Shown in pieces: positions 1 through 64,000 of a DNA stretch of 64,000 bases. The position numbers and the translations under genes are program-made. Where the stretch lies: assembly GCA_963825865.1 (NCBI GenBank), contig CAWGVG010000029.1:96001-160000 (forward strand), written 5' to 3'. The notes under the pieces are model-generated. The model saw only the letters and a program-made list of their open reading frames with translations. It was not told the DNA's origin and ran no database searches. The stretch's first letter is position 1. Each line of letters opens with the position of its first letter. This stretch comes from an uncultured Nitrososphaeraceae archaeon. Lineage in GTDB: Archaea; Thermoproteota; Nitrososphaeria; Nitrososphaerales; Nitrososphaeraceae.

Positions 1-1
1 G

Positions 2-139
2 GACTACAATTTTTTCAATTATTGCTCTACCTGTGGCCTGAAACTTTCAAAACAGATCGTGCGATGTCCAGAGTGTAAGCAAAAAGTAAGGACAAAACCA
101 TGGCATCGTTCAAAAGTTACCCGGTTTAAACGAATCTAG
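2..139 (+). CDS. Small Zn-finger protein, 3' part (5' end outside window)
   Basis: Manual translation of frame 2: DYNFFNYCSTCGLKLSKQIVRCPECKQKVRTKPWHRSKVTRFKRI*, two CxxC motifs. Confidence 0.7.
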   Translation, partial: DYNFFNYCSTCGLKLSKQIVRCPECKQKVRTKPWHRSKVTRFKRI

Positions 140-387
140 CTGTTACAAAAATTAGATACATGTTAGGCAGACATCATAATGAATGGTCATGCTTAAAGTT
201 ACTGTTGTAAAAAATCATAATATGCAATGATTAGGGCATGATGATGTGGCATCACCATCCATCAATAGACAAAACAATAAGAGTAGTGTAGTCTACTTAT
301 TAGGAAAGAGACCCCTGCTGTAAAGTAGTGCTGGTAAAGTTATTCACTTAGTCACAGTTATAAGAAAGACTTGAAAATTGAATTTAA

Positions 388-891
388 ATGAGCAAAGAAA
401 TTGGCGATCATCAGCAAAATGCAATGGAGCAGAAAATCAACGAAATGGTTCAGCAGTCAAGAATCCTTGAGGCCTACATGAACGACATCATTACCCGGGA
501 GACTACAGTTTCAAGGCTAATGGAAGAAGGTCGTCTTGCTTCTTCTGCTGTTCAAAGTATAACAGAAGTGTCAGAAGTCGAATCATTAATGCCTGTTGGA
601 ATTGGAGTTTATATGAAGGCTTTAGTTCCTCCTATGAAGAAATTGCTGATAAATGTAGGCGCAGGTGTTACTATAGAAAAAAGCAGAGAAGATACTATCA
701 ATTATATTGAGTCTAGACTTAAAGAATTCGAAGTTGCATTGAGACAGCTTGCTAGTCAAAAACATCAAATAGCAACGCGTATGGAGCAGATTCAAGAACA
801 AATTAACCAGATGTTACAGCAGGCTGGCGTTACTGCAAAATCACAAACCCGTACACATGCATATGACAGTGGACAACCACATCCTCATTAG
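388..891 (+). CDS. pfdA: Prefoldin alpha subunit
   Basis: Coiled coils around the hairpin LMPVGIGVYMKA...LLINVGAGVTIEK; directly upstream of ftsY as is usual in archaea. Confidence 0.92.
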   Translation: MSKEIGDHQQNAMEQKINEMVQQSRILEAYMNDIITRETTVSRLMEEGRLASSAVQSITEVSEVESLMPVGIGVYMKALVPPMKKLLINVGAGVTIEKSREDTINYIESRLKEFEVALRQLASQKHQIATRMEQIQEQINQMLQQAGVTAKSQTRTHAYDSGQPHPH

Positions 892-902
892 GCGGAACAT
901 GA

Positions 903-2409
903 ATGTTTGACAAGCTCAAAAAAGCCTTTTCCGGTATAGCAATAAAAAGCATTGGTCAAAAAGAGATTTCTGAAAAAGATTTTGATAACAATTTATCTGA
1001 TTTACAACTTGTATTATTGGAAAGCGATGTAGCACAAGAAGTAATCGATGATCTTTCTACAAAGTTGAAAAATGAATTACTCGGACTAAAACTGGAAAAA
1101 GGACAGCAGACAGCAGAGGATATAATCAGATCAAAACTTAAAAGCGCTATTGCAGAAATGTTTGCCAAAGCGGGAAAAATAGATCTGATACAGAAAATTC
1201 AAGTGAAGAGAAATGCTAGAGGTGGACCATTTGTTATTGTTTTTCTTGGAATCAATGGGACTGGTAAAACAACCACGGTTGCAAAGATAGCTCATCTACT
1301 ACGTAAGAATGGTATTTCCGTAGTTTTGGCAGCTGGAGATACCCATCGTGCAGGTGCAATCGAACAATTAACTCAACATGCTGAAAAATTATCATTAAAA
1401 GTTATTTCCCAAAGGTATGGAGCGGATCCTTCAGCGGTAGGCAGGGACGCAGTTGATTATGGTAGAAAACACTACATTGATGCAGTATTGATAGATACTG
1501 CTGGCAGAATGCAAACTGCCAAAAATCTAATGGATGAAGTCAGTAAAACTATCAGAGTAGTAAAGCCGGATATGAAATTATTTATAGGCGATTCGCTGGC
1601 TGGAAACGATACGATCAGTCAATCAAAAGAATTTTTCCAATATACCAATTTTGATGGTGCTATTTTAACTAAAGCAGATGCAGATGCAAAAGGCGGTGCT
1701 GGCAATTTCTATAGTTTATATCACATCAAAACCAATAGTTTATCTTGGAGTTGGACAGGGATACGACAATATAATCACTTTTGACCCCGTCAAGTTCCTT
1801 GAATCAATATTTGGCAATTCTTCTTTAATCGATGATGATATAACTACTACAACAGTTTATGAACCGATTGCAGAATCTGGAACCCCTGTCAGTATCTCTG
1901 AAATAGAAGTACAAAAACCAGAGGCAGTTAGGACTGCCGATAGATTAGGTGATTATACAACAACAACCTCCAAAGAAGAAGAACAACTACAATCTACACC
2001 ACGTATATCGACATCTGCAATAATATCTAAAGCATCGAATAACTCAGAATCTGCGCCCATTGTTGTTCCTAAAACGGAAAGAAACTTTGAAAAGTCTTTA
2101 GAAAAGCATCAATCTGAACCAATTTCGACACAGACCACTCCTATAGCAAACGAAAACCAACCGTTAGAGGTAGAAAAGAAGGCAAAGAGTCGTTTCGGTG
2201 GATTGTTTAGTAGAAAAAATAAAGACAAAAAAACGAGATTGAAAGATGAAGATGAGGAGAGAGAAGCAAAAAAACTGCCAAAATCTGCAGAAGATGGAAT
2301 ACAAATAGAAGGCAAAGAGTCAAAGAAGCATGAAGAAGGAGAACAGCAACAAGGAAAAGATGATGTAGTATATATTACAGATGATGATATTGATGACCTT
2401 CTTAAGTAA
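903..2409 (+). CDS. ftsY: SRP receptor FtsY, split by a 1-nt frameshift near 1701; long C-terminal low-complexity extension
   Basis: GINGTGKTT, DTHRAGA, DTAGR and TKAD GTPase motifs; removing one G joins AKGGA to AISIVYITSKPIVYLGVGQGYD in ORF 1678..2409. Confidence 0.93.
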
Positions 2410-3343
2410 CAAAGATGTTCTCAGTTTACAAGACATAAGTTCAAAGGAAATTCTTTCAATTATAAAATTAGCTAATACTTTTAAAAAAGAACTGAAGAAC
2501 AGAAAGTCATTGTTATTACTGAAAGGCAAAGTGTTTGGATTGGTTTTCCAAAAACCATCAACTAGAACAAGGGTAAGTTTTGAGACTGGAATATCTCAAT
2601 TGGGTGGAAACACTGTATACCTGGGTGTCAACGATATCCACTTATCACGTGGAGAGTCAATAGAAGATACGGCCAGAACATTATCACTATATCTCAATTG
2701 CATCATAGGCCGGGTTTATGATCACGCAGATATTCAAAGGTTAGCCTATTGGGCTTCTATTCCTGTTATAAATGGACTTTCTGACACTTTCCATCCATGT
2801 CAAATACTTGCCGACCTTCTGACGATTCAAGAGTACAAGAAAAAACTAAAAGGATTGAGACTTGCATGGGTTGGAGATGGCAATAATGTTTGCAATGATT
2901 TGTTACTAGGTTGTGCAAAAACCGGCATAAATATGACGGTGGCGTGCCCCAGAGGTTATGAACCAATGCAACAGATCGTAAAACTGGCAAAAAAGGATGG
3001 AGAAAATACAGGAGCCGAGATCATTATTACTGACGATCCAGTTGTTGCTGCCAAAGATGTGGATGCTGTAGTAACTGATACATTTATTTCAATAGGGAAA
3101 GATGAAGAAAAGACTAGTCGAGGAATAGTTTTTCTTCCAAAGTATCAGGTAAATTCTGATCTCATGAAACTGGCAAAAAAAGACGCAATCTTTCTGCACT
3201 GTTTGCCCGCCAAGCGTGGTCAAGAAGTGACCTCTGAAGTAATAGACGGAGAAGCATCTGTTGTCTGGGATGAGGCTGAGAACAGACTGCATGTTCAAAA
3301 AGCGTTAATGTGCATGTTACTGAAAATAAAATTTGGCAATTAA
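2381..3343 (+). CDS. argF: Ornithine carbamoyltransferase (true start probably ~2390-2393)
   Basis: FQKPSTRTRVSFE, HPCQILAD, GDGNNV, FLHCLP and DEAENRLH motifs. Confidence 0.96.
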   Translation: MMILMTFLSNKDVLSLQDISSKEILSIIKLANTFKKELKNRKSLLLLKGKVFGLVFQKPSTRTRVSFETGISQLGGNTVYLGVNDIHLSRGESIEDTARTLSLYLNCIIGRVYDHADIQRLAYWASIPVINGLSDTFHPCQILADLLTIQEYKKKLKGLRLAWVGDGNNVCNDLLLGCAKTGINMTVACPRGYEPMQQIVKLAKKDGENTGAEIIITDDPVVAAKDVDAVVTDTFISIGKDEEKTSRGIVFLPKYQVNSDLMKLAKKDAIFLHCLPAKRGQEVTSEVIDGEASVVWDEAENRLHVQKALMCMLLKIKFGN

Positions 3344-3771
3344 CCATTTTTTGGCGTTACAACTGTGGTAAAAGAGGAAATCTAAAGTAAATATCGGAAG
3401 ACACACGTTCAAGTAATTTTTATTGCTGGATGAAAAGAAAAGAAATCTAAAAGCGTAAAAATGATCCTGACAACCCTCCTGTGTATCTTTTATTTATGAA
3501 AGAAGCACGCCTGCAGCAAATCAAATCAAATCACATCCAGTTGGAATGTATTACTGTATATGATTTCTATAACCAGATATACATTGGGTAACCGAAGACT
3601 TTCAGATCTTTATGAAAATTGAACAGAATATTATTATTATTATTCCAAGATTATAAAATACGTCATAAAGATTCAGGTATTCTTGGTAAAGTTGATCTTT
3701 ATCATAGAGATGTACAGTTAGAGAAAAATGAAATTTGAAGTCAAAATCTTTTTTAGACACAACTACAGCAT

Positions 3772-4029
3772 TTATTTTATTTGTTCGTTTTGATAATATT
3801 TGCTATTTTCGTTTTTATTTCCATCTCCCTTTTTCCATATCTGTATTTGACCGCCATATACCTCATTTTCATAGACAAATGATGGCACTTGAGCATAATA
3901 CCCTTCTCTACCTGATTTAAATGTCTTGGGCGGTAGTGGTATTTCATGTTCTTTCCCATCTGGCATCCTAAGTATTGCAACTGCAATCCTGCTTTTTGTT
4001 TTTTGTTTTTCATAATCATCTGAAGTCAA
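3772..4029 (-). CDS. Hypothetical protein
   Basis: 85-aa ORF with globular composition (PPKTFKSGREGYYAQ...YGGQIQIWKKG). Confidence 0.65.
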   Translation of the reverse strand: MTSDDYEKQKTKSRIAVAILRMPDGKEHEIPLPPKTFKSGREGYYAQVPSFVYENEVYGGQIQIWKKGDGNKNENSKYYQNEQIK

Positions 4030-4438
4030 ATTCTACTATGACTTGTCATAATCGGTAGTTTTAATGTTTAATACCTTTTGAGTATTTCAAATTGAAAATC
4101 CTATACTAATAAATTAATGTATTCAATATACTTGAGAGATAACAATTTTTGCTCTTATTTTATTATTTGTATTAATTATATCGAAGAGTATAAAGCGTAA
4201 AAAAGTAATACTATAAGAGGGAATGATTTCTCTTATTTCTGCAGTTGTTATTTTCCTTGTGCCTTTTAGTATCCGCGTTCTCTGATGCGCTCGGACTTGT
4301 TGCACCAATGTAACTTATCACGCTAGCCTTGTTTATTATATCACCTAATTAAGGTCCCCAATCTTATTGTTGGATCTTTTGTAAAGTAACCTTTAATTGT
4401 GATTAAAAATCCATTCAATTCGGATTAGACTAGAAAAT

Positions 4439-5581
4439 ATGATTAGTTTCTTCCTACTGCAACTTAATAGCATTTTTGGACCTGGAGGTGGATCTGATTC
4501 AGGTAATAATCCTCTTTCATATATTCTCTGGTTTGCACCTATCTTCATTTTGATGATGTATGGTCAGAAATTTCAATCATGGATGATTCTCAGCGATATT
4601 TCAAAATCCTTAACCAAGCTAAAGACTATGAAAGAAACGGCGAGGAAAGAAGCAATAGAGTATGTTAAAACATCAATTAAGCCTTCAACTGACCCATGTG
4701 AAAAAATTGACAAATTTCTAGAATATTTTACAATTATGCCTGTTGACCTTGATCCGAATGGGATTATAGGAAAGCTTGATCACATAATGAGAACTAGAGA
4801 TGAAAGGGTTCGATCTGAAATAAAGAGAATGGCTGATGGAATGAGCGAATCGCATGCTTCTCGTATGGAAAACATTCTAGAGGCTGCAACTGCTCTCAAC
4901 ATGATTTACAAGGTCGTAAGGCACTTTTACCTCATGGGTAAACGTACTACAAGCATGTTTGTACTTGTACAGCTGGAAATGGTGATGCCGCTTTTATTAC
5001 AAGAAGCAGAGGCTTTGCAGAAGGCAATAAGTGCATTTAAAAAGGGTCTACCAATTGGGGATAGCATAGGTCCAATGGTTGTTGGCAAAATGATGATTGG
5101 AAAGGAAAAGAAAGTAATCGCAAGAGAAACTGTCTACAGCGAAGACGAGTATATGGATAGAAAATTATATTTGCTCAAAGCAGAAGGACCAGGCGGTACG
5201 GTAGGTAGACCTGGAGAGGCGGTTCAAAGGATAGTTGGAGAGATAGGATTGAAAATTGATGCCATCATAATGATAGATGCTGCAATGAAGCTGGAAGGCG
5301 AAAAAACCGGCTCCATTGCTGAAGGTATTGGAGCTGCCATAGGTGGCATCGGCGTTGAGAAATACCAGATTGAAGAAGTTGCAACAAGGTTCAATATTCC
5401 TGTTTACGCAGTCATAGTAAAACAATCTATCCAGGATGCAATTACGATTATGCGGAAAGAGATTTCTGATTCGTTTGATAAGGTAAGCAAGACAGTACTC
5501 ACTGTAATTGAAGATAAGACTTCTGCGGGACAATCAGTTTTAATTATCGGCATTGGAAATACATTAGGAGTTTCGCAATAG
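4439..5581 (+). CDS. DUF1512 family protein
   Basis: N-terminal TM helix; PVDLDPNGII, PIGDSIGP, KAEGPGGTVGRPG, IDAAMKLEGE and GIGNTLGV motifs. Confidence 0.88.
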   Translation: MISFFLLQLNSIFGPGGGSDSGNNPLSYILWFAPIFILMMYGQKFQSWMILSDISKSLTKLKTMKETARKEAIEYVKTSIKPSTDPCEKIDKFLEYFTIMPVDLDPNGIIGKLDHIMRTRDERVRSEIKRMADGMSESHASRMENILEAATALNMIYKVVRHFYLMGKRTTSMFVLVQLEMVMPLLLQEAEALQKAISAFKKGLPIGDSIGPMVVGKMMIGKEKKVIARETVYSEDEYMDRKLYLLKAEGPGGTVGRPGEAVQRIVGEIGLKIDAIIMIDAAMKLEGEKTGSIAEGIGAAIGGIGVEKYQIEEVATRFNIPVYAVIVKQSIQDAITIMRKEISDSFDKVSKTVLTVIEDKTSAGQSVLIIGIGNTLGVSQ

Positions 5582-5584
5582 TAA

Positions 5585-5803
5585 TTGTTGTTTTTTGGAA
5601 AGAAGAAAAAAGAAGAGACTCCAACTCTTTACACTGAAGAAGCATGTCAAAGTTGTGGCGAAAAGAACAGGAGAGCTTTTCAAGATAGTGATTATATTTA
5701 CAAAAGCAGCTCAAGATGTAATAAGTGCTCTGGAACTGCTATGATTACTGCAATTTATGGCGAATATCCATCAGAGAAAAAACAAAAACAAAAACAACTA
5801 TAG
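5585..5803 (+). CDS. Small Zn-ribbon protein co-transcribed with DUF1512
   Basis: CQSC...RAFQDSDYI...CNKC...ITAIYGE; starts 3 nt after the DUF1512 stop. Confidence 0.8.
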   Translation: MLFFGKKKKEETPTLYTEEACQSCGEKNRRAFQDSDYIYKSSSRCNKCSGTAMITAIYGEYPSEKKQKQKQL

Positions 5804-5822
5804 AGGACTTACACAATAAAAG

Positions 5823-5844
5823 ACTAACTAACTAGTTTGATAGT
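5823..5844 (+). repeat. Left copy of 22-bp direct repeat (putative attL)
   Basis: ACTAACTAACTAGTTTGATAGT, 20/22 identical to 11308..11329. Confidence 0.7.
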
Positions 5845-5908
5845 TTGTATAGAATACTAACTTATATCTAAGTCTATCATATAGATATTGCTGAGAATAA
5901 CATAAATA

Positions 5909-8105
5909 ATGCAAAAATTTCATTAGCTAAGTCAAAATTAAAGTCAAAAGAAGCCATTATTAGTAATACCATTTCTACTACTTCTTCTAGCTATACTCCC
6001 AATATTGATAAGGAAAGCCTACAGTAAGATAGAAAACATTACAGAAGGACTTTCTGCTAACTGCTTTAATTTTCTATATAATAAAATATTGCCAGCATCA
6101 GAAAGTAATGCCTTAACAATTTGTGATTATATTTCTTCTATGAAGTCAGAAATTAATTTAGTTGACCATTATAGAAAAGACGTAATAATTCTGCTTAGTA
6201 ATTTCTCAATCTTTCATAAAAATCAAAAGCCATTCAAATCTATAACAAGAGAAGACATACTTGCATTCTTAGATAGTTATAGAAAGCCAGAAAGCTCAGA
6301 TCTACTCCATAAATGGATAGGCACTTACAACACATATAGAATGCATTTAATGAGATTTTTCAAGTGGCTATATTATCCGGATATAGAACAGAAGAAAAGA
6401 CCAAACCCATCAGTTATTGAAAATATTGCACGGCTTAAAAGAAAAGAAACTTCCATTTACAAGCCAACTGATTTGTGGTCAGAAGAAGATGACATATTAT
6501 TTTTAAAATATTGTCCGTCAAAGAGAATCAAATGTTATCATGCTATCTCAAGGGATACGAGCTGCAGGCCCCATGAGATATTGAAATTAAGGATAAAAGA
6601 TATTGTGTTTAAAACTGCAGGTAATTATCAATATGCAGAAGTTCTAGTTAATGGGAAAACTGGAACAGACATATACCTTTGATAAATTCCATTCCCTTTG
6701 TAAAGGACTATCTGGATCATGAGCATCCACAAAGTGGAAATCCAAATTCAATATTTATCTGTGGAAATGGCAAGAGCATAGGTAAGAGCCTAGGCATTAA
6801 TATCTCTTGTGTAATTAGAAGCTTAGAGCTATATTCCTCTTCACATAGGATATCTATCTGACAAGCTCTTTGATGTCCTATAGCAAATTATGTAAGAAAC
6901 CTTTGATATTCAGGTCATTTACCGGAGTAACTGTATCTGAATTTGAATCCATTTGTAACGAAATTGAACATAACTACGAAGAGCACGAAAGAAGACGTCT
7001 TCTATCAAGGATGAGAATACGGGATATAGGTGCTGGTAGACCATTTAAGCTTAAAGTTAAAGAAAGATTCGTTATGCTTCTAGTATACTACAGATTATAC
7101 ATTACATATACATTATCAGGATTTCTGTTTGACCTTGATCAGAAGCAATGTTTGTAGAGATATATCAATGATGGAACCACTTATCAAGGAGTGTATTCCA
7201 TTGCCAAAGAAGATATACAAACGTCCTAGGAGATTAAGAACTATAGATGAAGTAGAAGAGTACTTTCCTGGATTCAAGGCTTTCATAGACTCTACAGAAC
7301 AAGAAATTCCAAGACCTAAGAACAAAAGAAGAAGGAAGAGTTACTATTCAGGTAGAAAGAAGAAACATACTGTCAAGACACAATTGATGGTAAACCAGTG
7401 AAGGATTGATACTGCATAAGACAGGTCACAGAAGTGGAAGAAAACATGATTATGACATTTACAAACACAATCATTCTATAACTCCATCACAAGTTGAAAA
7501 CATAGTTAATATTGGTTATCTTGGCATTGAAAAGGACTTTCCCACTGTAAATCTGTACTTGGTATCAAAAAGAAAAAGGGTACATTGCTTTCATGTGATG
7601 AAAGAACTTACAACAAGAATCATTCTAGGCTAAGGATCATAGTAGAACATACCATATGTAGAATCAAAAAGTTTGGAATAATGGGTATAAATTTAGAAAC
7701 AGATTAAGGAAGTACGAATAACGTATCTGATATAATATCCGGTCTCCTGAACTTCAGAGTTATACAGTCTGACAGCATTTCAATCTAAGAAGACGGCTAA
7801 AACAAGTAGGGTGTTAGACTATCGCTGCTAATTACGCAGAGATCTATTATAACTCTGTATCAAATATATGATAGATACAAAAAAGAATACTTTCCTAAAT
7901 TATTAGAAAACAATCCAAACGTTCCGCCTGAAGACAAGCAAAAGATTAAAGAATTACTCAAGAAGCCTTGGAACCCATATATTAGAAGACACTCCGCATT
8001 GACAGACAAATCAAAAATATTGAAACATGTATTAAGGCAGCATGCTGGCTGGTCTGGAAATCACAGATGCCACAAAAATATCTCCATTACTTTGGCAATG
8101 AATGT
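5909..8105 (+). pseudogene. Tyrosine site-specific integrase, interrupted by an IS (6800..7845) and truncated
   Basis: SAM-like N-domain (HKWIGTYNTY), RDTSCRPHEIL (catalytic R), NGKTG; after the IS KKPWNPYIRRHSALT (RRH), QHAGWS and KYLHYFGNE (catalytic Y). Confidence 0.88.
6800..7845 (+). mobile_element. IS5-like (DDE_Tnp_4/ISL2-Harbinger type) insertion sequence; frameshifted transposase 6870..7788
   Basis: FRSFTG, GAGRPFKL, LVYYRLY, FIDSTEQEIPRP, YSGRKKKHTVKTQ and GRKHDY motifs; imperfect TIRs TCTCTTGTGTAATTAG / CTAATTACGCAGAGA; ATTA duplicated at 6796-6799 and 7846-7849. Confidence 0.9.
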
Positions 8106-8237
8106 TTTAATGGTTAATGCATGCCTAGGTGCATATCTGTATCTAGACAATTCAATTCATCTAACAATATTGTACAACTGACCGAGTTGGACTACATCAG
8201 AATAACATACAGGATTTAAAAATTCAATAAAAACATG

Positions 8238-8290
8238 GTCAGATAAGTCAGTTAGGTCAGATAACTAACATAAAAGTCAGAAAGATAACT
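8238..8290 (+). repeat. Cluster of GTCAG(A/T)(T/A)A direct repeats
   Basis: GTCAG at 8238, 8247, 8256 and 8276 in intergenic DNA. Confidence 0.5.
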
Positions 8291-8386
8291 TGCACTTTGG
8301 TTAGTCATAAGTAATATCAATTTGGCCTGGCAAAGTCTCATGGTTTAATAGATCTTATCTTTTATTTTTCACAAAGCGATATTTGT

Positions 8387-8794
8387 TCATTTGTCAAGTT
8401 GCTTCATAATAGTAGATATCACTTCCTTTAGAGAAAATGGTTTTTGAATAAACCCATCAATTTTCAAAGATGATAAACGTGTATACATGGATCATTGATG
8501 TCAAATGTCGACATTAGTATTACCTTAACTGACGGAACTATTTCCCTCACCTTCTTTGCAAATTCAAATCCATTCATCGCCGGCATCCTTACATCGCAAA
8601 TAATTAGAGAATAATTTTTAGAATTGAGAATGAAATGTTCAAAGGCCAACAAAGGGTTTGTAAATCCAAATGTGCGGTATCTATGCCTTTGTAGCAGATG
8701 TTTGATGAGTGTGACAATATCCACTTCGTCATCAAGCACTAATATGGTCTTATGTGCTGATGTTGAAGATGTTTTCTTATCCTCAAGACTTCAT
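8387..8794 (-). CDS. Stand-alone response regulator receiver protein (frameshifted)
   Basis: ILVLDDEVDI, CDVRMPAMNGFE, VILMST; an alternative frame supplies IDGFIQKPFS...QLDK*. Confidence 0.85.
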
Positions 8795-8841
8795 ATCGCT
8801 AGCAATATCGCTAGCGTTATATTAATCTATCGCTAGCGATA
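8795..8841. promoter_or_regulatory. Three ATCGCTAGC boxes, one a perfect 14-bp palindrome (TATCGCTAGCGATA), around a TATA-like element
   Basis: Copies at 8795, 8807 and 8829 immediately upstream of the receiver gene. Confidence 0.55.
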
Positions 8842-9299
8842 AATTAGACAATAAGTTGCCATAGGAATTTTTTTAAACTATACAGGATAACAATATGCTG
8901 ATAACGACCCGTTTATGGTACCTTTATGGTCACATGGAACTCGTGCTGCTGTTTATGTCGAGGTGAGTATAAGCTAGGACACATCCGACAAAGGTCGTCG
9001 ACGGAGCGTTTTTAGTATAATCCAGTTATAGTTGAATGATTGTAAGTGTCATTTCATATTTTGATCGAAAATGATTCTGATAGAAAAGAAGCTTCCATTC
9101 TGCTGCCTTGTTGTTTCCTCAAGTTCTTACAACCTTGTAGATAGAGCTACAAGTTGGTCTGATAATTGTGTTATGACAGTAGTAGTAGAAGTAAGTCAGT
9201 TGGTTACTTTTCTAGCAGAAGTTCTAGGGTATACGATATAATTGATAATACTCTTTCTCATCCAGAGGCACGAGCATGGAGTATAAGAATTCATAGAGA

Positions 9300-9690
9300 T
9301 AGTATTGGCCAAGATCCAAAATTACTCTATCATTTTTTAAATAATAGGTAAGTAATTTGAAAAATCACTACTATCTGCATTGTATGAATCATATTTGCTA
9401 TACCTCCGTTTATTGTCCAAACTTCCATTGTCTTGATTATCAACATATCACTATGTGTATATTCGATTTTATATGATGAGTTAAGAGCAGGAGTTGTTAA
9501 TGGATTCAACTCAATTAGTTGAAAATTCTGCAAGCTCGATTTATAGGATGAAACTAGTGAATCAGCAAACTGTTTTAGAGATGTGTTTTGAGAATGTAAT
9601 TTTTTTACCACTATCACAAGGTTTTCTAATATGCCAGAGTCGTTTTCTGATGGTGGACTGAATTCAGCAATAGGAAGGCTGCTATTGACA
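9300..9690 (-). pseudogene. PsbP-like secreted protein fragment
   Basis: AEFSPPSENDSGILENLVIVV...SLKQFADS...YKIEYT...KTMEVWTINGG...FSNYLP; no intact start, frameshifted. Confidence 0.6.
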
Positions 9691-9775
9691 TAATACTTTC
9701 CAATACTATATAGAAAAAATATGCAATGTTAATCAAATTTTATATATTCTTAAATCTAACTGATAATATTTACTA

Positions 9776-10932
9776 TTGTCAAAGCCCAAGATAAATTCCA
9801 AACAAATGGCAGTTATTATTCTTGCTATATCAGCATATGTTATATTAGCAGCATATTTACCAAATGTATCTTTTAGTCAACTACCCTTTCTTCCAGCAGA
9901 TCAAGGCAGCAGTATCTGAGAAAAATCATACAATTACACATGGCAATAATAATAACAATAGCAGCACATCATCCACCAAGCCCTGGAGCAACCAATTCAT
10001 TTTCGTACTCTTTAAATATGATAACAAACACAACAAAACCAGAATCTTTACCATCACAAACAAAAACTATCGACGTTACAAACCTTTCTCATAAAGGAGT
10101 AGATAAATTTGGTATTGCAATGCTTTATCCTACAAAACCCAATGGAGAACAATGGTATATGAATATGAGCAGTCCTACAAGCGACCCAAGGTTTAACCTT
10201 AATAATCCATATAAGCATGTAGGAAAATCTTCTATTTCAAAATTTAACTTTACCAAGAATTCCGATGGCTCATGGAAGGTAATTTCACCAAAGGTAAGAA
10301 TGGAAGCTTATACATCAACTGGTTATAATCAGAGTAAAATGACTACTTACAATCAATCAGAATTAGCTCCTAAAGGCTATATGCAATCACCTGATGATTG
10401 GAAAAATGCCGAAATTACAGGTTATATAAAATACAATGGAGGTAAGAAGGCTGACGAAAATTTTGATTGGTATGCAAGAGGAGGAATACATACGGATGCA
10501 AATAAAGGATGTGAAGGAACAGCTTATAAAGGAAATTTGTATTATTCTGGCAACTCCGATTTTGGAAAAGAGCAGTGGCATGAAAATGGTTTTGTTAGCA
10601 CAGATGAAAAGATAAATGTAACTTCTCCACTAAAAGGAAAATGGATTGGCTTTAAACTTGCAATGTATAACTTATCCCCTACACTTAAGAATGGATCTAT
10701 GTCTGTAAAGCTGGAAAACTGGATCAATGAAAATGCTGACGGTAAAACATGGAAAAAGGTGGATGAGAAAATTGATGATGGTGGCTGGGGAAAAGATGGT
10801 GGACGTTGCGGAGGAAGACCTGATCAAATTATAACATGGGGGGGTCCTGTTGCTACTTTTAGATGGGATGGAGCAAATGAAGTAGATATAAAGAATTTTA
10901 GTGTAAGAGAGATTCAGCCTACTACAAAATGA
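9776..10932 (+). CDS. Secreted protein with a Trp/Gly-rich beta domain (frameshifts in the N-terminal part)
   Basis: Signal-like MAVIILAISAYVILAAY upstream, Asn/Ser/Thr linker, then DKFGI...WYARGGIH...CEGTAYKG...KEQWH...ITWGGPVATFRWD. Confidence 0.75.
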
Positions 10933-11307
10933 TAGAAAATAGCTGTTGTTATCTCAATGTGCAAGACATTGTAGGTGCTAACTCATGCAGAGCAGTTATT
11001 ACTTCATTTATATTCTTTCCCAGAACTTGTCAATACTAGCAAAGATTCCATATTCCTAGAATCAAAACAAAAGATGATCCTTGACATTCAGACTTCTATA
11101 GAAAGAAACATGATGATCGCTGAACAATTTGTAAGTTATGGAGTGGCCGCAAAATGGTGGTATCAAAGTATCAGGTTTCTAATCATATAGTTATTTATGG
11201 TGCGTTATATTACCTTTATTTAGTATTATAAAGATGGTTAATAATGCCTCGAGACATTTTGACTACCACTATAACCTATATGTATTGATAGTAAGTTACT
11301 TTTCTCA

Positions 11308-11329
11308 ACTATCTATCTAGTTTGATAGT
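11308..11329 (+). repeat. Right copy of 22-bp direct repeat (putative attR)
   Basis: ACTATCTATCTAGTTTGATAGT; arms ACTATCTA/TTGATAGT around a 6-bp spacer; ends 3 nt from the map stop codon. Confidence 0.7.
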
Positions 11330-11332
11330 ATC

Positions 11333-12230
11333 TCACAATGTAATAACGTTGATAGAAGTATCTGAAGGAATTAGTGTATGTTCGGCTTGAGCAACTATTT
11401 TTCCATTTCCTTCAACAAGAATAGGATATGCATGTACATTCCTTTTCTTTATTAAAATTTCCATAGATTGACGCGCCTTTTTCTCTTCGTATTTGTCCAT
11501 CATCCATCTGAGAGCGAATGGTAAAGTCTTGAATCTATTCCACGTATGTTCAAGAAACTCATCTACCTCTTTTTCTTTAGTTGGTTTGCGAGAAATTATG
11601 CCAAAGATATTGCGAGTCTTGCCTTCATAAACTACTCCTTGACCATCTTTTGTGGTTACAAAAGGTTCGATAGCATATGCTTGATTAGGAACTAGGATAA
11701 ATGATGACCCAATAGTCCAGATATTTGGTATTGATCTACCTGCATGAATAGTGTATTGCTCTAGCGAATGACCGCTCAAGTTCTGAATAGGTCTGAATCC
11801 TTGCTTTGAAATCGTATTTTCGATTACCTTTCCAATATCACTAGCTTTTGTATTAGCTTTAGCAATCCTGACTGCTTCGCTTAAAGCGTTCTCGGCAGTT
11901 TTTACTAGTGTTTCGTATTTTGGATTATAACAAACAGTCACCGCTGTATCAGCAATATATCCTTGTATATGCACACCAATATCGATCTTTAAAACATCAG
12001 CATCTTTTACCATAATCTGGTCATTTGGTTCTGCTGTATAGTGAGCTGCCTATGTCATTCAAACTAACATTAACCGGAAAGGCAGGTGCCGCATCCTTTC
12101 TTCTAATTTCAGCTTCTATTGATTCACAAATTTGAAGCAGGGTGGAGCCAATATAATATTTTTTTCGTGTATTTTCCCGTACTTCAGATGCTATCTTGCC
12201 GGCCTGCTTATAGCAATCTAAAAAATTCAT
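11333..12230 (-). CDS. map: Methionine aminopeptidase type II (1-nt frameshift near 12050)
   Basis: AFPVNVSLN, KIDIGVHIQGYIADTA, NLSGH, IHAG, AIEPF and QAEHT motifs across two ORFs. Confidence 0.95.
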
Positions 12231-12342
12231 ACGCTAAAAACTTCTTGAAGCTAGTAATATATATACAAATATTGTCATGACGAAGCTTAAAATTATACTG
12301 ATGAATAGTACATTAAGGAAATAATTCTTTGGAATTGAGCGG

Positions 12343-12416
12343 GGGGTCGTTGTCTAGCTTGGTATGATGCCAGCCTTGGGCGCTGGAGGCCGCCGGTTCA
12401 AATCCGGCCGACCCCA
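12343..12416 (+). tRNA. tRNA-Pro (anticodon UGG), intronless, no encoded CCA
   Basis: Acceptor GGGGTCG/CGACCCC, anticodon arm CCAGC-CTTGGGC-GCTGG, T-arm GCCGG-TTCAAAT-CCGGC. Confidence 0.97.
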
Positions 12417-12666
12417 GTAAACTCTTCAAATTCTTAAAACAATAGATAAAGAATTATGATGTTACGTCGATCATAAATATCCTAAATGCGGTATTAGATC
12501 TATGACCGCAGTAACTACAATGAAGAGGTTAACTACATTTGTTTTAATATCTGTAATATTGACATCAGTGTTTCTTATAACTAACACCCATTCAGCATCT
12601 GCACAGTGAAACCATACTGAATACCATAGAATAGTTCTCAATTGTTTAATTCACTATAAAAAATCA

Positions 12667-12745
12667 ACCCTGACGGATTAGCTAAATACATATTTTTGTT
12701 AGTAAATCGTGCTCAAATCACTAGTAGTATTGAATCCGTCAGGGT
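12667..12745. repeat. 79-bp unit bounded by a perfect 13-bp inverted repeat (MITE or IS-end remnant)
   Basis: ACCCTGACGGATT (12667-12679) and AATCCGTCAGGGT (12733-12745). Confidence 0.6.
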
Positions 12746-13080
12746 ATCCATAATAACCATAGTGCATATTCAATTCTAGAATTAATAAAAAAGAACTAAC
12801 TAAGTTGGAAAGTTATCGTCAAATACTAATCAATCACCAATAAGATAAGCAAAAAAATATTAACCGCTTAAAAGTGGTGTAGATGCAGTAACATACATTA
12901 TTCATTTCATCTATAAATAAGTTATAATGAATATTTACTATAGATTGGTAAATCAATTACTATACCACGTTTGATATACTCAATAGTTATACTAAATAAA
13001 TTAGCAGTAAATCATATTAGATAAATCAGCAGTAACTTCGCCAAGTCAAATATATAGATGACATCGTATTGAGAATATAA

Positions 13081-13443
13081 ATGAACAACACAGCAATAAC
13101 TACTCTAACAATAGCTGCCATCTTGGCAGCAACATTAGTAGTAGGAGTAACGCTGGCAACAACAACAACAGCAATAACTGCATTTGCATCTAGTAGAGGA
13201 AATGGTAATGGTAACACAGATACCGATCAGATAGCCAAGCAAAAAGCATATGTAAGTGGATTTGATAACTCATTCAATCAAGAACTTCAAAACCTGATAT
13301 GCACCCATCCAAGCGCCTCTTGTACAGTAGAGCAAACTCCTACTCCACCGCCGCCACCTCCACCACCTCCAAGTGATGACGACGACGGCGAGGATCGCCA
13401 CGACGATCCAAAAAAAATGGATGACATGAGCAAATACTGGTAG
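13081..13443 (+). CDS. Small secreted protein with a Cys pair and poly-Pro/acidic tail
   Basis: Hydrophobic signal ending TAFA; SGFDNSFNQELQNLICTHPSASC; PPPPPPPPP-DDDD. Confidence 0.75.
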   Translation: MNNTAITTLTIAAILAATLVVGVTLATTTTAITAFASSRGNGNGNTDTDQIAKQKAYVSGFDNSFNQELQNLICTHPSASCTVEQTPTPPPPPPPPPSDDDDGEDRHDDPKKMDDMSKYW

Positions 13444-13599
13444 TTCTTTATTACTACCACAACTTTTTTTCTTTTTTGCATCTGCGCAAGAATAAAAATC
13501 TATTTGCAAACGCTTTTACTTGTTTTAACTTGGTTTCAGAACATACTATTATTCGCTTAACATGCTGACACCAACAGTGTAAGGATCCTTAAGGATCTG

Positions 13600-13879
13600 T
13601 AAGTTTATACAGAACAACACAAAAATTCCCCTTGCAGAGTTGTACCTTTTAGAGATTTTACAAAAAGTAAGAGAAAAAGAGAAGACGGTAAGGTCAATGG
13701 TAAAACTCGATTACGACAAGGATAATTACAGAGAAATGATTCTTGATGCTGCAGAAACAGTCATAGGATATTTTGGCTTTGATAGTGCTGTTTATGAAAA
13801 TCCTAGGAATAATAGAAAGAAAAAGAAATGGTATGATGAATTACTGGAAGAAAGAAAAAAAGATATCAAACAGAAATGA
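13600..13879 (+). pseudogene. C-terminal fragment of a family B (PolB2-like) DNA polymerase
   Basis: HKNSPCRVVP then YDKDNYREMILDAAETVIGYFGFD...KKWYDEL, recalled as the C-terminus of Nitrososphaera PolB-domain proteins. Confidence 0.6.
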
Positions 13880-14214
13880 TGATGGAAAAACAATAGCCTC
13901 AATTGACGGTCCAAAATATATATGAATACTAAAAACCCATCTTACCAATAATTGCATAAGAAGGAACTACAGCTAAATTGTTCATAGCAATAACTAAACT
14001 TTTTAGCAATGTTAATCAATATTAGACTAGCGCTGGCGCTTCTATAATACGATAATAATAAGTGCGCGCTGGAGGAACAGATATCATCAACGGTCCTACT
14101 ACTATTGGTATTAGTAGCATCTTTGTTATTCTTGTTTTATCTACTTAATAAGCTCCATGAAAACAATGTTGAACAATGTTCTCATCATATTTATTTTGAT
14201 GCCAATACATATCA

Positions 14215-14765
14215 TATATGTTTAAGCCTGGCATTTGTCCAGAACTCATTTAGTCTATACTCTGCTCGCAGAACTATCTTTATTGGTCATTTCGGGACTA
14301 ATGGTTCTTGAGTACATCAGCAGCTTTTCCTAAGGAAATTGTAATTATGCAGCCTGCGCTTCCTTATCTTGGTCTTTTGGCTAGTATATTCTATAAGCTC
14401 TTGCTCTGAATGTGCGTCCCTGAACGCATATAGCTGATCATTCCTATCTATCAGACTCCCTAGTATAGGAATCTCGTCTTTTGAGATGTTGCTGACACTA
14501 TTCCATTCTGCATTATAGGGGTTAGCAGTCGATATGATGGTTGTCGGTGCATCTAGTTCAAAATGGGTGGCATACTTGGTTAATGTTGTCCTACCCTCTT
14601 CAGCAATGTCAGTTATATGACCTTGATCTTCTGGTGACATAAAACCAATCTCGTTAATGGCACATATCGCACCTTTTGCCAATACAGCAGGACCCAACCT
14701 TAAGAATAGGCCACCATCGCTTTCCTTATCTACAATACCGATCAAACTCTTGCCGCTTTGTATTC
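14215..14765 (-). pseudogene. MCM-family helicase AAA+ fragment (plasmid/provirus type)
   Basis: SGKSLIGIVDK, LRLGPAVLAKGAICAINEI (Walker B region), IAEEG, TTIISTANP (sensor 1), SLIDR (Arg finger); Walker A missing. Confidence 0.85.
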
Positions 14766-14779
14766 TGTGCATTAATGCT

Positions 14780-15017
14780 GTGTCTTTCATATGTGTGATC
14801 CAATTGATTATGTCAACTTGAATAATCCTGACATCTCTACCTTCAATCAACTTGGCATAATCTTTCAGCTTCAATATTCATATAGTCCATGAAGTAGCTC
14901 AGAGCTCTTACGATAATCGCGCTTTGTAGCTTCAGATCTGCATGAGTTTATGAAATTTCTATAATATTGATTGTTTGAATTATCTCCAGATATTTGATTA
15001 ATAATATTTCTCTGCAT
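14780..15017 (-). pseudogene. N-terminal SAM-like fragment of a second tyrosine integrase
   Basis: Manual translation YYRNFINSCRSEATKRDY..ALSYFMDYM...DYAKLIEGRDVRIIQVDIINWITHMKD across frameshifts. Confidence 0.6.
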
Positions 15018-15116
15018 TTTCTTTCTTGGTATGCAGTAGTGAACAAAAAACTACTATTAAAGCGTCTATCCAAGTATGTTAATCAATATTAACGATATTG
15101 TATATTCTAAACGTAT

Positions 15117-15461
15117 ATGAATGTTGAAAGGAAAAACCCTTTAAAGCGTGATCAAGCATTGAATGATGCCACGAATGGACAAATAGGAGAAGAGCCTAGA
15201 CCTGAACCAATGTCTGATATAAAAGATCAGCGTGTGAAAACTGCACGTAAAATGTCTAGAGATTTTTAAAGAAACCCTACATTGAAAGAAGACGAAAGTC
15301 AATCCGATACTAAGACTCTTTTAACATGGTCAAATATCCAATACCTTGTAGAAGGATTAGATGCGTTACTACATACTAACCTTGATGGGGATAAGCGAAG
15401 AAAAGTTATCGAGTTAAGAGACGAGTTATCTGCTTATGTTAGCAATATGTTCAGTGATTGA
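15117..15461 (+). pseudogene. Hypothetical ~114-aa protein with one in-frame TAA (15267-15269)
   Basis: MNVERKNP...MSRDF*RNPT...LLTWSNIQYLVEGLDALLHTNLDGDKRRKVIELRDELSAYVSNMFSD*; same frame on both sides of the stop. Confidence 0.55.
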
Positions 15462-15706
15462 AAAACAACTAATGTAAAAATAGCGTATAGTCCCATTTAA
15501 AAATAATGAGTCAATCCCACAACTGTTCGAATATCCAAAATGTGTGGTTAATTATTAGACTCCAGTTTGACTATTTGTTTCTGAAGATCCATAAGTTAGC
15601 AATATGAACCCATACATAACTGGATATGAAAGATTTCTCCCATACCATTCCGCATCGTTAATCTTTATTATGTGATCTTTAATAACTAAGGATGGCCAGA
15701 CAATAA

Positions 15707-16645
15707 ATGTCTAACAACCATCTATACAATCGCGATATAATCTCAATCAAGGATTTCAGCAAGCAAGATCTCGAATTCGTTTTCTATTCGACAGATATAA
15801 TTAGCAGTCTGAGACCAAATGAAAAGAGTGAACTTGGCAAAGGCAGGACTCTAGGTTATATCTTCTATGAGCCAAGCACTAGGACCAGAATGAGTTTTGA
15901 ATCAGCTATGGCATCATTAGGTGGAAGCTCTATTGGAATCTTTGATCCCAAATCTTCTTCGATTGAAAAAGGTGAGAGTCTTGCTGATACTATTCGAATA
16001 ATAGATCTTTATTCTGATGTTATTGTTTTACGACATCCGCTTGATGGTTCAAGCAGGTTTGCTGGTGAATTATCAAAGAATCCAATAATCAATGCAGGTA
16101 GTGGAAGTGAAGAACATCCTACACAAGCGATGCTTGATCTTTATACTATAATCAAAGAGAAAAAAAAAATTGACGGGCTTACAATAGGCATTGTTGGAGA
16201 TCTAAAGTACGGCAGAACAGTCTATTCATTATTATATGGTTTGGCAAATTATAATGTAGATATTCATCTAATATCACCATCTATATTATGTATTAGAAAA
16301 GAATCGATCTATGACGTACGAAACAATCTGAAAATATATGAACATAGTCAGCTTGATGACGATATTTTGTCTAAACTTGATATAATTTATGTTACAAGAA
16401 TACAAAGAGAGCGTTTTCCCGATATACAAGAGTATGAAAAAGTAAAGGGTACGTATACTATCGATATGAATACTCTGGCAAAAGCAAAACCAGATGTCTC
16501 CATAATGCATCCAATGCCTAGAACAGAAGAAATTTCACATTCTATCGATGGTACAAAGAATGCAATTTATTTTAAGCAGGCCGCATACGGTAAGGAATTG
16601 AGAGCAGCTCTTCTTGCCTTAGTGTTAAACGAAAATCCGATCTAA
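15707..16645 (+). CDS. pyrB: Aspartate carbamoyltransferase catalytic subunit
   Basis: FYEPSTRTRMSFE, HPTQAMLDL, GDLKYGRTV, TRIQRERF and MHPMPR motifs. Confidence 0.97.
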   Translation: MSNNHLYNRDIISIKDFSKQDLEFVFYSTDIISSLRPNEKSELGKGRTLGYIFYEPSTRTRMSFESAMASLGGSSIGIFDPKSSSIEKGESLADTIRIIDLYSDVIVLRHPLDGSSRFAGELSKNPIINAGSGSEEHPTQAMLDLYTIIKEKKKIDGLTIGIVGDLKYGRTVYSLLYGLANYNVDIHLISPSILCIRKESIYDVRNNLKIYEHSQLDDDILSKLDIIYVTRIQRERFPDIQEYEKVKGTYTIDMNTLAKAKPDVSIMHPMPRTEEISHSIDGTKNAIYFKQAAYGKELRAALLALVLNENPI

Positions 16646-16781
16646 ATGAAAATCTCAGAATATAGACAAATCATCGTTGATAAACAAACTGCAAAGTTTC
16701 TTCTACGACTTTTTAATTTACATTTATAATCCTTACCGGCATCATAGAATAAAAATGAGTATAAATAAGAGAATTGTTTGT

Positions 16782-19502
16782 TTAGCCCGAGGCGCAAGTA
16801 CTAAAGCCGCATTCAATGCACATATTGCATCCTTCAGTGATTATTAATTTTGCTTTGCATGATGGACAGATTTCATCTTCATTTAGTTCAGTTTGGGGAG
16901 CTTGCATTGTCTTCTTTGTAGTGCCAGTTTGTTCTACAGTTAAGACGCTTCCAATGGCTTCACGCTGGATTTCTGTTTCCTTAAAGATTTTTTCTATTTG
17001 TTCTCGGACATATGGCTCTGTAACGTTTGCATATACATAATCAATGACATATCTGCTTGGTCTTACAATGAATCTCTTTTCCTCTTTATTATTACCAGTA
17101 ATGTGCAGGACTTGCTCATGTCTTGAGCCGTCTCTATATACTGTGACTCCCTTTAAACCGAACTCATGCGATAGCAGATATGCACACTTCACATCTTCTG
17201 CAGTTACATCTCCGGGCATGTTGATTGTCTTTGCAATCGCATTACTGATCCACTTCTGCCATACTGCTTGGGCCATCAGATGGTCAGTCCAATGTATGTC
17301 GATTGCAGTAACAAAGGTTTTCTGAATCCATTCTGGAATTTCAGTTAGCCCACGTACTGAACCGTAGTTGTTTGCAATCTTGGTCAGTATTTCATCGTTG
17401 TATAAACCGTTTTCCTTTAATACATTTTCGAAAATCTTATCGGTATAAAAGAATCTCCCAACTGTTACACGTTTTTCGAAAACTAATGCAAAGATGGGTT
17501 CAACACCATTTGAGGTATCTGCAATCATAGACAATGTACCTGTGGGAGCAATTGTTGATGTCCAAGAGTTTCTGACCCCATGTTTTTGGATCTTTTCAAT
17601 TAGCGAATCCCAATCATATGCATGCATTTCTTTTGGTAAATCATAGTATCCTGCAATTGGAATCTTGCCCTTAACATAATCTGTCTCTTTGAACAGAGGA
17701 AATGGACCTCTTGCCTTTGCAATAGCAACACTTTCCTCTATACTGTAGTATGACATTGCTTCTGCAAGTTTATCCATGAAATCATAGCCATCATTAGAGT
17801 TATATGGGATCCTCAATAAGAACAGCAAATCCGCAATACCCATTATACCAAGACCAATTCTTCTTGTCAGTTTTGTGTTGATATCTATCTCTTCTACAGG
17901 ATACTTGTTCATATCAATTATATTGTCCAAGAATCGCGATGAGAGTCTAATTGCCTGCTCGTATCTTTGCCAATCGAATTCATACATTCCATCTGCCTTA
18001 CGCTTTACAAAATTTGCAAGGTTGATTGAACCTAGGTTACATGATTCATATGGGTATAGTGATTGCTCACCACATGGGTTCGTTGCACGTAATGGTCCAC
18101 CCTTTGCATTGACACATGGGTTGTATTTGTTGATGTTGTCAAAGAAAATAACACCAGGTTCAGCGCTCTTCCAAGCACTTAATGCAATCAAATCCATTAA
18201 CTGATGTGAATCGATTTGTTTTATAAGATCCCTAGTTCTAGGATTGCGCAATGCATACTTTTGGTTGTCCTTATTTACAAGGGATTGCCAAAAATCTTCC
18301 CAGACACCAACGCTGACATTAAAGTTCTCAAACACGCCAGGCTTTGTCTTGGCAGTTATGAATTTTTCAATATCTGGATGCCATGCTTCTAGAATACCCA
18401 TATTTGCTCCACGTCTTTTTCCACCTTGCTTCACTACATCGGTAACGACATCAATGATCCTCATAAACGAGGTTGGACCCGATGCAACACCAGAAGTTGA
18501 GGCAACAATGTCGCCTTCTGGTCTCAGGTCAGAATAATTTATTCCGACTCCTCCACCTGATTTGAATATCATGGCTGCGTCGGTAGATGATTTCATGATT
18601 TTGTACATATCATCCTGCATATCAAGAACGAAGCATGCTGACAATTGACCAAGCTTTGCGCCAGCATTCATCAATGTTGGTGTGTTTGGAAGGAAGTCCT
18701 TTGATACCATCAAATTATAATATTCTTTAATCCTTTCTTCGTACATTGCTAACTTGCCTTCAGCCATGAATCTAAGTAGTTCCTTAAAGCTGACTTTCAT
18801 CTGTCCATGTTTTGCGAGGTAAATATAATGTCGAATCAAAGATTCAAAATGATACTTGTTCAGATAATAGTCATTGATCTTTAACTTTAGATCAAAGTCA
18901 TCAACTTTGGCATAATATTTTTCTGCTTCTTCAATATTTTGAATATGCCCACCTGCTAAATTGAACAATCGTGAATCGTGTATAATATCTGGAATTGCTA
19001 CTAGAATTGCAACTCTTTCGAACATCAGTTTTGGACCTTCAATAATTTCGTTATTGCTATCCCGTAGTAGATAACGTGCTGCTAATACCCTAAGCGAATT
19101 AACATCAAGCGCCTTGTCTACTTCATCAAGGTCTTTCTTGTTTAGAATCTTCATCTTATCGTCACGAACTTTGCGTCGCTCATGTCTATACAGAATGTAA
19201 GACTTCGCGGTTTCAGACAAACCTTCTTCAATGAGTATAGATTCTACTATATCCTGTACATCTTCAACGCTTGGAATGGCATCTTTTTCAGTCGAGTCGT
19301 AACCCTGATGAATTATCTTCTGCACGACCTTATTTGCCAGTCTTTCAGCCAACGGATAATCTGGTTTGCTGGTTGCTACAAGTGCCTTATAGATTGCATC
19401 TGATATCTTGGAGTGCACAAAATCGACTATTCTTCCATCTCTTTTTCGTATGTGTACAATCAAACTCTCTTTCGATTTGTTAAACTCAGTAACTCTAGCC
19501 AT
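16782..19502 (-). CDS. nrdJ: Class II (adenosylcobalamin-dependent) ribonucleotide reductase with ATP cone
   Basis: ATP cone IRKRDG; PNTPTLMNAG, LSACFV, QGGKRRGANM, TNPCGEQ, TIAPTGT, GVTVYRDGSR; C-terminal Cys cluster. Confidence 0.96.
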   Translation of the reverse strand: MARVTEFNKSKESLIVHIRKRDGRIVDFVHSKISDAIYKALVATSKPDYPLAERLANKVVQKIIHQGYDSTEKDAIPSVEDVQDIVESILIEEGLSETAKSYILYRHERRKVRDDKMKILNKKDLDEVDKALDVNSLRVLAARYLLRDSNNEIIEGPKLMFERVAILVAIPDIIHDSRLFNLAGGHIQNIEEAEKYYAKVDDFDLKLKINDYYLNKYHFESLIRHYIYLAKHGQMKVSFKELLRFMAEGKLAMYEERIKEYYNLMVSKDFLPNTPTLMNAGAKLGQLSACFVLDMQDDMYKIMKSSTDAAMIFKSGGGVGINYSDLRPEGDIVASTSGVASGPTSFMRIIDVVTDVVKQGGKRRGANMGILEAWHPDIEKFITAKTKPGVFENFNVSVGVWEDFWQSLVNKDNQKYALRNPRTRDLIKQIDSHQLMDLIALSAWKSAEPGVIFFDNINKYNPCVNAKGGPLRATNPCGEQSLYPYESCNLGSINLANFVKRKADGMYEFDWQRYEQAIRLSSRFLDNIIDMNKYPVEEIDINTKLTRRIGLGIMGIADLLFLLRIPYNSNDGYDFMDKLAEAMSYYSIEESVAIAKARGPFPLFKETDYVKGKIPIAGYYDLPKEMHAYDWDSLIEKIQKHGVRNSWTSTIAPTGTLSMIADTSNGVEPIFALVFEKRVTVGRFFYTDKIFENVLKENGLYNDEILTKIANNYGSVRGLTEIPEWIQKTFVTAIDIHWTDHLMAQAVWQKWISNAIAKTINMPGDVTAEDVKCAYLLSHEFGLKGVTVYRDGSRHEQVLHITGNNKEEKRFIVRPSRYVIDYVYANVTEPYVREQIEKIFKETEIQREAIGSVLTVEQTGTTKKTMQAPQTELNEDEICPSCKAKLIITEGCNMCIECGFSTCASG

Positions 19503-19789
19503 CCCGTATATACAAAAAAAATGTTAGTTTAAAAGCATTACCTAATTAAAAGATAATACTTCACAGGTGTAAATGAAGCCGCTTACTTAACATAAACTGA
19601 TTTTAATTATATTGTACTAAAGAAAAATTGCGGTAATAGATTTAATATCCAACATTTAGTCCATTTATGTGGGATATTATTCAAATGATAATGTTTTATT
19701 TCCTCAAAATTAAGCTATTTTACACCATCACATTAAATACTTTTCACAATATGGGAGGATTATATTGCCAGTGTAATTTCATCCATAAC

Positions 19790-19931
19790 TAGTCTTTGGA
19801 ATGTCCTTAGAAGAATGTTGGAATACATCAAAGAATGATCTTCTCATTTGCAGATACTATCAGTCATTTGCTGATTTTACAAACCAAATTAGTGAGTACT
19901 TCAGAACTAAAACCTCCAACTTAACATATGA
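19790..19931 (+). pseudogene. C-terminal remnant of an IS630-family transposase
   Basis: NVLEECWNTSKNDLLICRYYQSFADFTNQISEYFRTK. Confidence 0.55.
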
Positions 19932-20269
19932 AAATTGGCATGCATTATGTTCATTGAATTGAGCAGCAACTCATGTTTGATCAACTGTCTGAATATCATT
20001 TTAATGTTGACAAGTCTTGGTTGAGATCATTAAATTTACTGTATATTTTTGTCCGAAGAATATCCAAGAGTATTATCATTCCCACTAGTGAATTCGGTTC
20101 TGACTTCTGTTTAATACTCTCAGAAGATTGTCCCAAAACATTCTCAAATTATGATATAAGATCATTTAAGCTTTTGAAGAGATGTGTTTGCTTGGCTGAA
20201 GTGACTGTTCATTTCCTTAACTATCTGAGACATGGGCATAATTCATTTCTATATTTTTTATCTATCATT

Positions 20270-21366
20270 TAGTGCTGCATTAACTACATAACATGTGTTT
20301 GATTGATTTTGGTCGTTGACTAGGTCTGGTTTTATAATTGTAGTAGACAAGGATTTGATACAGTAGTACTGACAGAAGTACTATTCCAGCAGCCTTCTGA
20401 TAGCCTCTTACCTGTAATGGGTCTATTCTAAAAATAGATTTAATATGTTCTATTAGTGGTTCTATCGATTTACTTCTCCAAGAGTAAATAGCCTGTCCTA
20501 ACTCAGATTCATAGAATTGTATCAGCTCTAGTCTATTCTTTGGGGTATTTTTGTACCTTTGTACTGGACATACCAGTTCAAATCCTCTTTTAGTACCTCA
20601 AATCATATAGTTTATTGTCGTCATACCCAGAATCACCTATCATGAAACATGTTTCTAGGAACAGAGATGATGATGATGATGATATCATAGGATTGTACAT
20701 TTGATTATCCTGTACATTAGCAGTTGTAAAATCTGCTCCTAAAGGTACTATGGTAGAACCAGTACTTGATATCAAATGTAGTTTGTAACCAAATATCCAA
20801 CCTCTGGTATGACTGAATCCCCACCTGGCATCTGTATCTATACCTGAACGTGGTACTATTCCTTTATCCATAGATGATTTGTGCCAAACATGTCCTCTGG
20901 CTTTGAGCAATGTACTATCTATTGCAACAATATAAGGGTCTATTATCTTCCCATTTACTAATAGACTAGTCATAGTAGCAATCCTTTCCTTGATGTCTAT
21001 GGATATGGTCTTAAGACGTCTGTCAAATGTTCGTCTATCTGGTATTTGGGTAAGACCACATCTTTTCATTATCTTCTTATTGTAAGGGTAATCCATTCCT
21101 AGGAATTCATGTAATGCGTTGTTAGAATCCATTCTAAACCACAATCTGACTATGAAACATCGTAGTATGACAGTAGAAGAATAGACGTATGGTCTACCTC
21201 TTTTTTTCATCTTTTGTGATTCTGGCCATGGTATCAAGCCTATCAAATACAGAATACCAATAAGGATGGATTCTGAACTATCATGTGCTGTCCTTTGAGG
21301 ATGTTTTATTATATGTCATCACAAATTCAGACATCCAAAGGATAGCTTTAGCCTAATTCATCAATA
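20270..21366 (-). mobile_element. IS4-superfamily (DDE_Tnp_1) insertion sequence; transposase ~20280..21300 with frameshifts
   Basis: RGRPYVYS, IPDRRTFDRRL, AIDSTL, FGYKLHL, GDSGYD; continuation R-SKS-IEPLIEHIK; weak TIR TAGTGCTGCATTAA / CTAATTCATCAATA (10/14). Confidence 0.85.
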
Positions 21367-21394
21367 TATATTTGCAAAAAATAGAGCTGGATTT

Positions 21395-21700
21395 ATGTCC
21401 AATCGTCAGGTAGCTGCACAACACGAATATGCCTTATTTTTTTCGAGGTCACCATCAGCAAAAGTTGCCCAAATTTCTATAGCACCAGATAAAAAAACTC
21501 ACATCTACAAACCAGATGAGAATGGTAAATGGTTTGAGGAACGTAATCTTAGAAAAGAGGGAGCCGATAGCTTTGCTAGTACAGACTCAAAAAGATACTA
21601 TCCAATTTATTATGATCCAAAAACAGACAAATTAAGCACAAACACCAAGTATCAAATTGAAATTCTACCGATTGATACCCGTGGTCAAAAGAGGATATGG
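21395..21700 (+). pseudogene. Internal fragment of a type III R-M methyltransferase (Mod)
   Basis: HEYALFFS...DENG...NLRKEG...YYPIYYD...ILP...G..RIWR pattern of Mod target-recognition regions. Confidence 0.65.
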
Positions 21701-21709
21701 AGAACTCCC

Positions 21710-22202
21710 CCTTAAAGATTGGGAAGTTCCAGTAATGATCAGTTACAATAGCAGATACAAACAACTAGAATACAAAGGATTGATAATGGAACCTCTTTTG
21801 TTGAAGAGTCCAAGTGAACCAGAAAAGAAGTTTATGGAAAAATTAGCCAATTCACACAAAGTAAGGTGGTGGTTCAAAAATGGAGAAAATGACATAGAAT
21901 ATTTTGCCATCTTGTACAAAGATGAAAATGATTTTGAGCGAGCATTTTATGTTGATTTTATTGTTATGTTTAACAATGGAATCATAGGACTTTTTGATAC
22001 AAAAAGCGGTGCAACAACAGAAGGAGCTAAATTGCGGGCTGAAGGTTTACAGATCTATATCAAAAGAGAGAACAAGAATCGTAACAAACTTTATGGTGGT
22101 ATTGTTATTCTTAAAGACGGTTCATTTTGGTACAATCATGAAGAAGAATATCAGTATAACCCACATAATCTATCTGAAAATTGGGAAATTCTCGAGTTAT
22201 AG
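21710..22202 (+). pseudogene. C-terminal PD-(D/E)xK nuclease domain of a type III restriction subunit (Res)
   Basis: SEPEKKF...VRWWFKNG...FAILY...FYVDFIV...LFDTKSG; helicase domains absent. Confidence 0.75.
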
Positions 22203-22641
22203 AGAAGCTGACAAGTTTAAAAGTACTAGTATTGTCTTTTAGAACTTTCTATATGTTGCAAAGGCTAAAATCTCTAGTGCTGCAAATACGAAAAAATAGT
22301 CCTATGAGAATTGTATTGGTAAACTACAACATAATCTTATACCTTGCTTATGTATATCTATTTCAGTTATACACTTGGCTATTATAGTATTCGAACTCTA
22401 AAGCAGGATCAGATTGTCTAATGGTTAAAAAATGGTTTATCTCATCCCCCGCACGACTTCTAGAATAAACAACTAGTCAACGCTAATTTTTCAATGTAGA
22501 CATCTATAATTCTAACATTCATCTTTTGATAATCTACAAGAAGAATGTGAAATTCTTCGATATTCTATAACAATATATCAATAGTAAGATTTATCTAAAT
22601 TATATTACAGTTGTTTTATTAGTAATTGTTTCCTGATAGAT

Positions 22642-24203
22642 ATGTACATTCTTATAAGGAGTTTATTAAGCATTTTTCTTGAGATGTTAAATTATCGGGA
22701 AAACTCACACTCTTCTCTGGCTATTTTAATGGCTAGAATTTTGTCGATTGCTACAAATATTTTTGTAACTTCTAACAAAAAAAGAACAGTAACTGTCTAT
22801 ACAATGGTGACGATACTTTTATTCTCAGTTGTTTTACTCAACCAAAATCCATCAATCCCTTTGGTATATGCTGTTAAAGATCATAAAGATAACAAAGCAG
22901 ACAATAATAATAATAATAATAATAATCAGCTATCTCAGTTAGGCGGCACGGGAGATAAAGCTAATAATAATAACAATATTGTAGATAATACGGCGGGAGA
23001 TACACCCTCAACACAACCCACAATTCCGACGACACAGGTCACCCCATCAACACAATCCCAGATACCATCTACTCCCTCTGACAGTAGTTTAAGTTCTGTG
23101 CCCGAAGGAAAGAACTGCGCAACGGATTTGAGTAAGCAGCCAAATGCGATCGAATACCTTACATACTTTAACTGTGGACACGTTAACACATTCAAAAATG
23201 GTAAAACGCTTCGAGAATTTAGTTTGATTACTTCTGAGAATAATACCATTCCTATTTCAGACGTTGGATCAAATGACCCTGTATTGTTCAACGCATGGGC
23301 ATTTAACGGTACAATCCCGGTCCAACAATGCGAATGACTGAAGGTGACCACATAAAGATCACAGTCTTCAATTCCAATTCCTCGACACATGCCCACTCGT
23401 TACATATGCATTCCATTCATCCGGGAGAAATGGACGGAATGATGGGGCCTGCTGGTACTATACCTCCTGGTGGGCATTTTACCTACAACTTTATAGCATC
23501 GCCGTTTGGTGTCTACCCTTACCATTGCCATGTGGAGCCGGTAACATCGCACATCAACCACGGCTTGTATGGTATGATGATTATAGACCCGAAAACACCC
23601 AGACCCGTAGCTAAAGAGATGGTAATGATGATGAATGGGTATAACCTTGTAGATGATTATGCGCCGAGCATGTCAACCCCATCTCACCCACCCACAGCTG
23701 TAGAATTACGTGCCAATTTTAGTGACGCAACCAAACCAGATGAAGGAGTAGATAACCAAATCTATACTGTAAATGGTGCAGCTTTCATCTATAGAGATCA
23801 CCCAATTGATCTCGTTACAGGCCAACCATACAGAATCTATCTCGTAAACATGTTAGAGTTTGATCCGGTTAATTCATTCCATCTACATGGAAACATGTTT
23901 GAATATTATCCTGCAGGAACTGGAACGAACCCTAGCTATCTCACAGATATCCTTACACTGGCACAAGGCGATAGAGGTATGTTGGAATTCACTTATGATA
24001 AACCAGGTATGTACATGTTCCATGCTCATAAGAACGAATTTACTAATTTAGGCTGGATGGGTATGTTCAACGTTCAAGATAAAGCTACGCTAAAAGCAAC
24101 GACAACAACAACAACTTCAATGCTACAACACGCAACAGCTGAACACACAACAAAAGGAAACGATAATACATTCTCATCATCACCCTTTCCTTTTCTTCAG
24201 TGA
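22642..24203 (+). CDS. Two-domain multicopper oxidase (1-nt frameshift near 23319; start uncertain)
   Basis: AWAFNGTIP(G)PTMR..EGD, HSLHMH, YPYHCH...HINHGLYG, NSFHLHG and YMFHAH motifs; TM/signal and low-complexity linker upstream. Confidence 0.9.
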
Positions 24204-24516
24204 TGTATTCAGAATCAATTAAGGAGTACCCTGACTGCAGAGAAAATAAGGAAAGACTTCCTTTATAACTCGTCTCTATGAGGGTGATGTTCACCTAACA
24301 TATTTTATTTCCTCATTTGTTGTTTAACACCTTATCATGATATGACATATTTGTACAAGGGTTTGAAGATAAAGGAAAGTATATAGCTGATGTTCGGGAA
24401 ACTCATTGCATTTGTAACAGTCATTTAGCGCACTCATTGCGCTTTTTTATCTAATAATAAAAAAGGAACCTGTGCTCCTTAATAATATATAATCAAACCT
24501 TTTACAATCTTGTAAT

Positions 24517-25690
24517 TTGGCAAAAGCCTATTTCACACCCTATGGAGTCGGTCTTGGGCATGCCAGTCGTCTAATGATGGTTGCACAGAAACTTCAAAAT
24601 TCAGGTGTGATTATAAGATTTTCTTCTTTTGGAGAAGCAGCACTGTATCTCTCAATGCAAGGATATGAGTGTGTAACATGTACCTCCTGTTGAATTCGCA
24701 TGGAGCATAGAGGGGGAATTTTCAATAAAGTATAGTATCGCAAATATTCCGCGTTGGTTTACAAATTTTTCAAGACAGCTCGTTAATGAGACTCGTAATA
24801 TGATAGAGTATAATCCAGATATTATAATTTCAGATTCAAGACTATCTTCACTTGTAACAGCTAAATTTTTGGGAATACCGTCAGTAGTTATTTTGAATCA
24901 AGTAAAACTTTTACTCTCGCCACGCCTTCGAGAATTTAGGATCGCCAGACTTTGTGAAAAAATAACCGGTGAAATTCTTGGAGGTATGTGGACAGTAGCA
25001 GACAGAATTCTAGTACCTGATCTACCTCCCCCGTATACAATAGCAGGACATAATATTTGGGATACAAGTTCTGTGTTGGCAAAATTGGAATATGTTGGCT
25101 TTACCGTACCAAAATTATATGTCACCCAAGAACAAATCAGCAAAGTAGCGCAGTATCTTGGTTTAGACAGATCAAAGCCAATTGTATTTATTCATGTAAG
25201 TGGCCCAATACAAACACGAATGCCATTTATCCGAACTGCAATAGAGGCATGTAAATCTCTTCGTCAGGAAATTCAGTACATAATTTCTGAAGGAAGACCA
25301 AAAGGAGATCTTGAACCTAAAAAGATTGCAGGATCAGGATGGTACTATGAATGGTGTCCTTTACGCGACGAAATCTTTGCAATGAGCAATTTATTGGTAT
25401 TGCGTGGCGGGCACGTGGCTATATCACAGGCTATTCAATTTGGCAAGCCCATTATCACAATACCTATAGAAAATCATGGTGAACAGTTAGGTAATTCTGA
25501 AAAAATCGCTGAAATAGGTATAGGTGTTACTCTAAAAACAAAACAATTGAAAGCAAATCAGATTACTGATGCAATTCATAAGATACTCGATGATTCTAGA
25601 TATCAAAAAAAGGCATATGAACTAATGAAATTAGCTGAAAAACTAGATGGAATCGATAATGTCGTGAAGATAGTTCGGTCCTATCTTTAA
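24517..25690 (+). CDS. GT-B glycosyltransferase (GT28/MurG-like), frameshifted in the N-terminal part
   Basis: TTG start gives MAKAYFTPYGVGLGHASR; PDIIISD, RGGH, GKPIITIP and HGEQLGN motifs. Confidence 0.88.
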
Positions 25691-26791
25691 TGAGATGGTT
25701 TTCATATTTTTAATGGCTGCTTTTGACAAAGCTTCAATCTTGTTTTCATATTTTTCATATTCCTCTATTTTAAATGTCATCTCTTTGACTAAAGCATCAA
25801 TGGATGTTGCTTTATCTTCCAATCCTATTTCTTTAGTATTATGATAAATACTGTCAGTCAAAAGCATTAATGGCAACCAAGGCATTTTTCCTGCAAACAC
25901 AATTTTTTTCATAGTTGCTTCTACAAACCATGTAGGATGAATCGCTGTACTTAATGGTATAACTAATCTATTTTCCGGTAAAAGGGTCAAGATATTAGCA
26001 GATATGCTTTCTTGTAGCATGAGTTTTAGATTATGATCTAACTTGTCAGGAAGATCGATATGTGCTACCCGAATTTTATGTTTTTTAATACACATTTTAT
26101 TTGCTATATAACTAAATAACTTTGCATTTTCCTTAAGATCATCATCGTTTGTATATAGAATCAAAAAATCAGGTACAAAACCACATTTTACAGTTATCAG
26201 ACAAGATACGGTAGATAGAACATTATGTATACTGCATGCTACTTTCTCCTTTTGAGAACCAAATGGTAGACCACCAAGAGCTGTGTCAATTTGAATGCAT
26301 ACATATGCTGAATCTTTACCAATATATGATAGAATTGTTTTGTTGGCCTCGTATTCATTTTTCGCTGGTTTTGCAGCAATAGATGATAGCTCTGATGTGA
26401 GGTTACCCGACGAAACAAACTCTATGTCTCTTCCGATATAACTTACTTTTGCATTACTACTCATCTGAACTTTAACAAAAAATTTCTCTTCTGGAAATAT
26501 TATCTGTTTTCCAGTATTGACAATTGTAGTTACAATATCAGTAAATCCATTTGTGACATGTTTTGCTATAGCCACTTTGTCTATGCCGAACATTTCTACT
26601 ACACTTGCTGCCGCTTCTACGAGATTGGTGACCTCAAATACAATGCATGATTCTTCAGAAATAATTTTATTGACTTTAACATGTATTAATTCAAGCTTTT
26701 CTTTAACAACAGTTTTTAGGCTATCTTTCCTGTTTGCTGAAAAAGCAGACGGAAAGACTATTAAAACTTTCTTCAAATGATTCTTATTCAA
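25643..26791 (-). CDS. THUMP-domain ThiI-like protein
   Basis: FGIDKVAIA, KFFVKV, GGLPFG; PP-loop motif degenerate. Confidence 0.75.
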   Translation of the reverse strand: MNKNHLKKVLIVFPSAFSANRKDSLKTVVKEKLELIHVKVNKIISEESCIVFEVTNLVEAAASVVEMFGIDKVAIAKHVTNGFTDIVTTIVNTGKQIIFPEEKFFVKVQMSSNAKVSYIGRDIEFVSSGNLTSELSSIAAKPAKNEYEANKTILSYIGKDSAYVCIQIDTALGGLPFGSQKEKVACSIHNVLSTVSCLITVKCGFVPDFLILYTNDDDLKENAKLFSYIANKMCIKKHKIRVAHIDLPDKLDHNLKLMLQESISANILTLLPENRLVIPLSTAIHPTWFVEATMKKIVFAGKMPWLPLMLLTDSIYHNTKEIGLEDKATSIDALVKEMTFKIEEYEKYENKIEALSKAAIKNMKTISLKIGPNYLHDIIDSI

Positions 26792-27125
26792 ACTTCGGTT
26801 AATTATAGCTGGTGTTTTCGCACAACAACAACAACAGCAGAAAAATATTAATCGAGGAATTTATACCAGTAAATAAGTTATAATGAAATTTTGTATTCAT
26901 TATATCTGAATATTAGGACTTGTATGAACATATCTTATATTATAATAACTGTGCATGCGATAAAGAATAACAATACAGATCTTGGCACTTTGGACATTAT
27001 GGACTATCTTGCCATTTTTGGTAATTGGTACACATCTATCTCCTTTAATCACCGTTTGCTATTGTTCTTTGTAACTCTGGTTTCCTATCATATCTGCCTT
27101 GATATCATTTTTCAGTCTTATCTTC

Positions 27126-28082
27126 TTAGAGTTGGCTTATAGTGTCTTCAATATTCTTTCTGTCTGCCACATTCGGGGTTTGTTCAAGGTACATTGTCAG
27201 ATCTTCTTTCGCACCAGAATTGTTGTTAAGTTGTAACCTTGCTACTGCACGATTTTTGTATATTGGCCCAAATCTATAAGGATTGATATCGATTGCTTTT
27301 GTATAATACGCTTCGGCAAGAGAATAATCCTTCCTTTTTAAATAGTAGTTTCCAAGACCACGGTATGCAAGGTAATATTTTGGATTAAGTCTAACTGTTT
27401 TTTCATAACAAACAACTGCTTCTGATGAATTGAGTTCATTATGCATGCCTGCTAGCAGGCACCAAACTTGGGGGTTTTCATCATCGGAATTTGATGCTTT
27501 GTGTAATTTTTTTATCGCATCATAAATCTTGTCTTGCTGTCGCAATTTTTCTGCTTCAAAACATATCCTATTTGAGTCTTTAAATTTGAGTTCTTCATTT
27601 TTAAAAAGATCCTTCATATCCTCTGGAATGAGTACTAACGTAATCATATCATCTTGTTCCCAATCGTGTTCAAATTTTGCTTCAGGAATTGCACCTATTG
27701 TATCAGGTTCTGGAATGTACGTAAGGATTCTGCGTTCTTCAGAATTATACCCCGATACGATGGTTGCATGTTGTACAGTATCGCGAATGCCGGGAAGAAT
27801 AACTATTGGAGGAATTCCTTGATCTATTCTCTTTTTAAGATTCTTTATTGAACCTTTGTAGATATATGATACAAAGCCATGTCTTTCAGCAAGCTCTATT
27901 CCTTCCATCATTATAGAACCTTTCATTTTAGGGTATTTCTTGGCTATCTCTATTGCTTCCTCTAATGGGATTTCTTCTCCCCAGTATTTTGAAACTACAT
28001 TAATTACTAGAGGAAGACAAATGTTCTCATCCCTCTCATCTACTAATGGCAAACTGATAAAATGATCTGGCTGGGCCTGCAA
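27126..28082 (-). CDS. Peptidase C39-like domain plus TPR repeats
   Basis: ENICLP (Cys), QGIPPIV, QHATIVSGY (His), followed by several TPR repeats. Confidence 0.85.
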   Translation of the reverse strand: MQAQPDHFISLPLVDERDENICLPLVINVVSKYWGEEIPLEEAIEIAKKYPKMKGSIMMEGIELAERHGFVSYIYKGSIKNLKKRIDQGIPPIVILPGIRDTVQHATIVSGYNSEERRILTYIPEPDTIGAIPEAKFEHDWEQDDMITLVLIPEDMKDLFKNEELKFKDSNRICFEAEKLRQQDKIYDAIKKLHKASNSDDENPQVWCLLAGMHNELNSSEAVVCYEKTVRLNPKYYLAYRGLGNYYLKRKDYSLAEAYYTKAIDINPYRFGPIYKNRAVARLQLNNNSGAKEDLTMYLEQTPNVADRKNIEDTISQL

Positions 28083-28137
28083 GGATGGATTTATAGAAAC
28101 TTCATGGAAATAAAAATCATTCTTATCATCTCTGCTG

Positions 28138-28698
28138 CTATATTGTTAGGAAGTTTGATAGCACGATAAAGCCATCAGTGCCACTTTTTTCAGGATGAAA
28201 CTGTATCCCAAAAATCCTCTTTTTCTTATGGGAAAAGACTTCATGTTTGCAGAACTGAGAACTCGCAGTAGAGTCAAAGTCTTCAGGTAATTTTGAAACA
28301 CAATATCTGTGACTTTCATAAACGCTAACTGACTTTCTATCAGGTATCAAATGATTTGGTTTTGATATGGTTACAGATATTGTACCCTGAACATGATTAT
28401 TCATTCTATAAATTGATCCTCCAAGTGTTAATGCGATTATTTCTGCACCATAACAAATTCCTAATATTGGCATATCATTTTCAAAACAATATTTTATGAT
28501 CTTTGAATTTATGACATTGATCTCTTTGCTATTCTTTCGTCTCCCAGAAAGGATCACCCTATCATACTGATTATTTTTATCATTACTGCTGCCTACTTCC
28601 GAAAATCTTTTACAGATATATGTCGCTCTTAATTTATCTAGACAATCCAATATATTTGGCGTAAACGGTGAAAGATTATCTACCACAAGTATTGTCAA
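28138..28698 (-). CDS. Class I glutamine amidotransferase (GMP synthase subunit A-like)
   Basis: PILGICYG, YESH and GIQFHPE triad motifs. Confidence 0.9.
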   Translation of the reverse strand: MTILVVDNLSPFTPNILDCLDKLRATYICKRFSEVGSSNDKNNQYDRVILSGRRKNSKEINVINSKIIKYCFENDMPILGICYGAEIIALTLGGSIYRMNNHVQGTISVTISKPNHLIPDRKSVSVYESHRYCVSKLPEDFDSTASSQFCKHEVFSHKKKRIFGIQFHPEKSGTDGFIVLSNFLTI

Positions 28699-28703
28699 TT
28701 GAC

Positions 28704-29292
28704 TTATCCTACCTCGATCGATACATAATGATTTTCTATGATTCCATTTACGTCTTTTAATATCCCAAAGTTAACTTTGGTATCAGTCTGCCACTCGAAT
28801 ATACGTCCACTATCACCATTACTACCTTTGATGAACTTTGAAATTATTGTCTCTGCCTTGGCAAAGTCAGAATCAGACAGATAATCTGCATCTGCTTCCT
28901 TAAAGGCTAGTGGTAAGGAAATTACAGTAGGTTTTGACAGTGTCAATCCAGCAGGCTGTGAAAATCTTTTCCAGCTTTTCAATTCTGTTGGGTTTATCCA
29001 GAAGAGTCCCATTTCTATTCTTCTGCTCTGCTGCAGACAAATCAGAGATTTTTAGCAAATAATTCTGAAAAGATTGCTGAGTAGTGTTGCCTAGTCCAAC
29101 GTAAAAGTTTCCCGTTACAGAAGCACCGACTGTTGCAATTGTACCTAAATGCGTTGCAAAACCCCCACCACTATCCGCAGTACTAGCTGTATAAACTGGA
29201 ATGAAGTAAACTTCTTGGTCCCCTAATCTATAGAGAACATTATCACCAACTCTAAGGTTATTCAAATACTCTGCCTTGGTATCATCCAACAA
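28704..29292 (-). pseudogene. C-terminal fragment of a UPF0182-family membrane protein
   Basis: RVGDNVLYRLGDQEVYFIPVYTA...GTIATVGA...YVGLG; N-terminus absent, frameshifted. Confidence 0.65.
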
Positions 29293-29855
29293 AGCGAGCT
29301 AATTAATCCTAAAGTCTCTTTAATGTGTTTTTTTAAGGGACATTTACGATGGACTTGATTTTTTTGAGCTCGACCACCATCTGAGGTTAATTTTCAATTG
29401 TAATGATAGGGTTAAACAAAAGTATAGTAATTTTGGTATAATGCTACCGCCATGACCGATGTATGTATGTGTGTATGCCGAGGCGATCGTAACTAGGTGT
29501 CAGCAACCCTTGAAATAGTGAATGTCATGCGAGCAGCAAGGATCAAATTTCAAAATAATTTAAGACAGTTATTATTTTTTCTATATAGTACAATGACCTC
29601 TTTTTGTGAAATGATTGAAACCGATCAATTTTTTTGCTGCTGAAATTAGAGTTCTAAGCCAAAGCAATGCTATTATTATCACCTTAAATTTACTTTCTGC
29701 TCTATCTCTTTATTTAATCCAAATTGATTGATGCTTCAACAGGCTATCTATGCCTAAAATCTTACTAATACTGCATGTACTTTTTTATAAATTATATTTA
29801 AAGATAATAAATCATACTAATATTTTGATAATTAAAGTATTATTATGAAATATAC

Positions 29856-30308
29856 TTGTATGAAGTTCTTATAAATATGTTCTATAATCACAATATTATG
29901 TCTAGAAAACAAACAATAGCAATCTTTAGTGCACTTCTTACAGCACTTGCACTATCGACAACGCTGGGCGGTTTTGCTGTTACTTCAGCGTCAGCTCAGG
30001 GCGAAACCAAGGTTTCAATAGTATCCGGAGCATCTACGATGGCTGATAAAGCATTTTCACCAAATCCAGTCAATGTAAAAGTTGGAGATACTGTAACATG
30101 GACTAATGACGACAGTCAACCTCATACAGTTGTATCCGGTTCAGGGTCTAGTGATCCGAAGATGGGAAAAGATTTTAATTCATCACCCAATTTCAATCCA
30201 TTGCTAGTGTCAAAGCAAACATTCCAGCACAAGTTTACTACTGCAGGAGAACTTCCTTATTTCTGCGCACTTCACCCTACGATGGTAGGTAAGGTTGTCG
30301 TGTCCTAG
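29856..30308 (+). CDS. Secreted blue-copper (plastocyanin/azurin-like) cupredoxin; start probably MSRKQ at ~29898
   Basis: Signal ending ASAQ; FSPNPVNVKVGDTVTWTNDDSQPH; YFCALHPTMVG (H, C, H, M type-1 Cu ligands). Confidence 0.92.
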   Translation: MYEVLINMFYNHNIMSRKQTIAIFSALLTALALSTTLGGFAVTSASAQGETKVSIVSGASTMADKAFSPNPVNVKVGDTVTWTNDDSQPHTVVSGSGSSDPKMGKDFNSSPNFNPLLVSKQTFQHKFTTAGELPYFCALHPTMVGKVVVS

Positions 30309-30652
30309 AGTAAGTGACTGTTATGGATTGTTGACTGTATTCCTTGCTTATGTAGACTAAGGAAGACTCAACCGACCCCAAAACAAACAATTTAGCCTAT
30401 TTTATCTAGGCTAATTATCATCATTTCTTTCTTCCTTTTTTCAAACAAAGCAATTTTTTTCTGCCGATCCTTTTGCCAAAAGGTGGCAATGTGGGTTTGC
30501 AATTCAAACTGAATGGATATATCTATAACAAAGAGAAAATATTTATCTTCCACTCTCCATGATATCGATTTTAAACATCAATTTTTTTTGCAAACTCACC
30601 CATGATTCTTTTTATTAGATAGATTACATTAGGGATATTTTCGGCGAGTGCA

Positions 30653-31801
30653 TTAATTTACTTCTGCAAGTCCTTTACAGATCAGGTATACCGCTGCATA
30701 GACAGGTAATCTTGCAGTTTGTTTACTTATATTGAATGACTGACCTTTTAGCTTCAGTTTTACTGGCGCCTTTATCTCTACGTTAACTTCCCTGTCTGTT
30801 AAAAGGCATGCATCAGTTAGCGGATCAAACGATTCCATATCGTTGCACCTCATTTTAGTCAATCCACTTTTGCTGTTTAGGCTACCAGCCATTCTGAACA
30901 CTCTATGAATATCCATTGTTACCTGAGGATCGATTCTGACTCCAACGTCTTTAGTAACTTTGACCAGTTCTGTCTTAAAGCCATTGTATCCTCCTTTCTG
31001 TTGAACTATGTTGCTTAACTTAACTGTCGACGATTGATCAATTCCTAATTTTTCTGCTATTTTTTTACGCCAGCCGTACAACATCCCGCTCTTAGGAAAT
31101 TTAATAAAGAAACCATCGAATGCTTTTCTTACACCGATGCCCTCTGTCATCATATCGTTGCCCATTAGATAACCTACAATATCTGACCTAGCTTGTGAAT
31201 CCAAAGGATGGAATTCACTATCTGAAATATGAATATGGTACCCATTGTTACCTGAAAAATAGACCTGAATAGCCTTTTCCATGATACCAAGATCATACAT
31301 TAACATCTCGATTAGATGTTTTACTTCTTTTTTCAAAGCATAGTTGCATTTGTTACATATTAGAGATATATGATTTAGCTTTCCAGTTTTACATGATGGG
31401 CATAATTCAGACCTGCTTTTTTGCACTTTTCCACAATTTGCGCATATAAAGTATGAATGTGTTAGCTCACATAGCAAATGCAAATCCTTTGCATCAATAT
31501 CAAAAATAAGATCTGCTCCGATCCACTGCTTTTCTTGCATATTATATGTAGGAAATCTGTAATATGCATTTGAACAGTAAACATCAGAAGGAACATCCTT
31601 AATCAAAGTTGCCAAAAGCTCGCCAATATTTCTAAATGCAAGATGTCTTAACATTGCTCCTGATCCAAATTGCCTGTACCCAAATTCACGTTTCTCTATA
31701 CGTTCTGGAACCTCAATAATTTTACTATACTTGAAATAAAATTCTCTGAATACACTCCTAACAAGTGCTGTACTTTTTTCTGCAGATTTAGTGCTAATCA
31801 T
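30653..31801 (-). CDS. priS: DNA primase small (catalytic) subunit
   Basis: REFG, DLIFDID, YFSGNNGYH, IDPQVT...RVFRMAGSLNSKSG; Zn-ribbon insertion. Confidence 0.95.
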   Translation of the reverse strand: MISTKSAEKSTALVRSVFREFYFKYSKIIEVPERIEKREFGYRQFGSGAMLRHLAFRNIGELLATLIKDVPSDVYCSNAYYRFPTYNMQEKQWIGADLIFDIDAKDLHLLCELTHSYFICANCGKVQKSRSELCPSCKTGKLNHISLICNKCNYALKKEVKHLIEMLMYDLGIMEKAIQVYFSGNNGYHIHISDSEFHPLDSQARSDIVGYLMGNDMMTEGIGVRKAFDGFFIKFPKSGMLYGWRKKIAEKLGIDQSSTVKLSNIVQQKGGYNGFKTELVKVTKDVGVRIDPQVTMDIHRVFRMAGSLNSKSGLTKMRCNDMESFDPLTDACLLTDREVNVEIKAPVKLKLKGQSFNISKQTARLPVYAAVYLICKGLAEVN

Positions 31802-32826
31802 AACGCTTCTCTAAATTCCGCCCGAATTGAATTGGGTTTGTTATGCCATTACATTTTTCAGTCGCAAAACAAAGATTTTCGTTTCGAAGTTTTTCACACG
31901 AAGGAACAGAATATTTTACATGGCTCGCCTCTAATGCCAGCAAGATGCTCTACCTGATACCTTGTAACCTTTTCATTATAATCCGGTGCATTATGGAATA
32001 ATACCGCAATCTCATCTATACTTTTTCCAATCGCTAGCATGTAAGTTGCAAGCATAAGTCTTGCAGAATGCGGAAGGTTTTCTCCATTATTCATTACCTG
32101 TAATGCATGTTCAACACATGGAGGATAATCTGTTACTATTTTATGTATGCGATACTCATAATTAGATGCAAGCTTAGGCCTCAATTCATCGACTTTAGCT
32201 TTGATTGTTTCTGGCAATGTTGATAACGCCATTGACTTTACCCTATTGTAGATTAATGCACTCAGTTCACTTCTAATGAGCCTTACAGTTTCATCAGCGT
32301 CAAGGTACACGTAACCCTTATGCACTAATCTATTAATCAATTTCCATTCTTGTTCATGGAAATGAGAGGCTCTTGTAAGATAGTCAGTAACTTTGACTTT
32401 GAATAATCTATTATCTTCGGAGTCAATATCAACATTGACTCTAAATAATTCCCCAAAAATTTTGAACAGAAGCAGGCGCTTCTTTTGTTCATTTTTTTCT
32501 TTTTTTAGATCCTCAGTTAGAAATTTTTCTGCCCTCATTGCTTCAAAAAGAGAATGCTTCTTTAGGATCGGTTCTACTCCTATGGATTTTGCCATTATAA
32601 GTGCAACAAGAAAAGTAAGTATCTCTATTTCGTATTTATCCAATTTTTCATAGATTGTTCCACTGGTTACTTCTACTTCTATCCTCTCAGCTGCCCTGTC
32701 AATAATATGTCTCATCTCAGGCCGATTAAATTCTCCAAAATCAAAGTGCGTTTCCCGAATGTAATCTGAGGCCTCGTTTAGGAAAGGATACTTTGCTAGA
32801 TCTCCTGTTCCAAGTTTTATAGACAA
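31794..32826 (-). CDS. priL: DNA primase large subunit (frameshift near 31925)
   Basis: AKYPFL, YPPC, NLPHSAR, APDYNEKVTRYQVEH; alternative frame gives KYSVPSCEKLRNENLC...C..ITNP (Fe-S Cys). Confidence 0.93.
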
Positions 32827-32869
32827 ATATTGACAGCAAGTCTATCTTCTTTATACTAGAATAAAAATA

Positions 32870-32891
32870 CCATTGTAAAATCTTACAATGG
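32870..32891. promoter_or_regulatory. Perfect 9-bp inverted repeat upstream of priL
   Basis: CCATTGTAA-AATC-TTACAATGG. Confidence 0.45.
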
Positions 32892-33688
32892 CTTAAAGTA
32901 TTGATATATTGACTTTAACATCTTTTTTAATACCTCTTTGAAAGTATGTTCAAGAGTACAGCTTTATATTTTGCAAGCCATTCTTTAATTGTATAAGTAC
33001 TTTGTTCGTTGGTATGATGTATATGCTAACGCCAAAGCAATATCTAAATTTGAAAACTGCCATGCTGGTTTTGGAATAATTTATTATTTTGCTGTAATGC
33101 AGGATAGAATACATCATTATATACTTCATTCATCTCCGAATATCTATGACTGCTGCAACAAAGTCAGGGACAAAGACGACAGCAGCTACGAATGCGACAA
33201 AAGCCGCTACCACTATTACTGCTATGACTGATAATAACAATGATTATCATCTAGTCAGTACCACGGCGATGACTAGTGCTACTACTTCAATGACAACATT
33301 ACTCTGGAAGGATTGGGAATTGATGTCACAATAAGCAGAGCTCCAACCAATGGTAAGAAAAACAAAGTCAACACCTCCTACATAAAGATATGCAAAATGC
33401 CTCCAAAGCCTCCAATCCCTCCAGCCAGCCTGGATCAAAGACAACCACATACCAGATCAATCCACCACTAGACTAATAGTCAAACTACCAGTCTCCTTCT
33501 CTTTTATTTCCTTTATTTTGAAACAGTTTTTTTGCTACTGTGTAATGTCAGAGCCATCAACAACCAAAAGACTACTCATTTGGCATACTCAATTTCAAAA
33601 GATCTTGCCCTCTTTCTGTCATCAAGTATGTGTTGTGTTATCAGATCGATTACTGTTATTGGTGATGCATGGACAGCTCAATCAATCG

Positions 33689-34541
33689 CTAATCCAAGAA
33701 GACTGTCTGCAAATTCTCGTTCAGCGAGTCTAAGAGTCTCATATCTTCAGGTGCAAGCTGGAAGTCGAACACCTGGCTGTTCTCCAGTATCCTGTCCTCG
33801 TGTATGGATTTTGGAATCACGACCAAGCCGTGCTGCAAGCTCCAGCGTATTAGAACCTGGGCTGGCGTTTTACCATATTTCTTTGCTACCGCCAAGATAG
33901 TTGGGTGGTTAAGCCTCTTACCTCTGGTCAATGGGCTATAGGCCTCTAGCTGGATTGTATTCTTCTCACAGAATTCCAATAGCTCCTTTTGGTATAGGAA
34001 AGGATGAAATTCTATCTGGTTCACTGCAGGAACCACCACAACATCCGAGTCTTGTAGGATTCTCTTTCAGGTCGTCTACTGTGTAATTACTCACCCCAAT
34101 AGCCCTGGCTTTGCCCTGCCGCAACAACCAAACCATTGCTCTCCATATCTCGATGCTGTTGCTGTTCCCTTGCACTGGCCAGTGGATTAAGTATAGGTCC
34201 ACATATGTCATCCCAAGCTGTCGCAAGCTCTTCTCGCATTCCTGCAGAGTAGAGTCGTATCCTACTTGATTACTGTTCCACAGCTTGGTAGTGATTAACA
34301 CTTCCTCTCTTCTGATTCCACTTTCCCTCAATGCTGACCTCACATCGGCCTCGTTACCATACACCATGGCGGTATCTATGTGCCGGTATCCGATCTTTAA
34401 CGCATACCTCACAATACGTTGGGTTATCCTGCCAGGTGGTGACTGGTAGACTCCAAGGCCAAGGTATGGAATATCGACACCGTTATTGAGCCTAGCGCTG
34501 GACTCTAAGGTCAATAGCATACTTGCAATCATTAATTTCAA
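33689..34541 (-). CDS. Aldo/keto reductase (frameshift near 34040-34070)
   Basis: GLGVY, GYRHIDTA..Y, ITTKLW, DLYLIHWP, IGVSN, NQIEFHP, AYSPL and IPKS motifs. Confidence 0.92.
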
Positions 34542-34834
34542 ATCTCAATTAACTCTATCTATGATGGTGATGTACACTCCTTGCTGTGTTGAGTGACTCG
34601 CAGTAAGTCACGTCTTCCTCTCTCCCTGCCCCGACAGATAGCCTTTATTTGTTAACTCCGCAACTCAATTTTCCTACGCAGATGGAGACCCTCCATATCT
34701 TCTCTCTTCCCCTACGATAAGAGGCATGACTCACTCTGTCTACTACCGTCCATTTCTCAGACGTTGACAGAAATAAAGCATCAGAATTTCCAGACAGCTG
34801 CTGTAATACTTATCTCTGTAATAATATACTTTAA

Positions 34835-35290
34835 ATGCGCTATATCATAGAAATGCAAGAAGACGATGATATTGTAGGAGAGGAGGTGAATAAGGTTAAC
34901 GCCGAGTTCTATCATGCTTTTGAAAGCCTATCTATAGAAATGATGGATAAGTTGTGGAAGCACGACGAAGATGTTGTTTGCATACATCCAGGCTGGGATT
35001 TATTCACAGGTTGGTTGGCAATACGCGAAAGTTGGATAACAATATTTAGCAATACGGAGATGATAAGGTTTATACTTACAAATACAAAAGTAAGAATCTT
35101 TGATAATAATAGAATAGCAGTAGTTGTATGCCTAGAAAATATAGAAACTTCAGCTAATGGACAAGTGATTAAGATTGGCGTTATTGCCACCAATGTATTT
35201 GAGCGAAATGAACTAAACCAGTGGTTGCTTATTCATCACCACGGTTCTTCTGTAGCAAACTACATACCGCCAAATATCTCTTCTCAATAA
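34835..35290 (+). CDS. SnoaL/NTF2-like protein
   Basis: NAEFYHAFE, VCIHPGW, IRESW, ATNVF and WLLIHHHGS motifs. Confidence 0.88.
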   Translation: MRYIIEMQEDDDIVGEEVNKVNAEFYHAFESLSIEMMDKLWKHDEDVVCIHPGWDLFTGWLAIRESWITIFSNTEMIRFILTNTKVRIFDNNRIAVVVCLENIETSANGQVIKIGVIATNVFERNELNQWLLIHHHGSSVANYIPPNISSQ

Positions 35291-35613
35291 TATAATCTAC
35301 TAAATGTAAAAAAGCTGCCAAAGGTTTCATTTGTAATAAAGGATTGTTTAGGCAGGTATAGCGAACTAGAAACAAGACTTGATTTTAATGCAGAGATAAA
35401 GATAAAAGAAGGGACCTAAAGGTGCGAACAATGGAAATTACAAGAAGAAATAAAGTGTTGTATGAGACAGTTATAAGTAGGCCTCTGAACTATTTTTAGT
35501 TCATTGTTTTTTTTGACTGACTAATCCAAGCAACTGTTTGAAGACTTACTTACCAGGAATTAAATAAATTTTAAATAAGTTATAAGGATCGTTAATCTCT
35601 ATTTTAAGCATTC

Positions 35614-36060
35614 ATGAAAACTGGAATTTTAGGATCTGGTGACGTCGGACGCAGATTGGGCGATGGATTCATAGAACTTGGTCACATGGTCAAAATTGGA
35701 ACACGTGATCCAAGTAAAGGTGAAGTTGTACAATGGGTTAGCAACCACGGCGGAGAAGAGGGTAAAGCTTCAGCAGGAACTTTTACTGAAGCCGCATCAT
35801 TTGGAGAGATGATTGTAATAGCAACATCATGGGATGGGACATTTAACGCCATAAAAATGGCTGATCCCACAAATTTTGCAGGAAAAATTGTAATTGATGT
35901 TACCAATCCATTAGACTTTTCCAAAGGTATGCCTCCAAAGCTAGCTGTAGGTTATTCGGACTCTGCAGGAGAAACTGTTCACCTGTATGTACCATTTGAT
36001 ACTTGCAAAAAAAACTTGCGCTTATCAACCTTTTGGATGCACTTGCATTACTATATATAA
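35614..36060 (+). pseudogene. F420-dependent NADP oxidoreductase, C-terminally truncated
   Basis: GILGSGDVG, GTRDP, GKIVIDVTNPL, DSAGE; family similarity stops at ~35980 (no VVKAFN segment). Confidence 0.8.
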
Positions 36061-36078
36061 AACCTAGGGATAGGGTTG

Positions 36079-36261
36079 TTAAGATCTTTTAATATGCGAC
36101 TTTATTTTCTCTTGTAATTCTGGTGTCATTATCTCCTCCACTTTAAAATGATGATCCTGTACTGCATGTTGTTCTGCATTTTTCATAATTTCTTGTTCTG
36201 TTTCGCCTTTGCATACATAGTCACAATCCATTCCTACGTCTCTGCATGATACTGTTAACAT
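36079..36261 (-). CDS. DUF1059 small metal-binding protein
   Basis: CRDVGMDCDY...GETEQE...HAVQDH. Confidence 0.85.
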   Translation of the reverse strand: MLTVSCRDVGMDCDYVCKGETEQEIMKNAEQHAVQDHHFKVEEIMTPELQEKIKSHIKRS

Positions 36262-36694
36262 TTCTTCCTATAACTGGTTCCATGATATTAATAAGTTTAT
36301 TTTTGAAAAAATGAAAACTTATGATTTCGTTGTTCAATTTTCTACGAGGACATCCATCACAAGGTTTTCCAACGGATCTCATGGTTAGACAATATCAACA
36401 TTTGTTGTTCAACTAATGATCTGAATGTATTGAGGTAATTCAATTGGTCATCTAGTAAAGTCCTTCAAGCCCGTTCGATTTCTAATAAGACTAAATATCA
36501 ATGTCGTTATACTGTTGTTTTCTCTTAGGTTGTTTCAACATAATGGTAAAGTCTCAATTAGAGTAGATGAAAGTGATGTCGATAATGAAATAGAAATTAT
36601 CAGTGATTGATATTTCTTCGTCATTCATTTTCAATTTTAATAAAAAGGTCAAAGAAACAATGTATATGTACTTACCAATCATGACTAACTTTTA

Positions 36695-36929
36695 TTACTC
36701 AGTGCTTAAATAAATCGCAAATGGACCTACCTCCTTTAGTGCATCCTTGTAGTCTGTGTTTGCGTTTAATATTGAAAGAATGATCTCTAGATCTATTTCA
36801 CCTTCATTAAAAAATTGATAGTTCTGATTTGCTGATTCTAATCTCCCATCTATGTCTTTTAAAACATCTTTAAACCCTTTCTTCCTGTTAATGCCTATGA
36901 TACACCAAAAAAGTGTGTTACTTAACATA
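36695..36929 (-). CDS. Hypothetical protein (3' part of ORF 36695..37090)
   Basis: Globular-looking C-terminal ~77 aa; the remainder is the shadow of the wHTH gene. Confidence 0.35.
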
Positions 36930-36969
36930 GTTAACTTAATTATAATAATGTGCTGATTGCATACTGTGT

Positions 36970-37422
36970 ATGACGCTGGTAAATAATCGACATATGTCTC
37001 TTTCTCCAATATCATATCGTGATAGAATTTACATCGTCGAGGATATAATACTAAAGTTGGTAGAGCATGGCGAACTAAACCAGACTGCACTAGTTAGCTT
37101 TTGTGGATTGAATTTGAAAAAACATAGGTGCATACTCGATGAGCTACAAGTAAATGGTTTCATAAGCAAAAGCGAATTACCATTTGGAAAAAGAATTGTT
37201 GCAATCTACAAGCCCACACAAAAGGGAATAGAATTTTGTAGAAGTATATTGGAGCCATATGAGAGAATGTTTCCGAGAAGAAAAGAGTCTGTTGTATATA
37301 ATAATAGCAATAGTAATGAAGAGAAACCAGCAAGACAACTAAGTTGTCCTCAAGAAGAAGTAGATCAACAGGAAGAACAGCATTTGCGGCTAGTGGCAAC
37401 AGAACAAATTCCAGTTAATTAA
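36970..37422 (+). CDS. Winged-helix transcriptional regulator (HTH_45-like)
   Basis: YRDRIYIVEDII...NQTALVSFCGLN...YKPTQKGIEF. Confidence 0.85.
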   Translation: MTLVNNRHMSLSPISYRDRIYIVEDIILKLVEHGELNQTALVSFCGLNLKKHRCILDELQVNGFISKSELPFGKRIVAIYKPTQKGIEFCRSILEPYERMFPRRKESVVYNNSNSNEEKPARQLSCPQEEVDQQEEQHLRLVATEQIPVN

Positions 37423-37433
37423 AAAAGTACCAA

Positions 37434-37880
37434 TCAACAATCACTATTACTATTACTATTAGTATCTTCACTATATTGTGACGCAATCTTTCTATCCATT
37501 TCTTGTTTTTCTCTGATATAATCTCCATATCTTTTCTTCCAAGAACTAATTAGCCGATACTGCCTTATACCTGCTACAAGCCATATGGAAGAAATAACAA
37601 TAATCGTTCCCAAGAGCACAGCAAGGATATCTCCAAATTCATTTTCTATATCAAGAATTGCGAAAAACGATGGGTGCTGTAATAAGAATACCGAAAGTCC
37701 TATTGCAATAGGAGCTAATACTAATGCAGAAATAGATACTCCTAGGAGTGTTTTTCTGATTTGGAATATCTGTTCGATAAAATTATCGAGTAGGATCAGT
37801 ATTCTGTATCGGGAAAAAGAAGAGGATACAGTAGTGAGTTGTTCTTTTTTATCATAATCATTATTATCATCATCTGACAT
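37434..37880 (-). CDS. Two-TM membrane protein
   Basis: Two hydrophobic helices then GIRQY..ISSW..RY. Confidence 0.75.
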   Translation of the reverse strand: MSDDDNNDYDKKEQLTTVSSSFSRYRILILLDNFIEQIFQIRKTLLGVSISALVLAPIAIGLSVFLLQHPSFFAILDIENEFGDILAVLLGTIIVISSIWLVAGIRQYRLISSWKKRYGDYIREKQEMDRKIASQYSEDTNSNSNSDC

Positions 37881-38119
37881 ATGTCTAAATATACTGTTGT
37901 ATCTCTTCTACTTTGTCTTATATAGGCAATGATTAACTTGGTTAATTCAATTCAGTATATATTAGTAACAAACTATTTTGCTTGACGTTACTACAAGATT
38001 AACAAGTAAATCACTGCCATATCGTAGTGTAGATATGTCCTTACCTTACTTGGCAGTTAACAGTGTAAACTTACATGGTTTAGCATGTCTTAATTTGAGC
38101 TTATTCCTTTGCTTATGAT

Positions 38120-38386
38120 ATGAGTAGTAGTCAATCCATAAAGGCGCCTAGACCACTTAAAGGTGGAATAATATTTCATGAAGATTTTGATGTATCAAGT
38201 AATAATGCAATACAATCTGAGAGCAAACTAATTCACGAGCATGACTTCATTACAACAAGAATTAAAGAAACAAACAGTTTTTTCATTCATTGCATTACTT
38301 GCGGCATATGCTACTGTGGGCTATGTGGTAAGGCATTGGAAGATAATGTAATCAATCATGAATGCTATAATATATCAAAGAAATAA
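38120..38386 (+). CDS. Small Zn-finger protein
   Basis: HEHDF...HCITCGICYCGLCGK. Confidence 0.7.
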   Translation: MSSSQSIKAPRPLKGGIIFHEDFDVSSNNAIQSESKLIHEHDFITTRIKETNSFFIHCITCGICYCGLCGKALEDNVINHECYNISKK

Positions 38387-38550
38387 TAGCAAGTGGCTGC
38401 CATTCTTCACATTCAGTCTTAGTAGTAGTAGTTCATGGTGAAATTGTTTCAGACAAGGGTAAAAAAGAGAGAAAACAATACTATACTATAAAGCATCAAT
38501 TAATAATTCTAATATCAGCAGAGATTATTATTCTTCTTCTTCCCGTTCTG

Positions 38551-38760
38551 ATGCTACGCGTAACAACAATAAAGGTTGAAACTAGTTTTGCCTATGTAAC
38601 ACAGTCGTCTTCTGGTATTGCAGCAGCAGACCCAAGTTACTGCGACAAAGCAGGCCATTATCCCACTTGTTATGATATGGGATATGAGGGAGGTCTTATT
38701 GACAGACAGCAAGATGTCCAAAACGGCCTTAGATATTCAGCTTTAGAAGAAGAACAAAGC
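38551..38760 (+). pseudogene. Fragment of a secreted protein
   Basis: SFAY...CDKAGHYPTCYDMGYEGG; upstream signal peptide broken; abuts the flavin reductase fragment. Confidence 0.4.
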
Positions 38761-39025
38761 ACTCCAAGCAGCACTGTTGATAAAAGGTGCTGCAATGAAT
38801 GCCGAATGCAAGCTCCTAGCACATGAGAAAATAGGAGATCATATAATGTTTGTTGGTGAGATAATCGAAATCACAGCTGACGAGAACATTAAGCCTTTAG
38901 TTTATCACAACGGCATGTACTGGAAGCTAAGTGATAACCTTCCTAGGCCGCGGCGAGAAATTTTAGATGGAATAAAGCAGTTTGCTGAAAAATATCAAAA
39001 AAGCTCTAACGCTATAAAAACTTAA
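38760..39025 (+). pseudogene. Flavin reductase family, C-terminal fragment
   Basis: IKGAAMNAECKL...GDHIMFVGEI...KPLVYHNG. Confidence 0.8.
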
Positions 39026-39063
39026 ACCAAAGAAATAATTTGTGAATTTTAAACTTTACCAAA

Positions 39064-39246
39064 TTGAAATGTTTTGACTGTTATTTGGAATTTTATCCAA
39101 CGCTTCAGAACCCAATCTGCCCTTATTGTGGCTTTTGTCACTATTGTAGTGTTCAGTTGATTGGTTGCAAAACCAAAGCAGTAAGTCGGTCAGTCGACAT
39201 TAACGTAATGAAGTTGGTGGCGGCAAACCAGGAAAATAAAAAATAA
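39064..39246 (+). CDS. Small Cys-rich Zn-finger protein
   Basis: CFDC...CPYCGFCHYC. Confidence 0.55.
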   Translation: MKCFDCYLEFYPTLQNPICPYCGFCHYCSVQLIGCKTKAVSRSVDINVMKLVAANQENKK

Positions 39247-39358
39247 ATATTGTTTTCTCTTTCTCTTTATTCTTGATTCTCTACTTACTTGCCTTTAGAT
39301 AGGTGATTTTGGATAGTGATTCATAAGACCAATCATTAGGCCTCTGATTACTACTTAT

Positions 39359-39790
39359 TTAAAGTCCTACTGTTTCAAGATATGATCCTATTTCTTTAAA
39401 TGAAGCCCGATGATGGTCATTCATATGTTCAAGGACACGACAAAGATGATATCCATCACCAAGCAGATTACATTTGTTGCATTTAATTCTATAATATGGA
39501 TCAACTCCTAAAGTTCTATATGCCCTCAAAATATCGTCATCATCAGCTACGTATTCATATACAGATAAGGTCGTCGATGATTCATCTCCAATTCCAGCCT
39601 TTGACATCAGCAAGCCGTTAACACATACCTCGACCATAGATTTTGTTGTTGATGTGATTTGATGATCTTCATCTAGATCTGTAATTTCGGAAATTTTCAT
39701 AAAGTGTCCAAAACATTGTTCTTCAGTGGCATTTTTCAGTATTTGTGAAAGTTTTACTTTCTGTTTCTGTTCTTGAATCTGAACCAGCAT
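39359..39790 (-). CDS. Hypothetical protein with CxxC...HxNDxH Zn-binding C-terminus
   Basis: CVNGLL...CNKC...HMNDHHRASFKEIGSYLE. Confidence 0.7.
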   Translation of the reverse strand: MLVQIQEQKQKVKLSQILKNATEEQCFGHFMKISEITDLDEDHQITSTTKSMVEVCVNGLLMSKAGIGDESSTTLSVYEYVADDDDILRAYRTLGVDPYYRIKCNKCNLLGDGYHLCRVLEHMNDHHRASFKEIGSYLETVGL

Positions 39791-39963
39791 CCTGCTTCCT
39801 ACGTTATGTTAGTTTATAAAGAGATGGATTCTGGTTAGTACAGTTTGATAACGTTACAAAATCATCTTGATTAGGTGATCAGGAAGAAGAAGAAATAAAG
39901 ATGACTTTCACTAAATATCGCTAGCTTGAAATTGCAACACTCAAAAGAAATGAGCACGGTGAA

Positions 39964-40558
39964 TTGCAACACTTGAGTTCAAAGATGCAACAACAACAAA
40001 TTGAATGGCGTAGAACCAAAGTAATGGAATTGTTAAGTAAAGGAGAAAACAATCAATCTGAAATTGCAAGAGTGTTGCAAGTAGATAGGTCTATCATATC
40101 TAGAGATATTGCGCACATATTAGACAACAATCTAGGCATAATTCAGAAGATACATTGACGAACGGCTGCCAGAAGAATACGAGAAATGTCTTGTTGGATT
40201 GACTGCAATTCTAAGAGAAGCATGGAATACTTCGCAGCAGACAGAAGACAGGAGAGAAAAGATACAGGCTTTGTCATTGGCCAAAGACTGCTATTTGATG
40301 AAGTTGGATTTGCTTACCAACGCAACAGTAGTTGATGACGCTATCAGGTTTGTATCAGAATCAGAAAAGTTCAAAGATAAAGCCAAAGATCAAGTAAAAA
40401 GTTCGTCTTCTTCTTTTTTAGATAGTAGCAATGAAGAGGATAAAGAATCTAAGGAGCCTGATTATGATGATGATGACGATGATGAAAAGTCCGATAAAGT
40501 AGAGGAAGAAAAACAAGAAGAGCAAACTGGGCAAATACCGACAAATCAGGTTTTTTGA
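39964..40558 (+). CDS. HTH DNA-binding protein of a multicopy Nitrososphaeraceae family (frameshifted near 40120-40150)
   Basis: IEWRRTKVMELLSKG-NQSEIARVLQVDRSIISRD, then YIDERLPEEYEKCLVGL...IQALSLAKDCY.MKLDLLTNATVVDDAIRFV and an acidic tail. Confidence 0.8.
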
Positions 40559-40734
40559 TTATTGCTGTGAAGTTTTGACTTCTTGCTATAGTATTTAAAA
40601 GAAGTTTGTCACCCATTTACTGTTATTATAGCCTCAGCTGGGCTCAGTCAGTGTGTGTCATTACTCACCTGCTGCCTGGTCACATCTTGGATCACCTTCA
40701 TTATATATGTGAGTCAGTGTAATCAGATTTCGTA

Positions 40735-41817
40735 ATGAATGAAAAAAAGGACAACTATTCGCTTTATCTCTCATTTTGTTTGACAGCAATGTTTCTTACG
40801 ATTATTATTGTTGCAACCGGCATATTTGCTAGCTCATTAATATTAAACCAAAATCAGAGTGCAGTAGCACAACAGCAACAGCGGAGCAATTACTCGGATC
40901 TAATAGTAGTAATCAAACGCTATTATCTCCAGCTAAACAACAGCCTTTTGTTTCAAAAGGCATATCCTTTGTTATTGATAACGTGAACTTTTCGCATCAT
41001 ATGGCATCTGTTAATGGTATTCAACTTCACTACGTGATAGGTGGTCAAGGAGATCCAATAGTCTTGCTGCATGGTTGGCCACAGACATGGTATGAATGGC
41101 GCCATGTCATGTCAGCTTTGGCTAAGAATTATACTGTCATTGTACCTGATTTACGTGGGTTAGGTGATTCCTCAAAGCCAGTTACAGGCTATGACGGCAA
41201 GACTACCGCAGAAGATATCTTCCAACTGGTATCTCAACTAGGCTTTAAAGGCATATTCTTAGTTGGTCATGATTTTGGTGTACAAGTAGCGTATTCGTAT
41301 GCTGCTGCTCATCCCAATGACGTTAGACGCTTGGTTATCCTTGATGTTCCAATACCTGGTATAGGTCCCGGGGAAAATATTACAGGCTTATGGTGGATTC
41401 CATTCCATATGGTACGGGATATTCCAGAAATGCTTGTTGAAGGACACGAAAGGGAATACCTTGCTTGGTTCTATAGGAACGGTGCATGTAATCCTGCTGC
41501 AATCACGAAAGGGGATGTTGATGAATATGTTAGTCACTATTCTGCTCCTGGTGGAATGCGAGCCGGATTCGAATACTATAGGGCTTTATCTGACGATGTA
41601 AAACAAAATAAAGAATACTCTAGGGTTAAACTTCCCATGCCTGTTTTAGCTCTCGGGTGGGAAGTGTAGCTTTGGCACTGCGGCATTGGATTCAATGCGC
41701 TTGCTTGCTACAGATGTGCGTGGCGGCGTAGCTCCACTTTCAGGACACTGGATTCCAGAAGAGCAGCCGGATTTTGTAGTAGACCAGCTATTCAAATTCT
41801 TTGGAAACAGGTACTAA
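40735..41817 (+). CDS. Alpha/beta hydrolase (epoxide hydrolase/dehalogenase-like) with signal peptide, frameshifted
   Basis: LLHGWP, PDLRGLGDS, GHDFG nucleophile, GHWIPEEQP in an alternative frame. Confidence 0.88.
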
Positions 41818-41870
41818 GTAAGTGACAGGTGATAGTAGTAGGATATTATTTTTTGTCCAAGCTCACTTAC

Positions 41871-42167
41871 TTAGATTTGTGCCTGACCCCCATCGACGAA
41901 CAGTTCGATACCGGTGACAAAACTGCTGTCATCCGACGCGAGGAATGAGACGACTTTCGCGACTTCGTCCGATCTACCCATCCGCCCCATTGGCACCCTG
42001 GCCACGAGGCTCTTTAACTGCTCGATCTGTTCGTCAGTCTGTACCAAGGCCAAGATCGGTGTATCTATCGGGCCAGGGCTGATGGCGTTGACACGGATCT
42101 TGCGTTGTTTCAGCTCGACCGTCCAGGTGCGAGCGAACGACCGTACTGTGGCTTTGGTTGCGCTGTA
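41871..42167 (-). pseudogene. C-terminal part of a short-chain dehydrogenase (SDR)
   Basis: YSATK, IRVNAISPGPIDTP, PMGRMG, FLASDDSSFVTGIELFVDGG; Rossmann N-terminus absent; GC-rich. Confidence 0.85.
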
Positions 42168-42179
42168 AAGGGTTGATGT

Positions 42180-42545
42180 CCCGAACCCATTTCCTTTAGA
42201 ATTCTAGAAACAAAAAGTGCATCTCCTTTAGTACTACCATTGAGCAAAATCATGTGCTATTCTTTCTTCTCTTATTTAGTATAGGTACTAGTAGCCTAGA
42301 ATATTTTTCATGTATATATGAAGGAGTTACAATAATGATTATGTCTGCATCTGTTGCAGCCTCTTCCAAATTCGTTGTTGCTTTTAGATTAACAAAACCT
42401 TCTCCAAGTTTCCCTGAATATTGCAAACCGCCTTTTTCTAAGATGGGTTTAATATGGCTTGGTGCATAAGCAGAACAAAGGAAAACATCAAAACCCTTTA
42501 ATGTCAATTCAGCAGCACAAGCGCAGCCAGGGTCCGCTATACAAC
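42180..42545 (-). pseudogene. N-terminal fragment of an opine (octopine/nopaline) dehydrogenase-like protein
   Basis: G.ACAAELTLKGFDV...GGLQYSGKLGEG...ATTNLEEAATDADIIIIVTPS. Confidence 0.6.
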
Positions 42546-42657
42546 ATATGATAGATTCGCTTAGTCCCTTGACGTGACTTGACGTTAACCAGTTCATCAG
42601 CCAACACTGCAACAAATAATAAAGATGACGTTCAAAGCCAAACAAAGGACTCCGAAA

Positions 42658-43080
42658 ATGGACATCAAACGAAGCGGTTCACAGCCTTCCACCAAAGGGT
42701 CGGCTGAGTATTTCACCGGCAGCGTGCGCATTGACCCCCTGTTCCAAGCAAACGATCCAGCGCGGGCGGTCGGCGCCAGTGTCACGTTTGAGCCTGGCTC
42801 CCGTACCGCATGGCATACCCACCCGCTGGGCCAGATCCTGATCGTGACGGCTGGTTGCGGTCTAGTACAGCGCTGGGATGGCCCGGTCGAAGAAATTCAT
42901 CCGGGTGACGTGGTTTGGATCCCGCCTGGTGAAAAGCATTGGCATGGTGCCACGGCGACAACGGCCATGACCCATATCGCCATTCAGGAACAGCTCGATG
43001 GCAAGACGGCCGACTGGATGGAAAAGGTCAGCGACGAACAATACCAGGGTGGTCGTCAAGATAACAAGCGATATGGCTAG
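42658..43080 (+). CDS. Cupin protein (bacterial Mn-cupin/hydroxynitrile lyase-like)
   Basis: [39 protein letters not shown] and MTHIAIQE motifs. Confidence 0.88.
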
Positions 43081-43254
43081 GAGGCCTCATACACATTCAT
43101 TCCGTGATGAAAGAATGAAGGATGAATTCCTCGACATAATATGGTGATGTTGGACGCTACCGTGTTAGAAGTTTTCATTGCTGCAATTCGTTGCAAAAAA
43201 TACCTTGTCCGTAAATAACAGAAGCAGCATAAATCAACCACGGAGAGATAAACA

Positions 43255-43575
43255 ATGGCTACAACGGAAGCTAGATTGGAAGATCAAAAATCAAACTCGC
43301 CAACAACAACTAAGGCTGGTTCATCGCAACGGTCGCTAGTATTAGCTATCGTGACTTTGGAGCAGTTCATGGTAATAGTAGATTCTACGATCGTGCAGGT
43401 TGCCTTGCCCTCAATTGGAAGAGAATTTGGTGTATCTGTCAATGGATTGCAATGGATAGTTACTGCTTACGGCTTGGCTTTGGCAGGCTTTCTGATGCTT
43501 AGTGGGCGTGGGGGGATATCTACGGTCACAAGAAGTTGTTCATCACAGGAGTTCTACTGTTTTCTCTGGCCTCAC
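43255..43575 (+). pseudogene. N-terminal fragment of an EmrB/QacA-type MFS transporter
   Basis: QFMVIVDSTIVQVALPSI, LQWIVTAY.L..AGFLMLSGR; similarity ends after about three TM helices. Confidence 0.8.
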
Positions 43576-43802
43576 GACGCCAGCAATGATAAATCATTCA
43601 GCAGCAAGGACAGCAGCGCCAGCAAGGGCGAGCAGCGGCGGCAGTCACGGTCACCCCAGCGGCTAAGTTTGAGATAAAAATAAACAGTAGAATTAGACTA
43701 TGCGCTGCAAGTCTAATCTAAGTTCTTTAACAGTGGTTTTTTGACCTCCTCATTGAGAAGAGGTAAGGCAATTTCAGACTCCGTATTTTAAGAGACAAAT
43801 AA

Positions 43803-44815
43803 TCACTTATTATTAACCTTATTATCTTGCTGATTTGAACTGTCAAAACTGTTATTTGGAAGTTTATTTAGTGGTGCATTGGTAATACCCATCCAATAAT
43901 AGATTACAGATCCTTGCCATTTGATCCTAAAAACTGCGAATGTCGAATTCTTCACTTTTTGTAGAAAATTTATGAACTCATCATCACTTAGAAGTATGTG
44001 GATATTTTTAATTGCTCGGGCCGCCCAATGGTCGTCGTCAGCAGCAGGTATTGTTAGGTCAATACAATCCTTGGGGGGATTTGGTACTTTAATTGCATAA
44101 AGATAATTTTTATTTTTCGTCCAGTTATTTACCACTAATTCCTTCAGCCATAAAATGAGTGGAGTTTCCAATTTCTTAAGTTGAATGGACTTGTCTATGG
44201 GATTATTATTATTATGTTGATGAATTTCCACTATTCTTTTGGGATCACATATGTGACTCATTTTGAGTATTCCTCCTTTTCCAACATATTTTGAAAAACG
44301 GACTTCTTCTACTTCTATATCCAGGCAATCGTTGCATACCATCCCCCTATAGCCTAAAATGTCCTTAGGATCAATCGTGGTTGATGGCTTATGATATTCC
44401 TAGAATCACCACTGTTAAATGTTGCTCGCTGATGGCGTATGTAGTATCTGCTGCCTGCAATATTATGCTGTTGTTGATGTGAAACAGGACGAGATACTTG
44501 GCTTAACAAATTCTTAAATTCGACTGCTTTCCGAAGTGGTTCAAGAAGACGGTCGACAAAATCATATGCTTTGTATGGAGAGTTCTTCTGTTTTTGATGC
44601 GGAAAGGACATCGAGAACGGATGCGGAGTAGGAGGAAGATGATAAGACAGAGGAAAATGGGGAATTTGTGGATTCATCTTTGTAAGATATTGTATTGTAT
44701 GTTGGTCGCTGACAGGCTGGCCAAATCCATTATGGCTTCTTTCTAGATGGCGTAGTACATTCCAGTGCCTTGAAGATGACATCTCGCAATTAGGACATCT
44801 CCATTGCGTTTTCAT
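43803..44815 (-). CDS. Hypothetical protein(s) with N-terminal C2H2 Zn finger and a CxxC domain; probably one frameshifted gene
   Basis: WRCPNC..SSRHWNVLRHLERSH in 44354..44815; MVCNDC...HIC in 43803..44342; only an 11-nt gap. Confidence 0.65.
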
Positions 44816-45086
44816 TGATGTCTGCTTCCTATGTGGGGCCTAAACACCTGCTCCGGAGTAACTTGGAGTCACTCCGTCTAAGGAATCATGGTAATACATT
44901 ATAGAATATTTATCGAAAAAGTCATATATATATTGTTTCTAGGTTAATGTGATAGAACATTAGGGAGGGGGCGATGAATAATAAAAATAAGATTAAAAAA
45001 ATTAACATTATTCCTTGACTATGTTATAATTTAACACAACAATAGAATTAAAGGGAGCTTCATCTTCTGCAAATTAAAGCATATGT

Positions 45087-46574
45087 TTGAGGACGTTCTA
45101 TAAGAAGATGAGCAGTTATGAAGATATAATGAAACTTGCCCTAGAAAGGGGTTTTTACTTCCCAAGTTGTGAAATTTATGCCGATGCTCCAGCGGGATTC
45201 TGGGAGTATGGTCCAACAGGAGTCAGCATGAAGAACAAGTTCATTGAGCTATGGAGAAGGGAACTTGTGAGACGGGACGGAATGATTGAAATTGATGGCT
45301 CTCAAATTATGAGCAAGAGTGTTTTTGTTGCTTCTGGACACATTGGCAACTTTACAGATCCTATTATCAAATGTATTAAATGCAATTCGACTTTTAGAGC
45401 TGACAGATATATAATAGAAAAGACTGGCGAGAACGTTCCCGAAAGGATGTCTGACGAAGAGATGAATGCAATTATCAAGAAACATGAGTTGAAGTGTTCA
45501 AATTGTGATGGAGAATTTGGTAGCGTTAGTCGATTTAATATGATGTTTAAAGTCGGAATTGGTCCTGCTTCAGAAGAGGCATATCTTAGACCAGAAACCT
45601 GCCAGACAATATTTGTTGATTTTGCTCGAATTTTCAAAACTATGCGAGGTAAATTACCCTTAGGAATAGCCCAAGTTGGCAAAAGTTTTAGAAACGAAAT
45701 AGCCCCAAGGCAGAGTCTGCTGAGACTAAGAGAATTTTATCAGGCAGAGATTGAAGTGTTTTGCAATCCTAGTAAATTAAATAATCTGGCAAGGTTTGAA
45801 GAAGTTAAAGATGTTGTATTAAGATTTTATGACCAAGAATCAATTATTGAAGTAACAGCAGCTGAAGCTATAGCAAAGGGCCTATTACCAAACACGCTAG
45901 TTGGATATTATCTTGCTCTTTTAAGTGAATTCTATGCAAAAACTGGGATAGATATGCGACGAACTCGTTTGAGACGGTTATCTGACATCGAAAAGGCGTT
46001 CTACGCGTCAATTGCATTTGATTATGAAGCTGAAACAAGTATAGGGTGGTTGGAACTTGTTGCATGTAATTATCGATCAGATTATGACCTCAAACAGCAT
46101 GCTGCTACAAGTAGACAGAATCTCCAAGTAATTGACTCTTCTGATCAGACAAAGGTCTTGCCGCACATCTTTGAGCTTTCAATGGGGATTGATAGAAGTA
46201 TTTATGCGATTTTGGAACATTCTTACTATGAGGATAGAGAACATGATGATAGAATTGTGTTAAAGCTCAAACCTTACCTTGCTCCAATGCTTGTCGGAGT
46301 GCTTCCTCTCATGACAAAACAAGGATTAGGGGAAAAGGCGCAAAAAATTTATTCTAATCTTAAAAGGGAATTTGATATTTTTTATGACGAATCAGGATCA
46401 ATAGGTCGAAGATATAGAAGATTGGAGGAAATCGGGGTGCCTTTTGCAGTAACAATTGATAAAATAACAATGGAAGATGATACTGTTACAGTTAGATATA
46501 GAGATACAATGCAGCAGGAAAGAATTAAAGTGTCTGAATTACAGCAGTTTTTGCAAAACGCTCTTCAAATGTGA
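45087..46574 (+). CDS. glyS: Glycine-tRNA ligase (start probably ~45108)
   Basis: YLRPETCQ, GKSFRNEIAPR, RLREFYQAE, ELSMGIDR, anticodon domain SGSIGRRYRR. Confidence 0.97.
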   Translation: MRTFYKKMSSYEDIMKLALERGFYFPSCEIYADAPAGFWEYGPTGVSMKNKFIELWRRELVRRDGMIEIDGSQIMSKSVFVASGHIGNFTDPIIKCIKCNSTFRADRYIIEKTGENVPERMSDEEMNAIIKKHELKCSNCDGEFGSVSRFNMMFKVGIGPASEEAYLRPETCQTIFVDFARIFKTMRGKLPLGIAQVGKSFRNEIAPRQSLLRLREFYQAEIEVFCNPSKLNNLARFEEVKDVVLRFYDQESIIEVTAAEAIAKGLLPNTLVGYYLALLSEFYAKTGIDMRRTRLRRLSDIEKAFYASIAFDYEAETSIGWLELVACNYRSDYDLKQHAATSRQNLQVIDSSDQTKVLPHIFELSMGIDRSIYAILEHSYYEDREHDDRIVLKLKPYLAPMLVGVLPLMTKQGLGEKAQKIYSNLKREFDIFYDESGSIGRRYRRLEEIGVPFAVTIDKITMEDDTVTVRYRDTMQQERIKVSELQQFLQNALQM

Positions 46575-46918
46575 ATAGGCTCGCTGGATTTAACAATAAT
46601 AAAGAAACAAGAATATACTTCTGAGACTCCGATATTGATGGATATATACATTCATAATGTAGAAGAATAGTGTCGCAAGACCTGGAGATATATGAAATGT
46701 ATCTCCCAAACTTCTTGGAGCTTAAGTGTGACTATGATGTCAACTTTCACAGGTCGCACTGGATGATAACATACCTAGAAAAGGAAATGCTAACCCTTAC
46801 TAACATTAATCCGCTCCATATAACCTAAACAATTTCGAGAATTACTAGTAGTAGTTAGTAGAAAGGCATTATCCGCAAGAGTTTAATCTGAAAAACTATA
46901 ACAATACTATAGTATATT

Positions 46919-47335
46919 TTGAGTGAAAATCGAAAACAGAGAAAGGTCCAGGAGAAGAAACCTACGCTCAACGAAGATAGGATTTTGCCATCTGAAAAAT
47001 GGCTTGTAGCATTTAAGAACCCTAATTCAAAGAAGAAGCCAGAAGCATTTGTTTTTATAAGACAGTTTTATGCACCTGGTTTTTATGAAGCATATGATAC
47101 GGTTGCAACCTATGCAGAGAAGTTAAAACTCCACATTTTGTGGTTCAAAGAAAAACGGAACTGTGGTTATACGTATATCAATCGCAATTATCCTCAATTA
47201 GAATCCTTTTGTACTTATTGTAATAATAAATTCAATCATATTGATCCTATTCCATGTTCAAAAGAGGATTGTCATGCAGAGTTTTGTTCAAAGGAATGCG
47301 TGATAGATCATTATAAAATGAGACACAAAAAATAA
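46919..47335 (+). CDS. Hypothetical protein with C-terminal Zn finger
   Basis: CTYC...C...C.AEFCSKEC..DH. Confidence 0.75.
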   Translation: MSENRKQRKVQEKKPTLNEDRILPSEKWLVAFKNPNSKKKPEAFVFIRQFYAPGFYEAYDTVATYAEKLKLHILWFKEKRNCGYTYINRNYPQLESFCTYCNNKFNHIDPIPCSKEDCHAEFCSKECVIDHYKMRHKK

Positions 47336-47608
47336 GGAAATGATTAAGTTTTGCAGAAATTTGATAATTTCAAGATATCCCAAATAATCTGTCATTGAAT
47401 CCTTCTTTGGCAAATTCCTAACAACAATACAATGATAAGTTATTGACTATGAAAGATATAGATGAAATTCTTCCATTTTCATTTTCCTGCTCTTATTATG
47501 TATGGTATATTAGGTAATCTCCAGTCATAATTCAATTTAAATTAGCGGAGCAGTCACAATTAAGTTAATATTTAAAATGCAGAATTAATTCATAATATAA
47601 TGAATTGA

Positions 47609-47848
47609 GTGAAAGCAAGATGTGGTCATGCCATAGAGAAGTCCCATGCACAAAACTCATGGCGCATATGCAGAAAGTGTCATTCTAACTCAGTTCCTAC
47701 TAGAACTAGAAGGAAAATATGGAGAGAATGCATTAATAGAGTATTGGTATGCAATGATACTAGTTATCTATCAAATACTAAAGAGGACGTAAAGTGTTTC
47801 ACGGATCATTTAATTGACTTTTGTCAGCGAAAATTAATTGAATTTTAA
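47609..47848 (+). CDS. Small Cys/His-rich hypothetical protein
   Basis: ARCGH...WRICRKC. Confidence 0.45.
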   Translation: MKARCGHAIEKSHAQNSWRICRKCHSNSVPTRTRRKIWRECINRVLVCNDTSYLSNTKEDVKCFTDHLIDFCQRKLIEF

Positions 47849-48131
47849 TTAAAGTGGAGTTATATAAAGAAGATGCTATACACGTTGCATTCACTACAAG
47901 AACCATTTAATTCAGAAGCTTTAAGATGATCAACATTTGCTCAGATAGTGGTAGCACACACGTACGGTTGATTTATATTCATTCATCCATCTACTTTGAT
48001 CTATTATCCATTGATCCACTTTTTATTTCTTTGAACAACACTTCTTCTATTATTAGTTATTCTCTATTTTACTATATCATGTCGACACTATAACCAATAA
48101 TACTTTGGCAAACCATTTCTGATCATATCCT

Positions 48132-48995
48132 GTGGCTACTAAAGATGATGACGAAGACGACGACAAGAAGGATCCTTTCTCTGACTGGACAGTTCTTATA
48201 CACAAACCAGTGTACTCTGTTGACGAAAAAAAGCTTGGATTTCTTAGAAAAACATCCTCAGATTATATGGTCGTAGGACGAGGACTCGTCAACTTAACAA
48301 AGTATTTTATCCCAAAGTCCCTTGCTGAGTCGGTTAGCAAAAAAGGTATAAAATTAAAGATTACAGCCTATGAAGCACATTCAAAGTATTCCTATGCAAA
48401 AATGAAAAATTTCCTTTCTACTTATGGATTCATTTCAAGGTATAATGTAGAACATAGGATATTCTATGATAGATTCCAGACTCTAAAACACAGTACTACT
48501 AGGAATAGATTAGCAGCAGGAGTTGCATTTGTTTCAGGAATTCTCCTTTTGATTTCAGGATACAAGGCAACCTTGACAATTTATAGTTTAGTTCAACAAG
48601 AAATTATGATGCACACTTCCACACAATTTTGGATGTTGATATTGGTCCCAGTTGGAACTCTATCTATATTAAGCCAGCTTGGAGGCATTACTGTACTTAT
48701 GGGAGCAGCATTGTTTGCTGCAAAAAGAGTAAACATTGGGAAGTTTTTGCTATCAGTTGGAACAGGTCAAGGATTACTCACTATTGCCTTTCACATTGCG
48801 TCTGAGATATCATCTGGTAGGCTACTGGCAGTTGGAAATAACTATATTGTATGGCTAACATCATCAGTGGCAGGACTAGGAATACTATTTGCAGTGATAG
48901 CTCAATCGCTCTCAAAAGGAAAAGGTGATAGTATTATCTCAAGGGCAGTAAGTTTTGTATTAAGAAAGAATAAAGAAAAAACAAAAGAAGATTAA
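48132..48995 (+). CDS. Membrane protein with an N-terminal PRC-barrel-like domain
   Basis: LIHKPVYSVDEKKLG...YFIPKS then about four TM helices. Confidence 0.7.
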   Translation: MATKDDDEDDDKKDPFSDWTVLIHKPVYSVDEKKLGFLRKTSSDYMVVGRGLVNLTKYFIPKSLAESVSKKGIKLKITAYEAHSKYSYAKMKNFLSTYGFISRYNVEHRIFYDRFQTLKHSTTRNRLAAGVAFVSGILLLISGYKATLTIYSLVQQEIMMHTSTQFWMLILVPVGTLSILSQLGGITVLMGAALFAAKRVNIGKFLLSVGTGQGLLTIAFHIASEISSGRLLAVGNNYIVWLTSSVAGLGILFAVIAQSLSKGKGDSIISRAVSFVLRKNKEKTKED

Positions 48996-49166
48996 AAAAA
49001 TAGCGTAGTGCAAGGACTGGTTCAATGTATGGCTTATTGTTTTTTCATCATCATAATCTCTGCCGGATATCTTTTGTTCTTTAGTTTTTATTGCAACTGC
49101 TAGCTCTGCTGCTGTTATATCAATTTTCAATAGGTAAATATCAAGGTAAAAAAATTAACATAAGTA

Positions 49167-49343
49167 ATGAAGACTCTGAGTATTGAAGAGCATACACACA
49201 GAAGGCTTGCCGCTGTGCTTGACGAAATTATGCATTATAAAAAACGCGATATTAATTATGATGACGTTATAAACGAACTAATTGATATTTACCAGGAAAG
49301 TAGATGGGGTCACATTGGATCTGATATTGTTGCTGGTGGCTAG
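49167..49343 (+). CDS. 58-aa ribbon-helix-helix-like protein (below the ORF-track cutoff)
   Basis: MKTLSIEEHTHRRLAAVLDEIMHYKKRDINYDDVINELIDIYQESRWGHIGSDIVAGG*. Confidence 0.7.
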   Translation: MKTLSIEEHTHRRLAAVLDEIMHYKKRDINYDDVINELIDIYQESRWGHIGSDIVAGG

Positions 49344-49633
49344 TCCGCAGGTTAAGGAATAAGGAAATATCTTAATTTGTTATATGTATATATTATCACT
49401 TGTGTAATAAATCCATAATATATAATAATAATTGTAGAAAATATTGTAATCTTTATAGGAAATTGCCTGACAACTATGGTCATCCTACTTTTTAAAAATC
49501 CAACAATCTTTTCCCTTTCCCATGATACCACAATATTCCCGACATTTTCCCTTACAAGTCCGAGAATATATTAAAGAAATAAGAGGTACAACGCCGTATC
49601 ATTTAAAACGTCCTTTTCAGTCTTAGAAAATCT

Positions 49634-49879
49634 GTGAATATTGTAAAAATTATAAAGTCAGACAATGAAATTAAACTGAGCCTTTACGATGATGATACTC
49701 TTAATTTGCTTGAATCAGAATCATTTGCAGATACTTCTACGATAAATTTTTACCTTCAAACACTCCCGAGAAGGCATAAAATTAAAAAAGCACTTTTGAT
49801 AGTGCATGATAAAAATAAGAACTCGGTTAATATGATTATTGCAGAAGATGAGAATTCATTCTTTATAGAGGAAAATTGA
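49634..49879 (+). CDS. Hypothetical protein
   Basis: 81-aa ORF with globular composition and a TATA-like element upstream. Confidence 0.6.
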   Translation: MNIVKIIKSDNEIKLSLYDDDTLNLLESESFADTSTINFYLQTLPRRHKIKKALLIVHDKNKNSVNMIIAEDENSFFIEEN

Positions 49880-50057
49880 CATGACCGTCACCAAACAAGT
49901 TTGAGTTCATTTAAACATGGCTAAGCATAGGTCCAAGACTAGGATAGTAGATATGATATATCCAAAATTCCTGCTGATATCGCAGCCTGAGTGTGGTGAG
50001 TATTAGACGAACCAGGGAGGATATTGAACTTACTTATTTGATAGTGATTCGTTACCG

Positions 50058-50384
50058 TTACCTGGAGAACGTTGTGTTTCTATCATTCTTCTTTATAATT
50101 TTAAGATCTTCTTTGTTTTGTATAAAATTTCTTCTTGCAATGGCTACTTTCATTGCACTATGGCAAATTGGACATTCAGCCCATTGACGACCACCAAAGT
50201 ATTGCCATTCAAAAGCACATTTTTTTGCATAAGTACATTTGATCCAAATACCTCGTCTTGGGCCCTTTATCCAATCATCTTGCAGAGGCTTGCGTGCCCG
50301 GCGGGCGGATCGAGGAGCTCTCTTATTTAGAGATTGGTTATAGGGACCAAAGTAATCCTTCATAGTGTAGATGATATCTTTCAA
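50058..50384 (-). CDS. Basic Zn-ribbon protein
   Basis: WIKCTYAKKC.FEWQY.G...AECPICH. Confidence 0.7.
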   Translation of the reverse strand: MKDIIYTMKDYFGPYNQSLNKRAPRSARRARKPLQDDWIKGPRRGIWIKCTYAKKCAFEWQYFGGRQWAECPICHSAMKVAIARRNFIQNKEDLKIIKKNDRNTTFSR

Positions 50385-50577
50385 TACATTAAATGGTTAC
50401 TAATGATGGCAAAATCCAAAATAAGGTAACTGATTAAAATTGCCTGTTAGTCTATTCCAATGAGTTTATAAACGTGTGAAAATTGATGATTTGTATATTA
50501 TATATATATCTATGGCATTTACTGATTAAGTCAACTTTATCAAATGATTCATTGATTAATGATCAACCAGGAAAGTA

Positions 50578-50788
50578 ATGCAGTGCCAAGCTGAAGGCTT
50601 TGTATCAGATGAAGATTGTAAAGTTGAAAAACTCATTCAGTTTATTACAGCAACCGCATTGAAGACAATATCAAAAACAAATGATGTATAAAGTGTAGTA
50701 AGGTTCTATATGTCATACATGCAAACATTGTAGTGATTGCAATACGAGATATTGTGTCATGTGCGGACGTACATTAACTATTAGATAA
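50578..50788 (+). pseudogene. Frameshifted Cys-rich micro-ORF
   Basis: CIKCSK and ICHTCKHCSDCNTRYCVMCGRTLTIR* in adjacent frames. Confidence 0.45.
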
Positions 50789-50992
50789 GATAGCATTAGA
50801 TAGCATTCTGAATTATTGTAACACATTTATTATATCTCCAAATCTAATTCCTGATACTTCAGCAGGTGTTTTACCAATCCAACCGTAGGGTGATCACATG
50901 TACTCATTTAAATTTGATATCTTGTTAAATCGTAAGATCAATCCCAATAGCTTAAAATTGTCTTTTTGTGAATCAGATATTAATTAAAAACC

Positions 50993-51727
50993 ATGCGTTA
51001 TTATATTAAATGCAAGTTAAATCCTGAACAAAGACAAAGACTAGCCAAATCTATAAGTTCGGGCGCCTTAGCAAAAGGGGAAATATTTTATGAAGGAATG
51101 CAAAATGCATTAAGAGAAGCAACAATAGATGAAAATGATATAGTACATTTTGTTGAGATCTGCTATTGTTTGGAAGGTGGTTTGTATCCTATGGCAATGG
51201 AAATCCCTGTATTGAAGGAAAACTTTGAGGATATTGTGCAAGTAAAGGATGCCCGCCTTAGAGATCAATGTACTATGGAGTGTGAATTCTGTGATTGTAC
51301 ACGATCTATGAAATTGCCCGGCAAACCATTACTAGATGAGCTTCATATTAAAACTAGCGTAAAAGGTAATAATGATAGAGTGGTGAATTTTATTGATAAC
51401 GGCAGAATAAAGCTCAACAGAAAGAAGCAGAAGGAAGGATTAGATGGACTTAGAGGTATCCATGTTGATGACGATAATAATAATAACAATAATCGAAAGA
51501 AAAAACCAGTATTTGCCGGAGCTGCAATCTCTGGATTGTTTGCGATTTTTTATGACAAAAATGATGATGATTATTTCAGAGTAAAGAATATTCCAGATAG
51601 CAAAGAAGCTCGCCAAATATTTGCTAATGCTTTTGGATTGAAAATTAGCGACAGCACAGAAAGTATGAAATCAATAGCAGCAAGAAGCTCGCTTGCACAA
51701 AGCGATAAGCGCTCTAACGTTGTTTAA
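50993..51727 (+). CDS. Hypothetical Cys-motif protein
   Basis: FVEICYC...VKDAR...CTMECEFCDC. Confidence 0.8.
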   Translation: MRYYIKCKLNPEQRQRLAKSISSGALAKGEIFYEGMQNALREATIDENDIVHFVEICYCLEGGLYPMAMEIPVLKENFEDIVQVKDARLRDQCTMECEFCDCTRSMKLPGKPLLDELHIKTSVKGNNDRVVNFIDNGRIKLNRKKQKEGLDGLRGIHVDDDNNNNNNRKKKPVFAGAAISGLFAIFYDKNDDDYFRVKNIPDSKEARQIFANAFGLKISDSTESMKSIAARSSLAQSDKRSNVV

Positions 51728-52051
51728 TGCTATATATGCAATATGATCATTAGATTTCTGCTCACTATACTCATGAACCTGATTTCATTATTATATCTCT
51801 ATGATATTGTATCTAATTTTTACTGACTTTATAAATCCTAACAAAGGTTAAGGATAAGTACTTCTTAAAAGGAATTTTTTATTTGTAGGCTGAATCATTT
51901 CCTGTCAAGACCCATTGTAGCCTCTTTGAAGGTCCCTATGCATATGGCTACTGAGCAAGCCCAGTCACTTCGACCATAAAGTCACCATATACTGATCGTT
52001 CTATCTGCATTTTTAGTACTTTGATCTTAAATTATAAAGGTTTAATATTAA

Positions 52052-52657
52052 TTAGATTGTCTTTTTGTCTATTGTGCAGCTCTTAGTCAGTTTGTTACTT
52101 ATTGAATATAGTGCCCATACCAAAAGAGCTATGGAAACAATACGCAGAGGGGTCTGATAATTTGAGAGAAAGGTCGATGCTGTTACGCCTACTCCACCAA
52201 ATGTGGAAACAAGGAGAAAACCAATTGATGAACAACTTGCACATGTGCTTGAAATCACACTTAAAGTCGAGCCTGAAAAAAATGAACCAACACCTATCTT
52301 CAAACCTCTTGAATGTTTCAATACATATACATTCATGCTTACAATCATCCCCATAAGGACTGCTGTTATACTAGAAATAATGAATCCTAATACTGCATCA
52401 TCAGGTAAATAAAATACAAAGACTGGGGTGAAAAAGAGTAGTTGGTCAAAAACACTAAATATAATCCAGAATATTGACGACACTACTGCTGCCAAAGCAA
52501 TGTATAGCCAATTCGAAAGGAAGACCATTTTTATTATTGAAAAGAAAATAAGGAAAGGTCGTCGCAATAATAATAACAATCCTGTTCTCAGTGAGGTGGA
52601 TGTTCTTATCGATTTACTTTTCTTATTCTCTCTTTCCAATTGCCTTAACCACCTCAA
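52052..52657 (-). CDS. Multi-TM membrane protein with intramembrane CxxC
   Basis: Four to five hydrophobic helices, STCASCS, C-terminal Cys; start overlaps the DsbA stop. Confidence 0.8.
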   Translation of the reverse strand: MRWLRQLERENKKSKSIRTSTSLRTGLLLLLRRPFLIFFSIIKMVFLSNWLYIALAAVVSSIFWIIFSVFDQLLFFTPVFVFYLPDDAVLGFIISSITAVLMGMIVSMNVYVLKHSRGLKIGVGSFFSGSTLSVISSTCASCSSIGFLLVSTFGGVGVTASTFLSNYQTPLRIVSIALLVWALYSISNKLTKSCTIDKKTI

Positions 52658-53478
52658 TCACTTAACTTCTTATCAATTATTGCTTGAAATGAAGGAAAAG
52701 GGTAGGCTCCAAGTAAAGTTTCTGCTTTAGAACCATCACTCCTTTCTATTATGAATGTAGGTGTTCCTTGGAAGCCTGATGAAATTGCAAATGCGTTATC
52801 TTTATCTACAAAGGATTTGTATTTTGCACTATCAAGACAGGAATCAAACTTTTGTATGTTTAATCCGGGTATTTGTGATGATGCTAATTTTTTCAAATTG
52901 TCTACACTAGCCCAACCAGAGTTTTCTTCACCTTGATTTTTGTATAATATGTCATAAAAATTCCAAAACTTTCCTTGGTCATTTGTACATTGTGCCGCCA
53001 TAGCAGCTGTGATTGAATCAGGGCCATGAGTTACAAAATTCTTGAATACCATGTTAACCTTGCCAGTTTGGATGTAGGTTGCATTAATTTTAGGTTCTGT
53101 TTCTTTAGCAAATCTATCACAGAATTTGCATTGAAAGTCTCCAAATTCTACTATTGTAACTGGAGCAGATGGATTGCCTAACAATGGAGAGCTTGAATGA
53201 ATCAGACTTTGAGGCGAAAGATTGATAGAACCTCCTTTTACATTTTCTGAATGATTTATTGCTTGCCTGCTACTCAATTCAGGATTTGTTGATGAAAATC
53301 CATTTTGTACATTTTTATTTTCCTCCTGTGCCCTTTCTTCAGCTGTTTCTTGAGCAGATGCCTTTGTTACAAGGCTTGTAGTTGTTCCAAAAAAAGGAGT
53401 TGTCATAGTGATATATGCCACATGCTAATAATATTATCAATGCAACCAGAACGCAGCAAATTGAAAATCTCTTTGTCA
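52654..53478 (-). CDS. DsbA-family thioredoxin-fold protein (signal peptide in a shifted frame upstream of 53421)
   Basis: LGNPSAPVTIVEFGDFQCKFC, DQGKFW and GTPTF motifs. Confidence 0.92.
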
Positions 53479-53732
53479 TATATTACACTACAATTAAGAA
53501 TGAATTGCAACTATAATAACACTATAACAACGTAGTTACAATGACTTGGAACTGAGTTCCAAATGTGCTTTAATATTTGACTAAATAGAAGAAGATTGTT
53601 GTTATTAAGAACATATGAAAAGAACAAGGAGAAGCGATATGCCTAATAATAGTGATAATAGTAATAATGATAATTACGATTTTTCCTCATCTACCATTTT
53701 AACTAGCAAATACGGCCATGAATCAACTAGGT

Positions 53733-54948
53733 TAATAGCATTGTAAAACGGTCTGTATGTTAATGTTGTAAAGACATTATGATTGAATCAGCAGCTTATT
53801 TTTGTAGTAATAACTTTAGCTGACATGTTATTCTAAGATTTTATGAGACCGACCTATCTCAGAGATATCACTGAAGAAGAAAAGAACAGACTATACGCCA
53901 TGATTGACGACGATAGTAGTAAGGGTGCAGGTTATAGAGCCAAGATTATCCTTCTACGGAATGAAGGATATACGGTACCTGAGATAAGAAGGAAAACCAA
54001 TCATCATGATAATATAACATACGTAAATGGATACACAGATTCAACGGTCATGGTATTATTGATGGCATTGTATCATCATCAAGGAAACATGATCATGATG
54101 CTCTAAATATAACAGATGATATAGAAAACGAGATTGTAAGTATAGCATCGGCTAACCCGAGGGAACTAGGATTGAAATTCTCTACATGGTCATTACGTGT
54201 TCTAGCAGGGTACGTTATGGAAAAGAAAATAGTTGGTAGCATTAGTCATGCTGAAATAAGAAATGTACTTTTAAAACACGGTATTGAGTGGAGACATTCC
54301 AAGATTGTTCTAGGTAGTAAAAGCAAAGGCCCAGATTATGATTTAAAAAAAGCATATTGAAGAGCTGAAGAATAACTCCAATGCATATTCAGGTACTGTT
54401 ATTTCAGGATGAAAAAGGGACCCATAGCAGTATTAAAACATATGGTGGTTCTTCATGGTGTTCTACTCAGACCAAAATAGAACATGATCAGAAAGTAAAA
54501 GGTTTGTTGAACGTGTTTGGCATTTACGATTATACAAACGATAGAATGTTGTTAACGCACTGCTACCAACAACAGAAGAAAAGTAATCAGTTCATCGATT
54601 TCATGAATAAAGTGGATTCAGTCTATGATTCAAGCATCAAAAGAATATTCATGGTACTCTGACAACGCGTCCATAATACACAAATCCAAGAAGACAAGAG
54701 AAGCGTTAGCACACCATCATCCAAGAATAGTGCCTGTGTTCCTTCCTACAAAATCGCCAGAACTCAATATGATAGAGGTAAGATGGATGTGGATGCAAAG
54801 GAAAGCCATCGATAACAGTACATTTGGAAATGAGTCTGATATAGGACAGGCAGTATCGGATTGGACCGAGGATTATAATAACACGCACAAGAACATAACT
54901 AGTCATAGTTTACAGAAAATAACTACGCGTGTGTTTACATAGCTGTTA
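53733..54948 (+). mobile_element. IS630-family insertion sequence with degraded transposase (53843..54942)
   Basis: FSTWSLRVL, FQDEKG, DNAS..H, FLPTKSPELNMIE; imperfect TIRs TAATAGCATTGTAAA / TTTACATAGCTGTTA with TA at both ends; A7 run at ~54345. Confidence 0.88.
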
Positions 54949-55377
54949 ATCCACGTTATTGAAAAGCCCTCACTAAAAGGTTTCTGATTGTTATGGAAGG
55001 AAGAGAATTTGCTTAGCACTAATAATTAGCATTCTATAATGATCTGAAAGATTAACTCCTGACTTCATAGCAAGGACAAAATGAAAGCAAGAGTATTTTC
55101 CTTTGACACGTTGTTTTTTAGGCTCTGATAGTGTGAACCTAAGCCTGCTGTGGTTTGATCAACCTTTCGATCAAATAACAGTTGTGAATCACTTTCAATC
55201 CAGTCCAAAGTTATATTCTGTAGTAATGGCATAAGAAGAGGTATTTGGTATTTGTTGTTTGTTGATGATAGAAAGAAGATGCTTCTCATCATCCATCTAA
55301 TAAACCAGTATTATATACCGATTTGTGTGTATACAAATAAACATTTCCTGTAGCCAAGGGTATACCAGATATATACA

Positions 55378-56042
55378 ATGATTTTTGAAATTTTTGCAGT
55401 TCTAGGGAGAGAGTTATTATCCTCGTTTAGTGCAATTTCAAATACATCCTTCGTAAGTGAACTCATCAAATCCACAATTGCTCTTTTTGTTGTGATTGAT
55501 CCTATTGGTAGCGTCCCTCTTTTTATTGCACTTACTGAAAAAATGGGAAAGGAGGAACGAAAGACAGTTTCAAAGGTTGCCATTATTACTGGCAGCAGCA
55601 TTGCTTGTTGTTTTTGCAGTCGCTGGTACACAGATACTTGCTATTTTCGGAATTACTGTTTTCAGCTTTATGGTTGCAGGTGGGGTGTTATTATTTATCG
55701 TATCAATTGAATTAATGTTACACGGCGCATGGAGGTTTGGCGTAGGAGGTGGCTCTGTTCCCGGTGAGTCAGGAGTGGTTCCATTAGCATTTCCTTTACT
55801 TGCTGGCCCTGGAGCAATCACATCTGTAATAATTTCATTTCAAACTGCTGGATTAATAGTAACAATACTATCTATTGCAATTGTAATCGGTATTACGTAT
55901 TTAGTCTTGCGATTAATAAATCCTATTTACAACGTACTTGGAAGGCGCGGTTCTATGATAATTACAAGAGTATTTGCAGTTTTCATTGGCAGCAATTGCT
56001 GTCCAGTATATAGTGCAGGCTGTTAAACATCTCTTTATCTAA
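55378..56042 (+). CDS. MarC family membrane protein (two frameshifts)
   Basis: LFVVIDPIG, AGGVLLF, VPLAFPLLAGPGAI and LGRRG motifs. Confidence 0.9.
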
Positions 56043-56235
56043 ACTAATAAAAAACAAATTAGCAATAATACTCATGTGTAGTATGTCATACAGGTTATTT
56101 ATTAGCTGACTGCGACGTCTTGAAGAATTAGAAGGAACGAGGAAGTAAGTAAGTTACAGAGGACAAAATCCTTTCCAATATAACGAAAGGTAGAATTAAT
56201 CTCTATGTTAATTGTATTATTGAATTATAAAGAAA

Positions 56236-57075
56236 ATGAAGTTTAAGACAGAAGATGTCTTAAAGGCGATGATATCATTACAGCAATTCAGAGCATATTC
56301 AGCTTCACCCCATCACGAGCGTTATAGCTTCCCATTTTTACAGGGTACATATTTTGCATATAGAAAAATTGACGTAATGCGCGTAATTTCGATTGCAAAA
56401 ACTGCTTCAAATAATCCTAGATACTTAGAAGTCGGATGCGGTTATGGAGACTTTTTAAAAAAGATAAGAGAATTTCTTCCAAATGCACTAGGTATTGAAA
56501 AGGATGCTGGAATTTTTTATAATTGTAATATATCCAAACCAGATTATATCAAAATTGCAGATGCGCGATGGGGAATCGACCAAAAATATGATATCATTTT
56601 TGTCGGCTGGATGGAACCTGGAGTAGATTTTCGAGATATAGTTGCTGCCAAAACCGACGTGATTGTAACAACTTTAGATCAAGGCATTAGCTTAGCGGCA
56701 GAATTTGATGGACATGGTTTTGAAAGGATTGCCTCATGGAGAACACCATCGTGGGAAGACGTCAATACAGAAATTATGAATCGCTACTATACCAAAATGT
56801 CAAATGAGACTCTACAATCTCTGTCCAATCTAAGAGGTGCACACAATTTATGGTATGTTTATAGTAGCAAACCGAGCAGATCTGAAGCCATAAAATCAGC
56901 ACTTATCCAGTCGCTTGAACAAGAAAAAAAGTCGTCCTTCGACAAACGCTATGATTTTGAAGGTGTATTAGATGAATGTGGATTTAGATATCTAGAACAA
57001 TTACAAGATCTTACTTCTAAAAAAGAAGAAAAAGAACGTCTGTGGGACATACAATTTATTAATAGTGATGGTTAG
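56236..57075 (+). CDS. Class I SAM-dependent methyltransferase
   Basis: YLEVGCGYG, GIEKD and YDIIF motifs. Confidence 0.82.
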   Translation: MKFKTEDVLKAMISLQQFRAYSASPHHERYSFPFLQGTYFAYRKIDVMRVISIAKTASNNPRYLEVGCGYGDFLKKIREFLPNALGIEKDAGIFYNCNISKPDYIKIADARWGIDQKYDIIFVGWMEPGVDFRDIVAAKTDVIVTTLDQGISLAAEFDGHGFERIASWRTPSWEDVNTEIMNRYYTKMSNETLQSLSNLRGAHNLWYVYSSKPSRSEAIKSALIQSLEQEKKSSFDKRYDFEGVLDECGFRYLEQLQDLTSKKEEKERLWDIQFINSDG

Positions 57076-57157
57076 TCGGTGATGGCTACTACAACATTAT
57101 TAAAGCCAATATGAAACCCTTATAGCATTAACTAATAAAATAATTTTAGAATAAACA

Positions 57158-58419
57158 TTGAAAGTATCAATTTTAGGTGCAGCAAAAGAAGTCGGACGTT
57201 CCGCATTCCTGGTAAATAGTAATCATACTAGCATTTTGATGGATTATGGTGTTCTTCTGAAAAGAGAGCCGATCTTTCCAATGCATGTCAAGCCAAAAGA
57301 TATTGATGCAGCGGTAATTACCCATGCTCACTTGGATCATTCAGGATTTGTACCATCCCTGTTTTTGTCAGAATCAGCAGGGATACAGGTCTGTGGCACG
57401 CTGCCAACATTTGAGCTGTCGCAACTGCTTATTGAAGATATGATCAAAATATCAGGATTTTATCTGCCATTTGAATACATTGACCTTGTGACAATGATGA
57501 AACATTCAAAAAACTTGCAATACAGGGAACCATACATGATAAATGATGTCAAGCTGACACTGCACGAATCTGGACACCTTATAGGTGGTGCTACCGTTAT
57601 CGCTGAACATGATGGAAAACGCATATTTTATACTGGAGATATAAATACAAGAGGTTCAAAACTGCTCCGACCAGCAGACTTGGATTTTGGCAAAATTGAT
57701 CTAATGATTATAGAAAGCACTTATTCTCAAAGTGAACAAGTTCCACGAGAACAGTCTGAAAGGGAGCTCATTGAATATGCTTATGAAGTAATTGAAAGAG
57801 GAGGTACATTGTTTATTCCAGCATTTTCTGTTGAAAGGGCCCAGGAAATTGCTTGTGTTTTAAAAACATACAATTTTCGGCACAAGGTGGTAATGGACGG
57901 AATGGCTCTTAAAGCAAATGAAATCATGTTGAGGCACCCTACTTTCCTCAAAAATGCCGAAATATTCAAACAATCAGTAGGCGAAGCCGAATGGATTAGC
58001 GGATGGAGTAGAAGAAAGAGAGTAGTAAACGAACCATGTGCAATAATCTCTCCTGCAGGAATGTTGGTTGGGGGCTCTGCAGTATTCTATATGCAAGAAA
58101 TTGCAAAAAGTGACAAAAACGGTATTGCACTAGTATCATTTCAGGGCGAAGGCACACCTGGTCGGGCATGCTTGAGAGGAAAGTTACGACATTTGATGGA
58201 AAAATAAAAAAGTGCCTAGCAGATGTTAAACGTTTCGAATTTTCAGGGCATAATAGTAGAAGTGAGTTATTTGAAATACTCGATCGTTTAAAGGGTAATC
58301 CAAAAATACTTACAGTTCATGGTGACGGATATTCATGCATAAAGTTTGCAGAAGAGATCAGGGAAAAATATGGATATGATGCAAAGGCTCCAGATGCAGG
58401 AGAAGTTATCGAAATTTGA
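57158..58419 (+). CDS. MBL-fold beta-CASP ribonuclease (aCPSF2-like), frameshift near 58168
   Basis: GAAKEVGRS, THAHLDHSG, SGHLIG, YTGD, IESTY, FSGH and VHGD motifs. Confidence 0.92.
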
Positions 58420-58627
58420 TGATAATTAAAAAAGAGAGTTTATTTAATGTATAAATGCCTGTGTGTTTGTTGATTGCCCAATTTCGGGATATTGCGAAGA
58501 GTACATGCTAGTTAATATTAATTCTTTATAGAAAACTATGTCAACTATAAGAAGAATCTCCCAATCTGTCAGCATAATATCATACGTATAAATTGCGTTA
58601 GTCCTTTGTTTTCCTAACAACAACACT

Positions 58628-58847
58628 TTGATCATCAAAAATACCGATCCATATAAGTTGAAAAAATGTGTAACCTGCAAGAAGAATATTGCGCTTAACG
58701 AAAAAGTACTTTACTTATCCCCTGTCTTTACAGCAGATCTGTCTTTCTTGTGCTGAAAAGGAAATCCCTAAAACAATTGAAATTTTACAGAATGATTTAG
58801 CAAAGATAAAAGGACAAGAAGAAGAAGAACGCAAAAAAGTTCAATAA
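58628..58847 (+). CDS. Small Zn-finger protein missed by the ORF track (extra A in a homopolymer near 58703)
   Basis: MIIKNTDPYKLKKCVTCKKNIALNE/KYFTYPLSLQQICLSCAEKEIPKTIEILQNDLAKIK...*. Confidence 0.7.
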
Positions 58848-58881
58848 GGATTATGGGGGAGATATTACAAGGATTGTTGTT

Positions 58882-59832
58882 GTGTTGCAGCCTTTCTCTA
58901 CTATTCCATTCTCCAACCAATTTCTCTTTGATCCACAAATCAGTATAAATAGCGGTCAAATGTTTCTATGGGAAAAATTCGATAATTCCTGGTATGGTAT
59001 ATATGGAAATAATATCCTTAAATTTTCCACTCCAACAGTAAATAATGATGATAGCAGCAATAATAATAATAATAACAACGTTGAATTCTTTTCCTTTCCT
59101 GAAATCAAAGAATGGGAGAAACAAGTTTTTAGGCTTGATGACGATATTGAAAAAATTATAGCAGGTTTTTCGAATGATATTGTAGTATCAGAAGCAATAA
59201 GAAAATATCCAGGGTTACGTCTAATGCGGCAACAGCCTCATCAATGTATGTTTTCCTTTGTATGTGCTAGCAATACTAACATAGTTATGATTCGAAGAAT
59301 GCTCAAGAACCTATCTAGAAAATTTGGTGTCAAAGTAATAATCGATGGAAAAGAATTTTTCACATTTCCTACGGTAGATAGCCTAAATAAAGCAAACATC
59401 AATGAGTTGCTTTCGTGCGGTATTGGGTACAGAGCAAAAGCAATTAAAGCAGTTGCCGAAAGTATTGCCTCAGGGAAACTTGACATCAAGGAGCTAACAC
59501 ACGCCAGTTATAACGATGCAAAAGAACAACTATTGAAGGTATATGGTATAGGAAACAAAATTGCTGATTGCATACTACTATTCTCTTTAGAGAAACTTGA
59601 ATCTTTTCCTATAGATGTATGGATCGCAAGAGCACTTTCTTCCTATTACGGTTGGCTTTTCAGTGAAAATAAAAACAAAGAGAAAAAGGAGAAGAAAATG
59701 GATGATAAAATAACGTTCAAGCAATACAATATTCTTTCAGAAGCCATTAGAAATTACTTTGGAAAATATTCTGGCTACGCCCAGCAGTTCCTCTACTATT
59801 ATATGCGTCAGAATGCATCTAAAAAATGGTAA
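58882..59832 (+). CDS. 8-oxoguanine DNA glycosylase (OGG1-type HhH-GPD)
   Basis: SINSGQ.F.W, GLRLMRQ, GIGYRAK, GIGNKIADC, FPIDVW and GYAQQFL motifs. Confidence 0.92.
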   Translation: MLQPFSTIPFSNQFLFDPQISINSGQMFLWEKFDNSWYGIYGNNILKFSTPTVNNDDSSNNNNNNNVEFFSFPEIKEWEKQVFRLDDDIEKIIAGFSNDIVVSEAIRKYPGLRLMRQQPHQCMFSFVCASNTNIVMIRRMLKNLSRKFGVKVIIDGKEFFTFPTVDSLNKANINELLSCGIGYRAKAIKAVAESIASGKLDIKELTHASYNDAKEQLLKVYGIGNKIADCILLFSLEKLESFPIDVWIARALSSYYGWLFSENKNKEKKEKKMDDKITFKQYNILSEAIRNYFGKYSGYAQQFLYYYMRQNASKKW

Positions 59833-60120
59833 TATGGATATGCTATATATACATACTACAATTAATTAATATACAACGAAATAATAAATTCGATTATTTT
59901 TTGACATTACTTTTCTATATCAGTAAATTACACACAGATACGATATAAGATGAGAAAACATGATCAGAACCGGATTATTATAATTATTGAAAAAACAGTG
60001 GTATTTGGAAGGAGAATTATATGACCACCCAAATATTGAAACATATTTTCTGACATAAAGAGAATTAGGCTCTGTTGAATTATGTTGAATTATTATAAGA
60101 GTTCAAATTAACCTTTTCCA

Positions 60121-60463
60121 ATGGCAGTAAAGCAAAAGAGACAAGCGGGAATTATAGTTATATCTACTTACCCTGATCAAGAATCAATCTTAAAAGTAGC
60201 TAACGACTTGATTGTTAACAAAAAATTATGCGCCTGTATAAATTTGACAAAGATTAGATCTCTGTATTCTTGGAAGAATACACTTGAAGATCAGGAAGAA
60301 TTCATCGCATTCTTCAAAACAACAAAATTATCTGCAAATAAACTAAAGTCAGAAATAAAAAAAATGCATCCTTATGAAGTGCCAGAAATAGTAGAGTTAA
60401 AAATGAATGATGTTTCCAAAAGCTGATATGTCGTGGATGATGGAAGTAACAACAAAAACATAA
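60121..60463 (+). CDS. cutA: Divalent-cation tolerance protein CutA (frameshift near the 3' end)
   Basis: KKLCACIN, SLYSWK, KTT, HPYEVPEI; a shifted frame gives YMSWM. Confidence 0.92.
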
Positions 60464-60519
60464 AAGCAAAAAAAAAACAAAAAAACACCATATTGTTATA
60501 ATCTTTCATCATAGGTAAT

Positions 60520-61614
60520 TCATAAACGAATTGCATAGCGAAGTAAGGCTACTATGCCACCTAGAGAAGAAATTCGTAAACCGATATCTGTAGATGAATC
60601 TACTGCAAAAGTTTTTGCTCCGTGACTTTCAACTGAGTTTAATAGCTTTACAATACTATTTTCATCGATGGTTTTGAAGATAGAGTCTGAGAACACTAGG
60701 CATTCTATGGCCTTCATTGATGGAGCATTCGATACTTCCTGCATTCCCATTGAATACTTTGCTTCGCCTTTATGGACTAGATACATTACCTCATCTAGAA
60801 TAGAGGTGACAGCAGCGAGTTTGCTCGAACCCATTGACTCTTTAATAGCAGAGGAACGAAGAGACACAAAAATTCCATCTTCACCAGCAACGTCCACTCC
60901 ATCGATTACTGACACTTTGTCTTTTTCAAATTGGTTTTTTTTGACAAGTAAATTGTAAAACCTGCGTTTAGTTTCACCAGGACCGAATATTATTATTCTA
61001 TTGCTATCATTTTCTCCAGTAAACGTGTTTCGCATGCTTTGGATGGTCTTTGCGATGTCTTCAAAAAATGTCGCTATATTTGGATTGTTTTTTGCTGCTT
61101 GCTGGTAGCGTTTGCCGCTTTGTCCTGAATAGATGTTTGGAATTATCTTTAAATGTGTACCAGAAACCTTTGCTACTGCTCGCTTCTTGTGCATCGATTG
61201 CAACTAAAATAAAAGTTTCATTGTTGCCTGATTTCCTTAAAATGTTTATCTCGAAATCCTTCCATTTTCTATCCTTGTCAATTGTTATTGTATCACCTAC
61301 CTGTACAGTAAGAGAATGGTACGTTCCTCTGGTACGAGCTCATTATCGGTGTTTGTTATAAGGCCTGCTATCCTTAGCCTATCGACTACATTATCAAGGC
61401 TTATGTTTTCAACCTTAAGTGAAACCCGAACTTTAATGCGTTCTCCTTTGTCCGGTCTAGCGTATTCTTTTACCTGTTTAATGACTCTGGTGGTATCAGC
61501 GATTACATAATCTTCATTTTCTATTAATCTCCTTAATGTAAGAAGATCATCTGCGTCTTCAGGAATGACAAAATAAGCTTTGCCGGCAGTTCCTTTCGCT
61601 TCTTTAATAATCAT
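60520..61614 (-). CDS. pelA: mRNA surveillance protein Pelota (frameshifted)
   Basis: PEDADDLLTL, RPDKGER, RLRIAG, YSGQSGKRY, FGPGETK and LGGIVALLRY motifs. Confidence 0.9.
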
Positions 61615-61651
61615 GAGATCGTAAATTTTGTATTGTTGTTCTGATATTATG

Positions 61652-62088
61652 TTATGCCATTTTTTCGCTAGCCAAAGAGGAAGAAGAATCGTGCTCTTCT
61701 TTAGCCTGTGCTGATTTTATATAATTGTCAACCCATTCCTGTGTTATACTCCTGATTCTACCAAATTTACTAATGCATTGGGTGAAGCATTGCCATGCAC
61801 CTTACCTGACTTTTTTCTAGTTTGTCTCCATCTCAGTTGTGTATTACCACTCTTTGAAGAATAAATTATTCCAAGAATCTCTTTGGCATTTACAAATGTC
61901 ATTTCCCGTATTTTTTTTAACGTTACTTTATCAGCTGCTTCAATATAGATTGCACCTGGCCCTTCTTCTCGCTCTGGAAACACCTCATAGTCACGAAGAT
62001 AACTTTCAGGAATAAAGGATCTGCAGGTACTAATAATGATAAACTTTCTAAAATTTTCAAGTGAAGCGGTAGTCTCTATGTGAACCAA
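61652..62088 (-). CDS. Conserved thaumarchaeal hypothetical protein (frameshift near 61745)
   Basis: FPER...IYIEAADKVTLKKIR...SKSGNT; continues ITQEWVDNY in a shifted frame. Confidence 0.75.
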
Positions 62089-62275
62089 TATGTTATAAAA
62101 ACTATTTAGCCACTTATCAAGTTTATGACATTATAGAAGAACTGTTAACCACTGTATTGGCCGTTTAGCGTACTTGATATAGGGAAAGTCTATGAATCAA
62201 AACAAGAAAACTCGCTGGAATAATTTAAAGTAAAGTAATGGTAGTATATACATATGAATATGTATATAGATACGC

Positions 62276-62944
62276 TCACTCTTTGAATGCTCTGCTAAGC
62301 ATAATCAATTCAGGACCACTGGTCAAACCTCCAACAATTACGGATTTTGAATTTGCAATAATGCCAGAAGATAAAAATGGAATTCCTCCATTAACTGTTA
62401 GAGGTTCAACCTCTACTTGCAATGTTTCAGAAATAACTTTAATCTCTTCCTCTGTAGCCTTTGGATGTACTGCAGCTCCTGTATTGGTTGCTACTACCAT
62501 TGATCCTACTTGAATAAATCCACCAACCGTCATGGAGGCAACTGGTACTCCCAATACGTCTTGAATTTGTTGGTCTACTTCGCCTTTGAATAGTGGAGAT
62601 ACTACTGCTCCATTATCATTAGTGGAAATTAGATTTCCGATTGCAGTAAATTTGCTATTCAAACGATCAACGTTCAGACCACTTGCTTGTTTGAGAATCT
62701 GTATTTCTTCATCTGATGCGGTAGAAGGGACTAGAATTCCATTGTTATTCATTACTGTCATTGGACCGATAAGCCTTGTACCTGCTATAGATGCATAGGC
62801 TTTCTCTTCGACTTGGAGGTGTTGCATCAGTTTAGTAGTCTTTGTTTCTGCAAAACCAAATGGTATTATTATTATTTTGTCATTAGTCCTTACGAATAAT
62901 CCAATATTAGGGGTTTTATATACATCGTATCTGTGAATTCCCAA
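62276..62944 (-). CDS. eif6: Translation initiation factor aIF6
   Basis: PNIGLF, SIAGTRLIG, TAIGNLI..ND, VGS...ATN.G..VHP and TVNGG motifs. Confidence 0.95.
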   Translation of the reverse strand: MGIHRYDVYKTPNIGLFVRTNDKIIIIPFGFAETKTTKLMQHLQVEEKAYASIAGTRLIGPMTVMNNNGILVPSTASDEEIQILKQASGLNVDRLNSKFTAIGNLISTNDNGAVVSPLFKGEVDQQIQDVLGVPVASMTVGGFIQVGSMVVATNTGAAVHPKATEEEIKVISETLQVEVEPLTVNGGIPFLSSGIIANSKSVIVGGLTSGPELIMLSRAFKE

Positions 62945-63295
62945 GTATCATATTTTTGTGAAATTGTGCATATGAACTATTGTATTTTAGATAGTATGTT
63001 ATTAAAGACGCAATTTCGATTTGTGTAAGAAATATTTTCCTTTGACAGTCTCGTATTCACAAGCTCGTGTAATTATATAAATATCAACTGCATGGAATAT
63101 ACATCCACCATGAAAAGGAGAAGAGCGTAATGGATTTGACACTAAAGTTAGTTGATATAGGATATTGAGTAAGTTAACATGGCCACGATCCAACTCAATA
63201 AATAAATACAGCAGATTATTATCTATATATATATTAATCAATAAAGGAAAATACTGAGAAGCAACTCGTATAAGATTTATGTTATTATTAAAACA

Positions 63296-64000
63296 ATGGG
63301 AAGATCAAACATATTTAGAATACAGACATTAGTCATTTTTGTAATAGTAATAGTAAGTGTATTAACAGTTCAACACTCAGTTATTGCACAACTAACTTCT
63401 AAAGCGTTAGCCTCTCCCACTCCCAATACTATATTCAAACAAGTCGAGAACTCTGTTGTTCAGATAACAAGTAAGAGTCCAACACCATCTAACCCACAGA
63501 ATCCACAAGCACCAAATGCTACTACTGCATTAGGTTCTGGTTTTGTCTACGATAAGCTAGGACGGATAATCACTAATAATCATGTCGTAGGTAATGCCAA
63601 AATAGTAGATGTAACATTTGTAGATGGAAATAGATATACTGCAAAAGTGATAGGTAATGACATCTATAGCGATATAGCAGTATTGCAGATTATTGAGAAT
63701 AGTACTCAGCCTTTCAACCCGCTTGTAATTGGAAACTCTTCTGATCTTGAAGTAGGAGACCCCGTAATTGCTATTGGTCATCCATTTGGACTTGACAATA
63801 CCATGACAGCTGGCATAATAGGCCAGACCAGGTATCTATTGTCAATTCCAGAGCTTGGAGTTTTTACGCCAGATGTAATTCAAACTGATGCTGCAATTAA
63901 CCCTGGCAATTCCGGTGGTCCTTTGCTAAATATGCAGGGACAAGTTATTGGAATAAATATTGGTAGAATAGGCCCAGTCGGATCTCCTGGACCATATCCC
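63296..64000 (+). CDS. HtrA/DegP-like trypsin serine protease (runs off the window)
   Basis: Manual translation: N-terminal TM, LGSGF, TNNHV, SDIAVL, IQTDAAINPGNSGGPL. Confidence 0.93.
   Translation, partial: MGRSNIFRIQTLVIFVIVIVSVLTVQHSVIAQLTSKALASPTPNTIFKQVENSVVQITSKSPTPSNPQNPQAPNATTALGSGFVYDKLGRIITNNHVVGNAKIVDVTFVDGNRYTAKVIGNDIYSDIAVLQIIENSTQPFNPLVIGNSSDLEVGDPVIAIGHPFGLDNTMTAGIIGQTRYLLSIPELGVFTPDVIQTDAAINPGNSGGPLLNMQGQVIGINIGRIGPVGSPGPYP

Follow-up and report, generated by a model that had tools for sequence, protein, structure and literature searches.

A probable cryptic integrated element between short direct repeats beside the map gene of an uncultured Nitrososphaeraceae archaeon

The window, a 64,000-nucleotide stretch of the genome of an uncultured Nitrososphaeraceae archaeon, contains a conserved host locus interrupted by additional DNA (Table 1). 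A DUF1512 gene, present in 28 of the 41 genomes searched, and a small Zn-ribbon gene form the left flank, and a convergent methionine aminopeptidase gene (map) forms the right flank; in this assembly map has a one-base insertion at 12049-12050, and contigs of three public runs are one base shorter at 12049. The Zn-ribbon gene and map are direct neighbours in 22 of 29 relatives' loci, and the ends of the matches to the two genes lie 3-93 nt apart in 21 relatives' loci, 539 nt apart in one, and 5,529 nt apart here.

The additional DNA is bracketed by a 22-bp direct repeat. A preliminary description of this DNA had reported the pair as 20/22 identical, with the left copy beginning 19 nt past the stop codon of the Zn-ribbon gene (5801-5803) and the right copy stopping 3 nt short of the minus-strand stop codon of map (11333-11335); re-reading of the sequence bore out the identity, the distances and the coordinates of both copies. 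With up to 3 mismatches allowed, the two copies match each other and nothing else in the 4.98-Mb assembly. The element is not in contact with any tRNA gene, the only one detected with Rfam being tRNA-Pro (12343-12416), beyond map. Public contigs span the right copy in two studies (X3 and X5) and the left copy in one (X5).

Table 1. Features of the locus, in coordinates of the window
Feature	Position	Strand	Remarks
DUF1512 gene	4439..5581	+	conserved left flank, host; Pfam PF07431 and PF23542
72-aa Zn-ribbon gene	5585..5803	+	conserved left flank, host; downstream of DUF1512 in relatives
attL (putative)	5823-5844	+	B arm, overlap, P' arm
attL core (putative)	5828-5843		CTAAC 5828-5832, spacer TAGTTT 5833-5838, GATAG 5839-5843
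Left end of element, conserved	5845..5867	+	box ATAGAATACTAACTTATAT at 5849-5867; homologous to C21:31143 onward
Integrase pseudogene, 5' part	6005..6801	+	frameshift near 6680; Pfam SAM-like N-domain
IS element	6802..7848	+	inside integrase gene; HTH_Tnp_4 and DDE_Tnp_4 transposase (Pfam), itself frameshifted
Integrase pseudogene, 3' part	7845..8103	+	reaches catalytic Tyr region; frameshift near 8055
CheY-like receiver gene, broken	8357..8778	-	open part 8464-8739, 91 aa; Pfam PF00072
Secreted or membrane-anchored protein gene (probable)	9776..10932	+	Nitrososphaerota-only family; frameshifted in this assembly
Right end of element, conserved	11278..11307	+	GTATTGATAGTAAGTTACTTTTCTCAA...; further TTGATAG copy
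attR (putative)	11308-11329	+	P arm, overlap, B' arm
attR core (putative)	11313-11328		CTATC 11313-11317, spacer TAGTTT 11318-11323, GATAG 11324-11328; perfect inverted repeat
map (methionine aminopeptidase)	11333..12230	-	conserved right flank; Pfam PF00557

The conserved stretch just inside the left repeat is probably the integrase promoter, as we infer, or a set of arm sites; of 76 related loci, 28 have its box (up to 4 mismatches) upstream of the integrase. The integrase had been thought to start about 65 nt inside the left copy, but the frame from the ATG there (5909) is closed five codons later by a TAG (5924-5926), and the frame with integrase homology opens 160 nt inside that copy. The integrase fragments are 74-100% identical to P0001, the intact integrase of a sister element described below: by tblastn, the 5' part aligns at 84% over residues 4-216 and 74% over residues 216-274, in two frames, and the 3' part aligns with residues 259-329 and 332-345, also in two frames, and with nothing beyond. 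About 95 C-terminal residues, containing the Zn ribbon, are lost, and blastn homology to the sister's contig (C21) stops at 8103. The IS element has 41 further copies in the genome at 95-99% identity, and the copy in the window has 6 private indels in comparison with 6 others. A public contig of run X5 without the IS, in which 6782 is joined to 7846, has an integrase stretch 96-97% identical to this one, so the breakage looks recent. With its IS insertion, frameshifts and missing C-terminus, the copy in the window is, as read from its sequence, dead, and hence its own action cannot be shown.

Two cargo genes were recognized. The CheY-like gene has a paralogue on another contig (C33), 87.6% identical, that covers the whole stretch. 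The probable secreted or membrane-anchored protein is encoded in two ORFs, 9776-9919 (with a hydrophobic N-terminus) and 9940-10932, in a region where public contigs have single-base indels at 9753, 9916 and 9967; it has paralogues on C60, C62 and C27 and falls with Atlas clusters from Nitrososphaerota. The cargo had no match in PHROG and the 330-aa cargo protein none in Pfam or NCBIfam, and the Atlas pointed only weakly to polysaccharide lyases (score 0.90, 130 shared features). Contigs of four public runs give thin, patchy cover of the element interior (approximately 5900-9700). The cargo genes are broken like the integrase gene, and in this genome the element is an immobile relic.

A near relative without the element is represented by a metagenome contig (L162), the flanks of which are 93-95% identical to the window in nucleotide sequence, with protein identities of 96% for DUF1512, 92% for the Zn ribbon and 96% for map. 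Homology with the window stops at 5837, within the left repeat, and resumes at 11317, within the right repeat. A MITE, with 6-bp target duplications (AATAGT/ACTAGT), makes up the 289 nt between the ends of homology in L162; such duplications are present in 7 of 8 full copies of its parent IS family. After removal of the MITE, L162 is collinear with the window and has one repeat copy, 19/22 identical to the left copy of the window and 17/22 to the right (18/22 and 16/22 with the alternative duplication copy retained); the left half of the left copy matches this single copy. Thus the empty site with one repeat that the preliminary description proposed to seek in related loci was found in one relative, with the MITE set aside; because that site holds a MITE, its single copy rests on an inferred target duplication. 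Neither an attP junction of a circular form nor a site free of both element and MITE was seen. No joint of approximately 5844 to 11329, as expected of an empty site or an excision, was listed among contigs of four runs from four studies, which says little because contigs drop rare variants. A 27-mer of the left flank and left repeat had 0 matches in JGI metagenome contigs, and a 26-mer of the right repeat, which attP would share, had 0 matches in IMG/VR.

The same genome contains an 18-kb sister element (C21:31141-49193), both ends of which are homologous to those of the element in the window; the right end is 87.5% identical to C21:49147-49186 over 40 nt. The two integrase genes are approximately 80% identical in nucleotide sequence, and that of the sister, at C21:31294-32616, is a whole 440-aa frame while integrated. 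The sister has a repeat of its own, TGCTGC(C)TAATAGTTTA, with one extra C in its attL, and splits a helicase gene exactly: removal in silico with the attR copy kept opens a helicase frame of 506 codons, to which an intact paralogue is collinear. In relatives, the surroundings of the helicase gene showed no common neighbours within 1.5 kb. An exact 17-mer of the right end is common to C21 and C26 only. For two further ends in this genome, one left (C15:190699) and one right (C26:39766), no partner repeat was found.

Perfect 5-6-5 inverted repeats are present in attR of both elements, CTATC-TAGTTT-GATAG in the window and CTATT-GCTGCT-AATAG in the sister, at the same offset from a common TTTTCTCAAC; the probability that any one position has such an inverted repeat by chance is 0.0015. 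The two cores differ by one compensatory change in the arms (C.G to T.A), and their spacers are unrelated. Of the loxP/dif-like core originally proposed, the inverted arms around a 6-bp spacer stand, and the arms ACTATCTA and TTGATAGT were confirmed by hand to be 7/8 complementary; the 8-6-8 register ACTATCTA-N6-TTGATAGT falls, with 3/8 in the sister (also by hand). The register conserved between the two elements is 5-6-5, not 8-6-8. This layout of arms and spacer rests on two elements, the third right end (C26) having a poor right arm. The cores resemble those of tyrosine recombinases such as lambda attB/attP, loxP and dif in their two inverted arms and 6-bp spacer, in the need for identity of the partners across the spacer, and in the expected hybrid make-up of attL and attR. 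The arms of loxP are 13 bp and those of dif 11 bp, whereas the strictly symmetric arms here are only 5 bp.

Synteny, the L162 site and the homologous ends of the sister all uphold the proposal that the repeat is an att site bounding an integrated element at a non-tRNA target. The 5,485-bp stretch is very probably a cryptic element that entered by site-specific recombination of the tyrosine-recombinase type, with the 22-bp repeats as attL and attR. Entry would have been into the 44-nt spacer that separates map from the convergent Zn-ribbon gene, from an attP with the perfectly symmetric CTATC-TAGTTT-GATAG beside the integrase gene into a chromosomal site reading CTAAC-TAGTTT-GATAG. Exchange across the 6-bp spacer would give attL the left arm of the host and the right arm of the element, and attR the left arm of the element and the right arm of the host, which would account for both mismatches being in the left arm. 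Decay would have come after entry, with the IS inserted into the integrase gene, frameshifts, loss of the C-terminal Zn-ribbon part and breakage of the cargo. The cleavage positions, a circular form and catalysis by the element's own integrase are presumed parts of this scheme.

Three other origins were weighed. The att sites could be true and the element could have been moved in trans by a paralogous integrase, its own being not the catalyst or already dead; integrase paralogues are indeed present on 22 of the 62 contigs of the genome (tblastn) and the copy in the window is broken, but this is improbable, given that the integrase gene adjoins attL, that integrase and both ends form a module kept in the sister, and that the integrase stretch exists without the IS in the public contig. 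Still less probable, and already close to refuted, is a chance or regulatory motif of two spacers, the 5.5 kb having come otherwise, for example by IS-mediated rearrangement: short words are common in AT-rich spacers, the longest exact run common to the two copies is only 13 nt, and there is an IS in the region, but the single-copy L162 site has its homology breakpoints within the repeat, the sister has homologous ends with its own repeat at the same offset, and 20/22 was reached only once when 3000 random pairs of 80-nt AT-rich stretches from the same genome were compared. The least credible is a target-site duplication by a transposase or casposase, for although transposons are also flanked by direct repeats and thaumarchaeal casposons exist (PMC6563490), a fill-in duplication would not be expected to give a 22-bp repeat with mismatches in one half only, the scan of 4000-13500 showed no inverted repeat pairing the two ends of the element, the sole transposase found is that of the nested IS, and the dyad-symmetric sequence is already present in the single-copy site of L162.

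The integrase of the element is a divergent tyrosine recombinase. P0001 matches PHROG 1 ('integrase') with an E-value of 8e-15 over residues 52-352; PF00589 was found in 15 of 25 close homologues (best E-value 3.6e-8), P0001 itself having no match at 0.01. Residues R183, K213, R306, W328, Y338 and Y341 are invariant in 25 integrase sequences and, judged by motif, may correspond to the catalytic Arg, Lys, Arg, His/Trp and Tyr; a Tyr rather than the usual His lies three residues before R306. An AlphaFold2 model of the sister integrase has a mean pLDDT of 67.6, with the catalytic C-terminal part poorly modelled, and the first 20 Foldseek matches in PDB (E-value <=0.001) are XerH, Cre/Tre and XerA (probability 1.0, TM 0.25-0.53), in keeping with a two-domain fold of the Cre/Xer type; Tn1549 Int is also among the best fold matches. 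Sequence searches of PDB with the integrase and its profile gave no recombinase match, and the NCBIfam XerA model gave 19.7 bits against a cut-off of 220. This Nitrososphaeraceae integrase family is widespread, with 4070 database relatives at an E-value <=1e-10; an integrase profile, searched against IMG/VR with two patterns, found no relative there. The gene lies wholly inside the element, in contrast to the SSV-type 'suicidal' arrangement, in which attP is in the integrase gene and the gene is split. As in the pNOB8-type (non-suicidal) integrases, in the part of a review of archaeal tyrosine recombinases drawn on here (PMC8371274), the gene is whole after integration, that of the sister being intact; unlike the pNOB8- and SSV-type enzymes covered there, this integrase is far in sequence from solved or curated archaeal models and has a C-terminal Zn ribbon.

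The proposal that the 22-mer is the target of this integrase type did not survive comparison across the family, as the sister uses a different site, in the helicase gene. The suggested scan for enrichment of the motif found it twice in 237 other family genomes, whereas a reversed control matched 6 times, and neither match of the motif has an integrase within 1.5 kb. Integration into intergenic sites, also proposed as the rule, is not general, because the sister occupies coding sequence. The right-end 17-mer has 26 family-wide matches in 25 other genomes, against approximately 60 for the control, and none continues as an att core. A direct-repeat search at 21 related integrase loci in other genomes (those among the 28 with the anchor box that have enough downstream DNA) yielded no repeat that stood out from the reversed control, best scores being 10-14 and 10-11 respectively in flanks limited to 10 kb. 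Tentatively, a minimal symmetric core, CTAnY-N6-RATAG, may be all that the family recognises, with a freely changing 6-bp spacer. If this is true, sister elements could reach new non-tRNA targets by spacer change alone, and the enzyme would be an archaeal recombinase that can be re-aimed in nature. On that view the sister would exemplify an element that entered a conserved helicase gene while carrying a spare intact copy of that gene.

Elements of this class, with short att sites and non-tRNA targets, are already described, and since such elements are known in these archaea the find is solid but otherwise ordinary. In the part of the survey of Krupovic et al. 2019 drawn on here (PMC6563490), 29 of 68 thaumarchaeal integrated elements are at non-tRNA targets (15 intergenic, 14 in 3' ends of protein genes) and the median att repeat is 17 bp; this weakens the premise of novelty in the preliminary description, that archaeal integrases are mostly found at tRNA genes. 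As a case of non-tRNA integration in the genome of a soil Nitrososphaeraceae archaeon, the locus is clean and well bounded, and its occupied site, a near-empty site in a relative and a sister element together make host- and element-derived att halves distinguishable. In the same part of the review cited above, recombination at inter- and intragenic att sites is described as never tested and dyad symmetry as open (PMC8371274); for testing such sites the locus provides a concrete symmetric 16-bp core and, in the sister, a natural intact integrase. The element resembles the thaumarchaeal cryptic elements of the survey (PMC6563490), as described in the same part, in its small size, integrase directly inside attL, short and slightly imperfect att repeats, non-tRNA target, CheY-like cargo and nested IS. 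One of these, NitEve-E2 of Ca. Nitrososphaera evergladensis, also closely follows a small Zn-finger gene, its integrase being 57 nt on; its att sequence is a different one (ATAACGCACACAA), and in comparison the site in the window is 19 nt past the stop codon rather than within the gene, and decay of the element has gone much further (PMC6563490).

The Zn-ribbon gene of the window is separated from the convergent map gene by DNA that is bounded by two 22-bp repeats, attL and attR, identical at 20 of 22 positions, of which the left starts 19 nt past the Zn-ribbon stop and the right ends 3 nt short of the map stop (Table). When the whole assembly (4.98 Mb in 62 contigs, 35.5% G+C, with the window at C29:96001-160000) was scanned, each copy matched solely the other at three or fewer mismatches. 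Because synteny independently fixes the borders of any insertion at this locus, the null was built from pairs of AT-rich 80-nt stretches drawn at random from the same genome: the best 22-mer identity within a pair was at least 20/22 in 1 of 3000. The repeat noted in the preliminary description is confirmed.

Features of the integrated element, its flanking genes and another insertion sequence (window coordinates)
Feature	Coordinates	Strand	Remarks
DUF1512 gene	4439-5581		
Zn-ribbon gene	5585-5803		72 aa
attL	5823-5844		22-bp repeat
Integrase gene, first part	6005 to ~6801		starts just inside attL; frame opens at 6005, shift near 6680, interrupted at ~6801
IS in integrase gene	6802-7848		1.05 kb; HTH_Tnp_4 and DDE_Tnp_4 domains
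Integrase gene, remainder	7845-8103		shift near 8055; all homology ends at 8103
CheY-like receiver gene	8357-8778	minus	broken
Palindromic units	8794-8849		three copies, just upstream of the receiver gene
95-aa ORF			inside the insert; without relatives
Frameshifted gene	9776-10932		protein with hydrophobic N-terminus, Nitrososphaerota-only family
71-aa ORF			inside the insert, among the downstream genes
attR	11308-11329		22-bp repeat
map gene	11333-12230	minus	
Parent IS family of the MITE in L162	20226-21408		1,183-bp copy, without matching duplication

The DUF1512 protein was used to search 41 genomes (this one and 40 related ones), 28 of which had a match, and 30 loci were fetched. With the window's own locus left out, the Zn-ribbon gene is followed directly by convergent map in 22 of 29 loci, the gap between the ends of the two matches being 3-93 nt in 21 of them and 539 nt in one; the seven left over are contig ends or paralogues or have no map within 1.5 kb. 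The window's own stops lie at a distance of 5,529 nt; by gene order, the DNA between the repeats is an insertion. These relatives belong to other genera (best amino acid identity 87%), and no alignment of the repeat with their spacers was obtained, the spacers not being alignable. The Zn-ribbon/map spacer of one distant relative (locus L012 of genome G032) contains ACTAACTAATTAACTAACC, a stretch similar to the repeat's left half; it is probably stop-rich spacer DNA.

Three loci at 96% amino acid identity were recovered when JGI metagenome contigs were scanned with the DUF1512 protein; of these, contig Ga0173483_10000299 (L162) reaches far enough and was used. Its Zn-ribbon and map proteins are 92% and 96% identical to those of the window, with about 340 nt between the genes and no integrase at the locus. 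Nucleotide homology to the window (93-95%) extends on the left up to 5837 and on the right from 11317, and both breakpoints are at the spacer, within the repeat. The att core of L162 contains 289 nt (L162:4396-4684) that match both ends of an IS family present in the window's genome and are for that reason identified as a MITE; it is flanked by AATAGT and ACTAGT, and 6-bp target duplications of the form RNTANN flank 7 of 8 two-ended, near-identical full copies of the related IS. With the MITE and one copy of the duplication taken out, L162 is collinear with the attB predicted for the window and has a single repeat copy, ATTAACTAACTAGTTTCATAGC. This copy is identical to attL at 19 and to attR at 17 of 22 positions (18 and 16 when the alternative copy of the duplication is retained), and its left half resembles attL, which the model predicts of the host arm. 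The empty site with one repeat copy that the preliminary description proposed to look for is therefore found in one relative, with a MITE in the site. Copies of the parent IS family have ends TGAGRCTGGGRCATAA... or TGACGATTGGACATAAA... and often lie beside TTAGTTAGT- or CTAACTAAC-like sequence.

The insert matched one place in its own genome by blastn, on contig C21, with homology that begins at window position 5840, continues through the integrase (80% over 964 nt and 82% over 263 nt) and leaves out precisely the IS. The C21 integrase (P0001) is a whole 440-aa frame. Homology beyond the left end and integrase consists of 40 nt at the right end (window 11278-11316 versus C21:49147-49186, 87.5%), with none between the integrase and the right end; judging from these alignments, the pattern looks like a conserved attP-integrase module of an element opened at the core. 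The C21 element (C21:31141-49193, loci L031 and L036), 18,052 bp long, is bounded by a repeat of its own, TGCTGC(C)TAATAGTTTA, whose offsets from the conserved ends equal those in the window, and it splits a minus-strand helicase gene, one half of which lies on each side. When the element is removed in silico and the attR version of the repeat is kept, a 506-codon open frame results whose junction peptide, KNLINCAENKLLAAVGIIATKHPSER, is collinear with an intact paralogue, whereas keeping the attL version leaves an extra C that shifts the frame. An intact paralogue of the helicase is carried near the right end of the C21 element itself (C21:47505-48908) and shows higher identity to the orthologues of relatives (82-85%, tblastn) than the split copy does (69-80%). 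All 24 of the 24 family genomes searched have the helicase. Other genes of the C21 element encode a PolB fragment, a PfkB kinase and a metallo-beta-lactamase-fold protein.

Taken together, synteny, the ends of the sister element and the single-copy site of L162 uphold the main interpretation of an att-bounded integrative element outside tRNA genes. A perfect 5-6-5 inverted repeat is present in both attR sites at the same offset from a common TTTTCTCAAC: CTATC-TAGTTT-GATAG in the window and CTATT-GCTGCT-AATAG in C21. The inner arm pair differs by a compensatory change (C.G to T.A), the spacers have nothing in common, and the frequency of a perfect 5-6-5 repeat at a given position is 0.0015 in this genome. 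Since the repeats include the spacer and right arm, attP had equally perfect symmetry. In the proposed scheme, attL would comprise host arm, spacer and element arm, and attR element arm, spacer and host arm; the left arms of attL are imperfect (CTAAC in the window, CTACT in C21), and the two positions at which the window's copies differ are both to the left of the spacer, which fits this hybrid make-up. The longer inverted arms first suggested, ACTATCTA and TTGATAGT, hold in the window (7/8) but not in C21 (only 3/8, counted by hand), the 7/8 register existing because CTATC occurs twice in tandem.

P0001 matches PHROG 1 (integrase) with an E value of 8e-15. In Pfam it matches by itself only a SAM-like N-domain and Zn ribbons; of 25 close homologues, 15 match PF00589 and all 25 match C-terminal Zn-ribbon models. 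The NCBIfam match, to XerA, is far under the cut-off, and sequence searches of the PDB with the integrase returned no recombinase. The best fold matches of an AlphaFold2 model of moderate confidence (pLDDT 67.6) are XerH, Cre, XerA, Tn1549 Int, IntI and XerD. Residues R183, K213, R306, W328, Y338 and Y341 are invariant in 25 sequences and presumably have catalytic roles. The family is large, with 4070 database relatives at E <=1e-10 (best about 70% identity, mostly from soil metagenomes), and paralogues or fragments are present on 22 of the 62 contigs of this genome. Eighty integrase loci were fetched from Nitrososphaeraceae MAGs; the box ATAGAATACTAACTTATAT, which in 28 of 76 related loci (L039-L118, other MAGs) precedes the integrase start by 20-210 nt, is a conserved feature of the upstream region and may represent a promoter or arm region.

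The 22-mer does not behave as a family-wide target of this integrase type, as had been supposed: in 237 other family genomes it has two matches (2 mismatches each), versus six for a reversed control, and no integrase was found within 1.5 kb of either match. Exact copies of the right-end 17-mer are confined to the window, C21, contig C26 and one unrelated place in another genome. The C26 copy (39766-39802), the third of the element's right end, runs into TATCTAT-TCTGTA-TCTTAGT. It has a secreted-protein gene on one side and genes for ABC-transporter permeases on the other, with no integrase or partner repeat nearby, and may be a solo relic. On contig C15 (190699, minus strand) there is a third integrase paralogue, 54-68% identical and frameshifted, with a similar left end, ATATAGTTTGGAATAGAATACC, which overlaps the stop of a gene that, judged by eye from its sequence, is metallophosphoesterase-like; up to 80 kb away, no partner repeat was detected.

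The novelty of non-tRNA targets that the preliminary description had implied is not supported. In Krupovic et al. 2019 (PMC6563490), the sites defined for 68 thaumarchaeal integrated elements fall in tRNA genes (39), between genes (15) and in the 3' ends of protein genes (14). The att sequences have a median length of 17 bp, and the paper mentions IS insertions and cargo of the CheY type. NitEve-E2, described there, is located where a small Zn-finger gene ends, and its integrase adjoins. The window element is a decayed representative of this already described class. According to a review (PMC8371274), recombination at such archaeal sites outside tRNA genes has yet to be tested, and the dyad symmetry of these sites is a point of interest; the small added value here is a symmetric 16-bp core defined by comparison, together with an intact sister integrase for testing.

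Open frames of at least 120 aa cover only 35-43% of positions 6001-10000, compared with mostly 60-90% elsewhere in the window. Integrase homology ends just past the catalytic-Tyr motif, and therefore about 95 C-terminal residues, including the Zn ribbon, are lost. The IS within the integrase gene has 41 other copies of 95-99% identity in the genome, which is a sign of recent expansion; a second group comprises about 15 copies that are 74-76% identical. The window copy has 6 private indels relative to 6 other copies, which have just 2 indel columns in common among themselves.

Contigs of four public soil or rhizosphere runs from four studies were compared with the window. attL is bridged by a contig of run X5 (4500-5890) and attR by contigs of runs X3 (11032-11569) and X5 (11276-12300); therefore, the same occupied site exists elsewhere. 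An X5 contig joins 6782 to 7846, giving an IS-free integrase stretch 96-97% identical to that of the window. A one-base insertion (12049-12050) splits map, an essential gene, into 69-aa and 226-aa frames; it is likely either a private mutation or an error in the assembly. Contigs of runs X1, X2 and X5 have one base fewer at 12049 and single-base indels at 9753, 9916 and 9967, and because of these differences the map and cargo-gene frameshifts are private to this assembly, being either errors or strain mutations. The 14-nt palindromic units upstream of the receiver gene are TATCGCTAGCGATA-like and may constitute an operator.
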